Made by a program: the position numbers and the translations under genes. A DNA stretch of 64,000 nucleotides, from positions 249,337 through 313,336 of the forward strand of contig RHPI01001168.1 in the NCBI GenBank assembly GCA_009103225.1, read 5' to 3'. Below, piece by piece: positions 1 through 64,000 of the stretch. How positions within the stretch are numbered: position 1 is the first letter of the stretch; each line of letters opens with the position of its first letter. Source of the DNA: Chlorokybus atmophyticus. Lineage: Eukaryota; Plantae; Mesostigma and Chlorokybus algae. The notes below the pieces were generated by a model. That model ran no database searches and had not been told where the DNA came from. It worked only from the letters and a program-made list of their open reading frames with translations.

Positions 1-257
1 CAGCTTTGTCCACTGTGCAGCAGCTACACTGTATCAGCCCTTTTTGCTTTGGGCATGCTCTTCGCTTCTTTTCGAGCATGTATATGTATAGTGTATGCAG
101 CATGTGTGTACGCAGAGTAGTTGAGATTGTACCGGTATGCACGATATGTATGTATGCATGATATATGCATGATACGTATGTATGCTAGCACGTGTGTCAC
201 GCACGCACGCAATGACAATAAGCAAGCTAGAGAGCGCGAGACACACGTGTCAGCAAG

Positions 258-260
<3 letters not shown>

Positions 261-347
<87 letters not shown>

Positions 348-348
348 N

Positions 349-409
<61 letters not shown>
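261..409. repeat. (AG)n microsatellite, about 74 units
   Basis: Uninterrupted AG run with one N at 348; it explains the spurious ER/LS ORFs. Confidence 0.98.
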
Positions 410-412
<3 letters not shown>

Positions 413-931
413 ACAAATAGTAGCTTAGACTATAGTTGTGTAATCACAATCATGCTATTTGCATGCTTATAGCAATATCGTCAACACGACTATACACAAC
501 ACACAGTGCGCTTGTCAAGTACCAATGCTATTTTGTATTGCTATATTGTATATAACATCATATACAAGCACGTCGCATACTATATGTTAGCGTGTGCGTT
601 GGCCTTGCAATTGTTTAGCTCACGCTTGCCCGTGCCTTCGTTTGCCTGCTTGTGTCTTGTACTCAGTCTCAATCCCATACCCTATGTATGCATTTGCATA
701 AGCATTATCTTGTAATTGTATGTACCTTCGACAACATGCAGCACATGCATCCGCAAGTAAAAGCGACGCATGCTGCAAGTTGGAAGCTTCCACGTGGCAG
801 GCACTGCCGTATGCCTCGCTGCAATATCCCACTGACAAAACGGAGCTGGGCGGCGGCGGCGGCGGCAGGGGTAGAAGGCGAGGCGGCGGGAGAGAGGCAG
901 TGGGGAGGTGTGTGAGGTGTGAAAGGCGCTC

Positions 932-2342
932 ATGGCGCACTGGGAAGGGGCGGGGCGGCCAGTTGTAGTGTACCTGCCGGCGGCGCCGCCGACGCCGCCC
1001 GGCGAGTGGAGCACAGGGCTGTGCGACTGTTGCGCCGACGGCCCCTTCTCTTGCTGGCAAGCTATCACTTTGTGTTCTCCTTGTAAATGCACCTGGATGT
1101 TTTGCACTTAGTCTTTCCAAGCATGGTTTGTGGCGTTTAACTTGCGAGTCTACTCGTTGGCCCACCCTGTGTCTGGCGCTTCGATTGCGTGCAGCAACTT
1201 CTGTAACCTCCATGACATAGTTGTCGAGTCATGTCTCCTGTCTCATCGTTAAGACTCACGAACTATGTTCAGAGCACTCCTTTTTACAGGATGTTTTCGT
1301 GTATTTCGCAGCCTGCTATTTGGTTAACACTGCCGACGCTGCCAAGGAGTGCATGCAAGAACGTCGATTGCAGTTTGGGTGACTGCACAGCTGGCATGAG
1401 CACATGCGAGAGCAGATTCATATCAAGTTGTCCGTTCGATACACGTAGTGTCCTCAACTTGTTTGAAACAGAGTTGCCAGTGCTAAGCAGATTCCCCTTT
1501 TTGCTGTAGCTGTCAAGTCACACGTCCAGTAGTGGTACTGTTACATACATTTGACTGTTTGATATGTTAGGGTTTCGCTGCTGTGCCCGTGCATAACAGT
1601 GGGGCGAAACGCCTCACGCGTGGACGACACTGATTGCTGCGTTGCCTCCTGCCTGTGGTGTGCCCTCTGCGCTGCCGGCTGGTCGCTCGGCCTCTTTCCT
1701 ATTGGCTTAGGCTGGTGCTACAGGTGAGTGGATTGAAACAGCATGTCTGCATGATGTGGCCACCTCACCTGACCCTTGCACATGCACATGTGTAGCTCAT
1801 TATCGGATCTGGCGTAGAGCACTGCAAGGGCTATGCAAGGCTTTGTTGCTTGCATCCATGATGCTGTGCATGCTGCATTTCGTTGCAGCATGAATGGCGT
1901 GTTGTCGTTCGGTGGCGATGCTGAAGTAGTGTGGGTTTCGTGTGGTGTGCGCAGTGCTGGTCATCGTTCGCGGCTGAGAGCAAAGTACAACCTGCCGGAG
2001 ACACCGTGCGGAGACTGCTGCGTGCACTTCTTGTGTCTGCCTTGCGCGTTGTGTCAGGAGAACAGGGAGCTGAAGTACCGCAGGAGCCATCATCATCATT
2101 CCAATCATCACTCATACGGGTCTCTGCTCGCGCATACGCCCCCGAGCGTGCAGACCATGCCAAGGCGACAGCAACATGACCGGCATGCTGACGAACACAA
2201 CCATCACCATCATCATCAGGAACAGCAACATGATGTTGAAAGGCCGCTGCTGCCCCCACCACCGCCATACTACCCGCCTTCGGCACCCCCTTTGCCACCC
2301 GAGTACACGCCAAAGGACCCCAACAAGCGCACTTACGAGTAG
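932..2342 (+). CDS. PLAC8 (PCR/CNR-like) cysteine-rich protein with a His-rich, Pro-rich C-terminal tail; 3 exons
   Basis: Exons 932-1056, 1571-1723 and 1955-2342 join in frame (666 nt): MAHWEG...[18 protein letters not shown]|[14 protein letters not shown]...GWCYS|[40 protein letters not shown]. These are PLAC8 motifs. Intron 1 has a GC donor. Confidence 0.88.
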
Positions 2343-2964
2343 CACAGCTGTAAGACGTTCTGGGCTTGTGCCCTGGCCTCCCCTGCAGTAAAGTAGGGGG
2401 GGACGAAGGTAGTGGTGGCCGTTGCGTACTGATAGTGGAAGTCTCTGCCGCGCATATCACTTGACAGCTTGTACAGCTTGTAGAGCAGATGTGTTTGCTA
2501 CACACATCAAGTACTGTACATACATGCCGCCCCAGCAAAAGCTGGGAAGGATGTGTTCATGGCAATTGCTTGTCTTGGTTGTGACTGACTCGGCTAGCTT
2601 GTGCATAACTGTGTTCTGGGCATTGGCTGCATGGCGTCTGCTAGAGGACATCATGACGGTTCAGCGCTGCATGGGTAGGTAGCACACTGTGTGGTGCTTA
2701 TGTGTGGCCAATTTGCAGCCGTAGCTCGGTGGTGAACCCATTAAACGACTTGTGTTACATGGGCATTGCGAACTTTGATGCTTAGCCGCGCAACCACACG
2801 AGTGACCACAAGTGAAGCCATCTACACTAAGTTAGATTGTTGACTGGCGGTGGTGTGCTGGTAGCCTTGTCAGCCACGATGCTGGCTTTGCACCGCCTTT
2901 CAAGGACGCCGCTGCAAACGCACGATGCAATCTGTCTGTTGGGTATGCTACATAGGCTACCTAG

Positions 2965-3785
2965 TGGCCAGCACAAGAAGAAACGTTGGTTTTGGCCGAG
3001 CTTGAAAAGGTAGACAGAAGGCTTGCCGCTGGAGAGTTGGCATTGCAGCTAAGCTTCCTGAACCCATCATGCACAAGTTAGCTAGACACCAACTCCCCCA
3101 GGGGCAGGCCTAAAGTAGCAGTCTGCAAGTACTCAATGACCGACTGTGCATTGACGTGACAGCACCGCTGTCAGGGCTCGCACCATTCACCGCCGGCACC
3201 AGGTGGCTAGCAGTGGCTATCTGCATGGCGGTATGGCGGGGGTGGGGGCGGCTGGAGGTTGGGCGTTGAGAGGTGGGGGCCGGGCGTTGAGGTGTGGGGT
3301 GAGGGAGGAAGGAGTGTCGCCAAGTGTGGGTCAACGCAAGTTCCAGGGGCTGCGTCATGCACGTAGAGGGCGCAGCATTGTGTCCTGTCCTCGTCGCAGG
3401 ACGGCGCTGGCCACCTGAGGGATTGGCAGGGCGCCGTTGTGGATGTGGCCGGCAAGAGTACCGTGTCTTTGGGGCTATGGCTGCTTGGTGAAGCCTTTAC
3501 CAAAGGCATGGCTACCTTGGCTATCACCTCGAGAAAGGACTGGCCAACTTCGGCATCGGCTATGGCATGACAATCAAGGACGCTCCCAACGAGTAAGCTG
3601 CGTACTTTGCCCTTCGTCATACACCTATCCCTGTTTTCTCTCTCTTTTGTTCTGTGGTTAAGCTTGTGTTTAGCTTACCACTTGTTGAACTTATCTGAAT
3701 ACTCCGTTGTTCGGCAGATAGCGACGCTTAGCCTTACACGGACATCATCGTCGGCCGTACTGCTGATGACATATTCTGCGCTGGT
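2965..3785 (+). pseudogene. Degenerate exon-like fragments of an unidentified gene
   Basis: Short AG/GT-bounded segments read QEETLVLAELEK, LQVLNDRLCIDVTAPLSGLAPF, GAVVDVAGKSTVSLGLWLLGEAF / HGYLGYHLEKGLANFGIGYGMTIKDAPN (frameshift between these) and PYTDIIVGRTADDIFCA. No family recognised. Confidence 0.25.
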
Positions 3786-4130
3786 GAGCGCAAGGGGAGG
3801 GGAGAGGGGGGAGCAGAGAGGGGGTAGTAAGTTCTAGTGATGTGGATATACGTGGTTGTTGACTCCATGCAACAGTACAGCTTGCGCATGCATCATTTTC
3901 TGATGAACACAAGCATGGCGCCACAGTAAGCACTGATTGTACTTGTTAATCAAACTGAGTGCTTAGCGCATCTTGCAATCCGACGTGGCTGCATGCTAAT
4001 CCCCCCAAGTCTGCAGTGCAGCTGAAGTCTATGATCAATCACATGCACTGCAACACATACCATACTACTACCCTTACTGCAATTCTACAGAAAGACAGGG
4101 GAGCACTCTCCCACACAGGCTCAGTTAGTC

Positions 4131-5688
4131 ATGCGTAGGGGTGGCATTCGGTGGCTGAGGACAGGACGGCCTCCCACTTCAGGGATGCCGGCAAAGGCGT
4201 GCGTCAGCGTGTGGGCGTGCCTGGCGCTCGCCGCTGCCCCCTTCGCCTTGCTCCTCGCCTCGTAAGGACTTCTCAAACATTCCGCAGGTAACACCGCCAG
4301 CTGCCCTCACTGCTAGCTAACAAACCGTTTCAAACAGATTGAGCCTGATCTCTGGTCTAATGCTGCCACAACACAGACATGCATGCGTGGCAGGAGTGGG
4401 ACTCTTCTCTGTTTGCAAACAGCATTCTGTGCAATCACTTGCGAAGAATCAAAGTGACTCCACTAACGACCCAGCAGCCAGCTAGCAAGATGTATACCAA
4501 TGAGATGTCAGCAACCGCACGCCTTGCCTCCACCAGCGTAAGTTGTTGTGTTGTTGTTGCCGTCATGATCCGCAAGGTTGTTGTAGTCGTGGTGGTGGTC
4601 GTCGTCGTTGTCATTGTGTCTGCGTTACACGAACTTGAGCGAACGGATATGACAACGACAACGACAACACCAACAACATGATGTATACCCGCAATGTGTG
4701 CTGCACAGCAACAGCGGGGCCCACAATGACCTCCCCCTTGAATTGGCATGAAGAAAGTACAAAAGGTGCGTCACTGCATCTCAAGAAGTCACCTCTCATG
4801 TCAATCTCAGATCCCTACAGCAGGCTGCTGTAGGAAGCCCTACCAAACTGCAGAGTTGTTGACGTGTGCATGTCACCTGGCATGTACTGCAGGACTACAG
4901 GAGACTGGCGCGTGTGCTATCCGAATCTCGTGTGCACGCATGAGACCTGCACGCCGTGATGTGTGCGCTTGAGCGCTTTGGCCCAAAGGACCCCGACACG
5001 CTTACAGTAGAGCTGTGAGACGTCATGTGGACTGGCTTTGGTCTGCACTACTCGCCCAACCTCTGCGCATATGAAACGGCTCTGTGGGAAGAGCTCCCAT
5101 ACTACAATAGGAGCAGGGCGAAGGTATGTGCGACATGCAAGGTATGCAAGGTATGTGTCACACAGCGCGCATGCATGCAGGCACGCACTTGAACGCACTT
5201 CATCATGTGCACATACCTGCACACACATCCTTGCACCTACACATGCGCTCGCACACACACGAACACATTCATGCGCTTACACACATGGACACGGCGATTG
5301 TGCTAGTGAGGGAGTGTGAGCGCAGCACTTCCCGTAACGGGTTGCTATGAGGCGGCATTGCATGGGGCTGAGAGCGGCACGCACAGGGGCGAGTGTGAGC
5401 AGCTGACCACCGACTCATATGCCAGCAATGCCAATGCACGCATAATGCGCTGGCATGGGGTCGTTTGCTCCTTCCACTCCAACATGTACATCGTGCCTTT
5501 TCTACAACCTCAAGGCCCTGCTGCACAACCTCCACATGGGCGGGCTGACCCCGCCATGCCCAACAAGGAGAGAGACATGCGACAGCACGCACCGCTGCTA
5601 CACACCCCTCATGTGGGACGTCCACTTCACGGACATCGAAAACGTGCTTATACACTCTGGTGCACTGCTGGCAACACAACAGCGATAG
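4131..5688 (+). pseudogene. Degenerate TBL/PC-esterase-like (SGNH-type O-acetyltransferase) gene
   Basis: N-terminal signal anchor (MRRGG...ACVSVWACLALAAAPFALLLAS|gtaag), a GDS-like segment (WDSSLFANSILC), DVMWTGFGLHY, a frameshifted RE..QHFP and C-terminal CDSTHRCYTPLMWD resembling DCxHWC..P..W. Several frameshifts and stops. Confidence 0.4.
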
Positions 5689-6893
5689 CGCCACTACTTT
5701 GGATTCAAGGTCAATGTTGTGAGTGGTAGTTGATGGGGTAGAGCTACCATTTCATAACAGTGTTGCGGTGCACTTATTAAACTTGCAATAGGCCAATGCC
5801 CGAAAACAGTGTAGTTAAAGAGTCAGTTACACGCAGCATTGCGCACATGTGTAGGTACTGCGAACAACTTGCTTTGTGCGGATGTGGCAAATCAACATCA
5901 CAGGCTTTGCACTTGCTGCACGCGCGCACAGAACGATGTAGCTTGCAGGACAGTAGCTATGAGCGCGAGGGAGAGAGTTATGGGTCACCCATAACTCTCT
6001 CCTCAGTGAGTGTGTGCGCTGTCACCCTGAAACCGCACACAGAAGAGCAAGGCACAAGCTGTTGTGCGCTTACCACACGCAGTACGCTGTGACGTATGCC
6101 TCCCAGTGAAAGTCCCCACCAAAAGTGAACATTACCTCAACACAGGTGTCTAGCTTCCTGCACTTGATCATCCCAGTGCAGGAAGCTTGCACACATATCC
6201 GTCACATCCTCACGCGCATCCCTCAATCCTTACTTCTCATCCTTCTTTGCCACCGCAGTGCCTCTGTACAAAAGAGATAGCTGTCAAGGGAGTGCTGCAC
6301 AACCTGAATCGACTGCTGCTCCCTGACTTGCATACGCCGCTTGCTGCTGGCATTCTGACCCGCGTAGCGCCGGCGGCGGTGCTCCTGTGTTGGACGCCTG
6401 TCACAACGGCTATAATCCGAGCGCTGCTGCTGCTACTTGCGCTGCATGCAAGGGCACGCAGTTTTTTGCCTTGGAGCAGCAGCAGGAGCTAGTGGTTGAG
6501 GCGGCGGAACCAGCGTGAAGGTGGTCCAGAAGAGGGCGATGACCATGGTGAAGCGCATGCACCAGCCCGGTGCCAGTAGTTCTGAAGCTCCTGTTCTCCC
6601 CATCTACGTCTCTCCCTCACTTTCACCTGACTGCCTGGTACTTTCTTCTCGTATTGCAATCAGACTGGGCTTTTGATAAGCCGCAACAGGCTAGTGCTGG
6701 TTTCTGGTCACCGTCCTTGCTTCATGTGAACCAATGGTCAGCGCCGCGAGCCCCGTCCCTTACAAGTTCTCATACGACTGAACCCATTTGGCTGCGGGAA
6801 GACCACCTGGGAAAACTGATGTTGATCGCTGAGCTGCTGCCATTGCCAGGCGATATCGCTCAAGGCTTCTGACAGCAACCAATGCGTGTTGGG

Positions 6894-7047
6894 CTCGTAC
6901 TGCAACGTAGTTGAACAAACTGCAATAACCAGGTCAGCAGATTGACGTGGTTTGCATATACCAATACCAGGTACTGTACCCGAAGTACATGCTCGCGACA
7001 CGCGTGAGGTGGTTATTGCAGTTTGTTCAACTACGTTGCAGTACGAG
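6894..7047. repeat. Perfect 38-bp inverted repeat (fold-back) with a 78-nt spacer
   Basis: 6894-6931 ctcgtactgcaacgtagttgaacaaactgcaataacca is the exact reverse complement of 7010-7047. Confidence 0.95.
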
Positions 7048-7169
7048 ATGTTGAGGACATACTCGTAGCAGGGTTGAGTCGTTCAACGAGCGCACTAAGC
7101 GATTTGTCTTGATTATGTGGACAATTCGTCCTTGATTGAGAAGAGCTGGCTAGAGTTGTCACATGTCAC

Positions 7170-8330
7170 CCCCACACCCACACCCACAGAGTTGTGCTCT
7201 GTGCTTGTATGTCCGCGTGCTGGTGTCCACAGCGAAGGAGCAAGCGGAGTTGCGGCGGAAGCAGCAATGGGAGATAAACTGGCGGTTCAACATCGGCTGC
7301 TGCGGCCTCATTGTATTCTACGACATTGCCACATGCGCGCAGGTGCATTGTGGCTGCGCGTGTGTGTGGATGCGTGCGCTGTGGCAAAACTGCGTTTGTG
7401 GTTGGAATGATTTGACTGTCAGTGTGCGTTTGTTTGCTACAAACCGTAAGGCGAGGCACTTTGACGCTTCAATTACCTCAGCGGAGGTGCAGTTGTGCGC
7501 CAAACCAACACAGACACCTTTGGAGACAGCATGACATTTCTTATGCGAGAGGAGTATTGTTGTTTTGCTGCCTGGTGAGAGTGTTCGTGGTGATGAAATC
7601 CCCAACACACATGTTGGGAGGAGTATGAGTATCCTTGCGACATGCTTGACAACGCCTTTTCGCCCGCATGTGTACGTGCCTTCCATGCAGAGCTTGCAGA
7701 TACCCTTCGGTGGAAGTGAGTGTAGTGTTGTCAGGGCAATGCCTTGCGTGTTGAATCGCGTAGTGAATGTGGGCTTGCGTTGCGCAGCTGCATGCGTGAA
7801 CGATTGGTTTGATAGCTTCTCCTCATCGACCTGCAAGTTAACTGACCATATGGCACTGTTCTTCCACGGGCGCGGGCGAAAAACATAACCGCGCGATGTG
7901 CGACGCATCATCATCATACACTATGATTCATAGTGTACCAAGCGGGGGGTGCAAGGCCCTGTGGCTTTTCATGCTGCAGGTGTGTGTATGTGCACGTGTG
8001 CATGTGTGCACGCATGCATGCTTGTGCAATTTTGCATGTGCGCACGTTTTTCTATGCGTGCTTGTTTCTGTACAAACACTCCAATGCGTCTGCGTGCATG
8101 CGTACGTACGCATGCGCATGAGAACACAACTCACAAGTCAGTTGGGTAGTGTTTGGCGGTTTTTCGTTGATGTTCATCTCAGCAGAGTGCAGACATTAAC
8201 GGTTGCCCAAGTCCGCTCTTTGACGAGGAGGTGCCTGACACTCACGACGTGCACATGGCATTGAGAGTGTTGCCTGATGTTGGTGTCGGCAACTGGGCTG
8301 CGACTGTGGACACGATGACACACCACACTT
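7170..8330 (+). pseudogene. Pseudogene copy of the 10.3-12.3 kb dioxygenase-like gene
   Basis: Exon-by-exon similarity to 10741-11850 (LRRKQQWEINWRFN, NRKARHFDAS, YVPSMQSLQIP, LFFHGRG, SPLFDEEVPDTHDV). Lost splice acceptor near 7440, frameshifts near 7470 and 7620-7670, and a stop at ~7886. Confidence 0.8.
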
Positions 8331-10028
8331 AAGGTTTGTGTGTACGCAGAGTAGTTGAGTGTGTGCGTGGAAGCATTGTGCTTGTGTCTGCTATCAGTGG
8401 ACTACTTAGTTCCAAATTACATCACGGTAGCAGCACGAAATCGTATCAGCACATGACTGACTACTTTGTGTGCGTGCGTGCGTGCGTGTCTGTGTCAAGG
8501 TGAGGGGTTGTGAGTACATAAACGTGCGCATGTCTAACGACTCGCGTAAAGCCAGCCAGCAGGCGCTGCCCAGGCTCGGGCATTGCCCCTTGCACAGCGC
8601 CCTTTATGGCCCGAGCTGCTGCTCACCTCTTGGCGGTGTTGTTGCTGGAAGTAGCGTACGCAAAAGACATTGGTTACTATGGCCAACCTTGCCTGAGGTT
8701 GTTGCCATGATGACCAATGCCTTTTTGCAAGGCTCCTGTCTACAACAACAATGGCATGGAGTTTACAAGGCTGCTGCGGGAGGCGGTGCCCAAGCCTGGG
8801 CGTCGCCTGCCGGATGACCTTGCGGCGTCACACGTGACAAGGACCGTCGCACTGCCTCTTTCCCTGCCATGGAAGGGACAGCTTGCTGTTGGGTGGTGTT
8901 GGAGGCGTTGTGCTGCTGATCATCACCGTTAATGGTAAATGATAGCTATCGGCAAACCCACATGAACACGCCACCGTCGCCGTCTCTCACTGAATGCGCG
9001 CCGCTGTAGGCAGGGCGGTGTGGATTGATTTGTCACTGTGGGCTATTGTGGCTACGGACTGTGGGCCACATCAGTGAGTTGGTCAAAACTACCCATCGTA
9101 GCGCCGCAATCAACTTGATTTCGTGCGAATGGACGCTGCTTGTATATATAACGTGCTTTTGACGGTTTCAATGGTAGTGTTGTGAACTTCATGTCTTTCC
9201 TCTACTGCAATGGATTTGCAATATACTTTTATCTCAAAACGATCAATGAAGGGGCCCTTTACAACATCATCTACAGCAAATGTGCAGTATAGAAGTATTG
9301 TATTCGTGACATTATTACCAAACATGTGTCATTGTCGCTTACATAGTTTATCATTTTTTCAGTGCACTTATCAGTATGTTGCTATTACATCAATGTGCAA
9401 AACCACAAAAATATACAAATAAGTAACCTAAGTCAAGCTGTACTATGCGAAGTATTATAATATATTAAATTTGCGTTGATTTGAAGATGCATATGCTTTG
9501 AATAGCACATCTTGCATGTACTAACACATGCAAGCTGTTGTATAAGGGGTTGTTGTGTATGCCAGTGCATGTACTAATGCCAATGAAATGTAAATGCAGC
9601 TCAACGAACATGTTACGACAAGTGACTGCTGTTTATTGTGCTAATGCAATTTGTTCATGCTAATAGAAAACCCTATGGCGGCATAGGGTCGGTGGGGGGC
9701 TAAAGGTGTAGCGGCACAGTCAGCATCATCAGCATCAGCATTTTCACGTGTTACCTACAATCGTCACCAGCTGCCGCTGCTGCATTACTCACCTTCCCTC
9801 TCCTTCCCTTTGCTGCAGGTTGGGGCACACAAGCTACTACCGTTGCATCTGACCCTCGCATGCTGTTGCTGCGTTCTGTATTGCACTTGGCTAACCCCCT
9901 TAATCAGCGCCGTAATTTTTGTTGTGGTATATGGAATAGATGGGTGGGAGTTGTGTCGTTGCTATGTTGTGCGTGCTCAGTGCTGGAGTGTATCTAAGTT
10001 TGTTCATGACTTGTGCGTATGGTATGTG

Positions 10029-10032
<4 letters not shown>

Positions 10033-10075
<43 letters not shown>
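10033..10075. repeat. (TC)n microsatellite
   Basis: About 21 TC units. Confidence 0.95.
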
Positions 10076-10078
<3 letters not shown>

Positions 10079-10289
10079 GGCACTGCGTGCGGGTGTGACA
10101 CGTATGCAGGCATACGCATGATGCAAACCGGTGCAATCTGTTTCCTATATACATTACCTATGGTAATATACCTTTAAGGAATAACATGCAAGCTGTATAT
10201 TGGTACATTGTACATGGCCTTTTTACACTCATGATTGACTTGAGAGCCACGTCACGCGCAGAGTCAGCTGCTGACGGCAAGTTCTTCGG

Positions 10290-12326
10290 TTGGCCGTGAC
10301 CGCCAACAACTCCTACGTCGTCATCAAACCCAGGTTCCACGCTACAATTAACTGCCCTTGCAACCACGGGCGGTTAAGCACACGAACAGGCCAGGCCACT
10401 GAGGCCAGGCCAGGCCAGGCCAGGCCAAAGTGCCATCATTCGCTGCCACGGCGTCAGCGGCGGCGCCTGCCGGTTCTGTCTCCTTCTCAACGCCAATGGC
10501 AAGCACAATGCTTGCAAGGTGAGCCAAGGTGTAGCAGGCTTGTCTCTCAGCTATTGAGACAAGGAATGCATGGCAATGTCATGGTAAGTGGCGGTTTGAG
10601 GACCAGCGCCAAACGTTCACAGCAGGGCCGGTAAACTTGCCATGGAGGCACGCATTGCTCAACACTAACAATGTTCCTGACGACACATGCATTGGCTGTG
10701 TGCATCCCACTGCACCCACACCCGCACCCACACACCCGCAGAGCTGTGCTTCGTGCTTACGTGTTTACGTGCAAAGCAGCGAGGAGCGTGCTGGCGTGCT
10801 GGCGTCCACAGCGGAGGAGGATCGAGCACAGTTGCGGCGGAAGCAGCATTGGGAGATGTACTGGCGGTTCAACAACGGCCGCTACGATGGCTTCAATGTT
10901 TGTTACGTCATTGCCACAGGCGCGCAGGTGATGTGTGGCTGCGTGTAGTGTGTTAACAGAATGACACTGACAGCCAGTGTGCGTTAGTTTTCCAAGAACC
11001 GTAAGGTGAGGCACTTTGACGCTTCGGACTATGTCAGTGGAGGCAAAGTTGTGCGCCAAACCAACACAGACACCTTGGCTGACGGCACAGTCAAAACTAT
11101 GTAAGAGGGGTGTTGTTGTTTTGCTGCTTGCTGATAGTGATGGTTTGTGGTGTTGTGGTGCTGACTCCCACACACACAACAGGTCTTGGGAGTACGAGTA
11201 TCCCCGCGACATGCTCGACAACGGCTTTTGCCCGCGTGTATACGTGCCTTCCATGCGGAGCTTGCAGATACCCTCCGGTGGAAGTGAGTGAGTAGCGAGG
11301 GCAATGTCGTGCATGTGGGCGCTTGTAGCAAATGTGGTGTTGTTGTGTTGAGCAGCTGCATGCGTGAATGAGTGGTTCAATAGCTATTCCTCAACCACCT
11401 CCAAGTACACCGACACTATGGAACTGTTCTTCCACGGGGGCGGGCTGAAGACCCAACAGCGCGATGGCGTGCGCCCCAGCATAATCATAGTCTACCAAAG
11501 AGAGGGGCGCAAGGCCATGTGGCTTCTCATGCTGCAGGTGTGTGTGCGCGTGTGCGCATGCGCGCGCGTGCAGTTTTGCATGCATGCATGTGTGCAATCA
11601 CTTGGATAAGTGCGTGTGCGTGTGCGCGCGTGTGTGTGTATGTATGAGAACACAAGTCATAACTTGGGGGATGGTCTCCTGTTGATGTTCTGATGTTCTT
11701 CTCTGCAGAGAGAAGACACCAATGGTTGGCCCAGTCCCCTCTTTGAGGAGGAGGTGCCTGACACTAACGACGTCCACACGCCGTCACGAGCATTGCCTGA
11801 TGTCAGTGTCGGCAACTGGGCTGCGACTGTAGAAACAATGACAGCATCGCTTGAGGTGTGTGTGTGTGCGGAAGCACTATGCTTGTGTTTGCTTACAATG
11901 GACTATCAAGTTGCAACTCAACATGCTTGCAACAGTACCTGGACCCTGTGAAAACAACCCAACCCCTCGCGTTCAACTCCCACGTGCTGGACCCGCGGCT
12001 TCTGTCATCAGACTCGCACGCAAACATTCACTGCACTGTGCTTCATGCTCCCGACGGGTTCAGGTGCAATGTGTGTTTGTGCATCACAACACCGCACTAG
12101 CACTAGGCAGCAGCATAACACCGTACTAGTACATGACTAAGTATACTATGTGTGCGTGGCGCTCAGCGTGTTTGTCCCCGAGGAGGTGCCGCCAGAGCCT
12201 GTTGCGGCTGCTGCCACTGCAACGTGGGTGCTGCCGGGTGGGAACGAGGTGCAGAAGATCACAGTTATGTACTCGGAGACTGGCCAGCTGGCAGCATTCT
12301 CCAAAGCGGTTTACTACCGGGTTTAG
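10290..12326 (+). CDS. Uncharacterised multi-exon protein: Cys-rich N-terminal part plus a putative Fe(II)/2-oxoglutarate dioxygenase domain; start uncertain
   Basis: Phase-consistent exons give ...NCPCNHGR|AIIRCHGVSGGACRFCLLLNANGKHNACK|SCASCLRVY...CYVIATGAQ|NRKVRHFDASDY...|SWEYEYPRD...CPRVYVPSMRSLQIPSGG|TACVNEWF...ELFFHGGGLKTQQRDGVRPSIIIVYQR...|...AFSKAVYYRV* (stop 12324-12326). An HxD...H...R arrangement is present. Confidence 0.6.
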
Positions 12327-13309
12327 TAGTGTTGCATATGTACACCAGTAAGTAAGCAGTCAAGTTAGTTGGAGTCGTTTTCCGACTCCTTGGCTAGTGT
12401 AGTGGGTAGGCGGTGTACAAAAGGTATATGCTATCATTCTGCCTATACTGTCACATGCATCCATGTGTTGCATTGTTGTAATTTACGAAGGTGTTGTGTG
12501 GCTTCACATCAACATGTCTTTGTACACTTGATTGGGTCACACTCGGCGTCGCAGACACCTCATAAGGCAGTCACGATCAGTAGGCATACTTCACAAATTC
12601 AGCTGGGTTGATGTGCACATATTGGTGTATGGACACCATAGTGGTCAATAAACTATATATTTGCTGCATTGTTTGCACAATCTGTGTTGCGCAATTTACT
12701 ACGTCACAAACTATTGGTGGATTGAAGCAAGAAACCTATTGGTTTCCGCTCGTCTACTAGCTCGTAATGTGCTACCGTAGCACTGCTACGTCATAGGAAA
12801 CGAGTCAATCAAGCTTGTGACATGGTCACTTGAGATTGGCGCAACACGCTTGTTTGGATGTTAACCAATGCTAACTTCATAGCACATGAGGTGGCGGCGA
12901 GAGGGTGGCGGAGGGCGGGAGGGGGAGTCCACGTCCTGCTATGGCTGTCATTGTGGTGGGTATTGCAATCAAGGCTGCTGACCCTGACAACGTGTGCAGG
13001 TACAAAAGGCTGCAATGCATGCAAGACTGGCAGGGGGGCGGTAAAGGTAAGATGACAGGTAGAAATTGGGTAGCACGCACGTGCGTGCTAGAGCCCGATG
13101 GTTGTGTATGTAGTTGTGAGGTGAGTGACAGGCACAGTTGTTGTGATAAGTACTGCATGTTACATGCATGCTCATTTGCACCTCGCATTATATGTACACT
13201 ATATTGTAGATGTCTAGTTGATATCATCAGCTGCACCCCCCGAGGTGCGCGGGGGGGAGGGATGTGAAATCCTCGGGAGACTTATCAGGATTTTACATAA
13301 AACAAAACA

Positions 13310-13340
13310 TGTCGCAAATGGAATCATTCCATTTGCGACA
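13310..13340. repeat. Perfect 15-bp palindrome with a 1-nt centre
   Basis: tgtcgcaaatggaat-c-attccatttgcgaca. Confidence 0.9.
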
Positions 13341-14282
13341 CGCTCTTGCAATATATAAGAAGTTTGCAACTCCAGTTAAGCTAATTGTGATTAAAGTTCA
13401 GATGTGAATATTTGAAAGCTACATAGCTATGAGCCAAACTAGGTTAAGACGGATGAGGCCTATTCGCGTGCAAGTACACGTGTTTCAAGATAGTTGAGAT
13501 TGTATGTGTATGTGTAACACATAAAAGCATAGTAAATAATGGCTTGGGTTCGCCTGTGTACTTAAGCACACACATGGTATTGCATTTGCACTACCTTGTG
13601 ATCTTGTACTGTAGGGCAGACTTACAAGATACACATGAGGATTTCCACTGTGTTGCAAACTCCAATCAAGCCTTTCGTCCCGACCGAGACGAATGCGTCA
13701 TAAGTTATGACTGAGTGACCAGCCTGCAGACTTGCACTTTGCGTTGCTGACTGGACTGCACAGTCAGCACCTCGGCGGTGTCGCGTGCATAGCAGGTGAC
13801 GTGGCGGCGGCGGCGGCGGTGTTGCTTGAAAGCCATCACGTTATGCAACGTCTCATGCTCCCTGCATTGCTCAGGATTTGACTACTACCGCTCCTTCGCT
13901 CTAGCAGTCGAATCCTAAGGTGCTGCACTCAACACTGGGGCATCATCCAGGCCGGCACCATGTCTTCAAGCACGCTAGACAGCGAGTACTGCGCTGCGTT
14001 TCAGGCAAGTGAACCGCACTTCAACGCTTGTTGGTGCAATTGAGGAGTGCTTAGTACAACATACAGGCAACGCATGCTGCACTGCATTGCACTGCAGAGC
14101 GCTGCACTGTCTTGCAATCTCTGGCATGCCTGCGTATCCAAGTGCAGTGAATTGCACCATTCTGAACGACTCTAAGGCTCTGGAAGCATTCTTGCTTACA
14201 GAGCCTGCTTCTCACCTCAGCAGCAGTCTATATCACACAATATCAACCAAACACTTTTATTCTCGTTCTCGTCTCTCAACAG

Positions 14283-16000
14283 GAGTTGAAAGACCATGTC
14301 ACCAATGAGGTGGTGCCATGCATCCTCAAAGCCGTGCCTGCGCTCAGCCCGCAGCGTATGCATGGACAGTACGAGCGCGAGTTCCATGGCTTGGACGGCG
14401 TGACGCACAACCTCTTTCGCGCGTGGGCTGGCGGATCAGTTCACTGGTACAGTATGAACACACATACACATGGGCGCCTACGCCGACACGCATTCATGTG
14501 CATGAATGCACATGTGCATTCACTCCCGGCCCCTCCACCCCAACACTCTCGTGCACACCTGTACCTGCACATGCACTCGCACCCACCCACACAAGCACGC
14601 GCACAAACCCCCCACTCGCGCATGCGCGCGCGCGCACACACTTGCGCACACATGCCTGTGTGTGCTATTCGAACAGCTTCTCTACGAACCCAGCCAGCTA
14701 GGATCCCACTACTTACTCCAATACCTGTTTCGCCAGGATAACACATCTGGATATCACTGCTCCCCACCTGTACGCGACGCGTTTGGACGGCTGGCTGTCC
14801 TCACCATCAACCAGTCCATCAACACTTTCGTCTGTGAACACCGCACCGCATTTCTTCAGCGAGATAGCCCTCATGCGCACGGATCCAGGCCCAGAACAGG
14901 ACAACATGTTCTTCTTCATGGACTTCCCCCCACGTGTTGACCTGGTAACTCTGTCTGTTTGTGCGCGTGCACGCGCTTGTGTCTGTGCATACGTGCGTGC
15001 ATGTGGCAAAGTGTGCACTTGTGTGTCTGCCTGCATGTGGGGTTAGCATCTGAAGATTTCGTCTAAAGCTGTACATGTGCCTGCGTGCGTGCCTGCGTGC
15101 TCGCGCATTGAGTAGCGAGCACGGTGTCGATGCGTCTGTCAGCATCGGCATTTGGGGTGTTAGACACATGCATGCGGTTGCTGACTCGTGGTTGGCATGA
15201 AACAACGCTCTCTATTAGAGAAGGCACCCGAAGTACGTCTCACGTTACTACGAGGAGGTTCGGGCGAGATGCGTGCTGCCGTTTGAGAACAATAAAGCCA
15301 CTTTCACGCGCCGCATCTCGTCCGGCGCCTGGGGCACCGTCTTCCTCGGGTCCCCCGCAGCGGCTTATTACTCATTCAGAGCGAGTGAAGAGGCTTTGCG
15401 CACAATCAAGGAGGCCATAGGTGAGATGCCTGCTAAGTCTGCAATGATGGCGTGTGCGTGCGTGTGTTTGTGCTCGTGTGCGCATGTGCGTACGTGTACA
15501 TGCATGTGCATACGTGCAAGCATGTGTGCGCACGTGTCTGCGTACTTGTGTGCGCGCCTTGGTCATTCTGATACATGCAGCGGAATACGCGCGGTTGTGG
15601 TGTACTTTCATCACGGCACCCCCAAAACCAAGCAGTGCTGACGAAGATGAAGCGGTGGATTTGAAAGAAGTCTTGGTAAGCTTTTGACGGCAATTGAGTG
15701 AATACAAAGAGCAAGAATGCCTGCATCTACTCATCTATTGAATCATCCATTCATTTGTTACAAGATTGCCTTTATTCTTCGCGCAGGAATGCGACGAGGC
15801 GCTCAAAGCGTATCTACACCGCAATCCCATGAAGCAGGTGCACACCGTTGAAAATAGTTGGTTGCTGCTGCATGGCATGTTTCACAGCCCACATTGTGCC
15901 TTTGCAATGCACAGCAAATGATACGCGAGCACTTTGGCGAGGAGATGCGGCCACAGATAGTGAGTAACACAGACATGAGTACAATGAGCGTGCGTGTCGT
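14283..16000 (+). pseudogene. Unidentified multi-exon gene with an apparent frameshift (pseudogene or assembly error)
   Basis: Splice-bounded exons: ELKDHVTNEVVPCILKAVPAL..., LLYEPSQLG...INTFVCEH/(frameshift ~14842)APHFFSEIALMRTDPGPEQDNMFFFMDFPPRVDL, LPFENNKATF...IKEAIG, AEYARLWCTFIT...KEVL, ECDEALKAYLHRNPMKQ, QMIREHFGEEMRPQI. Confidence 0.5.
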
Positions 16001-17344
16001 GCAATCTATAACCCCTCAATCCTCACCCTCCACCCCACGTTGCACGCAAGCAAGCATACAACCAGCTCACTACAGAGTGGTTAGTGGTTACCTCTCTTTG
16101 CCCTGTCAGACCGGCTGCATGGACGGGACTGCGCGCAATAACGACAGGGACGAGTGCTGAAGCAGGCCCCTACTTCAAATGTTAGGGTGATGTGTATGTA
16201 CACATGCAGTGCACCCGCTGTGAGTGCACTAGTGACTCCATCCCCACCGCCCATGCATCACTCCTCTGTCGACATTTCCTGCTCATACACCACCACCAAC
16301 GCGCGGAGCAGTAATGACGCAGTAGTAGCGAGCGACTGACCTATGATATAAGTTTGTATATAGAAGTAGTGTAATCAACAGGCTGGCGGTTGCTGGTGCA
16401 AGCTACAACCCAAATCCCGTCTGTACATCCCGTTTCGCAGCGCATCTCTGCAACTTTTGCAGTGCTTTGTGTGCTGCGAGAGAAGGGGAAGAAGCACGCG
16501 TTCAGCCGACACATCAGAGACAAGACTCGATGCCAATCAACACGTACATCCAGCTGCTGCAACTCACACAATGTGTGCTGGTGGTCATACCGTGTGGTGA
16601 CCATCAAGAATGTGTTATTTCGTATCATTGTGCAAGGGGACAGGCACGCCAACCCATGGAGGAGGGCCTACAAGTTGCAAGTCAGTGGGTACCTTATATC
16701 TACGTCAATAGTGACATAATGAGATGTCTACCTGCCATCTTGTGCCAACGACCATACTGCAAGACACAAAGGGAACAAAGGTTAGACAGAAGCAACAAGC
16801 TTTTACTGGCATAGTCTGCCTGTGCAACCTTACCTGCACACACATGCGATCACTAGGCCGACATGTAGCACTCACGCAAGTAGTGTGTGCGGCAGTTTGT
16901 AGCTTCAAGATCTCGCTCCTGAAACGTGACATACACATCTCGGTCCTTGTTTGTCGAGGGCATGTGCACAACATGGCTGCTTCTAAGTTGAAGTGCATGC
17001 TTCTGCAAGTAACCGAGTGCAATATCAGCTGTAGCAGTGTATATGTCCCAATCAGTCAACGCCTGTATGAGAGGCAAAGCCGGATGAGGATACGAACCTG
17101 CTGGACCAGTATCACGTCGTCCGTGGTGAAGATTGGCGTGTGCTGCTGGTGCTCAAGCCACTGGTGGCACTTGGGAACAAGCTGTGCAAAGACCAACTAA
17201 GCTGAGCACTGATGCAGAGAGCCTCTCGCCTATCCGCTCTGCTCCCACAGTTCATCAGTCCGGAACAGGTGGGATATGTACGTCACAGGTACATTCTCGA
17301 CAACGTTCTCACCGCTCTAGATGCCATGGACCTCACCGCTTCCA

Positions 17345-17900
17345 CTCCAGGCCCATAGCAATGCTCTTGCTGAACTTTGAGAAGGCCTTCGACAGGCTGA
17401 GTTGGGACTTCCTTGACGGTGCGCTGCAAGTGCTGGGTTGCGATGGCGCCCTTCGAGATTGGGTCCGCACACTCGATGGTGGGGGGCACAGTCAGGTGCT
17501 TGTCAATGGGGAGCTCTCTGCAGAGTTTTAGCTGCAACGCGGGGTTCGGCAAGACTGCGCGTTGGCCCCAACCCTCTACGTCTTGGCGGTGGAAGCACTT
17601 GGTGCTCTACTACGCACATCTCCTGGCTTGCGTGGGTTTCCTCTCCCCTCCCTCGCTATGAGTGCTCCGGAAGAGACCAAACCCCCACCCTCACGCTCCC
17701 TCGCAGGACGTGCGTTACTTCGCCTACGCTGATGACTTCACCATCATCCTTTCGGTCACGCCCTCTACTCTCCCATCTTTTCAGCAGGTTGTCGGCACCT
17801 TCAGTAATGCATCGGACTCTCAGCTAAACTGGTGCAAAACCATTGGCATCTTCCTAGCGGCTGGTCCCCTCCCCCCCCCCCCTCCCCTCTCGCCTCACAT
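17345..17900 (+). mobile_element. Degenerate non-LTR (L1/Tx1-like) reverse transcriptase fragment
   Basis: LLNFEKAFDRLSWDFL...VLVNGELSAEF*LQRGVRQDCALAPTLYVLAVEAL and FAYADDFTIIL...FSNASDSQLNWCKT. In-frame stop and frameshift. Confidence 0.85.
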
Positions 17901-20519
17901 CCTTCACAACAAGTGCTCAATAAGAGTGCAGGTTAATGACACCTGTGACGCGTCACGCACCGTCTCAGTTGCAAAGCTCTGCATCCATGTGAACACTGGC
18001 TCAGAGATCTCCGGCACCCGAGGCTAATGGTTTTCTTATATAAACCTCATGACATCATGGTGCGCAAACCTACTCAACGCAGTATATATTAAGTATATTC
18101 AAGAGGGTCCTCCGCAGCATGGCAGTAACTCCAGGTTGTAGTTGTCTTTGCTGTAAGCCTCGTACCAGACATGGCTCAAGTCCACCGTTATGTCCAAAAA
18201 CAAATCATAGCTGTCCAAAAATAGATCATAGATGTATGCGCATGTACCACACTTTGACAAGCACATTGTACTCTGTAATAGCCTTTGGCACGGGCAAAGA
18301 AGTTGTTGCTGCCAGCTGCTTTGACTGCCTGTCCGGCCCAACCCACAACATACCTTACGTTGTCACAGATAATGCTCAAGGGCAACTTGCAAGAGTAATA
18401 CTTTATCGACTTGCAAAGAACAATTGGCTCAGCTCACTAACTCCTCCTTGGTGGCCAGCGTGGTTGCGCATGCGCGTGGCAATGTTTGCCCCTGCTAGTG
18501 GCTGAGGAATGCGGATGTATACAATTGTGCTGGTTGGTGATCAACCAAACAGCTTCCCACAAAAGTGATAACACTCCGTGGCATGCACACTGTGCAAGTA
18601 GTTAAGCATTTGCAATTTTCGTCACCTTCAAACTCCCAGCCCGTGCAATTGTACGAGTCAATCACTAATTGAGTTGTAGTAGTACCACAACTCCCTACTC
18701 AATGCTTAGCTCACACATCGGCCACGACGCATGCAACCCAACCATTGGTGTCAACTGTCAGTTAGCGATGGGGGAGTTTTTGAACGATCAGCCTCTCACC
18801 GCATTGCAGCTGACCATTCCCAAGTCTGCCTTCAGATAGGCGAGCAAGCCAATGTACGCACCTGAAATAGCAACGTCTAGCGCATAAAAGCTGCCATTGA
18901 GGTTAAACGGCCGAAGAGATTACACCACAAATGCATAAGACATTTGCGCTTACGGGTGAAAGCTCACTTGTCACAAATGCGTTCCAAGAGTCATGAAACG
19001 CACGCCATGCACCGCTGCCGTCTCGCCAAAGCACAATAAGCTGACTGAGGATAGTGAAAGGCGTCGGCTTTGCCGCATCAAGGTCTTGCAGATTTGCGAC
19101 ATGGTACCTGTTTAAGGGCAGACTTCGCTCAAGCACGCACCAGTGCTGAAACAGGTTGAACTGTTGTTGGTGGCTCGGCGTACTTCGTTCACAAAGAGGT
19201 CCGACTCCGGGGCGCTCACTACACACACAGCGATCGTTTGCACCACAAGTAAGCGACGAATTTTTTGCCGCCGCCATGCCGAGGTGGTGAAGGCAGGTAA
19301 TGACGAGTGCGAGTAGCATGCTTATTTAACTCACGGCAAGGACTGCGCCGCAAAGCTAACGGTACGTGCACGCGTGCATAAAATTTATCAGAACTATGGA
19401 GACCCAAGCTTGTCAAATGCATCACACTTGACAGCAAGCACACACTGCCAAGTCAAGCCAGTCTAGGCCTGAAAGTGCTTGTCGTTAACAGCGCGGGAGT
19501 TCTTGCTTGAAAGCAACCAGCTCACGTTGTCCATTGCCGCAATTAACCCAGCTAACCCAACTAACCCTATCACGGCACAGCCAGTTGTGGCCATGCTCGC
19601 AGCTCACGCAGCTTGGCTAACACACAGAGTTCGTTCTCTTCACGTCTCTTCATTCCGTAAACTGAGGACAAGACTTGCCCGAATGACTCCTTTTTATTCG
19701 CACTCGTCTCCAAGTAGGCCTAGCATTAGGTCTAGTCAGGAAGCCTCAAGCTGCCATCTTGCATACAGGCAAGCTGCATGCTGCCAAAGAAGCGCAGAGT
19801 CTTGATCGGTCAAGCCAGCAGCGCCGCAACTGGTCAGCGCAGCGACAACTTGTCGCCGACAAGCCGTGCTGTCGTTACGCATGCCGTTGCGTAATACAGT
19901 GTAATAGAGTGTTTGATGTGCTAAGTAAGCCTACAGAATTGATCAACTGTTACAAACATTAGACAGCCGGAGCCCCGTACAGTGAGTTGGTCTGATTCCA
20001 AGCCGCTGCTCGAGTGACAATGCAGTGTGCAGGTACGTCACACGGCGTTGACCTGGTGTAAGTGTCAAGCTGGCGCCCGCATGGCGTCAGTCGATGCTGA
20101 CGTCATGTCGGTTTTCTTGTTGCAGGTCGGACATTACCGTTGCCGAGACGCCAGGCAGGTTCATTGTTGGGTTGAACCTGGCGGGCTGGCGGGATGTTGA
20201 CGAGCCGTTGAATCTGTCTACCCTTGCTAAAAGCATACTGTTTAGGCCTCGGCCATTCTATACTTTTGGCGAAGTTATGCTCTTGGCATTTAGGAGTATG
20301 AATCGCTCTTTAAGTACTTATCATACCATATATGGCTTCATGCCCATCACGCCACACACGATACGCCGCGCTCCCTCGCTATCACGCTCATTACGATAAC
20401 CAAGGTACCAAACACGTATTCATCATCCTTACCCCCGGTCTCGTCACGCATTGCTCCCCTAATAGTGGCGTGCTTATTGTCATCTTATGAAAAGTACATG
20501 AAATAAATGCGCTCTGCAA

Positions 20520-20555
20520 CGTATTTCGTCGAATACAACCCCCCCTCCATTAACC

Positions 20556-20648
<93 letters not shown>

Positions 20649-20905
20649 NCTAGAATATGCTTATGACCGTGGCATTGCCACGGCCGTGGGCCACCGCCGC
20701 AAGCTACTGCGCAGGGTACTGCGCCGTATCTCGCCACTGCCGCCTCGCGGTAGATGCCGATTACGGTGCCGGGTTACGTTGCGTCGTGTAATTGACGCGA
20801 CGCAACGTAACGCCGCGCTTAGTTACTACCCCCTTGGTATAATGGACCCCCCCCCCCCCCCCCCCCCCCAAATATAAGGCGGGGAGTTGTGTTCGACGAA
20901 ATACG
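20520..20905. mobile_element. MITE-like element with ~20-bp terminal inverted repeats and internal poly-C tracts
   Basis: cgtatttcgtcgaatacaac versus the reverse complement of gttgtgttcgacgaaatacg (19/20 match). C runs at 20557-20648 and 20847-20869; internal hairpin gttacgttgcgtcg/cgacgcaacgtaac. No TSD recognised. Confidence 0.55.
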
Positions 20906-21446
20906 GTAGATAGTTCGCGCTGAAGTATTTTCGTTCAACATAATGTGCATGTAAACGTTGAATGATTCTGGTGGGTACTATACAAGGCAGTCTTTCTGCG
21001 AGGATAGGTTGTACACATGCGATAAATAGAAAATTCGAGTTTTAGAATCATAATCAAAATAGCTTGTGGTTTGCAAGCACAACTGTTGACGCACATGTAC
21101 ACTATCTTTTCGTTGAAAACACACTGTCTTGCGCCATCTTATGCTAAACAAGGATGTTGCAACATCAATACGTTATGCACTTTGGTATGGCAGATAAGTT
21201 GCTACATATTTAGCTATATGCCATTGATATTTTCCAAAACCATGTACATAGCAAATAAGCTGTATGCGTATAGGGAATGGCATGCATATGAATCATTCAT
21301 GACGTTGTGTTGTTACGATCAATGCTGTTTTATATTTTAAAAACGTACACAGTCCTGAACACTTTTTTATTGCTTAAATGTCCCTTACTTAACAATTCTG
21401 CCTTCATCGCTTATCATGCTCAACACAACCAAACACATGCACACGC

Positions 21447-21978
21447 TGTAACGGGAAGGTACATTAAATCACCACACCACAAATCGACCATAAAAGCACC
21501 AAGTCTTTTGTGGTCGAGTGGGCCGTGACATTGGTCATCGGAGCTTGAGACCCGGGTTCGATTCCTGCCTCGCACACGAATTCCGCGGTCGTTGTTTCTC
21601 GATCCAATAATCGTAAATGGTCACTTTATGAGTGCCATCATCGATGGGTCGCGACTTGCCTAATGGCAGTCGCGCCGAACTGACCAGTTCAGTCGGCGCG
21701 GCAGAGCGCGACCTGCCTATCGCGGCGACGCGACCTGTGGGGCCGGCAGCGGCGCGCTATGCGCGCGCTGACCGGTATGGGCCTATATTGGCCGGTCCTT
21801 GGCTCTGGGGCCGGTGACCGACCCTAACAAACCCCTTGGGTAATTCCCCAGCTGACCGCGCAGCTGCCGAGGACGTCAGCGTTCTTAAGTGGGGGGGAAT
21901 GTAACGGGAAGGTACATTAAATTACCACAAATCGACCATAAAAGCACCAAGTCTTTTGTGGTCGAGTGGGCTATGACA
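21447..21978 (+). mobile_element. Complete TRIM (terminal-repeat retrotransposon in miniature)
   Basis: LTRs 21447-21530 and 21900-21978 (TGTAAC...TGACA), 5-bp TSD CACGC (21442-46 and 21979-83), PBS-like TGGTCATCGGAGC (21532-44; resembles the initiator-Met PBS TGGTATCAGAGC), purine tract AAGTGGGGGGGAA before the 3' LTR, non-coding interior rich in hairpins. Confidence 0.9.
21511..21565 (+). promoter_or_regulatory. tRNA-type RNA polymerase III internal promoter (A box and B box) across the TRIM 5' LTR/PBS junction
   Basis: A-box-like TGGTCGAGTGG (21511-21) and B box GGTTCGATTCC (21555-65), 33 nt apart as in tRNA genes. No acceptor-stem pairing, so not a functional tRNA. Confidence 0.55.
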
Positions 21979-22925
21979 CACGCACACGCAAACAACATAA
22001 AGCCATGTATTTAAACACAACGTACCATTTTGAATAAACTTAATATACAGCATGCGGTTTGTAATAACCCACTCGTAACCCCTTGCATATCACGACGTTA
22101 ACATGTGTAGGGAGCAAAGTTACCACATAACTGTGTGTATCATTATGCGCTTGCTACTACATGTTTGGGTAGAATATTAAAAAATATGTGCAATGCGTAT
22201 CTTGCCAATGTTTGCATTAAACATAATTTTAAATCAAACTGCAATACTACAATACTACCTTTGTAAGCTACACAACCTCTAGCATATAGCTAACACCGCT
22301 ATTGGCCCAACTTTACGTACATGTCTTATGTATTTCAACATCAACAGTATTCGCATACGTGCTATATAATCAATCACATGGGTATACTCAATGTCATTGC
22401 TATACCCTATGAAGTAATCACAAAACTGCTGACAGCGCTAATTCGTGACACTATCTGTAACATGTAATCAAGCATCGCATGCATATGGTACCTGAACAAG
22501 AATGCCCCCTTTTATACCCCATCACAGGGGGCTTGGCCTGCAGACGCCCCCCCAGATCAACTTGGAATCGTGCGCCTTACACCACGGCTTGCTTGTATCG
22601 AGGGTGGACTTATGCTTACACCAGCGACGCCATATACCTCCTGCCACCTCTACGCGGGGGCGGCGGGGGCGCTGGCGGTGGCAGTGGCTGCGGGGTTGTG
22701 GGAGAACTCAGGGTAGTGATGGCTTAATCCGTCACGAATCCAACCCACGCTTCCCTGGACCTCACTATCCTTGGTCGTACTGAGACTACCTCCCTCTCCA
22801 CCACCGCCGCCGCCGCCGCCGCTTGCTTCTCTCCTGCGCCCAGCAAAGAGAGGGGCGTGCAGGGTAGGTTCGGCTTTTGACGTTAATTTGGGCGTTGCTT
22901 AGAGGGAGAGACGCGTGCAGCCGCA

Positions 22926-25900
22926 ATGGGCGTTGCATGGTTGAGGTGGGTGCAGCGGCGACAGGTGGGGCTGCTGCCGCTGGTGAGCCGACCCTGGCCG
23001 ACCTCATCCTCCAGCCTCGTCCCCTACCAGCACGTTGATTCTGTTTATATCGGAGTGGGTGGACTGCGGGGTAGTCCGCTGCTGTCGTCCTGGATCAACG
23101 TTAGCAGTGGTGCCAGGCACCTGGCCAGCTCAATACCGAGAGCGACAGCTGCAGCAGGTGCCCTGCATGCATGTGTGCTGGGTTTCCTCCCGACTCTCAT
23201 GCACGCATGCGCACATACAGACATGCATGTGCGCTGGCAGCATGCTCATGTGCATGCTCCCACGCATACCCACACCCGCGCGCACGTGCACTCACGCATG
23301 CACGCATGTACCCAGAAAATTCGCGGCATGCGTGCATTTGTCATGCATCTATCAGCCGCACATGCGCAGGGTGCATGCATCCCAAGCAGCAGCCTATGCA
23401 CGCTCGCTCACTGCCTCCCAGGCCGCACACACACCACCATCATCATCTTGCACATGCGTTGCAGGTTCTGTGCCCAAGCGTCCACCATCCATCCATCTCC
23501 GTTCCCTTCTCCTCTACTCCTTACTCGCCGCCCCTCCCCTCGCCGCCATCGCGTGGTCCCTCTCCTCCCCCGACCCTCTCCATCGCCTCGCCGTGGTGTA
23601 CTCGCTTCCCGTGCGTGTCGGCAGGGGCGCAGGGACGGCCCTCGCCATGACGACGGACTACGTGCGATCCTTGTATGGGGTGCCGGAGGGAGCAGAGAGA
23701 GACGCCGTGCTGAGAGAGTGCCATGAGAGGGGAGCGAAGAGACTGCTGAGACTCTGCTTTGATAACGCGGGGACGTTCATCAAGCTCGGTCAGCACATCG
23801 CTTTGCTGGTGAGACACATTGACACATCATTCATTATCATGACCAGTAATATCACAACGCGCATGCGCACGCGCACGCGCACGCGCAAGAGCTTGAGCAT
23901 ACACGCGAGCACACTTGCGCACATATGCAGGCACGCATGCAGGCATGCTAACTTATCATCATCGTCTGTTATTGCTGCATGCGCATGAACTTGCACTCTG
24001 CAGGACTATCTGTTGCCGGACGAGTACGTGGTGACAATGCGCGAGCACATGTTGAACCGCTGCCCACGCGCGACGTATGAACAAGTGTGTCAAGTCTTCA
24101 GGCAGGAGCTGGGTTGCCTGCCGACAGAGGTAACACAAAAACTCACAGCACCTTCAGCCCACATGCGTGTCCTGCTTGGCCAACACAACTTGCGTGTGTG
24201 GCTTAACCTGCTGCTGCTGTTTGCGTGTGTGTGCTTGGAGCAGTAGGACTTGTGACTCATGCGCCCCCCACTGTGCGTGACTGGTGGTGATGCCAGCTGT
24301 TTGCAGAGTTCGATCCCGAGCCCATCGCAAGCGCGTCACTCGCACAAGTCCACGTGGCCCGGGCACATGATGGCACAAAGCTAGCAGTCAAGGTGAGAGA
24401 GTGTGCGCCACTTGTACCTGCGACAGCCAACTGCTGTTTGTTATTCACAGTACACACACGCATGTGTTATATGGCAGGTGCAACACGAGTGGCTGGACCA
24501 CACGTATCAGGTGGATCTGCTCACGGTGACGGCTGTCGTGGGAGCCGTGCGATGGCTCTTCCCAGACTTTGACTATTGGTACGAGTGCTGTGTGGTAGTC
24601 TTGCCATGATGTTGGATATGTTGGACAGTTTCTGTTGAGGTGAGAGATTGACTTGATTGGGTGCGCAGGTGGCTTGTTGAAGAAATGCGCGAGAGTCTAC
24701 CACGGGTGAGAAGTTGTTGTTGTTGCTGTCATGGTTGGTGGTAGCGGTGGTTGCGTGTGCACTTCAAGTGAACGTCTAGCTCAGTGGCAATACACACTCA
24801 GTCATCATCATCATCAGTTTGCATGTCGCGTTGCAAGCGAGCGTGAGGCTTACTCGCAACCATAATCGTGGCAGGAGTTGGACTTCCGTTTGGAGGCGGG
24901 CAACGCGCGTCAGTGCGAGGAGAACTTTTGTTCCTCCCGTCTGCGGGACGATGTGGCCATCCCTGCCGTGCACGCCGCCATGTCGACCAAGCGCGTGCTG
25001 GTGATGGACTTCGCCGAGGGCGTGAGCGTGTACGACGCGGATGCAATCGCGCAGATGGGGTTGAAGGCCGCCGATGTTGCAGCGCTGGTACTTGCAACTG
25101 CAACTGCGTTGTAATGTTGTGTCAAGCGTGCAGGTGTCATGTTGTGCAGTAATTAAGGTGTGTTGCAGGTGAGTTCGGCGTTTGCAGAGATGACCTTCCG
25201 CCACGGCTTTGTGCACTGCGATCCGCACGGCGCTAATCTGCTCGTGCGACCAATGCCGCACAGCTCAGGTGTGCTTGCTGTTGGTTGCGATGCGCACGCA
25301 CTCTTTACATGTGCCAACATCAGTAGGTACCACTAGTGCTTGTCAACTATGGCTTCCACGCAGTTTTGTTTAGTGCGTCCCTTATCTGATGATGTTGTTT
25401 CTGTTTTCGTTATGCATGCAGGTAAGCGGAACCAGCCGCAGCTGGTGCTTCTGGACCACGGGCTATACCGCACGCTGTCTCCCGACTTCAAGTTTCACTA
25501 TGCCTCCCTCTGGAAGGTAACAATGCCAACACAAGCACGGAACAACAAACACACGCGCGTGCCTTCACATGCACGCACACAGTCACGCACGCGCACGCGC
25601 ACGCACGTGTGCTGACGCATGTATGTGTGCACACACTCTCCTGCTGCAATTCATTGCATCATCGCGCTATACACCCCCAGGCCTTGGTGCTGTCCGACGT
25701 GGATGGCATCAAGCGTGAGAGCCGCGCGGTGGGTGCGGGTGACGCGTACCCGCTGTTTGCAGCCATGCTCACGGCCAGGCCCTGGGACAAGATCGCTGAG
25801 GCTTCACTCGATCACTTAGCACACAAGGGTACGCCTGAAGAGAAGGCTGAAGTGCAGGTACGTATATTGCTTGGTTTATATGCAGGCTGTTGTGGAGATG

Positions 25901-26464
25901 CGAGTGCTCACATTGTGGGACGTGCAATGTGGTCAGGCGTATGCGCAGCACTTTGCTTTGGACGCCACCAAGCTGCTCAAGGAGCTGCCGCGAGTGATGC
26001 TGCTGCTGCTCAAGACCAACGACTGCCTGCGCGCCATCGACCGCGCTCTGGTGAGCCCAACAGCCGGATCAGCACTGGTATAACACAAGCATGCCACACG
26101 TGGAGCACTAGTATCATGTGCCCATGTACATGCATGCATGCTTGCACAGCCACACGTGCGCGCACATGGGCTCACAGGCGCGCATACACACAAGCAGCGC
26201 GTGTGTGCTCCTATTGCTGACTGTTGTGGTGCTTTTGTTGCTTACACAACATAGGGCACGCCCGTCAACACCTTTGTGATTGTGGCGAGGGAGTGCACGC
26301 GGGCGCTTGCAGATGCGCGACTTCAGCAACGGCCGGGTTTCACCTCGCGCATCGGTGTGGTGATCGACTCATTGCGCGTCGAGTGGCGTGTCTTGTTGTT
26401 GCGCACTTTCGCGTGGTTGGCAGCAGTGCGAAACAGCTGGCCCGCTTTATTGACGTGGTTATAA
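22926..26464 (+). CDS. ABC1/ADCK (UbiB-family) atypical kinase, ADCK1-like, probable mitochondrial presequence; multi-exon
   Basis: Exons encode [13 protein letters not shown]|[29 protein letters not shown]...LAVK|[49 protein letters not shown] and [17 protein letters not shown]|GTPVNTF. Confidence 0.92.
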
Positions 26465-27165
26465 TGCACTCGTGCACACATCATTGAGCACATAGCATGT
26501 ACAGCACACAGTTTCATTGTTGTTGGCGTTGAGCGCTAGGTAGAGGGCTGATGCTGATTCAGCTGTGATTGACATTGTTTGCAAGTAGTGAGAGAGTGTT
26601 TGTAGAAAAAGGTTCGGTTATGATCATGGGACATTGCTACGGAGTATGCGCATGCGTGTTCACACGGAACTGCCGTGTTAGCAGTTGATCAGTCCGCCTA
26701 TGAACAGCCTGATGATGGCCATGCCTCCTTTGTCTTGTGCTTTTGCTGCTGATGACGTCTTGGTCATTGCGCGACCTTGCTGCTGCAGGTAAAGCTTCTT
26801 CGCGCGCCAAGCTATGGTATGCAATGTAGATTAAATTCTTTCCCGCCATAGCAATGTGAGTGTACTAGCAGTGTTGCGCAGATGCAGTGTCTACTTCTAT
26901 TCAACATTCTCAATAACGTGGTAATTTTGAAAAGCAAGCAACAGGAATGTGCCTGAAGTGCCAATCTGCAGCATATGAACCATGGCCAATTGGTTTCATG
27001 TGAATGGTTTGACTTCATGTGTGCCCTGGCAAGTGCGCATCCAAGCCTTGCGCAAGCTTAAGCCAATTTTTCCCTCCGAATCGAAGATCATACCCAATAT
27101 AAGCGCTTGCAACCTGTGCAGGTGGAGTTTGTGTTTCTCACTTGTGTATAAAGATCTAAGACACA

Positions 27166-27317
27166 GCTGTCGTGCCTTCCCTCATTGTAGCTTAAACTTG
27201 TTGTAAACATCCTTGCCATGCATCTTTGCATGCTAGTGTACATCATGAGACCATGCCATGCTGTCTCATGTAACATCTCTCATCACATAGAGTAGACACA
27301 CACACGAATGATGCGTG
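27166..27317. repeat. Extra copy (B2) of the ~150-bp PPT-containing segment that precedes the 3' LTR
   Basis: Aligns with 28104-28252 (gctgtcgtgccttccctcattgtagctt...gatgcgtg) and lies outside the 3' LTR. Confidence 0.9.
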
Positions 27318-27325
27318 TGTGTATC

Positions 27326-28103
27326 TGTGCCCCTTGCAAAAGGTAGGCAAGATGATCACAACTTGACTTGCAATCAGCCGATCACTCGTGTAAAGCAGTT
27401 CAAACTCAACCCTCACAACATGTACATGCTAAGGCAGCCCATACGGTGCATTAAAGTCGCAACAACACACGCCCCTTCATGCATAGCAACGCACAGCAAC
27501 AAACACACCATAAATGCAAGCATGTGCATAAGCATCCGCTCAGCCAAAAACCTCGTCCCAAACTTGTTGCTTGCACTTCAGTAGGCCAACTTGCATCCAA
27601 CCAAACTAGGAAACAAGCTAGCAAAGCCTAATATACCACCGTTGAGCCTAAGCCCGACCAATTCTCCAACTACCCTAATTGTCAGTCTGCACCAGCATAG
27701 TAACAGTCATGATGGCGTTGATAATTAACGGTAGACGGTTAGGAAAGGCGTATCCAAGCTCATCCTTTTTTAAGTACACTTGAAGACGCATCTTTTTACG
27801 CCAACCCACAGCCAAACCGCCGCTCCAACTGTAAGTTATGGCTTCTCATCGTTGACAACTACAAATCAACTGTGAGATACCGTAGTGACCCAAATATGCT
27901 TTTAGCTCGGTATCTGATTGTAGATACATTTCGCTTACACACCTCCCTTGCGTCAATGAGGACCCAAACATGAATTCCAGAAGAAAACCCAACACATGAA
28001 CCATGTAAAATGGCTATGAGAGCCGAAATCTGAAGGTCCATCCATGCCGCCAGCCCGAGGGCATCATGCACTTGACACTTGTACTACATGCTCGCGCATG
28101 ACA
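27326..28103 (-). repeat. 3' LTR of the Gypsy element
   Basis: Collinear with 37046-37985 apart from substitutions and an ~180-bp indel. Confidence 0.9.
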
Positions 28104-28329
28104 GCTGTCGTGCCTTCCCTCATTGTAGCTTGAACTTGTTGTAAACCTCCTTGCCATGCACGTTTGCATGCTAGTGTACATCATGAGACCATGTCATGGA
28201 TCATGTAACATCTCTCCTCACATAGATCAGACATACTCATGAAAGATGCGTGATCACCCCCTGCAGCTGAGCGCCAACGCCATCGCGCGCCTTTAGCTGA
28301 CTTACACGCTCATCAAGTAGTCGTCGTAT

Positions 28330-28465
28330 ACACCGAACAGTACCATGCGCCATCAGGGATCTCCTCAAGTGGTAAAGGAAGGCACTCCATGTGCCAATCG
28401 GCAACACACCTGTCGCATAGTAGCATGGTGTCTCAGCCTTTCGCTCGGCCACACCGCTCAAGACG
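28330..28465 (-). pseudogene. PHD finger at the C-terminus of the retrotransposon Pol
   Basis: (L)ERCGRAKG*DTMLLCDRCVADWHMECLPLPLEEIPDGAWYCSVY matches the C4HC3 PHD pattern, with degenerate outer cysteines. Confidence 0.85.
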
Positions 28466-31400
28466 GTGGCCCACATCTGGTATTGCCAAAGCCGGATCCA
28501 CACTGTCATCCACGTTTGGTAGATGGAAAGTGGCGCAGCTCTTCATTTGCTTTTTAATGGTCCTTGCATCAACTCCCTACAACAATACACCGTTGTTGAG
28601 AAGCTTCTTCACACGTAGGATGGTGCGCCTCGCACTCGTATCCAGCATGTCCTTGGTCTTTCTCTACAGGTAGACAAAGTCTCTAGGCTGAAACTTCTGC
28701 ACTCTTGGCTTGTGGAAGCCACTCCTCATCCTAGCACAGCACAGCGTGTCGCGGTGTTGCGCCATTTGCAGGTTGCCAAGTGCAATTGGCATCACAAGCC
28801 GAAACAGCTCCGCATGCTTCGCCATCTCTTTCTCCCACACATTGAGATCTTCCAGGTCAAGCTCCTGCTCAACCTGTCGCCGGATTGATGTTGGCAATAT
28901 GAGCTCTCTCGCGTACAACAAAAAGTAGGGGCTGTGTGAGCTCGACGCAGCCTGCCGCGTCATGCAATTGCGCATCATCAACCATCATGGACTTGGCGTT
29001 GCCATGATGGCAACGCCAAGTCCCAATCTCTCTTGTTGTGGTTGTGACAGTACTTGCAAAGCCCCTTCTTTACCACCCGTACCATTCTCTAAACAAGCCC
29101 ATCTACTTAAGGATGGTTACGATAAATCCTTCAATGACCGATGAAGGCTTGCGCTAACAAGTGCTCGAACTGGCCACGAAACTCGGTGCCTTGGTCAGTG
29201 AGAACCTCAGCATAAGCATCGAATCTACTGAAGACGTAGGCAAGGAAAGCTTCAACTATAAGCTTGCTCTCTTTCAATGGCAGCGCCACGACCTTTATGC
29301 ACTTTAATAAGTGCTCGATCATCGCAAGCACGTAGCGGTTGCCTCTCTTGGTAACATGTACGTCTCCGGCAAGAGCCAATAGAACATTCCTTGGATAGAC
29401 AGAGGGTGCAGCTGTGGGTGCTGGGCATTGAAGCTTGCCTTCACTCTGTCGCACTGCACACGTCTTGCAACAACTCCTGCCATGGTAGACTGCATGCCAG
29501 CCCACCAATACGCTGATTGTACAAGCCTAAGTGTCCTCTTGTCACCAAAGTGGCCCATCTTCTCATGAAGCAGCTCCTCAAGCGGGTTCCTCTCGTGTGG
29601 TTGAGGTACAATCCTCGCACCTCCATTCGGCATCAAGCACACGAGGTGGGCTCCCTCGCACCAATAGCGTTGCGCGTGTTGCCACACGCGGTCTCATGTT
29701 GCCTTGCTGCAACCAGCTTGGAACGGCCCGGTCTTAAAGTGAACAAGCACTTGCTCATCCCTCCATATGTCCTTTTCAGCCTCGGCTTCATCCCCTTCAA
29801 GATTGATGATCGTTGGGGCCGATGCAGCCTCCAAAGGCGGCATAACACCATCATTGTCGCTCTCTCCACCTGCACTTGCGAGCGTGGATGCGCATGCTTC
29901 CAACGAACCAGCCAACACCAGCAATGAGGCCACAAGGTAGGCCAACCCCCAGCCACGGGCATGCCATAGTCATGCCTCGCCTCACTCTCATCCAATGATG
30001 AAGGGTTTAGGTTCCTACTCAGCCAATCCATGTTGTCAATGCCAGCTCGGTGTTCAATCTCAAATTCATACTCCTGCAATATGAGCGCCCACCTGGCATG
30101 CTTCTCTGTGAGCTTGCTATTGGTCATCAACCACTTCAAGGGCTGGAGGTCAGTGATAAGCGTGAAGGGACGGCCATAGAGGAACAGTCTGAAGTGAATG
30201 ATGGCCCACACCACCGCCAAACACTTCCCCTCATAGGAGCTGTAGTTCACCTCAGCGTTGTTGTTACTTCGGCTGCCGTACGCCACCACGTACTCCTTCC
30301 CGTTGTCATCCTGTTGACACAACACGGCCCTAATGCCCAACCGGCTCCAATCTGTGTGTAGGATGAAAGCATGGTACTTATCCGCCCGCCTCAACACGGG
30401 CGCGGTGCATAGCTTCTCCTTCAGAAGCTCAAAGGCACGCAGGCATTCCTCCAACCAGCATCAGGCCTTGTTCTTCAACAACTCATTCAAGGGGTTTGCA
30501 ATGCCCCCGCAAACCGCCGCAAACCTCCGATCCGAGAGTACTTTGCCAAGCTGAAAAACGCCTGAAATCGGCTGATGTCTGTCGGTGCAGGCACTTGCAC
30601 CACGGCATCCACCTTTGCTTGCTGCACACGAACTCTAGCCGGCACTATCTCATGGCCGAGATATGAAATGCGATCAACTGCGAACAAGCACTTCTCCGTG
30701 TAACACCTCGTGACGATTTCGCGCACGCGCTCGGACACGCGTTCCAAATGCACGAGATGCTCCTACTTCGTGTGGCTAGACACCAATATGTCATTGATGT
30801 AGCACTTCGCAAAGGGTAGACCACGAAGCACACGGACTATCACACGCTAGAATTTAGACAGATGTATTTTTCTTCAAGCCGAACACGGCATCACCTTCCG
30901 TTAGTAGAGCTGGTCCACTCCCCAGATGTTGTCTTGCCACGATTTTCTGGCTCGATGGCTATCTGGTTTAAACCCTGCCTCAAGTCCACGATGGAGAACA
31001 TCTATGCATCACTGATGTCATCAACAATAGCATCAAGGATAGGCATAGGGTACTGATCAGCCTTGGTCTTCTCATTCAATGGCTGATAGTCACCACACAT
31101 GCTCCTTAAAATCCAATTTTCTTTAGCATCCTTCTTTAACGGTAACGCTGTCGCCGCCGCAAAATCCGAGGTTGACTCCTCAATCAATCCAGCCTCCAAC
31201 AAGCCAGCACACTTCCCTGCCACAAACTCCTTCTTCACCTTGCTCAGCCGATCTTGCCCACACAAAGCTAGGCTCCGGAGAGGTCACCTCAATGTTCATT
31301 GTGTAGAGGTTGCAGACTCCTAACTCCATGGTAGAGTAGGCGAAGCAGTCACGCTTGCGCACCAGCAACTTGCGTGACGCCTCAAGCCACTCACGCTCAT

Positions 31401-31649
31401 GTGATGTCACATGCTCGCCTATACACAACTCGATGGTCTGGTCCGTAGCCTTCTTCTGCTTCAAGGCACCATCCACAGCCGCTTTTTTGCCACTTGCAGC
31501 CGTCACAGGCAAAAAAGACACCCCCGACTCTCCTCATCATGTACAACCTGCTCCCACCCCCTCAACAAAGGCGCTCCGGACGCGCTTACTGCCGCATCGG
31601 CATAATGCTTGCCACCAACACATGTGCCGCCAAGCAGACCACCATAATC

Positions 31650-34190
31650 GACACCATGATGTTCTAGTCCATGACTTGTCCAAGCAACACTCGGCGCCGT
31701 TGTTCACTCAGTCCTGGCCGCCGTCGCACCAGACAAGAACCCAAATGCACGCTCGCGCTCACCAGTTGTTGGCTCGTCAAACCTGCTGTTGTGTGATTCC
31801 CACACCAGCCTTGGCCCTTCCTTGCGGAATGCATAACGACCTGGGTTTTGTCACCAGCGTCGGCAATGCCGCCCGACCAGGTTCACCGCCTGCTGGGGCG
31901 GCCGATCAGCCTTGCTGACCTGTTGTGCTGTGCGCCCATGCTCCACCACTTGGTTGACAGTCAAACCTTGCGGTATGGAGTACTCTTGCTGCACCGTGCG
32001 AAGCAACTCAACCGGCGCAAGGTTTGTCCACTTAACACGCGAACCATGCCGTACCGCATCCATGACCAGCTCATGGCCTAGCACATGTCTCACCAACTGA
32101 TAGTCCTCTCGCATGCGGTTGCGCTTGTCGTCTTCCGCTGGCACATGTCAACAATGTACGCCATGGCGTCGCAAAATTTACACGGTGACTGTCCGGGGAC
32201 TGAGGGACTGACGGGTACTTGACCCTGCCAGACCTAACGGATTGGTGGGCCATGAAGGGACTTAAAGGACGGCCGGTGCTACTTCGCAACATTTAATGAC
32301 GGCCAGCGGTCGGCCAATAGTTACACGCGATTAAAGCCTGTCTGCGATGATTATAACGTAACGTCACCGCATCTTCAAGTAACGGCCGATCGCCGATCGT
32401 CTATTTTGCTCGATAGCGACCTATCTAGCATATCAGACAGTTACCTTTTGGTTATTTTTTGCAACGGTCGCCCGCCGGTCGTACCATAACCATTATACCG
32501 TGTGCGCGGCGGCTTGCCTATTATGGCAAGCCAGTCACTGTCACTCCCTATTCCGTGACCTGCCCGCTTGTTGATGAGTAACGGCAGACCACCAGTCGTC
32601 CGTTAGCGCGGCGGCGACCTACCAACTATAACAATTTAGTTACCGCCCGTCCTTTATTGCCGGCGAGCAATTCGGAACGATGGTACTTGCAGCTATTGCA
32701 CCATACAAATGGTACGCAAATCCCATTATTACGATAGAACCATCGTACCATTTTCATGGTACGATAGACCCATCGTACCATTTTCATGGTACGATGGGTG
32801 CCATTGTGACAACGCGTTTGAATCACTTGGGTTGCCTAAGGTTCAAACGCTCAACGGCTTCAAGCAATGAACAGTCGAGTTGTGCAGCGGCGGCGGCGGC
32901 GGTGATGGCGGTGGCGGCGGCGGCGGCAATGGCTAACAGTAAGCAAGTTTGCTTGGTGCTGTAACGTTGTGTTATGCGCAACAGCGCATGCCGCCTAACC
33001 GCCCTTCTGATCTTAGGGCGGCTAGGCCAGGCCAGGCCATGCCAGGCGGCGGCGGCGGTATATGGCAAGCAACAGCATGTGTATGTAAGTTGTCACACTG
33101 TGAGCATTGGTGTGTATGTTGCTATTGATGGCGCTGGTGTGATTGACTTGTGCAGGAGCGGCGGTGGACAAGGAGCGGCGGCGGAGGTGAAGCGCAGGAG
33201 CGGCGGCTTGGTATAAGGCCTTGGATTAGGGTGGTAGTAGTAGTAGTAGTAGCAGCAGCAATAGTAGCCGCTCACAGTAGTTCATGGTGTAGCATAGTAC
33301 CGATGTGACTTGCAACACATGTAATGTATTATTTTATGATTATTTCATTATTGTTGACGACACTCACGTGAGGTATCTAATCATGACCAAAGGGTACCCA
33401 ATAGGTACCTTTGAAGGTACCCTTCAGTAACGGCAGGTACCATGAGGTACATGTCAGGTACAAACAATTGTGTGTAGTCCCCCCCCTAACTACCAGTTAG
33501 TTACTTGTCAGTTAGGTTAAGTCCCTTTTGCTTGACTGATGGGTATCCTTACAGATACCTGTCAGGTAGAGATAGTCCCTTTGACTGATGGGTATCCTTA
33601 CAGATACCTGTCAGGTAGAGATAGTCCCTTTACCAGCAGACGGTCGTCGACTGATGGTAACGGCTGTTATGCTCAGGCCCTTGTATCGAGATCGCCTTCA
33701 GACTGAACAACGACAGTCTGATTGAGTATCCTTAGACCCACGGCCATCCTATATATTTTGTTGGCCGTCAGGGGTAACATTTTGCGACGGGGGTGCTCTT
33801 ATCCTAGCTGAATTATGTTGATGACGCGCACCAACTCCCTGAACAATAACGAATGCGTATCCATCAATCCTTTGCCATGATCAGACCGTGCCCTAGGCAT
33901 TCAGACCCCGCTTCAAGCAATTCTACATGGCCGATAGCCGCAAGATGATGTGGCCCTACCAAGCAAATGTCTTGTAACCATGTGCTTCGAAAGCCCTTCA
34001 CTGCACCCTCATGTAGCACATCGGGATACTTCTTCAAGGTGCCTCACATGATGTGTGCTGTGCACCTTATTGTGCCGTTGGTGAAGGGTGCACATATACG
34101 TATTGCCGCATCTTGATGTCGGTATTCAACGCAGCTGCAAGCCCACTTGTAATGCCAACAAATAGCTCCACCATCACAACATCCTCCTCG
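31650..34190 (-). pseudogene. C5-cytosine DNA methyltransferase domain inside Pol, between protease and RT, split by an insertion
   Basis: Motif I VMVELFVGITSGLAAAL...RQYVYV; LQDI; motif IV region VELLEAGSEC.GH..HGKGLMDTHSLLFRELVRV; after the insertion PMAYIVD, LGHELVMDAVRHGSRVKWTNL, LPTLV, motif IX GERxRAFGF and motif X LSEQRRRVLLGQVMD. Confidence 0.88.
32167..33789. mobile_element. Non-autonomous TIR DNA element (1623 bp), possibly CACTA/EnSpm-like, inserted in the methyltransferase domain
   Basis: Ends cgtcgcaaaat.../...attttgcgacg with a 2-bp TSD (GG at 32165-66 and 33790-91). Removing the element and one TSD copy restores the frame E-H-P-M-A-Y-I-V-D. Internal tandem duplications at ~32733-32791 and ~33534-33630. 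Confidence 0.8.
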
Positions 34191-37045
34191 GTGACCTTTC
34201 ACTCGATGGTGTTGTAGTTGATAGGTGGATTAAAAGCTCTCACGCCCTTGGGCGGCAACGGCGGCTCCAATGCCATCACACCCTTCCTCCATGCTTGGCG
34301 AACCTTGTCTCGAGCCCTCTATTGCCGCTGAGCACAATGTTGTGAAGCCAACTCCAGCTCTTGTGACTGAGTTTGATCCATATAGTTCAGCTCCGGAGGT
34401 CTCCCCCCCTGCATGTGTGTGGAGACACTCTCTCCCTCATCCACATGGTCATAGTACATGTCGGTGCTGTGACCAATCCATTCCTTGACTGAACGGCGAC
34501 TCAAGCACGCCCAAACAGCAGATGCGGAGGTTGGAGTCCTCTCAACACCCCCCTGCGTGATGCTCAACGGGAAGTAGGCCCTCTCACCTCCACCCACACG
34601 CCAATGCGGCCGAAAGAACCATTGTTCGATCCCATTATCGCCGCCGCCGCCGACGGGGAACAAGAAGTCTTGTCCGAGCAGCATATCATACCCCGTCGCA
34701 TGCGTGACGAGGCATTGAACGTAAAAGCAAATTGTAGCACCTCCCAACGCAGTCACGCGGATGCCATCACAGTGTCCATCGGCTGCACCGTTATGCCGCA
34801 CACAGCCTCCACAGTCCCCGCCGAGGTACAGATCATGACCAAGCATGGCTCCCACTCCTTGGGGCTGAGTCCCATCCCTTTGACAGCTCTAGCACCCAAA
34901 ATGACGGGTTGTGCACCTGTATCCACCAAGACAACACCTGGCACGAAGCCGTCTAGGCTGATGTGCCCCCCTCGAGTGTCCACCATCGCCACGTTCAGCG
35001 ATATCTACTCTCTCAAGGCCGGCCGAGGGGCAGGAAGCTGTGCCAACATCCCTCCTACACTCCTGACACCTTCCAATTTGTCTCCAAGCTGAGTGAGAGA
35101 ACTTGACGCCGACCCCTTTGACGCCGCCATCCATCCGGCCTATTTGCGCCACCATTTTCTTCATGAGACTTGCTCACATTGTCATGAGACTTTGTCGGAG
35201 CAGTCCTTGTGGTGTCAAGAGCGCTTTGCAACAGCCCCATCACGTTCCTTGCTGACTCCAAGGTCCTTCAAGCGAACAAGCGACTGCCCGACCAGCTCCG
35301 CCGCAACACTCTCTAACGGCACCGTCAACCTCAAGTTTTCTTCATGGACTTGAGCTGCGGGCTGTTGGGAAAGTGTCTTGGCACCCTCGAGAAGCTTCAC
35401 ACACATTTTTAGCAGCTCATCCACTCTCTTGTGCTCACCAACGCCACCGACACCAACATCATGTTGCGCCGCTGCCATCGCAGCCGGCTGCACTTCGCAC
35501 CCTCCAAGCGCGAACTCTCTTGCTCCAACAGGGTTGTTTGCAGCAACTTGACGTGGGCATGCGCGCAGGTGGTGCTCGTATCCTATCATGATCCACACCC
35601 TCCTCGCAGATGAGTGCGGCCTCCTCCTCGACCATCCTAGTCCGAAGAACTGGTGCAGCGTTTCGGCATGCCGACACTCTCGTTATCACCTTGGTGCCTT
35701 GATGAAGCGCACAATACGCAAGGTAACCTCCCGAGCTGCTTGGCTATCCTCCGCTCCTCTCTCGGGCTGTTTCCCTCGCTCAAGCATGCTCTTCAACGAC
35801 GCATACTCCGATTGCATTGCCGCCAATGCCTTTGTCAACTCCGATATTGATGGCTCTCCTCACACTCGAGTGAGCTCCAATCGCCCCTTCTTGTTGTGGA
35901 TGCAGCTCCATATGCGTACTCCAACACTTGTCATCAACATGCGCGCTATCTGATAAGATATGAGATATTTTGCAATGAGAGCACACCACTTTCTTGCAAT
36001 TCTTATAATCCCACGCAATATGGCCTTACTCTCTACACGACCAGCATTTGGCACCGACACATCTTCCACAACCATTGTTGGCGTGCTTGAGTTCCTTCTA
36101 CTTCCCACCAGCTGCCTTGCTTGCGACCGATGTTGCCGCGGGCTTGGAACAGCTCTTCTCCCCGAAATCTCAAGCAACTTCAACCCCCGACGCTGCTGGT
36201 CAATGTGCTTGAGGTACTTTGCTAAATCTTTGCCGTCTCGGCCACCTTGAAGATATCCGCAAGCATATACACGGCGAACGCGGACTGCGTGGTCAACATG
36301 GTCTCCACCTTCAGCCTCAAGTCCGCCTCCAAGTGTTAAAGGTAGACAACCGCCGGTCAATCCGTCATCACCTTGTAGTCCGTGTCCGTCAAGAGCTTGA
36401 GCATGCGCGTATTCATCATCCTAGTTGTCTCCCTGAGTCGCGCTTATGAAAGATCAGCTCACAAACCTTGGCGGTGGTTGATTGTGGGTGGGAATTTCTC
36501 AAGAGCACCTTGAACTCAGTCACGGGCTGCTCAATCTCCCACTCCGCTTCAAACGCAGCTGGTGCGCCGAGCCGCAACGCCTTCTCCCTCACCTCCAGCT
36601 GCTCGTTGAACTCTCTCCACGTGCCTCAGGCTTCAACTGTCAGGTACAAGGGTAACATCTTGAAGGCTTTGTGCGCGTCCCACCCCGACTTGTCCCGGTA
36701 CTCCTGTGTTACCATTTCGGAGTCGAAGCGGTCGATGAAGTCTCGTAGGTCCGTCGTGCCAGGCTTTCCACTAAATCTCGATGTGCTATCAATGATTGAA
36801 GCTGAATCAGGCATCACTCCAGCCTCGTTCTCGATGTTGGACTCCTTGTCACTCGACAACTCCACCTCTTTGGCAAGGCCCTCCTCCACTGGAATGTCCT
36901 TCCTTCTGATGCTCCTCTCTGCAAGGGCACCTTCGATAGGCGTGAGTGCTAGTCCTCTTTAGATTTGGTGGGCATGTACTCGCCTGCAACTCGCTTCTAC
37001 CTCGAGCAAACTCAGCTGATGGGTTGGATGCAAGTGAAAGATGCA

Positions 37046-37985
37046 TGTCCCCTTGCAACAGGTAGGCAAGACGACCACAACTTGATTTGCAATCAACCGT
37101 GCAGAGTTCAAACTCAACCCTCACAACATGTACATGCTAAGGCAGCCCATACGGTGCATCAGAGTCGCAACAATGACACACGCCTCTTTATGCACAGAAT
37201 TGCACAGCAACAAACACGTGTGCCGTGGGCTTGTGAGGCTGCTCGTCATGGCGCCGGTTGTAGAAGGAGCGTATGCAATTGTGCTAGCATGCGGCTTCTT
37301 CTCTAGCAGCATCAGCTCAATGATGCCCCAGGCGTCCAATGTGAACGTTAAGGTGTCCCCTCCAACCTCCTCGAACGCGCGCATCACGCGCACACACACA
37401 TCATACATGCAAGCATGTGCACAAGCATTTCCTCAACCAAGAACCTTTTCCCAAAAGTGTTGCTTGCACTCTAGTAGGCTCACTTGCATTCAATTGAACT
37501 AGAAAACAAGCTAGCAAAGCATTATATACCACCGTAGAGCCTAAGCCCAACCAACTCTTGAACTGCCCTAACCGCCAGTCTCTACACTAGCATAGTAACA
37601 GTCATGATGGCGTTGATAAGCAACGGTACACGGTTAGGAAAGGCTGATCCAAGCTTATCCTCTTCAAGTACACAAGACACATCCTTTGACGCCAACCCAC
37701 GGCCAAACCGTTGCTCCAACTGTAAGTTATGGCTTCTCAACGTGACAACTACAAATCAACGGTGAGATACCATAGTGACCCAAATATGCTGTCAGCTTGT
37801 TATAAGACTGTAGATACACCTCGCTTACACACCACCCTTACGTCCATGAGGACCCAAACATGGACTTCCACAAGAAAATCCAACACATAAACCCTGTAAA
37901 ATGGCTATGAGAGCCGAAATTCCAAGGTCCATACCGCCAGCCCCGAGGGCATCATGCACTTAACACTATATGCTCGCACATGACA
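37046..37985 (-). repeat. 5' LTR of the Gypsy element
   Basis: Lies upstream of gag on the minus strand and matches 27326-28103. Confidence 0.9.
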
Positions 37986-38558
37986 CTTTTTGACACATGG
38001 CATCAATGCTGCACACGTTCAGCATGTTCAACATTCACATGCATCAACACTTCACACATACATACCTCACCGACCACAACCGGGCACAATTATTGACTCT
38101 ACGCCCATCAGCTAACTACCCCACCCTGTAAGTCATGCATGCATGCATGCTGACCGAGTTACCGGCACCACGGCCACTGATTAGCGCTTCAATACTTGCA
38201 GCGGTACCAGCAGCAGCAGACCCAACGGACTCCCCCTCCTCCTCCTGTGCAAGTGCCAGTGCCACCACCTGCCATGTTTTGCCAAACCTGGACATAACAC
38301 CAGCCCTTCCTGCGCGCACACTGCCATCCATGTTTGGCAACACGTTTATGTGGTACAGCAATAGCAATTCCAGTCAGTCTGTATATATATCGGCAACTAC
38401 AGCGCATGCTCTTAAGGCATCTTCCTTTATCCCTGCGACAGCAGTGGGCAACCGCCGGGCAGACTGCGCTAACATATGATATAAACTGTTGTGTCATGTG
38501 CGAGTACACGCACACAAGCTCGCTCGCCCTCACAACACAACTTGTCTGCACAGCAGTC

Positions 38559-41500
38559 TTACTGCTGCTTTTCCTGGAGCTGGCGTATCTGCTCTGCCTG
38601 CTGTGCGAGTATTGTCTTGAGTCGGTTGACCTCCTTGGTCTCGAGGCTGCGGTTGGAGTCGGGGTTGTTGGCGACGAGCTTCACGCGGCCGGCGTAGTCG
38701 AGGCTGTTCCTTGTCTCGCCGCCGTCAGACCGCAGCGGCGACACGTTGACGATCATGAGCGTCTTGGCGTTGCCACCCAGGCTGTCGCTCATCAGTTGCG
38801 TGAGCTTGTGGTTGCGGTACGGCACGAAGGACGCGTTTGAGGTCAGAGCCGCCACCACGTCACCCAACGCGGAAAGGCTCTTGTTGATCGCGCGCGCCTC
38901 GTTGAGACGCGCTTCGCTCTCCAACGCACCCGACTTGGCCACGCGCTCCGAACCCGCTAGGTCCACAAATGTTAGCTTACCTGCACACACAGACACACAT
39001 GCACACATTACACGCAATGGCTGTTTTGTCTGGTCCCTGTGATTTGGCTGTACATAACCAAGCCAGAACATGCTCGTGGTTAGCAGTGCGCACACGCACA
39101 TATGCACACACGCACACACGGAAAGCACTGGGCTCATCACATACCTCGCGAGGTGGTGCCGGATATAAGGTTGCTGTACTCGACCAAGATTGTGAACATG
39201 AGGTGGGACCGTGAGCTCTGCAACACAAAGAGAAGACAAACACCTTGCCAATCTGACCATGCTCTCTCTTTTTAACTTTACACACCGACTCTGCTGCACT
39301 GAGCCAATGAACACAACTCACACCTGCACGTTCATCTTGGTCGAGGCAGTGCGCCTGCGGGCGATGCCGCGGTCGTACGCCGCACGCAAGTCTTCCATTG
39401 TCGCTGTGGAAGCATACACAGCGCCCTCCACACGCACCACGCCAGCCGCGTCCTTCTTCACCTCCAGCTTCGGGTTGTACTCCGAGTCCGCGGCCGACAA
39501 CAGGTCCATGAAGTTGTCCTAATGAGGACGCATCAAGCATGTGCTCAATGTTGGGTGGTGAGAGTTGTTACTGCGTGTTCATTGCCTTGTCGAGCGCACC
39601 TGATATAGCTCCAGCATAGAGCATTGAACGCTAACAGTGGATGAGCCCGGCCGAGCAAAATTAAAGATATCCTGCATCGCTCTCGGCACGATGCCAGGCT
39701 GATCTTCTTGTCCCAGTATGGTATATGTCTTTCCGGATCCTGTCTGCAATTCACAAGACAGTGGCAACATAAGGGAGTGATTCATACACAAGTCTCCAAC
39801 AATGAACAATAATCAACAGCAGTACGTGGCGAATTTGCTTGTAATTGTACCTGGCCATAGCAGAATATGCAGATGTTGTACCCATCAAAGACAGACTGTA
39901 TCAGGTCATGCGTCTCTTGATACACCTCCTCTTGAGATACGTCACCAGTAAACACATGATCGTACCTTTTGCAAAGAAGCATCATGTTGGGTTGTGACAA
40001 GCAACAACCACCAACCATTGTATGGCATGTGCGATAGATAGGCAGCCAATGACAACTTACTCGTATCGCTTGGTGATGATGGCAGTCTCTGTCGCGCGCT
40101 TCTCCTCTTGCAAGATCTCCAGCGTGTACTCGTCTGTCTGCAAGGGAGCACGCAATGTTGTGTCAGTGGGAGAAGATTGAGATTGCGAGAGGGTGGAGAG
40201 CGCAAACATACCGCCGACAGGGCGCAATCGTCGGGGCCTTCCCCACGCAGCAACGGCCTCACACGCGCCAGCACGCGTATGTTGCCCTTCATCTCACGTA
40301 TCTGGTTGTACAGCTTCTTCCTCAATATGCTCTCACGCTTCAGCTCCAGCGCTGCACGACAGGGTCAACTTGAAGCACACACGCACACAAGCACCCATGC
40401 ACCCACACACAGACACTGCTTGTACAGTGAGCGAGCTGCATGCTATGAAGACAACTTACTCAGCGTGGATAAGCGGCGCTCAGCATCGGCATACTTGTCG
40501 CGCAGTGTCTGGCCGAACGCCAGCTGCTCCCTGAGCGCCTGCGCCTCGGACTTCGCAGCGGCCAACTCGCGCTCCATCTCGATCGCCCTCAGCTCCAGCT
40601 GGTCGCGCTTCGTCCTCAGCTCCCTCACTTCCTCACGCAGAGAAGACTCCTGCTCCACCATCTTTGCGAGCTTCTCCTCCTGAGGCAAGCACAAGGCGGC
40701 AATGGGTAATCGTTCAATGGCACTGTGAGTGCATGCAAGCACACTTGCATATGTAGAGACAAACTGCGCATGTACGCGTGCCTGCTCGGCCGTGCACACG
40801 CACACTTGTATGCAGGCACCCACGCACCCACGCACACACTTGCACACGCACACGCATACGCACACACTCAGAGCGAGTATGACTGTCCCCCTACCAGGAA
40901 TGCTGCTGCTTCCGCTCCTCCTGCAGCTGCATCGCGTGCAGTGAGCTCCGCAGCATGCGCGGTTTTCCACTCTTCCAGCTGCTTGACCTGCAACACAATG
41001 ACGCAGAGCATGAGTGGTCTGCGCCTCCACACAAGGTGCAGCCAGAAGTTGTAGCTTTGCATGACAGACACCTCTTGCATCAATTCCTTCATCCGCAGTA
41101 CGGCCAGTGACTTCACTTGATCCATCTCGGTCTGGTGCGATGCCAGCGCAGCCGCCAGATGCGCCGCATGCGCCTCCGCCTGCATGCACAGACCAACTTG
41201 CATTTCCAGTCAATCACTTGCTTTTAATTGTCATACACAGCACACCGTGAGCATAACAACAGTCATGATACACGACAAACATGCGACATTCTACATCAGC
41301 TTTGACCTTTGACCACTGCAAAAGAGTCGTGTCAACCGCTGCTGGATTGCTGCCAAAACATAAGCTCACCTGTTGGGCCTGCGCAAGTTTGGTGGCCTCG
41401 AGCTCGCTTTGGAGATCCGCAAGCTCTTGTCTGCTGCGGCTGGACTCCGCCTGAGACACGACAAACACGATAGAGTATCATGACCGCACGCACAAGGTTG

Positions 41501-43985
41501 GATGAGTGTATGTGTCATACGAGCGCGTACGTGTGTGCGTGCGTGTGTGCGTGCACATACCTGCTCATTGGCAGGGCCCGTGCGCTGCTGTATATCCTGC
41601 AGTGTCATCTCACGTTGGTACTGCTCCAGCACGTCATTGAGCTCGTCATTCGCCTACACAGCAACTAGACGGTCAGTCACCACATGTACACGCCGCTGTG
41701 TTAATCACCAACATGAGAGCTTTGCGCATACAACGCACCGCGAGCAACTCCATCAGAGTGCTTTCAGGCAAGTTGTCCTGCATCAGCAGGCCCTGCATCG
41801 AGTCCGCCCACATCTGACACCTGCGGGGATTACATGTCAGTACTATTCACGTAACATACCGCACCCCAACATGAACTGCATAGCTACCACAGACACGTAC
41901 CGCTGCCTCAGCGCCTTGGCTTCTTCCAGCCCAAACCCATTCGCAGAAGAGGTCTTTAAGCCGCAAATGCAATAGTGTTAGAGCTCAACATGTGCTTCAC
42001 GCATAGTGATACCACAACAGCGCAATGCATACCAACAGTAGTTGCATGAGCGCAGATTCACCTGCGCTGCGCGCATGGCATCCCGCAGCCGCGTGACATC
42101 CATCCTTATGTGCTCCACTTTGATCTGCAGCATAAACCACAACACAACGCTCAAGCCTTGCACAAACAACGAGGACACGCTATTCTCTTGTTGCAACTGC
42201 TCTGGTCTAAAGATGATGTGTATTACCCGTTGTGGGGTGCCGGGCTGGCTGGAGTTGCGCGAGGCAGAGCCGCTCCCGAAGCTGTCTGCGTACCCTATCA
42301 CGCAGCAGCGGGTGATTAGACACTACACACACACACATTTGCATGAATGTCTGTTGCAGCTGTCGTCCTCACCATTTGAGCGCGGTGTTGTGGACTGCTG
42401 AGGCATGCTCGGCAAACCTGCCATGGTGTGACAACTTATTGCTCGACCGAAACAACAACGTGCCCACATGCTTTGATGAGACCAGATCTTACAAACTAGG
42501 AGCTCACCTGCATGCCTTGGTGCGACGGCATATGCCGCATAGTCCATCTCGTCGGAAGGGGGTGGCACTGTTATACCTGCAACAAAGCAACGGTAGTCGG
42601 TATTTGAGTCTGTGTTGCCACGTGGTGCCAGCATGTGTTGGGTGGCATTGTGCATACAACACTGGGAACTCCACCTTTGGCTGCAAGATTCTCGCAGGTT
42701 CTGCGCAGCTCCGCACTGTGTGAAGAGGAAGATGACGAGAGCGTTGGATACTGGCTGTGTGCGCAAACATGTGCATGCATACAGACGCGAACGCACGCAT
42801 GCGCGCACACAAACATTGACGCACGCACGCATGCACGCCCCCATGCATACCTTGCTGCTGGAGTCTCGACGATGGCAGCAGTCCAGTTGGCAAGCAGCTG
42901 GCAAACGAGCCGCCGGATTTGTTCATTCTGTGCAACACAAAACCCACAAGGCAAGCTGAGTCAAGCCATTGATTATGTCCCTCTCACGACAACGACAACA
43001 ACAACAAGCACTTACAGGAGAGGAGGTGGCGAGCTTGGAGAGGCGCTTCTGCCAGGGTCGCGAGGCGAGATGGAGGTGGAAGTCGGGGCCCGCGTTCTTG
43101 ACGCACACGTCGAGGACGAGCAGGGCCTTGACGGCAATGTGGTGCGCGGGGGTCTTCACGTATGGCTTAAACACCGCCAGGCAGTCCTCAGCGGCACCCG
43201 CACTCCCCGGCTGCTGGCCAGAATTAGCTCCACGTGTACGCGCACGTGCACATGAGCATGCATGTGCGTGTGCGTGTGAGTTTGCATGTGTGCACACTCC
43301 CAAACTCGAGCCCGTGTGCGAGTGTGTGCGTGCGCGTGTGGTCACCTGGACAAGGAGGTCAACGAGGCGGAAGGCGGCGTCCCAGTTGACGGCGTCGCCT
43401 GCGGCGCTAACGGCCTCCTGCAGCGCCGCCTGCAACCGCCGCTTCTGCGCGTCCCGCTGCGCCTATCCCCACACGCACAACATGCAACGCACGGTTTGAT
43501 TGCATGTGCAATGGTTTGGGTGTATGTAACACTGGACCACATGCGTGCGAGGTGGTGGAATGGAGTAACAACAACTAAACTCGTCCCAGTCACAGAGTTG
43601 AAGCACGTGACAAACATGCAAACGCACACGTGCTTGATCATCATCATCAGCGTCGTTTTCATCATCATCATCATCGTCGTCATCATCATCATCATCATGT
43701 GGACCGCAAGGCCGCTGGGGCAGCGTTGCTAACACACTGCCGCAGCAGCAACGATAAATAGTTGGGCAAGCACAAAGACAGCTGCAATGGCTTGCTTGCA
43801 GATCTGTGACACGTCCTGTGAATACGTTCAAGCTGTTCTCGCAGGCATCACAACACTGACATTGCACCACTAGCCTGCAAGGCCAAGCATCTGGTGAGGT
43901 GGTTGAGCTAGATAGATCAACCCTCCTCCCAAACACTCACCCCGCCACTGCCGGGGCTGTCGGCCAGCCCACGCAGGAGGTTCAT
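38559..43985 (-). CDS. Putative VHS-GAT (TOM1/TOL-like)-coiled coil-kinesin-14 (KCBP-like motor) fusion protein; 23 predicted exons
   Basis: An unbroken phase-consistent GT-AG chain runs from ATG 43985 to stop 38559. VHS: VNWDAAFRLVDLL, IAVKALLVLDVCVKNAGPDFHLHLAS, IRRLVCQLLANW. GAT: STLMELLA|ANDELNDVLEQY. Coiled coil, then neck RKKLYNQIREMKGNIRVLARVRP, P-loop GYNICIFCYGQ|TGSGKT, switch I MNVQ|SSRSH, switch II LTFVDLAGSER, VPYRNHKLTQLMSDSLGGNAKTLMIVNVSP. Confidence 0.85.
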
Positions 43986-44292
43986 CGCTCACAGCCTGCC
44001 ACCCTGGAGGCCTCCCTCAACGCTGCCGCTGCCGCCGCGCCCGCCTACCCTGCCCAGGACAAGCACAACCAGGTGAAGTAGTACATGTCACGCATCCCAA
44101 AAATGCAACACTGCAGTGGTCCATTTTTGACTCACACCGTGAAGGGCGTGTTTCAAAGTACGTCGACTACGTAACGGATTGGTGTAATCCAGAGGGAAGC
44201 AGGGGAGGGTGTAATTAGCGGCGGCGGCGGAGGAGGAGGTGAAGGAGGCGAGGGTGGAAGGGAAAGAAGGGAGGGGGAGAAGCCTGCCGGCC

Positions 44293-45236
44293 ATGCCTCA
44301 GAAGGCGCAGCTGTACAAAGGGCAAGGCAAGCCTGCGGCAAGCAAGGCCAAGGAGCGGCGCGACAAGCTCAGGACAAAGAAAGGTACTGCTACTCCTGCA
44401 CCGCATGGGCTTGTCCGTGTCCTCTGTGTATTAGCATTAAGCCTCTGCAACGATGTTATGTGGATGATTATTGACTGGTGGCGTGGAGCATATGCAGGCA
44501 AGTTCTTCAAGCCGGCCAAGAAGAAGGCTGCGGACTTCAAGCTCACAGAGGTATGGTATAGTAGCTCTCTTCTCGACATGCGTCCTTCATTCATTTTCAA
44601 CTATTTCTTTGTCGATTGCTCGGGACATATTTTCGCAAAATGTTTCTCAATAACAGCAGGTCTTGTACTTTGTACTTTGTCGGGTCGTTGACCCGAGGTG
44701 AAATCCTTCCCGCATGCAAACGTTGTGAGTTATTGTCCGTACCCGCTGTAGTGACAGTCTTGAGTGGTGAGTAGTTAATTACACAGCAGTGATTTACTTA
44801 TACAGCTCGTGCAGCTGCAAATGTCAGTTGGTGTTTGCAACCACCTCACACCACATCAACCAGAACCCCCAACACACCAAGTAATAATGTTTGCACACAC
44901 GCGCGTGTGCACGGGCATATTTCGCACACACGTGTGCGAAATATGCCCGCGCACACGCATGCGTACACGTGTGTCCATCAGGTTGCCTCTCCGCTCAGCT
45001 GCTAAGTGTGACAGTGGAGTGTTTAGTGAGCGGTGTTCACCCTCAGTTTGTGTGCATGTGTGCAGGAGGTCACAAAGACAATCAACCGCAGGAACGAGCA
45101 GGTGGCTGCGCAGAGGGCCGCCATGAATGGCGGTCACCTGCAGGTGCTCAAGACGGAGGAAGGGCCTGCTGAAGCCTCCACAAACAATAAGAAGAAGAAA
45201 ATCAACAACACCGCATCTTCCTCTCCTCCTCAGTAG
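44293..45236 (+). CDS. Leydig cell tumor 10 kDa protein homolog (C19orf53/UPF0390-like), small basic protein; 3 exons
   Basis: Exons 44293-44383, 44498-44550 and 45066-45236: MPQKAQLYKGQGK...RTKK|GKFFKPAKKKAADFKLTE|EVTKTINRRNEQVAAQRAAMNGGHLQVLK. Confidence 0.75.
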
Positions 45237-45989
45237 GCGCTTGGAACAGGCTTGGGAGAGGCTGCGACACTCCACTGCGCTGCCAGCGTCGTGCCACCGT
45301 GAGTGTTTAAGCCTCCGTTGTGTGATGTGAGACTAGAGGCCAAAGCGTCGTGTCTCTCTGATGGGCAACACTTGGTGGCGCGTTGACAAGTGTAAAAGTC
45401 CCCATTGCCTGGGCTAAATCAAGAAGGAGAGCCCTTATGCCTTACGAGAGGCCATCAGGCGATGGAGGTGATAGTGTTGGCAATGGACAGCGGCGGGAGC
45501 AGCAGGGCACGCACGGAAGTCGCATGACTTTTTGGCAAGTGGCTTGGGTTTGGTGTCAGAATTAGAGTGCTGTCGAAATCGGGCAACGACCAACTGCCAG
45601 TTGCAAGCAAAGATACAGCCACCCCTGTTCTACCCTGCTCTACTCAATTGGCTTTTCTGAAGGAAACCCACCACACACAGGCACACTGTGATGTCTGGCA
45701 CATGGTGCAACCGGTGGTTGACTGTAGCGGTCTGTCGCACTGGGGCAGTTGTTGGAAGTTAGGGTCAAACATACGTGTACAAAAGGAGTATGCTACTATT
45801 CTGCCTCTGCTATCGCTATGTATTTACCTGCCCAGCTGCTGCGTTGTGGTAGCTATTGCAGAATGCCTGATTACCTGCACAGCTGCAATGATGCTGTATG
45901 ATAAGATTGCCACCATGGATGCATGCGCACTAGCTGGTCATTGCAAATCCTTCCAGACCTCCTGTGGCCCAGAACCACCGCATCAATCG

Positions 45990-46360
45990 ACAACAATACA
46001 ATGCGATCAGCCGCAGTGCCAGTTGCACACAATGTGTGGTGACTACACTTTTACAGATAAATTGCTTGAACACAACCCAGTGTAGCAGTTGGTGCGCACT
46101 GCCCTGACGCAACTGCCCACTCAACAATACTGCTGTGATCAACTGCAATTGCCATGTGCACACAAGCTGTGGTGACTACACTTCAACAGATGCATTGCTT
46201 GTAACGAACCCGACGTAGCAGTTGGTGCGCTCACCCTAACCGCCCACTCAACGACACAATGCTATCGACCGCAGTGGCTATTTGCACACAATCTGTGGTG
46301 ACTATACTCCAATGGATACATTGTCTTAGTCCAACCCAAGGTAGCAGTTAGTGCGCAAGT
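45990..46360. repeat. Diverged tandem repeat, about 3 copies, ~126-133 bp period
   Basis: The core tgcacacaa..tgtggtgacta.ac recurs at 46024, 46157 and 46283, each followed by ...gtagcagtt.gtgcgc. Confidence 0.85.
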
Positions 46361-46981
46361 GGGCAGTTGCATCCCTGCTGCAACTACTTTTTAGCCAGCA
46401 TTTCTGCTAGCTGATTGCAACGACTGGAGCGAAGCAGCAGGTAGTAGCCCAGGAGGGGTTACTTCCACATCCCTCCAGTTACATGCACTGCATACCAGCA
46501 AAGCTCGTGAGCTGAGCTGTACACGTAAGGCCACATGCTGGTGCGTTGCCCCGAATGCGCAGCAGCACGTCACTGTGCTTGTATAGTGCCAGTCCAACCA
46601 CTTGCGGGATTGCTGTGTCATGACATCACACGTGATGGGCAGTCGGCAGTAGAGTTGGATGTTCTGTCTTGAGCGCAGCATACCACCTTCGCACAATGTT
46701 ACTGTTGACCACCCCCTAAATGTTGCACCGTCTTTACAATGAGGCTGGCTCAGAGGCGACATCCCACCTGCACACCTGGATGAGTGATGCTCAATCTTCC
46801 GCCTGTATACGCATGACAACGCACAAACGGCGTGCCTAGTGATTCCTCAACATGTATGCTGACATGACTGGCTTGCCCATGATCACCACGCACCTTGTAC
46901 CAGTTATTGATAACGACTTGATGGTGCATGTAGGACGTCATGCTTGCAGGGTAAATGGTGGCGTGATAATTGCCAGGGTCA

Positions 46982-49268
46982 TCAGAAGGTGTTGTTAGCT
47001 TTCTTCAGCAGGTGATCCACATCTGGTGTCAGCACAACACGATGACTGATATTGCCCAAAACATGGCAAGTTCCTACTGCTGGGTTGATGGCGGCTGCCT
47101 GCTGACTAAATGCACACTTTGCTCCAGGAACCACCTGCGGCAACACACAAAATGCACGCATCCAATGTCAGTGAGATGCTTGGATGCCAGGATCAACCTT
47201 GAGCCCACATGCAAGCACACTCCTGTGCTCGCTCACATCAAAAAGGACATCGCCGAGTTGAAGCTTGACAGCGCCACTTTCATATATGTGCATCTTTCCC
47301 ATCACTCCGCTTGGTAGACTCCCCAGTATTCCACGTTTAGACTCTGCAGGCATAGCCGCCACGTCGGGTCTTGTGTCTGCGCTGGCTGAGGCTTCAGCAG
47401 CTGTGCCACTCTGCAGGGACACTGGCAGCGCCGCTGGTAGCTGAAAAAGCAGTAACTGCTCTTCATCTCCGCCAGGCTTTGCAGATACAGCATGGTCAGA
47501 TCATGATGCGCTTGCACTACTACTGAAAACGATGGAATGGATGCAAGTTCCTACTGCAGTTGCTTGTTTACCATCAACTGAAGCTCGTTTGCAGCTGAGG
47601 CGTCGTCACCTTCATCACCTTCAGTGCTCTCAGGGCCTTCAATCATGTCTGCCATGTGATGCCAACAATCGTGTCACATACATACTTCTTACTGCTAGCG
47701 CCACACACATGCAAAGGCAACTAAGCAGCACCTGCTACTACGTGACCGGGTTGCTGTAGCGGCAAAGTCATGGGATAGTATTTGGAGTAATCCTGCGAAC
47801 AACACAGCAAGTCACGCAGTAAGTACCAGACAGCCTGCTGAAACCCCATATGTGCTGCAGCAGCGTAACAACTACTTACAAAGGCTTCCACAGCCTTCAG
47901 CTTCTTGTCATGAGCTGGCTTGACGTCCTTCATATCAAACTCTGGTCCTTCCTGTTCCTGTTTCACACGGACTGCACTGCCTGATGTGCCGTGTGCACCT
48001 GCAGTACTTGTGCCTGTGCCTGCATTGGTCAACAATGGGCTTGACCACCAGCATGGCTGAGGCCAATGTTGTCGCCTGCCAACATTACACTGCTTACCAC
48101 GAGCAGACGCTGACTTGTTTGCACTGGACATGGCTCTCTGTGTGGCATGCGAGGCAGCTGAGCCGTAGCCAAAAGCTACTTGCGCAGCCGGTGCGGCCCC
48201 TGTAAGGAAATGTTGTGTGTTTTGCATGCTCAGGTGCCTCCTCTGACAGTCATCTCAATAACCAAATGCAGCATGAGCCAGTCCATACCCTTGGATTGAA
48301 GACCCTGAAATGATCGCACTTTGGACCTGCTCGACTGGCTCTGCTTCGACTCCTGCACAAGGCAGCCAAGGTGGTCACATGCAAACATAAGCTCAACAAC
48401 ACCCAAGCGAGCCTAATCCAACTACACACTCTGCAAGCAGCCGACCCGGGTCACAAAGGAGTCGCTATTTACCTCGAGCAGATTTTTGATATCATCATCC
48501 GCCATGGCACCCTCTTCACCTCTGCAAGTACTGCAATGTCAGTCTAGACAATAAAGAAAGCTGTGACACTACGTTACAACTGGCGATTCAGTCAACGAAC
48601 ACCAAGAGAGACAGCGCAGGCACCATACCCGTCCAAGTCTGTCTTCCTCACTGCCCGGCGAGTAGGCACCTTAGGCATGAACTTCTTCTGCTCGTGCGAA
48701 ACACACTCAGCGTCAGAAGCACGGTGAAAGACAAGGAGACACAAAGAGAAGAGCGGAGAGGCGAGCACGAAGAGTGCATTAATCATGCAACAGGCAGAGT
48801 AACAGTACAGGTGCATTTTGTTGCTAACTTAACTTTCGGCATTGAGAGCACATTGCAGACGAATCGGCCATCATGCAGCTAACAGTCGCATGCAGTGAGC
48901 AGAGCTGAATACTAGAGGGATCCAACAGAGGGACACCACAAGCTCACCAAGCCCCACAGAGGCAGTGTTCAATTTTGTAGTGTCATTACCTTTTGTACTC
49001 CTCCACGTGTGAAGCCGGGCGTTCCTGCATGTTCGCCCGCAGAACCAGAAGCGGATGGACCTGAGACGGATGCCGGCACATCGTCGACGTCCATTGGTGG
49101 AGCGGCGGCAGCAGCAGCAGCAGCGGCGGCGGCAGAGTCCGGCTCTGCCGCCGGAACTCTGTTCGCAGCTGGCGGAGGCGAGCGCAGGCTACCCAGCCTA
49201 CCCGCAGGCCTCTCGGCGGATGCCGACAGCGGCGCCAAGCGGCGCCTGCCTCTTGGCGCCTGCGCCAT
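46982..49268 (-). CDS. RPC4: RNA polymerase III subunit RPC4 (C53/POLR3D); multi-exon
   Basis: KKFMPKVPTRR near the N-terminus, DYSKYYPMTLPL, LLFFQLPAALP, LPSGVMGKMHIYESGAVKLQLGDVLFDV|VVPGAKCAFSQQAAAIN...VLGNISHRVVLTPDVDHLL. Confidence 0.9.
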
Positions 49269-49664
49269 GGCGCCGCCGTCCGTCCACACTGCCAACAACC
49301 TGAACACCTTAACGCAACAGGGCGAGTGCTTAATGGGCTTTGCCTCCTTGAAGTCTTTTTGGGATAAGCCTGAAACCGGTTGCCGGTTTACGCACGGGCG
49401 TGAATATTCTGCTGATGGTCAGCCTATGGAGCCTTGTGATTCGGTGATTAGGGTTTGTGGCTGAGGGCGTTGCTGGTGGGCGGGGCCGGCGGCATTGGCG
49501 GTGGCGACGGCGGGGAGAGATTGGCTTCTTGCGTGCGCGTGCGTAGCAGGTGAGCAAGAAGCTCTGGTTGGAGATAGAGGTTTAGTGGAAGCAAAAGCTG
49601 CAGATTTGGCTATGAGTGGAGTGCACCACCGCCGCTGTCTCGCCCTTCCGCCCTTCTGGGCAGC

Positions 49665-51203
49665 ATGAGCAACCAGGCTTCTGTCTGGCACACACCCGAC
49701 ATTCACGGCACGTACGGCATCAGGTATGATGTTGGAACCGATGTGTATGATGATTACTTCTTTCTGCCAAGTCAGTTTGCGTTCGGACACGCAGAGCATG
49801 GTGGTTGTCGACCGCTGGCAATGCGTGTCGCGTTCTTGACACCGCCGGCTTCCTCTTGCCTCTGCTTGGCAATGTGCAGTGTTGGTATGTGTGCACTGAC
49901 ATGCAACCAATGGGTGCGTGTGTTCAACAGCGGGCAGCCCTCGCTGCAGCAAGAGCCTTCAGGCGCAGAGCAGCTTAGTGCGCTTCCTGCTCCGTCCCAT
50001 CCTTCCCTCACTCATCTACAACAAGCATCGCAGGTCAGCGCGCAGGCTACTTGCTGTTCACCACAAGCAATGCATGCCTCATGTCGATGACCTGTGCCAT
50101 GTGCTTCATTCCGCAACCATAGTGCACACAGAGCTGCTCTTGCTCTTGCTCTTGCTTGATCATCCGAAGCTAGCTGTGAATGCATCGTTGTTATAACTTG
50201 AAAGCTGGCTGGACTTTGGTGGAGGGCTTTTGCTGTCACTGCATTCATTGGTGGTTCTAGCTTCTCCCCCTGAAGCACCTACATGTTTCACAACAAAGAA
50301 TTTGCTGATCGCCACGGGTCGTCTCAATACTCTTCTGTTTGTTTTACACAGGAGGTCACAAAGTCGCAAGCCCGCAAATGTCACAAAGCAGACCGTGAGA
50401 AGCTGCGTCGAGACAGGTTGAATGACAAGTTTGCTGAGCTGGCCACACTGTTAGGTGAGAGAAACATTGCCAAAAAGCAGATCACACAGTGCTGCAAGTC
50501 TCTTATTGACAACCACTGCATGCTAAGATTCGTTTGCTTTTGGGGTGTAGTGGAGCCCGGAAATCCTCCAAAGACAGATAAGGCGAGCATACTGGGCGAC
50601 TCGCTGGCGCTCTTGAACAGTTTGCGAGCAGAGATCAACCGGCTCAGTGACGAGCAGAAGGCCCTGCTTTCGGAGCAGACAGAGGTACTTTGATAGCTTG
50701 CAAACGCCTACTGATGCATCCAGTTCAGTTCCTCGGTGGCTTGAATACGTTGTGGCTTTGTTTTGTAGCTCACGCAGGAAAAGGTTGAACTCAAGCAAGA
50801 GAAGTCGGTGTTGAAGTCTGAGACAGACCTCTTGCAAGCTCGTATACAGGTTTGTCGGTGTCTCGGCACGTTTGGCATGTGTACCGTGTAAAATAGCATT
50901 GTGTAGTACGGGCAGCGCCACAGTCCTTATTCGTTCTTCCTTCGCATGCACTGCTTGTTGTAAACTTTCTGTATTGTTGCCCTGCAGGCGGTTGCTCCAT
51001 GGATGGCAATGTCGCAAGCCCAGCACAGTGCCCCGCAGTACGCGATGTTCCCAAGCCCCATCCCGCCCGTGCCGCCCGATCCCGCGCAGGCGCACTCGAT
51101 GTTCGCAATGCCATCGCACATGCCAGCACCGTACCATTACCACCTTATGTCGATGCATAGCCAACGACCCGCAGTGTACTTCCCGACACCACTCTATCCA
51201 GCG

Positions 51204-51252
<49 letters not shown>

Positions 51253-51689
51253 TACAACAACAGCAGCAGCAGCAGTCGACAGAGTCAGATTCGCAGGTCC
51301 GGCTTGCAAGATGTTTATGCACTTGCCCTTTGGTTTTGGGCAATAACTGACTGTGTCCACTGTGATGTTAGACACAGACCCAGATGCAACCCTTGCACGC
51401 GTCTCCCGCCCCGCCTCATCAGCTGTTTGAGACGCAGCTGTCGTTGAGGCCTCCGCAGCAGGGCATGTCTACAGGCTTCCCCTACGCAATGGGGTTCCCG
51501 GGCGCACCCGCAGCTCCAACAGCACCCGGGATGTTCCTGGCGATGCCGCCGCCAGCACCAATCCAACTTGCGCAACCTCAGCCGGCAGCTTCTTCAGCAG
51601 CGCCACCCGCTTCCCAAGACGGCTCGGCCCAAGGACCCACTAGTCCTGAGGAATCTAGCTCACAGTTGTCCCCAGAAGAAATGACTTGA
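49665..51689 (+). CDS. bHLH transcription factor of subgroup IVb (bHLH121/URI, bHLH11-like) with leucine zipper and polyQ tract; start and 5' exons tentative
   Basis: ARKCHKADREKLRRDRLNDKFAELATLL|EPGNPPKTDKASILGDSLALLNSLRAEINRLSDEQKALLSEQTE|LTQEKVELKQEKSVLKSETDLLQARIQ; CAG/CAA repeat at ~51202-51273; stop at 51689. Confidence 0.85.
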
Positions 51690-52213
51690 CCCTATAAGAA
51701 ATACAGGTATAGCTGTTTTGTAGCTACAGTAGAGTAATGTGGTTTGCTGCGCAGCGGTGTTTGAGTAGTTGCTATAGGTATTTCCTTCTTTGTATTACAC
51801 CTCGGGGGGAGTTGCTTGTTGCTCTCTCGGTTTAAACCAAGTTGCCCGCATTTGCAGTTGTCCCACCACTGCAGGTTGTTTTGTGCTGTTTGCTCAAAAC
51901 CTCTGGGAAGGTACATTGCTCTTGTAGTGCCATCGAGTGAAACAACAATCTGACACTGAGCTGGCTGCAACAGTCCTGGTCAGAGATGCTGTGGCACTGG
52001 CTTGCTCTGGTTTAATCGTGCACTGAGGGAGTGAGTAGCTTTGCATTGCAAATTGTACTGTATGGCTAAGCAGCAGTTCAGTAGGCAAGGGGTCATGCAT
52101 GCCCGATGATATTGATCAACTGGTGAGTAATTAGAATTGATGCATGCATCAGAACACATGGCTTGGCCAAAACCCGAGTGCCAGCACTCCGTAAGCAGCT
52201 CCGCATGGCAATG

Positions 52214-54556
52214 TCACTCTTCCATCTCCAAGGCACGCTTCCTCCGTGCCTTGCTTTTGGCAACAACCCCAGCCTCCATCCCCTCCTCTTGCTTCCTTTC
52301 CCTCTCCTTCATGTCCTTCTTGCTCTTCTTCTTCTCCTCCTGTTTCTCCTTGCGCCTCCTTTCCCCCGCAGCGACGCTGTGGGGATCATAGTAAAAAGCA
52401 TCAGGCGGGGCGCCTTGCATGGAGCGAAGGAGGTTGATCTCGCGCGCGTACTTGTCCTTCCACACGTCCTTCGGGCCGTCGCCTTCGGGGTACGGGGTCT
52501 CGAGGATGAGGGGGATGCCGTCAAAGCGCATGTCGTTCATCAGGGAGTGAAAAGCCTCCAGACCTATGTGACCATCGCCGATGCTCTCATGGTTGTCACG
52601 CCGGCTGCCAAGATCCTGCTTGGAGTCGTTCAGGTGGCAGCCCCTCAAGTACCTGATTGGAGAACAACATGAAAGGACTGACAAATATATGCGCCTATAC
52701 ACGATGAACACTCTCTCTCTCTCTCAATAGGGCTTACTTGAAGCCCACTATGCGGTCAAACTCCTCCATGGTTTTGTTGAACGCTTCCCGGGTGCGAATG
52801 TCGTACCTGTGAGCCAACACTCCAACAAAGTCAACAGGACTTGTCACATTGACGACGGCATGTACTCATATTATCATCACATGGACGGTACCCTGCCGCG
52901 AAAAGGTGGCATGTGTCAATGCAGACTCCAACTCTGCTCTTGTCCTGGACGAGCTCGATGATGCCAGCGAGCTCTTCAAACCGCCAACCCACGCAACCAC
53001 CCTGTGCATTGCACAAATAAGCAGTGAATGTGCGCCTTCCACCTTGTGGTGACCAAACAAGGAAGGTGGTTGGGAATGTGGACCCGACAGTCACCTGTCC
53101 GGCTGTGTTCTCTAACACAACTGTGACGCCACGGGTCTGTGCAAGCGCCTCGTTCACACTCTGCGCAATGCTGCATACACGGGTGAGAAGGCTGTCCGTG
53201 ACAACAACAAACAACAACAAGGTAGGGGACCTTTGAAGGCAGTCCTCCACGGACACGAGCCCACACGTGCTGCCAGGATGCACGTTGTAGCGCGTCAAGC
53301 CCAACATCTCGCACCTCTTCAACCTAGACAAGGTGAGACATACTACTCTGTAGAACCAACATATTGATATGACATTCAGTTACACCACCACCACCACCAC
53401 CACCACAACAACAACAACAACGTTGTCTCACTCGTCAAGGAGGGCGGCTTTGCTCTTGCGCAAAACTTCAGGGTCGGGGCTGCCACAGTTGATGAGGTAC
53501 GACCCATGGGGCAGAATGACCTCATGGCCTGAGACGTTGTGTTTGTTGTTGTTGTTGGTGGTGGTGAAGTTAAACTCGGTGAGGGCGGAGTGGAAGAGCT
53601 CAATGTGCTCAGGCTGCGTGGGCGGACATTCCCACCGACGCTTACTTCTCAAGTCCATCGCAAACGCATCCGCCCCAATAAACACTGCGTAGAGGAGAGA
53701 ACAATCGCAACCACTTCTTCAACCACCACCACCACCACAACAACAACAACGGCGACAATGACAACCACCTTCTCCTCCCGACACCCACCAGCATTGTAGA
53801 CGGCGTGGTGGGGTCCACCGGCAGCACTCACATGCGCTCCAATGCGCTTGGTATTGTTGTTGTTGCTGCTGCTGCTGTTGTTCAAAGCTGCAAAGGCTTC
53901 ACGTGCGGCGTCCAGTACAGGCAGCGTGCCCGACCAACGGCGGCCTCCTGGCCGCTTGGTAGTGTGCTTTTCATGTGATGGTGAGGGCAGGTGCTCCTTC
54001 TCCACATCATCATCAAGTTGTTCTGGTGGTGTTGACACATGACGAGTGTGTGATGCATGTCGTGGTGGATGATGTGATATTCATTAACTCTGCACCTGTG
54101 ACGCGGCGATGCTTGCTGGCAGCTGCAATGTGGTCTTTGCTCTTTCTCCTGTATCTGGTTAAAGAGATGTCTGCTGCTGCTGTTGTTGCTGGCTCTTGTA
54201 CTCGTTGTTGCTTTGGTTGTTGTTCTATCCGCTGCTGCTCAACCTTAACAACCTTTCTTGTCTTGTCCGCTGCTGCGCAACATGTACACGAACACCATCA
54301 CCAACACAGAAACATGCACAAGACTGAGTAGTCCTTGCATGCATGCATGCGTGTTTACACACGACACGCATATAGTGTATACACTCTCATGCATCCAAGT
54401 TGTGCACACTTTTAGGCTGCGCGGAGTGGGATAAACGTGTGTACCTCTCCTCAAGGCGGTGGTGGCTGCTGCTACGGCGGTGGTGGTAGTGGTGGTGGCG
54501 ACGGTGGTGGTGGGCGGTGGCTGGTGCAGGGCGACGAGCCTGGCGCTCCTGCGCAT
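52214..54556 (-). CDS. APN1: AP endonuclease of the endonuclease IV (Nfo/Apn1) family with a low-complexity N-terminal extension; start tentative
   Basis: [42 protein letters not shown]|[14 protein letters not shown]|[31 protein letters not shown] and IPLILETP: the Zn-ligand motifs of endonuclease IV. Confidence 0.93.
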
Positions 54557-56897
54557 GCCTCTCCCTGCCGCCGCCGCCGCCAGAGCCAGCAGCAGTGGAG
54601 CTCCCGCCGCCGTCGCCGTGGCTGCTGCTGCTGCTGGGCCGCCTGCGAGGGCGACCCACTGACCTAGCGGGTGACCTCGGCGGTGTCGGCGGCGAGCACT
54701 GCCTGCATACCCTGCATGCCCAACGAGAGAACGAGCCACCTGGCACGGGTTTTCATTTAGTATTTCGGGCCCGGTTTCGAGTAAACACATTATCGGAAAC
54801 AAGCACTTCCATAGAAAAGCTCGAATTTCATCGAGTGCACTTCGGGTCACCGAATGCAAGTTTTTTGGGGAAACAATCAATGGCCGCAAGTCGCGGTCAA
54901 GTTGCCTCTCATGAACACATGCATTATAAGCATGCTTGCCAAGTAGAGCATCCAAAAATGAAATCCGATGCATTCTTCGATTAATGAGATGTGCAAAAGC
55001 TTGCGCGTTTCGCATGCATTGAAAACCACATAACAAGCTGTAACATCTTGTAAAGTGTTTAAATTAATGTTATATATTTTTAATATCGGTTATATATGTG
55101 ATTAAGTTGACCCCAACTGCTTAACAAGATCAACACAATAAAATACGATTTATAAATCATATATAATATAATTCACTACATTTAAGTATTTTAGCAAGTT
55201 GCGGATAACTCTTGCAAGACCTCATACATGGGAATCAACTTAAACGCAACCTAAATGAATTTGAGTGCGTACAATGCAAAAACGCTTGCGCGCTTTGCGT
55301 GTATGAGAAGCGAAACAATACTACCAATAGTGTCTTTTGCATGAGAGTAGACAAGCAGCTTATGTAAAAAAGATCAAATGCAACCAAAAATGAAAAATGT
55401 GCGAAGGCAAAGTTGCGCGCGTGCATATAGTATGTGTTCAATTTATTTGACGCTTGTGTGTAATAATCCGGATTATTTCAGCGTATAATATCATTATTGT
55501 GCATGTTTGTGATTGATAATAGATGTATGTTGCAGATCAATAAGCCTTGTTATTAAACGGTTTAATAAGACAGCCAGTCAGGGTCAAGTGTTGTATCTTG
55601 TTAACACACTTTAACAATAAGACACAAAGTAATTCCCAAGCAGAGTTAATACAAAATGCAAACTTTTTAAATTCAGGCGTAAATTGCAAAAACGCTTGCG
55701 CGCTTAGCGCAATACCGTATAACTTTATGCGCGTGACGTTTTGTGTGCGTAAAAAGACTTAATTGATCTCTTATGTGATATTACCGTACAAGGTAGTATA
55801 TATGTATATAGTTGTGTTCTAACAACTCAGATGTTAATAACTCATATATTTTTACAAAAATTTGGTAGTGTAATTTGTACCAATTTGATAATTAGCATTG
55901 AACAGCAGTTAGTTTAATTGGTCACACAATTAAACACAATTACATACATGGCGTAAATTGTTTCGAATTGTGCTTCTCGCCCACATATCATAAACATAGA
56001 CACACAACAATATTACTCTATGTATCAATTGATATACGTATATGCATCGATGGAGGGCACTTGATTTGCAATGTAATTCTTCGTACATGCATCAATGGAG
56101 GGCACTTGATATGAAATGTATGTGAAGTGAGGCAACATTGTAGAGTAAGGCAACATTAACTTTAACACGAGTACTGCTTGAGCATTTAAAAACATGTAGT
56201 TAGACTATGAGACTCAGTTAGACCAAGATACAGTCCTAGTCAGTCTAACTCTTAGACGGACTGACCGCTCGCTGTACACACGGTCAGCCAATAACCGGCT
56301 GACCGACCTTCATTGCCGGTCGCACCTGAATGCGGCATTAACATTTTACGTGTGTAACTCGTGTATTAGGTCGGCTAGGGAAACTGCCACCGTCGATCCT
56401 GCGTATTTACTAATCACAGAAGTAGATATGTAAAGCTTAAATCCAGTGTGCTATGCTGTGCCACACCAAACCAATCCCACGCCAAGTAACAAGACAAACA
56501 AAGCACACATGTAAAGGGGCCCAGAGCAGTGCTACGCTAATACGATATTAGACTTAACCGTAGAGGGTAGGGCAGGGCAGGGCAGGGCGGAGAGGGGGAA
56601 AGGGCAGTGATCACCAGCTGCGCAGCAGAGGTGTACATGATATATATCGTATAATAGTGTATGTACGGGTGTATACATAGTGTATATAGTATATACATAG
56701 CAGTGTAATGCAAAATAATTAATGTGTAATGTATTGAATGTATCATATATCAGCATTTATGTACGGGATGCTTATACATGATGCATTTGGCGGGACTTTG
56801 CAGTCGGGCCCGTCGTTAGTTGTCGTAATTGAATACAGCACAGTATTAACGTTGCATACTACCGACAATATTGGCAGCCGCCTCCTGCTACTCAATA

Positions 56898-57043
56898 CAG
56901 TTCCCCCCCTGGAATAATGTCCCCNNNNNNNNNNNNNNNNNNNNNNNNNNNNNNNNNNNNNNNNNNNNNNNNNNNNNCCCCCCCCCCCCCCCCCTCCCCC
57001 CCCCATCTAGAGTTCCCCTCTGCTTATTCAAAGGGGGGAACTG
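56898..57043. mobile_element. Tc1/mariner-type MITE with TA target duplication and a poly-C core containing an assembly gap
   Basis: TA|CAGTTCCCCCCCTGGAATAA ... TTATTCAAAGGGGGGAACTG|TA (18/20 TIR match); Ns at 56925-56977. Confidence 0.75.
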
Positions 57044-59469
57044 TATAGAAAGGTGGGAGCTTTAATGGGGTAAATACGGTACTGTCAATCATATCAAAGT
57101 TAGATGGTTGTAGCTAAGGCTAGTAAGAAGATTGACAACACGCAGGTCATTATACACATGCAAGTATCCGGTGTTAAGTAACCGCTTCATTGTTTGTAAA
57201 TCACACATTATCTTGCATATTTCAATTTATAATGCATTGTCAACTCACAAAACTTCATTATAAGCTTGTATGTTTGTTCAAATGCACATTGCAACAAATA
57301 GTGTTGATGCAATGTGCATTTGAACAAACAAATATGCGTCTCAATACTAATTTGATAGTTAAAAACAATGATATGACATGTTATGCATAACCCGATAATA
57401 TGTATCTGTGGTATTATACCAACTACGAGGACACCAAAGCGAGCATAGATTATTATGAATTGGTCTTTTTACAAATGTGAAATTATAAGACGTTTGTATC
57501 TCAACACCAAACATACTTGCACGAACGCATTGTTAAAGTGCATAAAGTAGCATGCGGTGCTCGATAACGCACACGCTTAATGCCGTTTTGGTAGAAGTAG
57601 AGGGGATGAAGCTAGCTACTTCAGCCATCCCAATACTATTAAGTTCAAATAACGTTAAAATGCAGCCATTCTCATTAAACGTGCTTGGGAGACACAGTAC
57701 TTCAGCCCGTATTCACATGAAACAAGCGCATTTAGAGCATATGCATTGTCTTTGCATATGCAAACAAGGGTTGCACTTAATAAGTTATGGTAATGCACAT
57801 ATTAACCGAATAAATGTATGTAGGTCAACATCATCAATGCTTGCTTGCTTTGAGCATATTTTTTGACAAACATGTGAGTGACAAAACAAACTTTGCGAGT
57901 ACAGTCGGGCATTGCTGCTGATCAGTCTGCCTTAAATTTGCTAAACCTACCTTAAATGCCTTACACGCAGATTAGACGACTGACTAGCCCCCATATCATT
58001 AATATAGTTTATAATTGTGAAATGATTTGAGAGTTATTTCATATGATCATCTTGTATGTGGTTGCCTGCTAGTATCTGTTCTATGCTGTATGACTGTTGT
58101 GTCTTTTTGCTACCAACTGAGGCCGCTCCATTTCACCCCCAAACGAGCGGTGTAACTAGACGTATTACAAAATTTGTTGCGCACGCTAAGCAGAGCAGCT
58201 TCAACATGACGTTGTTTGTCGACGGCGGCCCGCTGTACCGGGTACATTACATGAACACTGTGAGCGGAGCCATTGCACAATATGTCAATTCCTATGGTTC
58301 AACGGTAACATCAGCATTGTACACACCATTCACGCAGTGTTTTGTCTAATCAACCTTCAAATTGCAACTTAAGGTCATGGATAATCACATGCATATGCCA
58401 TTCTTATTCACTTAAGATGACCCATGGTCTTTCGCATAATATGTTGGTTTTGAATAGTTCACATTACTATTTACGTGTACAACAATGTTCAATCACACCA
58501 TTTGCTCCCAATTGTACAGGACATGCACTCGTAGTCATGGCCACAGCATAGAACTCACACATGCCACATACACCAGCGCTGCAACCCGCACCCACTATTA
58601 TAGTTGGAGGGCCTGGGAGCAGTTGGAGAAACACCTTGTATGGGCCATATAAAAGTACATATGTGGCGTAGCTTAATGGATAAATACACTTCGTGCATCA
58701 CATTGTTATACAGACCCACCTTGCATCCTTTGTACACATCACACCATTTGACCTGTCATGCACCTGAAAACGAAACAATAAGCAATTGGTTGTCATCAAA
58801 GAGTCTGGGACATCTACTAACCTGCCATGCACATCATAAAGCAGAAGTTGGTGGTGAGCAAACAGTGTCGTACAACTACTTGCAATGACATGGCTAATGG
58901 CAATGCGGACATACTCGATTAACTAACAAAACCCTGGGTGTGTACGGGGTACTCCAGCATACATGTTGGTTCAGCAATGGACATGCACATTGTTATTGCA
59001 CTGCTGCACATGCATGTACACCGCCATTACATAGCTGAACGCCATTCCGCTATTACAACTACTGCTGCTAAGCTGAATGCCTATTTTGAACATGTGTGCA
59101 GACTCTGCATTGCGGTGCATGGGACGCGTATCTGTTTTGAGAAACTGTGGTGCAGCTAAGTAGGCCCTGAAGTCTCCAGCCATTCAACATGGTGGTTGAC
59201 ATGCCTAAGATCCGCAAATCAACCAGCATGAACACCAAGCAGCAGTGCGCTGACAAGCAGATACCAAACAGGCTTTGCATAATGATATCGGAAGTCACTA
59301 ACAACACAACTCTCAACCGCCAGCGGGCTGACTGCAACCAAGGGCAGGAAAATCACGCTAATTCACACACGCACACACTACAGTAGTATCTAGGTAGGTA
59401 GTGGCACACGCAGCTAACACTGCGCCTTCTATGTGCCAATATAGGGAATACCACTACATAAATAGGTAC

Positions 59470-60862
59470 TCATACAGCTATGGCGTCAATGCTTGCGCCC
59501 CAGGAGCCGTAAATCTCTGCGCCCAGGGGAATATCCTCCAAGTCTGATATGAGGTCATCGGGAGCTGGCAACTGCAAGTTCATGGTGGGGATGTCGCTGA
59601 TGGGGAGGGGAATTTCAAAAATGCAATCGCTACCAAGATCACTGTCTCGGTCATCATCATTGTGGTCAAAAATGCCATCTGGGGCGTCCACAAATGGCTC
59701 CTCCTTGACTGCAGGGTAAGGCTTGGTGTCTTGCATGACTTCGGGTGGGGGGAAATTGGTCTGCGCACTGCCGCCGCGGATGGACCTTGCCGCCGCGTCG
59801 TAGGCCAGAGCTGCATCCTCTGCCGTATCATAAGTGCCCAGCCACAGCCTCACGCCCTTGGCTGGGTCCCTGATCTCAGCTGCCCACTTGCCCCACGGCC
59901 GCTGCCGCACACCGCGATACCGACATGTTGGGACTTGCTGTAATGTGGAAAAGGGCTTGTTAGACCTTTGCAAACAACAGCAACAATGGCTGAAGCGTAC
60001 TATGACAACCTGCACCACCGTTATCGCTACTCAAAGATTAACCACTACCGAGACTGTGCAGGACTGGGAGAGTGCTTGAACTGCATAAAACCCTAGTTCC
60101 TTGCAGCCTACATGTCACGTACAATTGCTTTGCCCTACCGACACCTACTGTCTGGACTCGACTGGAGTACAATGTCAGACGTCGCACAGTGAAACTGTGA
60201 CCACACCAAACCCTAATCTACAAGCTCCGACAACATGTGTTAGCTGGCGCGGACCCGACGACTGCTGTGCATGCAATAGAGCACCCCACCTTGCGGGCCT
60301 TTTTGTTTGCTTCATCCATCACTCGGACGGCCCTGGTCTTCTGGTGCTTGAACGGCGTCAGTGCCGAGGCAGCGGCGGGGGAGTGCAAAGCGGCGGCGGG
60401 AACGCCAGCGTCGGAGCGGGGCTCCCAGCGGTGCGAAAGGCGCTGGAGGCTGACGTCCTGCTCATCCTCGGACTCGGACTCCAGCGCTCCGCCACCGCAG
60501 CGGTCCTCATCCTCTGAGGAAGACGAGTCGGTGGCGTCGGGGTCCTCACGCAAACGCTTAGCGGCGGGTTCTTCCGGGGCGCAAATCTCTCTGACAGCCC
60601 AGTTGTCATCGTCATCGTCGTCGGTGTAGTAGGACGAGGCGGAGGGGGAGAACAGCGGGGCGGAGGGGAAAGGAGGGGGAGGAGGCGCGGCTAGCTGGGT
60701 GCGAACGACATGCTGAGCAGCCCGCTTCTGAGAAGCGAGAGCAGCGGCTTTAAGCTTTGTAGGAGAGCCTGCTGCAGCTGATGTCGTCCCGTTGAGCTTT
60801 GCTGTTGCTGCTGAGGGCTTAGAGCCCGCAGTAGATGGTGGGAGCACCTGGGCGCCCGGCAT
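59470..60862 (-). CDS. AP2/ERF transcription factor with an N-terminal CRF-like motif (cytokinin response factor type); 2 exons
   Basis: Exon 60862-60290 contains [30 protein letters not shown]. Exon 59938-59470 contains [57 protein letters not shown]. Confidence 0.9.
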
Positions 60863-63800
60863 GCTTGCTTGGGCGTCACCTCCAGCGCCTTGCGCCTACC
60901 GCCGGCCGTGCTGGCCCGGGCGGTGTAAAAGACCAACAATGGCCCCTGCGCTGCCCTCATCAGCCAGCCCAGCCTGCCGCGCTGTACTGGAGGTTGTTCC
61001 TCTTTCTCCACCTTTGCGTGCGAATGCCGAGCACATGCGCGAGCCGCAGCGGTGTACTGGCTATAGGGTCTTACCGTCGTCCCCGGGTCGCGCGGGTTGA
61101 ATGCGCCTGCAGGCGAAATGTAAGATTTGTATGACCGTACACGCGATCGAACGAGCAAGGCTGCAGTCGCCAACCTACCACTGCTCCGGCGTTTCGTCCC
61201 CGCTGCGTCCGCAGAGCAGTTAACCGCGGTTTTGACCGGCTCGGATGTTGTGTCGCCACCGTGCTAGCGCACCGTGTCTTGTAGCTGCCCTAACCGACAA
61301 AAACATCTCTTCACTGTCGTTTTGCACCGAGTTGTATGGTCGGTTACTGCCGGTAGGGCGATAGTTGCTGTGAAGTCCTTGCTTGACTGACCATCGGAGA
61401 CCGAGATTGGGGTTGAGTAACTGAGTTCCTCTACCGCGGTGAGCTTGATAACTCGGCATGAACATGTGAAGATATTGCACGGCGATCGTCGCCTGCACAT
61501 TGTATCCCTGACGCTGACATACAATCTTCAGAGACGGTTAACCAGGCGCGGCGCGTCTCTTGGACAACCCCCAACCCATGATTCATAGTGAGATGCACGA
61601 TTCATGCATGAATTTCGAACCATGAATCAACCCCATCATTGTTGCAGGCGGGTGCCAGTGGCACCGTGCCAGCAGCTGGCCCCAAGCTGGGACAGCTCAG
61701 TTTAACCGGGCAAGCTACCAAGCAAGTAGGTAGCCTGCCCACCATTCGCGGCGGGAGTGGCGACGGTGCCTGCCATCGTGTCGTTCAAACGTGCTGATCT
61801 TGGATTGGTGACGGCGTCCCAACCGCTCAGCTACCACAGCTCAGCGCGCAATTGTTATGATGGTGTCTTGAAGCTTCAGTGCGCTGGCAAGCGGCGATGC
61901 GCGATATGGTCAACGATCAACGGCTACGATCTGCGTCCGGCGGTTGGCAATTGAGGCAAGCTCAATTGGCATTAATCATTGGCACCTATGACTGCTTGTG
62001 CTGTGTTAAGACCCTACCGGGTGAGGTAACCGAGAGAAACGGCCGATGGACGATATGCGCTTCCCCTCGCTTGATCGGATGGCGGTGGGCACCGGGCAGT
62101 TCTAGACACGGTAAGGCTCCCGGCCTACTGCGACCCAACCCGTAGCACGACTCGCACGCCGGCCGTCACAGCTCAATGATGCGATGTTTGACGCGCTTTT
62201 GGCACACGCGTGCCGTCGCACAAGTACGGAGCTTGTCGCCTTGCAGTTGCCAGTGAGTTCTCTCTAGGCTTGCACTTGTGGTAGACGTCACACCGGTCCA
62301 GCCTTGCAATAAAGACCGAGTCACAGGCGGCCAAGATCTACCTATTAAACCTGGCCGAGATATTTGCGACCGGCGGCTTTGCGGCAAGTTGGCCGGGGTG
62401 GCTCGCTGCCTCCGTGCTCTTATCCGAGAGTGCTGTGTGGACAGCACATCGCTATAGACCGGGCGCGAGACTATTGTCCACCTTTTGGGGAAACGGCGAC
62501 CCATTGCGCCCAAAAAACGTGGCTCTTGGCCTGTGGCGTTGGGTCATGCATGGGATGGGCCGGGTGTGTGTTAAGCGGCCACGACAGTAATAAAACACGC
62601 GTGGTAAACAACGCGTGCATTTGACTAGACAGGCCTAGACAGTGACCCTGGTCAATAAGCAGTCGGGCCCAATCGCTGCCTTAGATTATGGCCCACAGTG
62701 TTGCACATTGTGCAGCGCACCTGGTAGACTAGAGGGGCCATTAGAGAAGCAAGTGAACACAGCAAGCACAAGTGCATTAGGCATTATAAAAAGGAACACG
62801 AGACCAAGTTCAAGGAGCTAGGTCCCATGTGTGCAATGCAATAGTTACGCAGGACAGTCATGATAAAATGTTGTCATGCTAGTGTGACCGCATTAAGCCA
62901 GTCGCGCAATGCTTTATATAATCATTGAACATTTTTATATATGAGCCAGGTGAACTAGCACAAGGTATAGGGGGAACTTACCATAGTATGCTAAGAATGA
63001 TCAGCACCCTTTTCTGAGAACATCGCCATTACATTAGATTAACTTGTTAAAGTACCTCTGCAATTCACGTGGTTACACTTTGCTCTGCTCACCCTTTCAT
63101 CTAGTTTGTTGTCTAATCAGCACTGCTATAAGCCCCTTTCAAATCATCAGCCTTGCTTGCGTGCCATAACGTGCACACTGTACCTTATACACCTCGCGAG
63201 ATATAACGACATGTAGCTAGACTTACGCAAATGATTAGCTGCACAATTGCATTGTTATGTTAATCCTAATAATGTTACGCGCTGATCACGAGCGCTTCTT
63301 TATACATTTGTTGTGCTGATAGCCGTCGTGTATGCCGGTGCTTAATATCCACTTGTAACTGTGAATTCCGAGTTCTACTTCTCGGGCATGAAGATAAGCA
63401 CATTTCTCGTGCGTCAGACTGTACGCCTTTGGGCTCGTGCATGCGAGGCACCTTGTTCACGATGGCAGCGACGCAATATGTGTGGCCCAGCAGGAGTGGG
63501 GCTACATCCACGAGCGTCGGCCTCCTTACAGCAAATGTGGAGGAAGAACTGGAGGTGATAGAGCCATGCTGGGGCGGTACAGCGGTGGTAATCCCATTGC
63601 CCCCGCTCGCCCGACTGTTGACTGGCAAATCATCCATGATGGCCTTGCTAGTACACGCCAACATGTTGCTCACCCCTCTGTTGCCGTGGCAGACCCATAC
63701 CCATGCACATGTATGAACCGACAGTGGAGGATAGGTGTGGCATTTACTGCACCACACCACACTTCATCATCCAAGTGGGAGGGGCGACGCAACGATGGTG

Positions 63801-64000
63801 TCACCCAATTCGAGTGATCTTCCCAGAGTGTCCCCCTTCCCGGATATGCACAGGGATGTGCCAGTCTGATGAGCCTAGCTGGATACGCACGTGTGCTTAG
63901 TGTAAGCAACAACGTTGTACGAGGTTGCCCTACACCGTTCCGTGGCTCAATGGCACACCCAGCCTCCTGACCCTGATGAGGACGCAGGCTGGGATTCTTG

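Follow-up and report, generated by a model that had tools for sequence, protein, structure and literature searches.

A Kin14VIc-type kinesin with a VHS-GAT head in the streptophyte alga Chlorokybus atmophyticus

Judged by sequence comparison, a 23-exon gene of Chlorokybus atmophyticus encodes an orthologue of Kin14VIc in which a VHS-GAT head replaces MyTH4-FERM. The gene lies in a 64,000-nucleotide stretch of contig RHPI01001168.1 (the window), from the first letter of which all positions are counted. Kin14VIc of Bryopsis was described by Ogawa, Ochiai, Shirae-Kurabayashi and Goshima as a kinesin-14VI whose tail has VHS rather than MyTH4-FERM (Ogawa et al., J Phycol 2025, PMC12961179; bioRxiv version of May 2025, 10.1101/2025.05.19.654777). 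That paper reports VHS-tailed kinesin-14VI proteins from Bryopsis (GMH44105.1), Caulerpa and Ostreobium and presents the family as Bryopsidales-specific, having arisen there and being absent elsewhere (PMC12961179). The statement in a preliminary description of the locus that no VHS-GAT-kinesin architecture had been described is therefore superseded, although GAT goes unmentioned there (PMC12961179). The VHS-tailed kinesin-14VI itself is known; the range of the family beyond Bryopsidales and the GAT domain in the tail are new.

Gene model and RNA coverage

The gene was rebuilt independently and reads from an ATG at 43985 to a TAA at 38561-38559 (Table 1). The 22 introns (74-478 nt, mean 128) all begin with GT and end with AG, and the coding sequence of 2619 nt yields a single 873-aa frame with no internal stops. 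The rebuilt model agrees with the preliminary description both in a single gene of 23 exons joined by canonical introns and in the placement of the VHS (exons 2-5) and GAT (exons 9-12) domains. A divergent ORF on the plus strand begins at 44293, leaving about 300 bp upstream of exon 1. The public model of the locus, Chrsp52S06609 (P0003, 850 aa), is 100% identical across exon 23 and faulty in four places. It omits exons 4 and 15. Exon 4 aligns with QLLANW of the Mesostigma protein. Exon 15 (40987-40895) is supported by a stalk motif that continues into it from exon 14 and that, among about 176 proteins, is found only in P0003, P0006, P0007 and P0008.

Table 1 Features of the Chlorokybus gene and the evidence for each (positions within the window)
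Feature	Position	Strand	Basis or remark
Coding region, whole	38559..43985	-	23 exons, 873 aa: VHS - GAT - coiled coil - kinesin-14 motor
Exon 1, start codon, MNLLR...	43941..43985	-	Same MNLLR start in Mesostigma orthologue P0006
VHS domain, exons 2-5	43462-43346, 43213-43016, 42927-42851, 42715-42675	-	Pfam VHS; Atlas features
Low-complexity S/P/G-rich VHS-GAT linker, exons 6-8	42227..42576	-	Opens with conserved G-x-x-x-PPP motif; alignment
GAT domain, three-helix bundle, exons 9-12	41561..42124	-	Pfam, PDB, AF2/Foldseek
Coiled-coil stalk (predicted), exons 13-16, ~aa 318-485	40460..41450	-	Weak coiled-coil family matches; alignment
Stalk motif VK..A..R[IM]K[EQ]L, exon 14 into exon 15	41081..41116	-	Clade-specific
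Kinesin-14 neck and neck-core junction ESILRKK...KGNIRV, exon 17	40212..40351	-	Pfam Microtub_bd 140.9 bits
Kinesin motor domain, exons 17-23, aa 485-873	38559..40351	-	Pfam Kinesin 334.9 bits
P-loop GQTGSGKT	39856-39851 + 39743-39726	-	Spans exons 19/20
Switch I SSRSH	39217-39203	-	Exon 22
Switch II DLAGSE	38963-38946	-	Exon 23
KCBP-like neck mimic and following helix	38562..38669	-	Alignment to KCBP 1sdm; conserved in clade

In RNA run X1, 0.33 of the 31-mers of the gene are present, where the exon-only maximum is 0.357, and in the stretch from GAT to motor 0.37 are present against a maximum of 0.393. Shares so near the exon-only maxima place exons from the stalk as well as from both halves in one RNA sample, with introns absent. 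Together with the conserved architecture described below, this even exon coverage in RNA runs suggests that the exons form one mRNA. It is very improbable that the gene is an artefact of modelling, in which a TOL-like VHS-GAT gene and a kinesin-14 gene lying head to tail were merged on paper only. The errors in the public model lend this reading some weight, but the frame is kept across all 23 exons via canonical introns, and the largest intron between GAT and motor, at 215 nt, has no space for a promoter. The GAT-motor stretch is moreover coding, with its motif conserved in Mesostigma, Caulerpa and one metagenomic transcript, and exon words of both halves occur at equal share in one RNA run. 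In addition, the same architecture is seen in independent genomes, and the Bryopsis work used cDNA-derived dsRNAs and a 1019-aa protein.

A KCBP-like motor behind a TOM1/TOL-type head

The Pfam Kinesin match in P0003 (334.9 bits) covers profile positions 1-326 of 327. The motor is C-terminal and follows a coiled-coil neck and a conserved neck-core junction, a kinesin-14 feature; the sequence ESILRKK...KGNIRV is invariant in five of five clade members. Among solved relatives, KCBP (1sdm/3h4s) scores 346 bits, and no other solved kinesin exceeds the 243 of KIFC3 (Kar3 210, Ncd 195). Likeness to KCBP (KIN-14E, kinesin-14VI) comprises the C-terminal position of the motor, the neck junction KGNIRV and a neck mimic after the core, from which the alignment extends to the start of the KCBP regulatory helix. 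In contrast, the helix after the neck mimic is Q/E-rich at the aligned positions of the W and the basic residues of KCBP. With the Trp and the basic cluster of the calmodulin-binding helix missing as aligned, Ca/calmodulin control is doubtful. The motor also differs from KCBP in a clade-specific CIFCYGQ instead of CIFAYGQ, and in an unrooted motor tree the clade stands apart from plant KCBP. Neither MyTH4 nor FERM was matched in P0003, P0006 or P0008 in a Pfam scan in which the KCBP-like P0017 was positive. The complete kinesin-14 motor of the preliminary description (P-loop, switch I and switch II all read in the rebuilt model), its KCBP type and the tail devoid of MyTH4-FERM are thereby borne out. 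By analogy, the motor is expected to walk toward microtubule minus ends. The stalk, about 170 aa long, has weak coiled-coil family matches on exon 16 and is collinear with its counterparts in P0006 and P0008; it probably forms a coiled coil and dimerises.

In the head, the VHS domain scores 34.8 bits in P0003 (Chlorokybus), 41.2 in P0006 (Mesostigma) and 40.0 in P0008 (Caulerpa), and exon 3 by itself reaches 38.5 bits, against a Pfam cut-off of 29.8. The Atlas features of the VHS exons give 0.95 to VHS clusters. The GAT domain of P0003 scores 28.1 bits (E 2.4e-6), just below the curated cut-off of 31, which the domain misses in each of the three orthologues. Among PDB sequence matches, the top five are all GGA1 GAT (E about 0.009), and a profile also matches TOM1 GAT. 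An AF2 model of exons 9-12 has a pLDDT of 82, and its top ten PDB matches in Foldseek are the GAT domains of GGA3, GGA1 and TOM1 (rmsd 1.8-2.1). On the joint Pfam, PDB and AF2 evidence, rather than the Pfam threshold alone, a GAT domain is judged to be present after the VHS. The Pfam profile anticipated for the protein was accordingly obtained for Kinesin and for VHS, the latter above its cut-off, whereas GAT scored beneath its own.

Absence of the ARF-binding N-GAT hook and of the GAE ear is the criterion that separates TOM1 from GGA, and at E 0.01 or better no Pfam match to the GGA_N-GAT hook or to the GAE ear was found. With the order VHS, flexible linker and three-helix GAT, the tail is a full TOM1/TOL-type VHS-GAT head, as had been proposed. 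By language-model features, the head of an orthologue lies nearest to streptophyte VHS(+GAT)/TOM1-like clusters; the VHS sequence, however, is equally near to TOM1, STAM and Hrs. The long C-terminal region of the TOM1/TOL type, with its clathrin, Endofin, myosin VI and ESCRT-I motifs, is absent, and coiled coil and motor follow the GAT in its place. The head is therefore of TOM1 type, yet the whole protein is not a TOM1/TOL.

Orthologues and origin of the family

Orthologues with VHS, GAT and Kinesin by Pfam are found in Chlorokybus, Mesostigma viride (Mv00547-RA.1) and Caulerpa lentillifera (g4708.t1), the last of which is the Bryopsidales member in all comparisons and stands in for the Bryopsis protein. 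The head, stalk and motor of the three proteins align in the same order, with identities to the Chlorokybus protein of 34, 34 and 62% in Mesostigma and 26, 38 and 53% in Caulerpa. Two sequence marks are exclusive to the clade, which has a support of 100/100 in the motor tree. Within it, Chlorokybus joins Mesostigma (99/93) and Caulerpa joins a metagenomic fragment (99/95). The C-terminal KCBP-like motor, coiled-coil stalk and N-terminal VHS, together with the lack of MyTH4-FERM, are shared with Kin14VIc. The Chlorokybus protein differs in its length of 873 aa, compared with 1019 aa in Bryopsis, in its streptophyte host, the published members being from Bryopsidales only, and in its GAT domain, which is weakly present in Caulerpa and Mesostigma too.

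Because Chlorokybus and Mesostigma viride are both Streptophyta, the occurrence of Kin14VIc-type members in them means that the family is not Bryopsidales-specific, contrary to Ogawa et al. (PMC12961179). Branching inside the clade agrees with the species tree and suggests an origin that precedes the chlorophyte-streptophyte split. It is probable that the family predates this split and later disappeared from many lineages, land plants included. The motor tree and the same-order similarity of the tails likewise fit one fusion of head and motor. Word-index protein searches returned just the queries, and the range of the family is known from few species. It is unlikely that the shared architecture arose after the split, whether through transfer of the gene from one green lineage to another or through two fusions within one motor subfamily. 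The known range is patchy, as such histories would have it: Ogawa et al. report the family absent from the remaining green algae that they examined (PMC12961179), and no VHS-GAT adjoins the best 80 metagenomic kinesin loci. The streptophytes, however, pair with each other and the chlorophyte sequences with each other, as under vertical descent, and head, stalk motif and motor keep the same order. The divergence is also deep, and identities of 53% in the motor and 26% in the head are unlike the trace of a recent transfer.

Candidate functions and significance

Architecture, orthology and the general logic of a cargo bound by the tail and moved by the motor jointly give the best explanation of the protein, to which we assign a probability of roughly three in four. 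The stalk would dimerise the protein and the motor would move to microtubule minus ends. Single dimers would be non-processive, as for the Bryopsis motor in vitro, which glides microtubules at 43 nm/s and is non-processive as a dimer and processive at 258 nm/s as a tetramer (PMC12961179). Transport would then need several motors gathered on one cargo. The VHS-GAT head would attach the motor to a membrane-bound organelle through contacts of the TOM1/TOL kind, multivalent and of low affinity, to ubiquitin and/or phosphoinositides, and these contacts may themselves favour clustering of the motors. TOM1/TOL heads bind ubiquitin and phosphoinositides via VHS and GAT, the ubiquitin-binding parts being VHS helices 2 and 4 and the GAT (PMC7952518). 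That ubiquitin would be the mark recognised by this head is, by analogy, a tentative proposal and less likely than not.

More specifically, the protein might be a self-motorised ESCRT-0-like receptor that carries ubiquitinated endosomal membrane proteins to microtubule minus ends, although this is rather doubtful. In its favour, the VHS-GAT order is that of TOM1 and the TOLs, in which both domains bind ubiquitin (PMC7952518), and the best structural matches of the GAT model are GAT-ubiquitin complexes. In animals, TOM1 joins myosin VI through the C-terminal region that stalk and motor here replace (PMC7952518). Both systems would physically couple a VHS-GAT adaptor to a minus-end-directed cytoskeletal motor; the animal coupling is non-covalent, through a C-terminal motif of TOM1, and operates on actin (PMC7952518), whereas the Chlorokybus protein is a covalent fusion and would operate on microtubules. 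The connection to clathrin, Endofin and ESCRT-I that the TOM1 C-terminal region provides is, however, missing from the head, and the knock-down phenotype reported for Bryopsis is one of chloroplast motility (PMC12961179).

That phenotype fits a second possibility, one we hold to be conceivable at less than even odds: a motor for organelle positioning, chloroplasts foremost, in which VHS-GAT serves as a protein or lipid adaptor for the organelle envelope, or as a regulator, with ubiquitin uninvolved. RNAi of Bryopsis Kin14VIc reduces the velocity of chloroplasts, from 208 to 86 nm/s; movement is slowed in both directions, and microtubules are left undisturbed (PMC12961179). KCBPs, the closest relatives of the motor, move chloroplasts in moss. 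Slower movement in both directions may nevertheless be indirect. The cells differ, too: those of Chlorokybus are small and contain one or two plastids, while Bryopsis is a giant coenocyte, so that the need for long-range plastid transport is not the same. The Bryopsis RNAi phenotype, the sole one for an orthologue, concerns chloroplasts and not endosomes.

A broader scenario, which at present is speculative and more likely wrong in some part than right, places the fusion of a TOM1-type head reading ubiquitin or lipid with a KCBP-type minus-end motor in the last ancestor shared by land plants and green algae. On this view the fusion was kept in Chlorokybus and Mesostigma, which branch earliest among streptophytes, and in Bryopsidales but was lost toward land plants, and the protein would directly link organelle membranes that carry ubiquitin to retrograde transport along microtubules. 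To our knowledge, cytoplasmic dynein-1 is absent from these organisms. The rebuilt gene corrects the public model of the locus in four places. With the GAT recognised, what had been a 'putative VHS protein-binding domain' becomes a complete TOM1/TOL-type head, which gives hypotheses for cargo binding, namely K63-linked ubiquitin and phosphoinositides. Finally, the published view has the VHS-tailed kinesin-14 originate in siphonous seaweeds, in connection with their giant cells (PMC12961179). Its orthologues in Chlorokybus and Mesostigma, which among streptophytes stand farthest from land plants, would push its emergence back to the base of the green lineage, and the question now becomes the reason for its loss in most green lineages.

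Gene model and head domains

The gene was rebuilt independently by joining open stretches of the minus strand between 44600 and 38000 by script, and the result is exactly the 23-exon model of the preliminary description. Its start codon is the ATG at 43985 and its stop codon the TAA at 38561-38559; each of the 22 introns (74-478 nt) has GT...AG boundaries. The coding sequence of 2619 nt is free of stops and specifies 873 aa, beginning with an MNLLR start that is common to the Mesostigma orthologue. Within the 478-nt intron 1, an imperfect ATG/ACG trinucleotide repeat of ~65 nt is observed (43636-43700, minus strand), and GT/CA-type microsatellite-like runs are abundant in several further introns. 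The public 850-aa protein model of the same locus, P0003, departs from the rebuilt model at four places. Since exons 4 and 15 are backed by the orthologues, the 23-exon model is the better of the two.

Differences between the public protein model P0003 and the rebuilt gene model
Feature	Coordinates	Strand	State in P0003	Consequence or comparison
Exon 3			later acceptor	11 aa lost
Exon 4	42927-42851	-	skipped	aligns to QLLANW helix of Mesostigma
Intron 8	42226-42125	-	retained	34 aa gained
Exon 15	40987-40895	-	skipped	continues stalk motif common to all orthologues

A Pfam scan of P0003 returned Kinesin (334.9 bits), Microtub_bd (140.9 bits), VHS (34.8 bits) and GAT (28.1 bits). For the VHS domain, exon 3 by itself reaches 38.5 bits against a Pfam threshold of 29.8, and by language-model features it falls among VHS clusters. 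The GAT score (E 2.4e-6) is slightly below the Pfam cut-off of 31, and no GAT exon is long enough to score by itself. The GAT assignment is backed by comparison of exons 9-12 (P0003:232-330) with PDB sequences, in which the best five matches are GGA1 GAT (E ~0.009) with all three helices aligned; the GAT of TOM1 is also reached by a three-orthologue profile. An AlphaFold2 model of these exons (pLDDT 82) consists of three helices, and its best ten fold matches in the PDB are the GAT domains of GGA3, GGA1 and TOM1, with rmsd values of 1.8-2.1 Å over 75-78 columns. A GGA-type head was ruled out: neither an N-GAT hook nor a GAE ear was found in the Pfam scan of P0003, and the head is therefore TOM1/TOL-like, as had been proposed from the sequence. 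The head of the Mesostigma orthologue is nearest to streptophyte VHS(+GAT)/TOM1-like clusters.

Motor, stalk and evidence for a single gene

Exons 20, 21 and 23 each match Pfam Kinesin. The closest solved motors are those of KCBP (1sdm/3h4s, 346 bits), followed by KIFC3 (243), Kar3 (210) and Ncd (195), which, together with the Pfam score, substantiates the kinesin-14 motor of the preliminary description. The alignment to KCBP runs on through the neck mimic into the regulatory helix; a calmodulin-binding character of the last helix, judged from its residues, is doubtful. In contrast to KCBP, no MyTH4 or FERM domain was found in the Chlorokybus protein by Pfam scan, and CIFCYGQTGSGKT is present in all five members of its clade at the position where KCBP has CIFAYGQ.

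Several indirect lines of evidence together argue strongly that head, stalk and motor belong to a single gene. The rival proposal, that a head gene and a motor gene were joined on paper, is highly improbable, as the reading frame is kept across every intron and the stretch between GAT and motor is itself coding. This stretch aligns in order with the stalks of the orthologues (34% and 38% identity) and carries the motif VK..A..R[IM]K[EQ]L, which among ~176 proteins compared occurs only in the clade formed by this protein and its orthologues. The same architecture is seen in three independently assembled genomes and in Bryopsis. In addition, one Chlorokybus RNA run, X1, contains 0.33 of the 31-mers sampled across the gene, where the exon-internal maximum is 0.357; for 40212-41653, the share is 0.37 against a maximum of 0.393, or 0.348 if exon 15 is left out. 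Because these shares lie near the exon maximum, a single RNA sample includes exons from every part of the protein (head, stalk and motor) but lacks the introns. The corresponding shares in run X2, from a separate study, are 0.22 and 0.24.

The surroundings, as seen in ORF lists for 34200-38560 and 43990-49000, contain no TOL or KCBP gene that would hint at a recent local fusion. A divergent plus-strand ORF with the start MPQKAQLYKGQGK begins at 44293, ~307 bp from the kinesin ATG and thus only ~300 bp upstream of exon 1, a spacing that hints at one bidirectional promoter region serving both. A scan of this upstream gap for bacterial-type promoters and terminators was empty, although its models are bacterial and irrelevant to a eukaryotic host. 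On the other side, minus-strand ORFs at 34319-34992 encode the retroviral-type aspartic protease motif VLVDTGAQ and are probably the edge or remnant of an LTR retrotransposon.

Relatives and origin

An exhaustive HMMER search was performed with exon 23, from 38975 downward, as the query. P0003 (Chlorokybus atmophyticus Chrsp52S06609) matches at 100% identity, and the next best full-length matches are Mesostigma viride Mv00547-RA.1 (P0006, 904 aa) and Caulerpa lentillifera g4708.t1 (P0008, 900 aa), both with VHS, a weak GAT and Kinesin. The top scores belong to P0001 (659 aa) and P0002 (1106 aa), which show 4 and 6 separate matching stretches at ~50% identity; these would reflect either a repeated C-terminal motor segment or artefacts of assembly or modelling.

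Maximum-likelihood analysis (LG+C20+F+G4, 1000 ultrafast bootstraps) of 75 neck-motor sequences places the motors from the window, Mesostigma and Caulerpa, the metagenomic fragment P0007 and the MMETSP fragment P0004 in one clade of five, supported at 100/100 and set off by a long stem of 0.75. Within it, the window groups with Mesostigma (99/93) and Caulerpa with P0007 (99/95), the latter known without its tail as its contig begins inside the gene. Beyond the 75 sequences of the tree, P0151, a 422-aa JGI metagenome fragment, carries the clade-specific CIFCYGQTGSGKT and, from its sequence, is possibly a further member. Contamination from Bryopsidales was ruled out, since the nearest relative is Mesostigma and the exons occur in RNA runs of two separate studies of Chlorokybus.

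Chlorokybus and Mesostigma are Streptophyta, whereas Caulerpa belongs to the Chlorophyta. As the clade spans both, the simplest reading of the motor tree would be a single fusion that predates the chlorophyte-streptophyte split, with many later losses; gene transfer or repeated fusion is an unlikely explanation of this distribution. In a clade-specific neck/P-loop alignment scan, none of the best 80 metagenomic kinesin loci, all at <=50% identity, had a VHS-GAT ORF on its contig. Word-index protein searches with the P0003 tail, its GAT-to-motor piece and the Mesostigma VHS returned the query or one weak kinesin and are uninformative on distribution.

Published relatives and proposed mechanism

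The VHS-GAT head, KCBP-type motor and single gene of the preliminary description stand, but its view that the architecture was undescribed does not: a VHS-tailed kinesin of this kind has been published (Ogawa et al., J Phycol 2025, PMC12961179; preprint May 2025). GAT, Mesostigma and Chlorokybus are all absent from the text of both versions. Neither of these two genera is named in the Bryopsis genome paper, and no paper connecting Chlorokybus with kinesin-14 or KCBP was found among those searched. VHS is also listed, in a figure, among the domains associated with kinesins across 19 species by Richardson et al. (2006). In Bryopsis, RNAi with three non-overlapping dsRNAs slowed chloroplasts moving in either direction, from 208 to 86 nm/s (PMC12961179). 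According to the preprint, the Bryopsis motor glides microtubules at 43 nm/s; its dimer is non-processive, and a GCN4 tetramer is processive at 258 nm/s.

In the proposed mechanism, the ~170-aa stalk would dimerise the protein and the KCBP-type motor would move toward minus ends. Lone dimers would release soon, so that transport would depend on clustering, which the Bryopsis motor was found to require. Cargo contact would be made by the VHS-GAT head. In TOM1 and plant TOLs, VHS and GAT each bind ubiquitin weakly, favour chains and also bind phosphoinositides (PMC7952518). By analogy, multivalent, low-affinity binding by the head would collect several motors on a membrane that bears the mark, in keeping with the need for clustering. 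Animal TOM1 recruits myosin VI via its C-terminal region (PMC7952518); in the Chlorokybus protein this region is replaced by the motor, a covalent form of the same idea on microtubules. The membrane carried may be endosomal cargo, as first suggested, or plastids, to which the sole known phenotype relates.

The Chlorokybus gene is a member of the published kind in an unexpected lineage. It corrects the published range and origin of the VHS-tailed kinesin family and adds the GAT domain to its known description.
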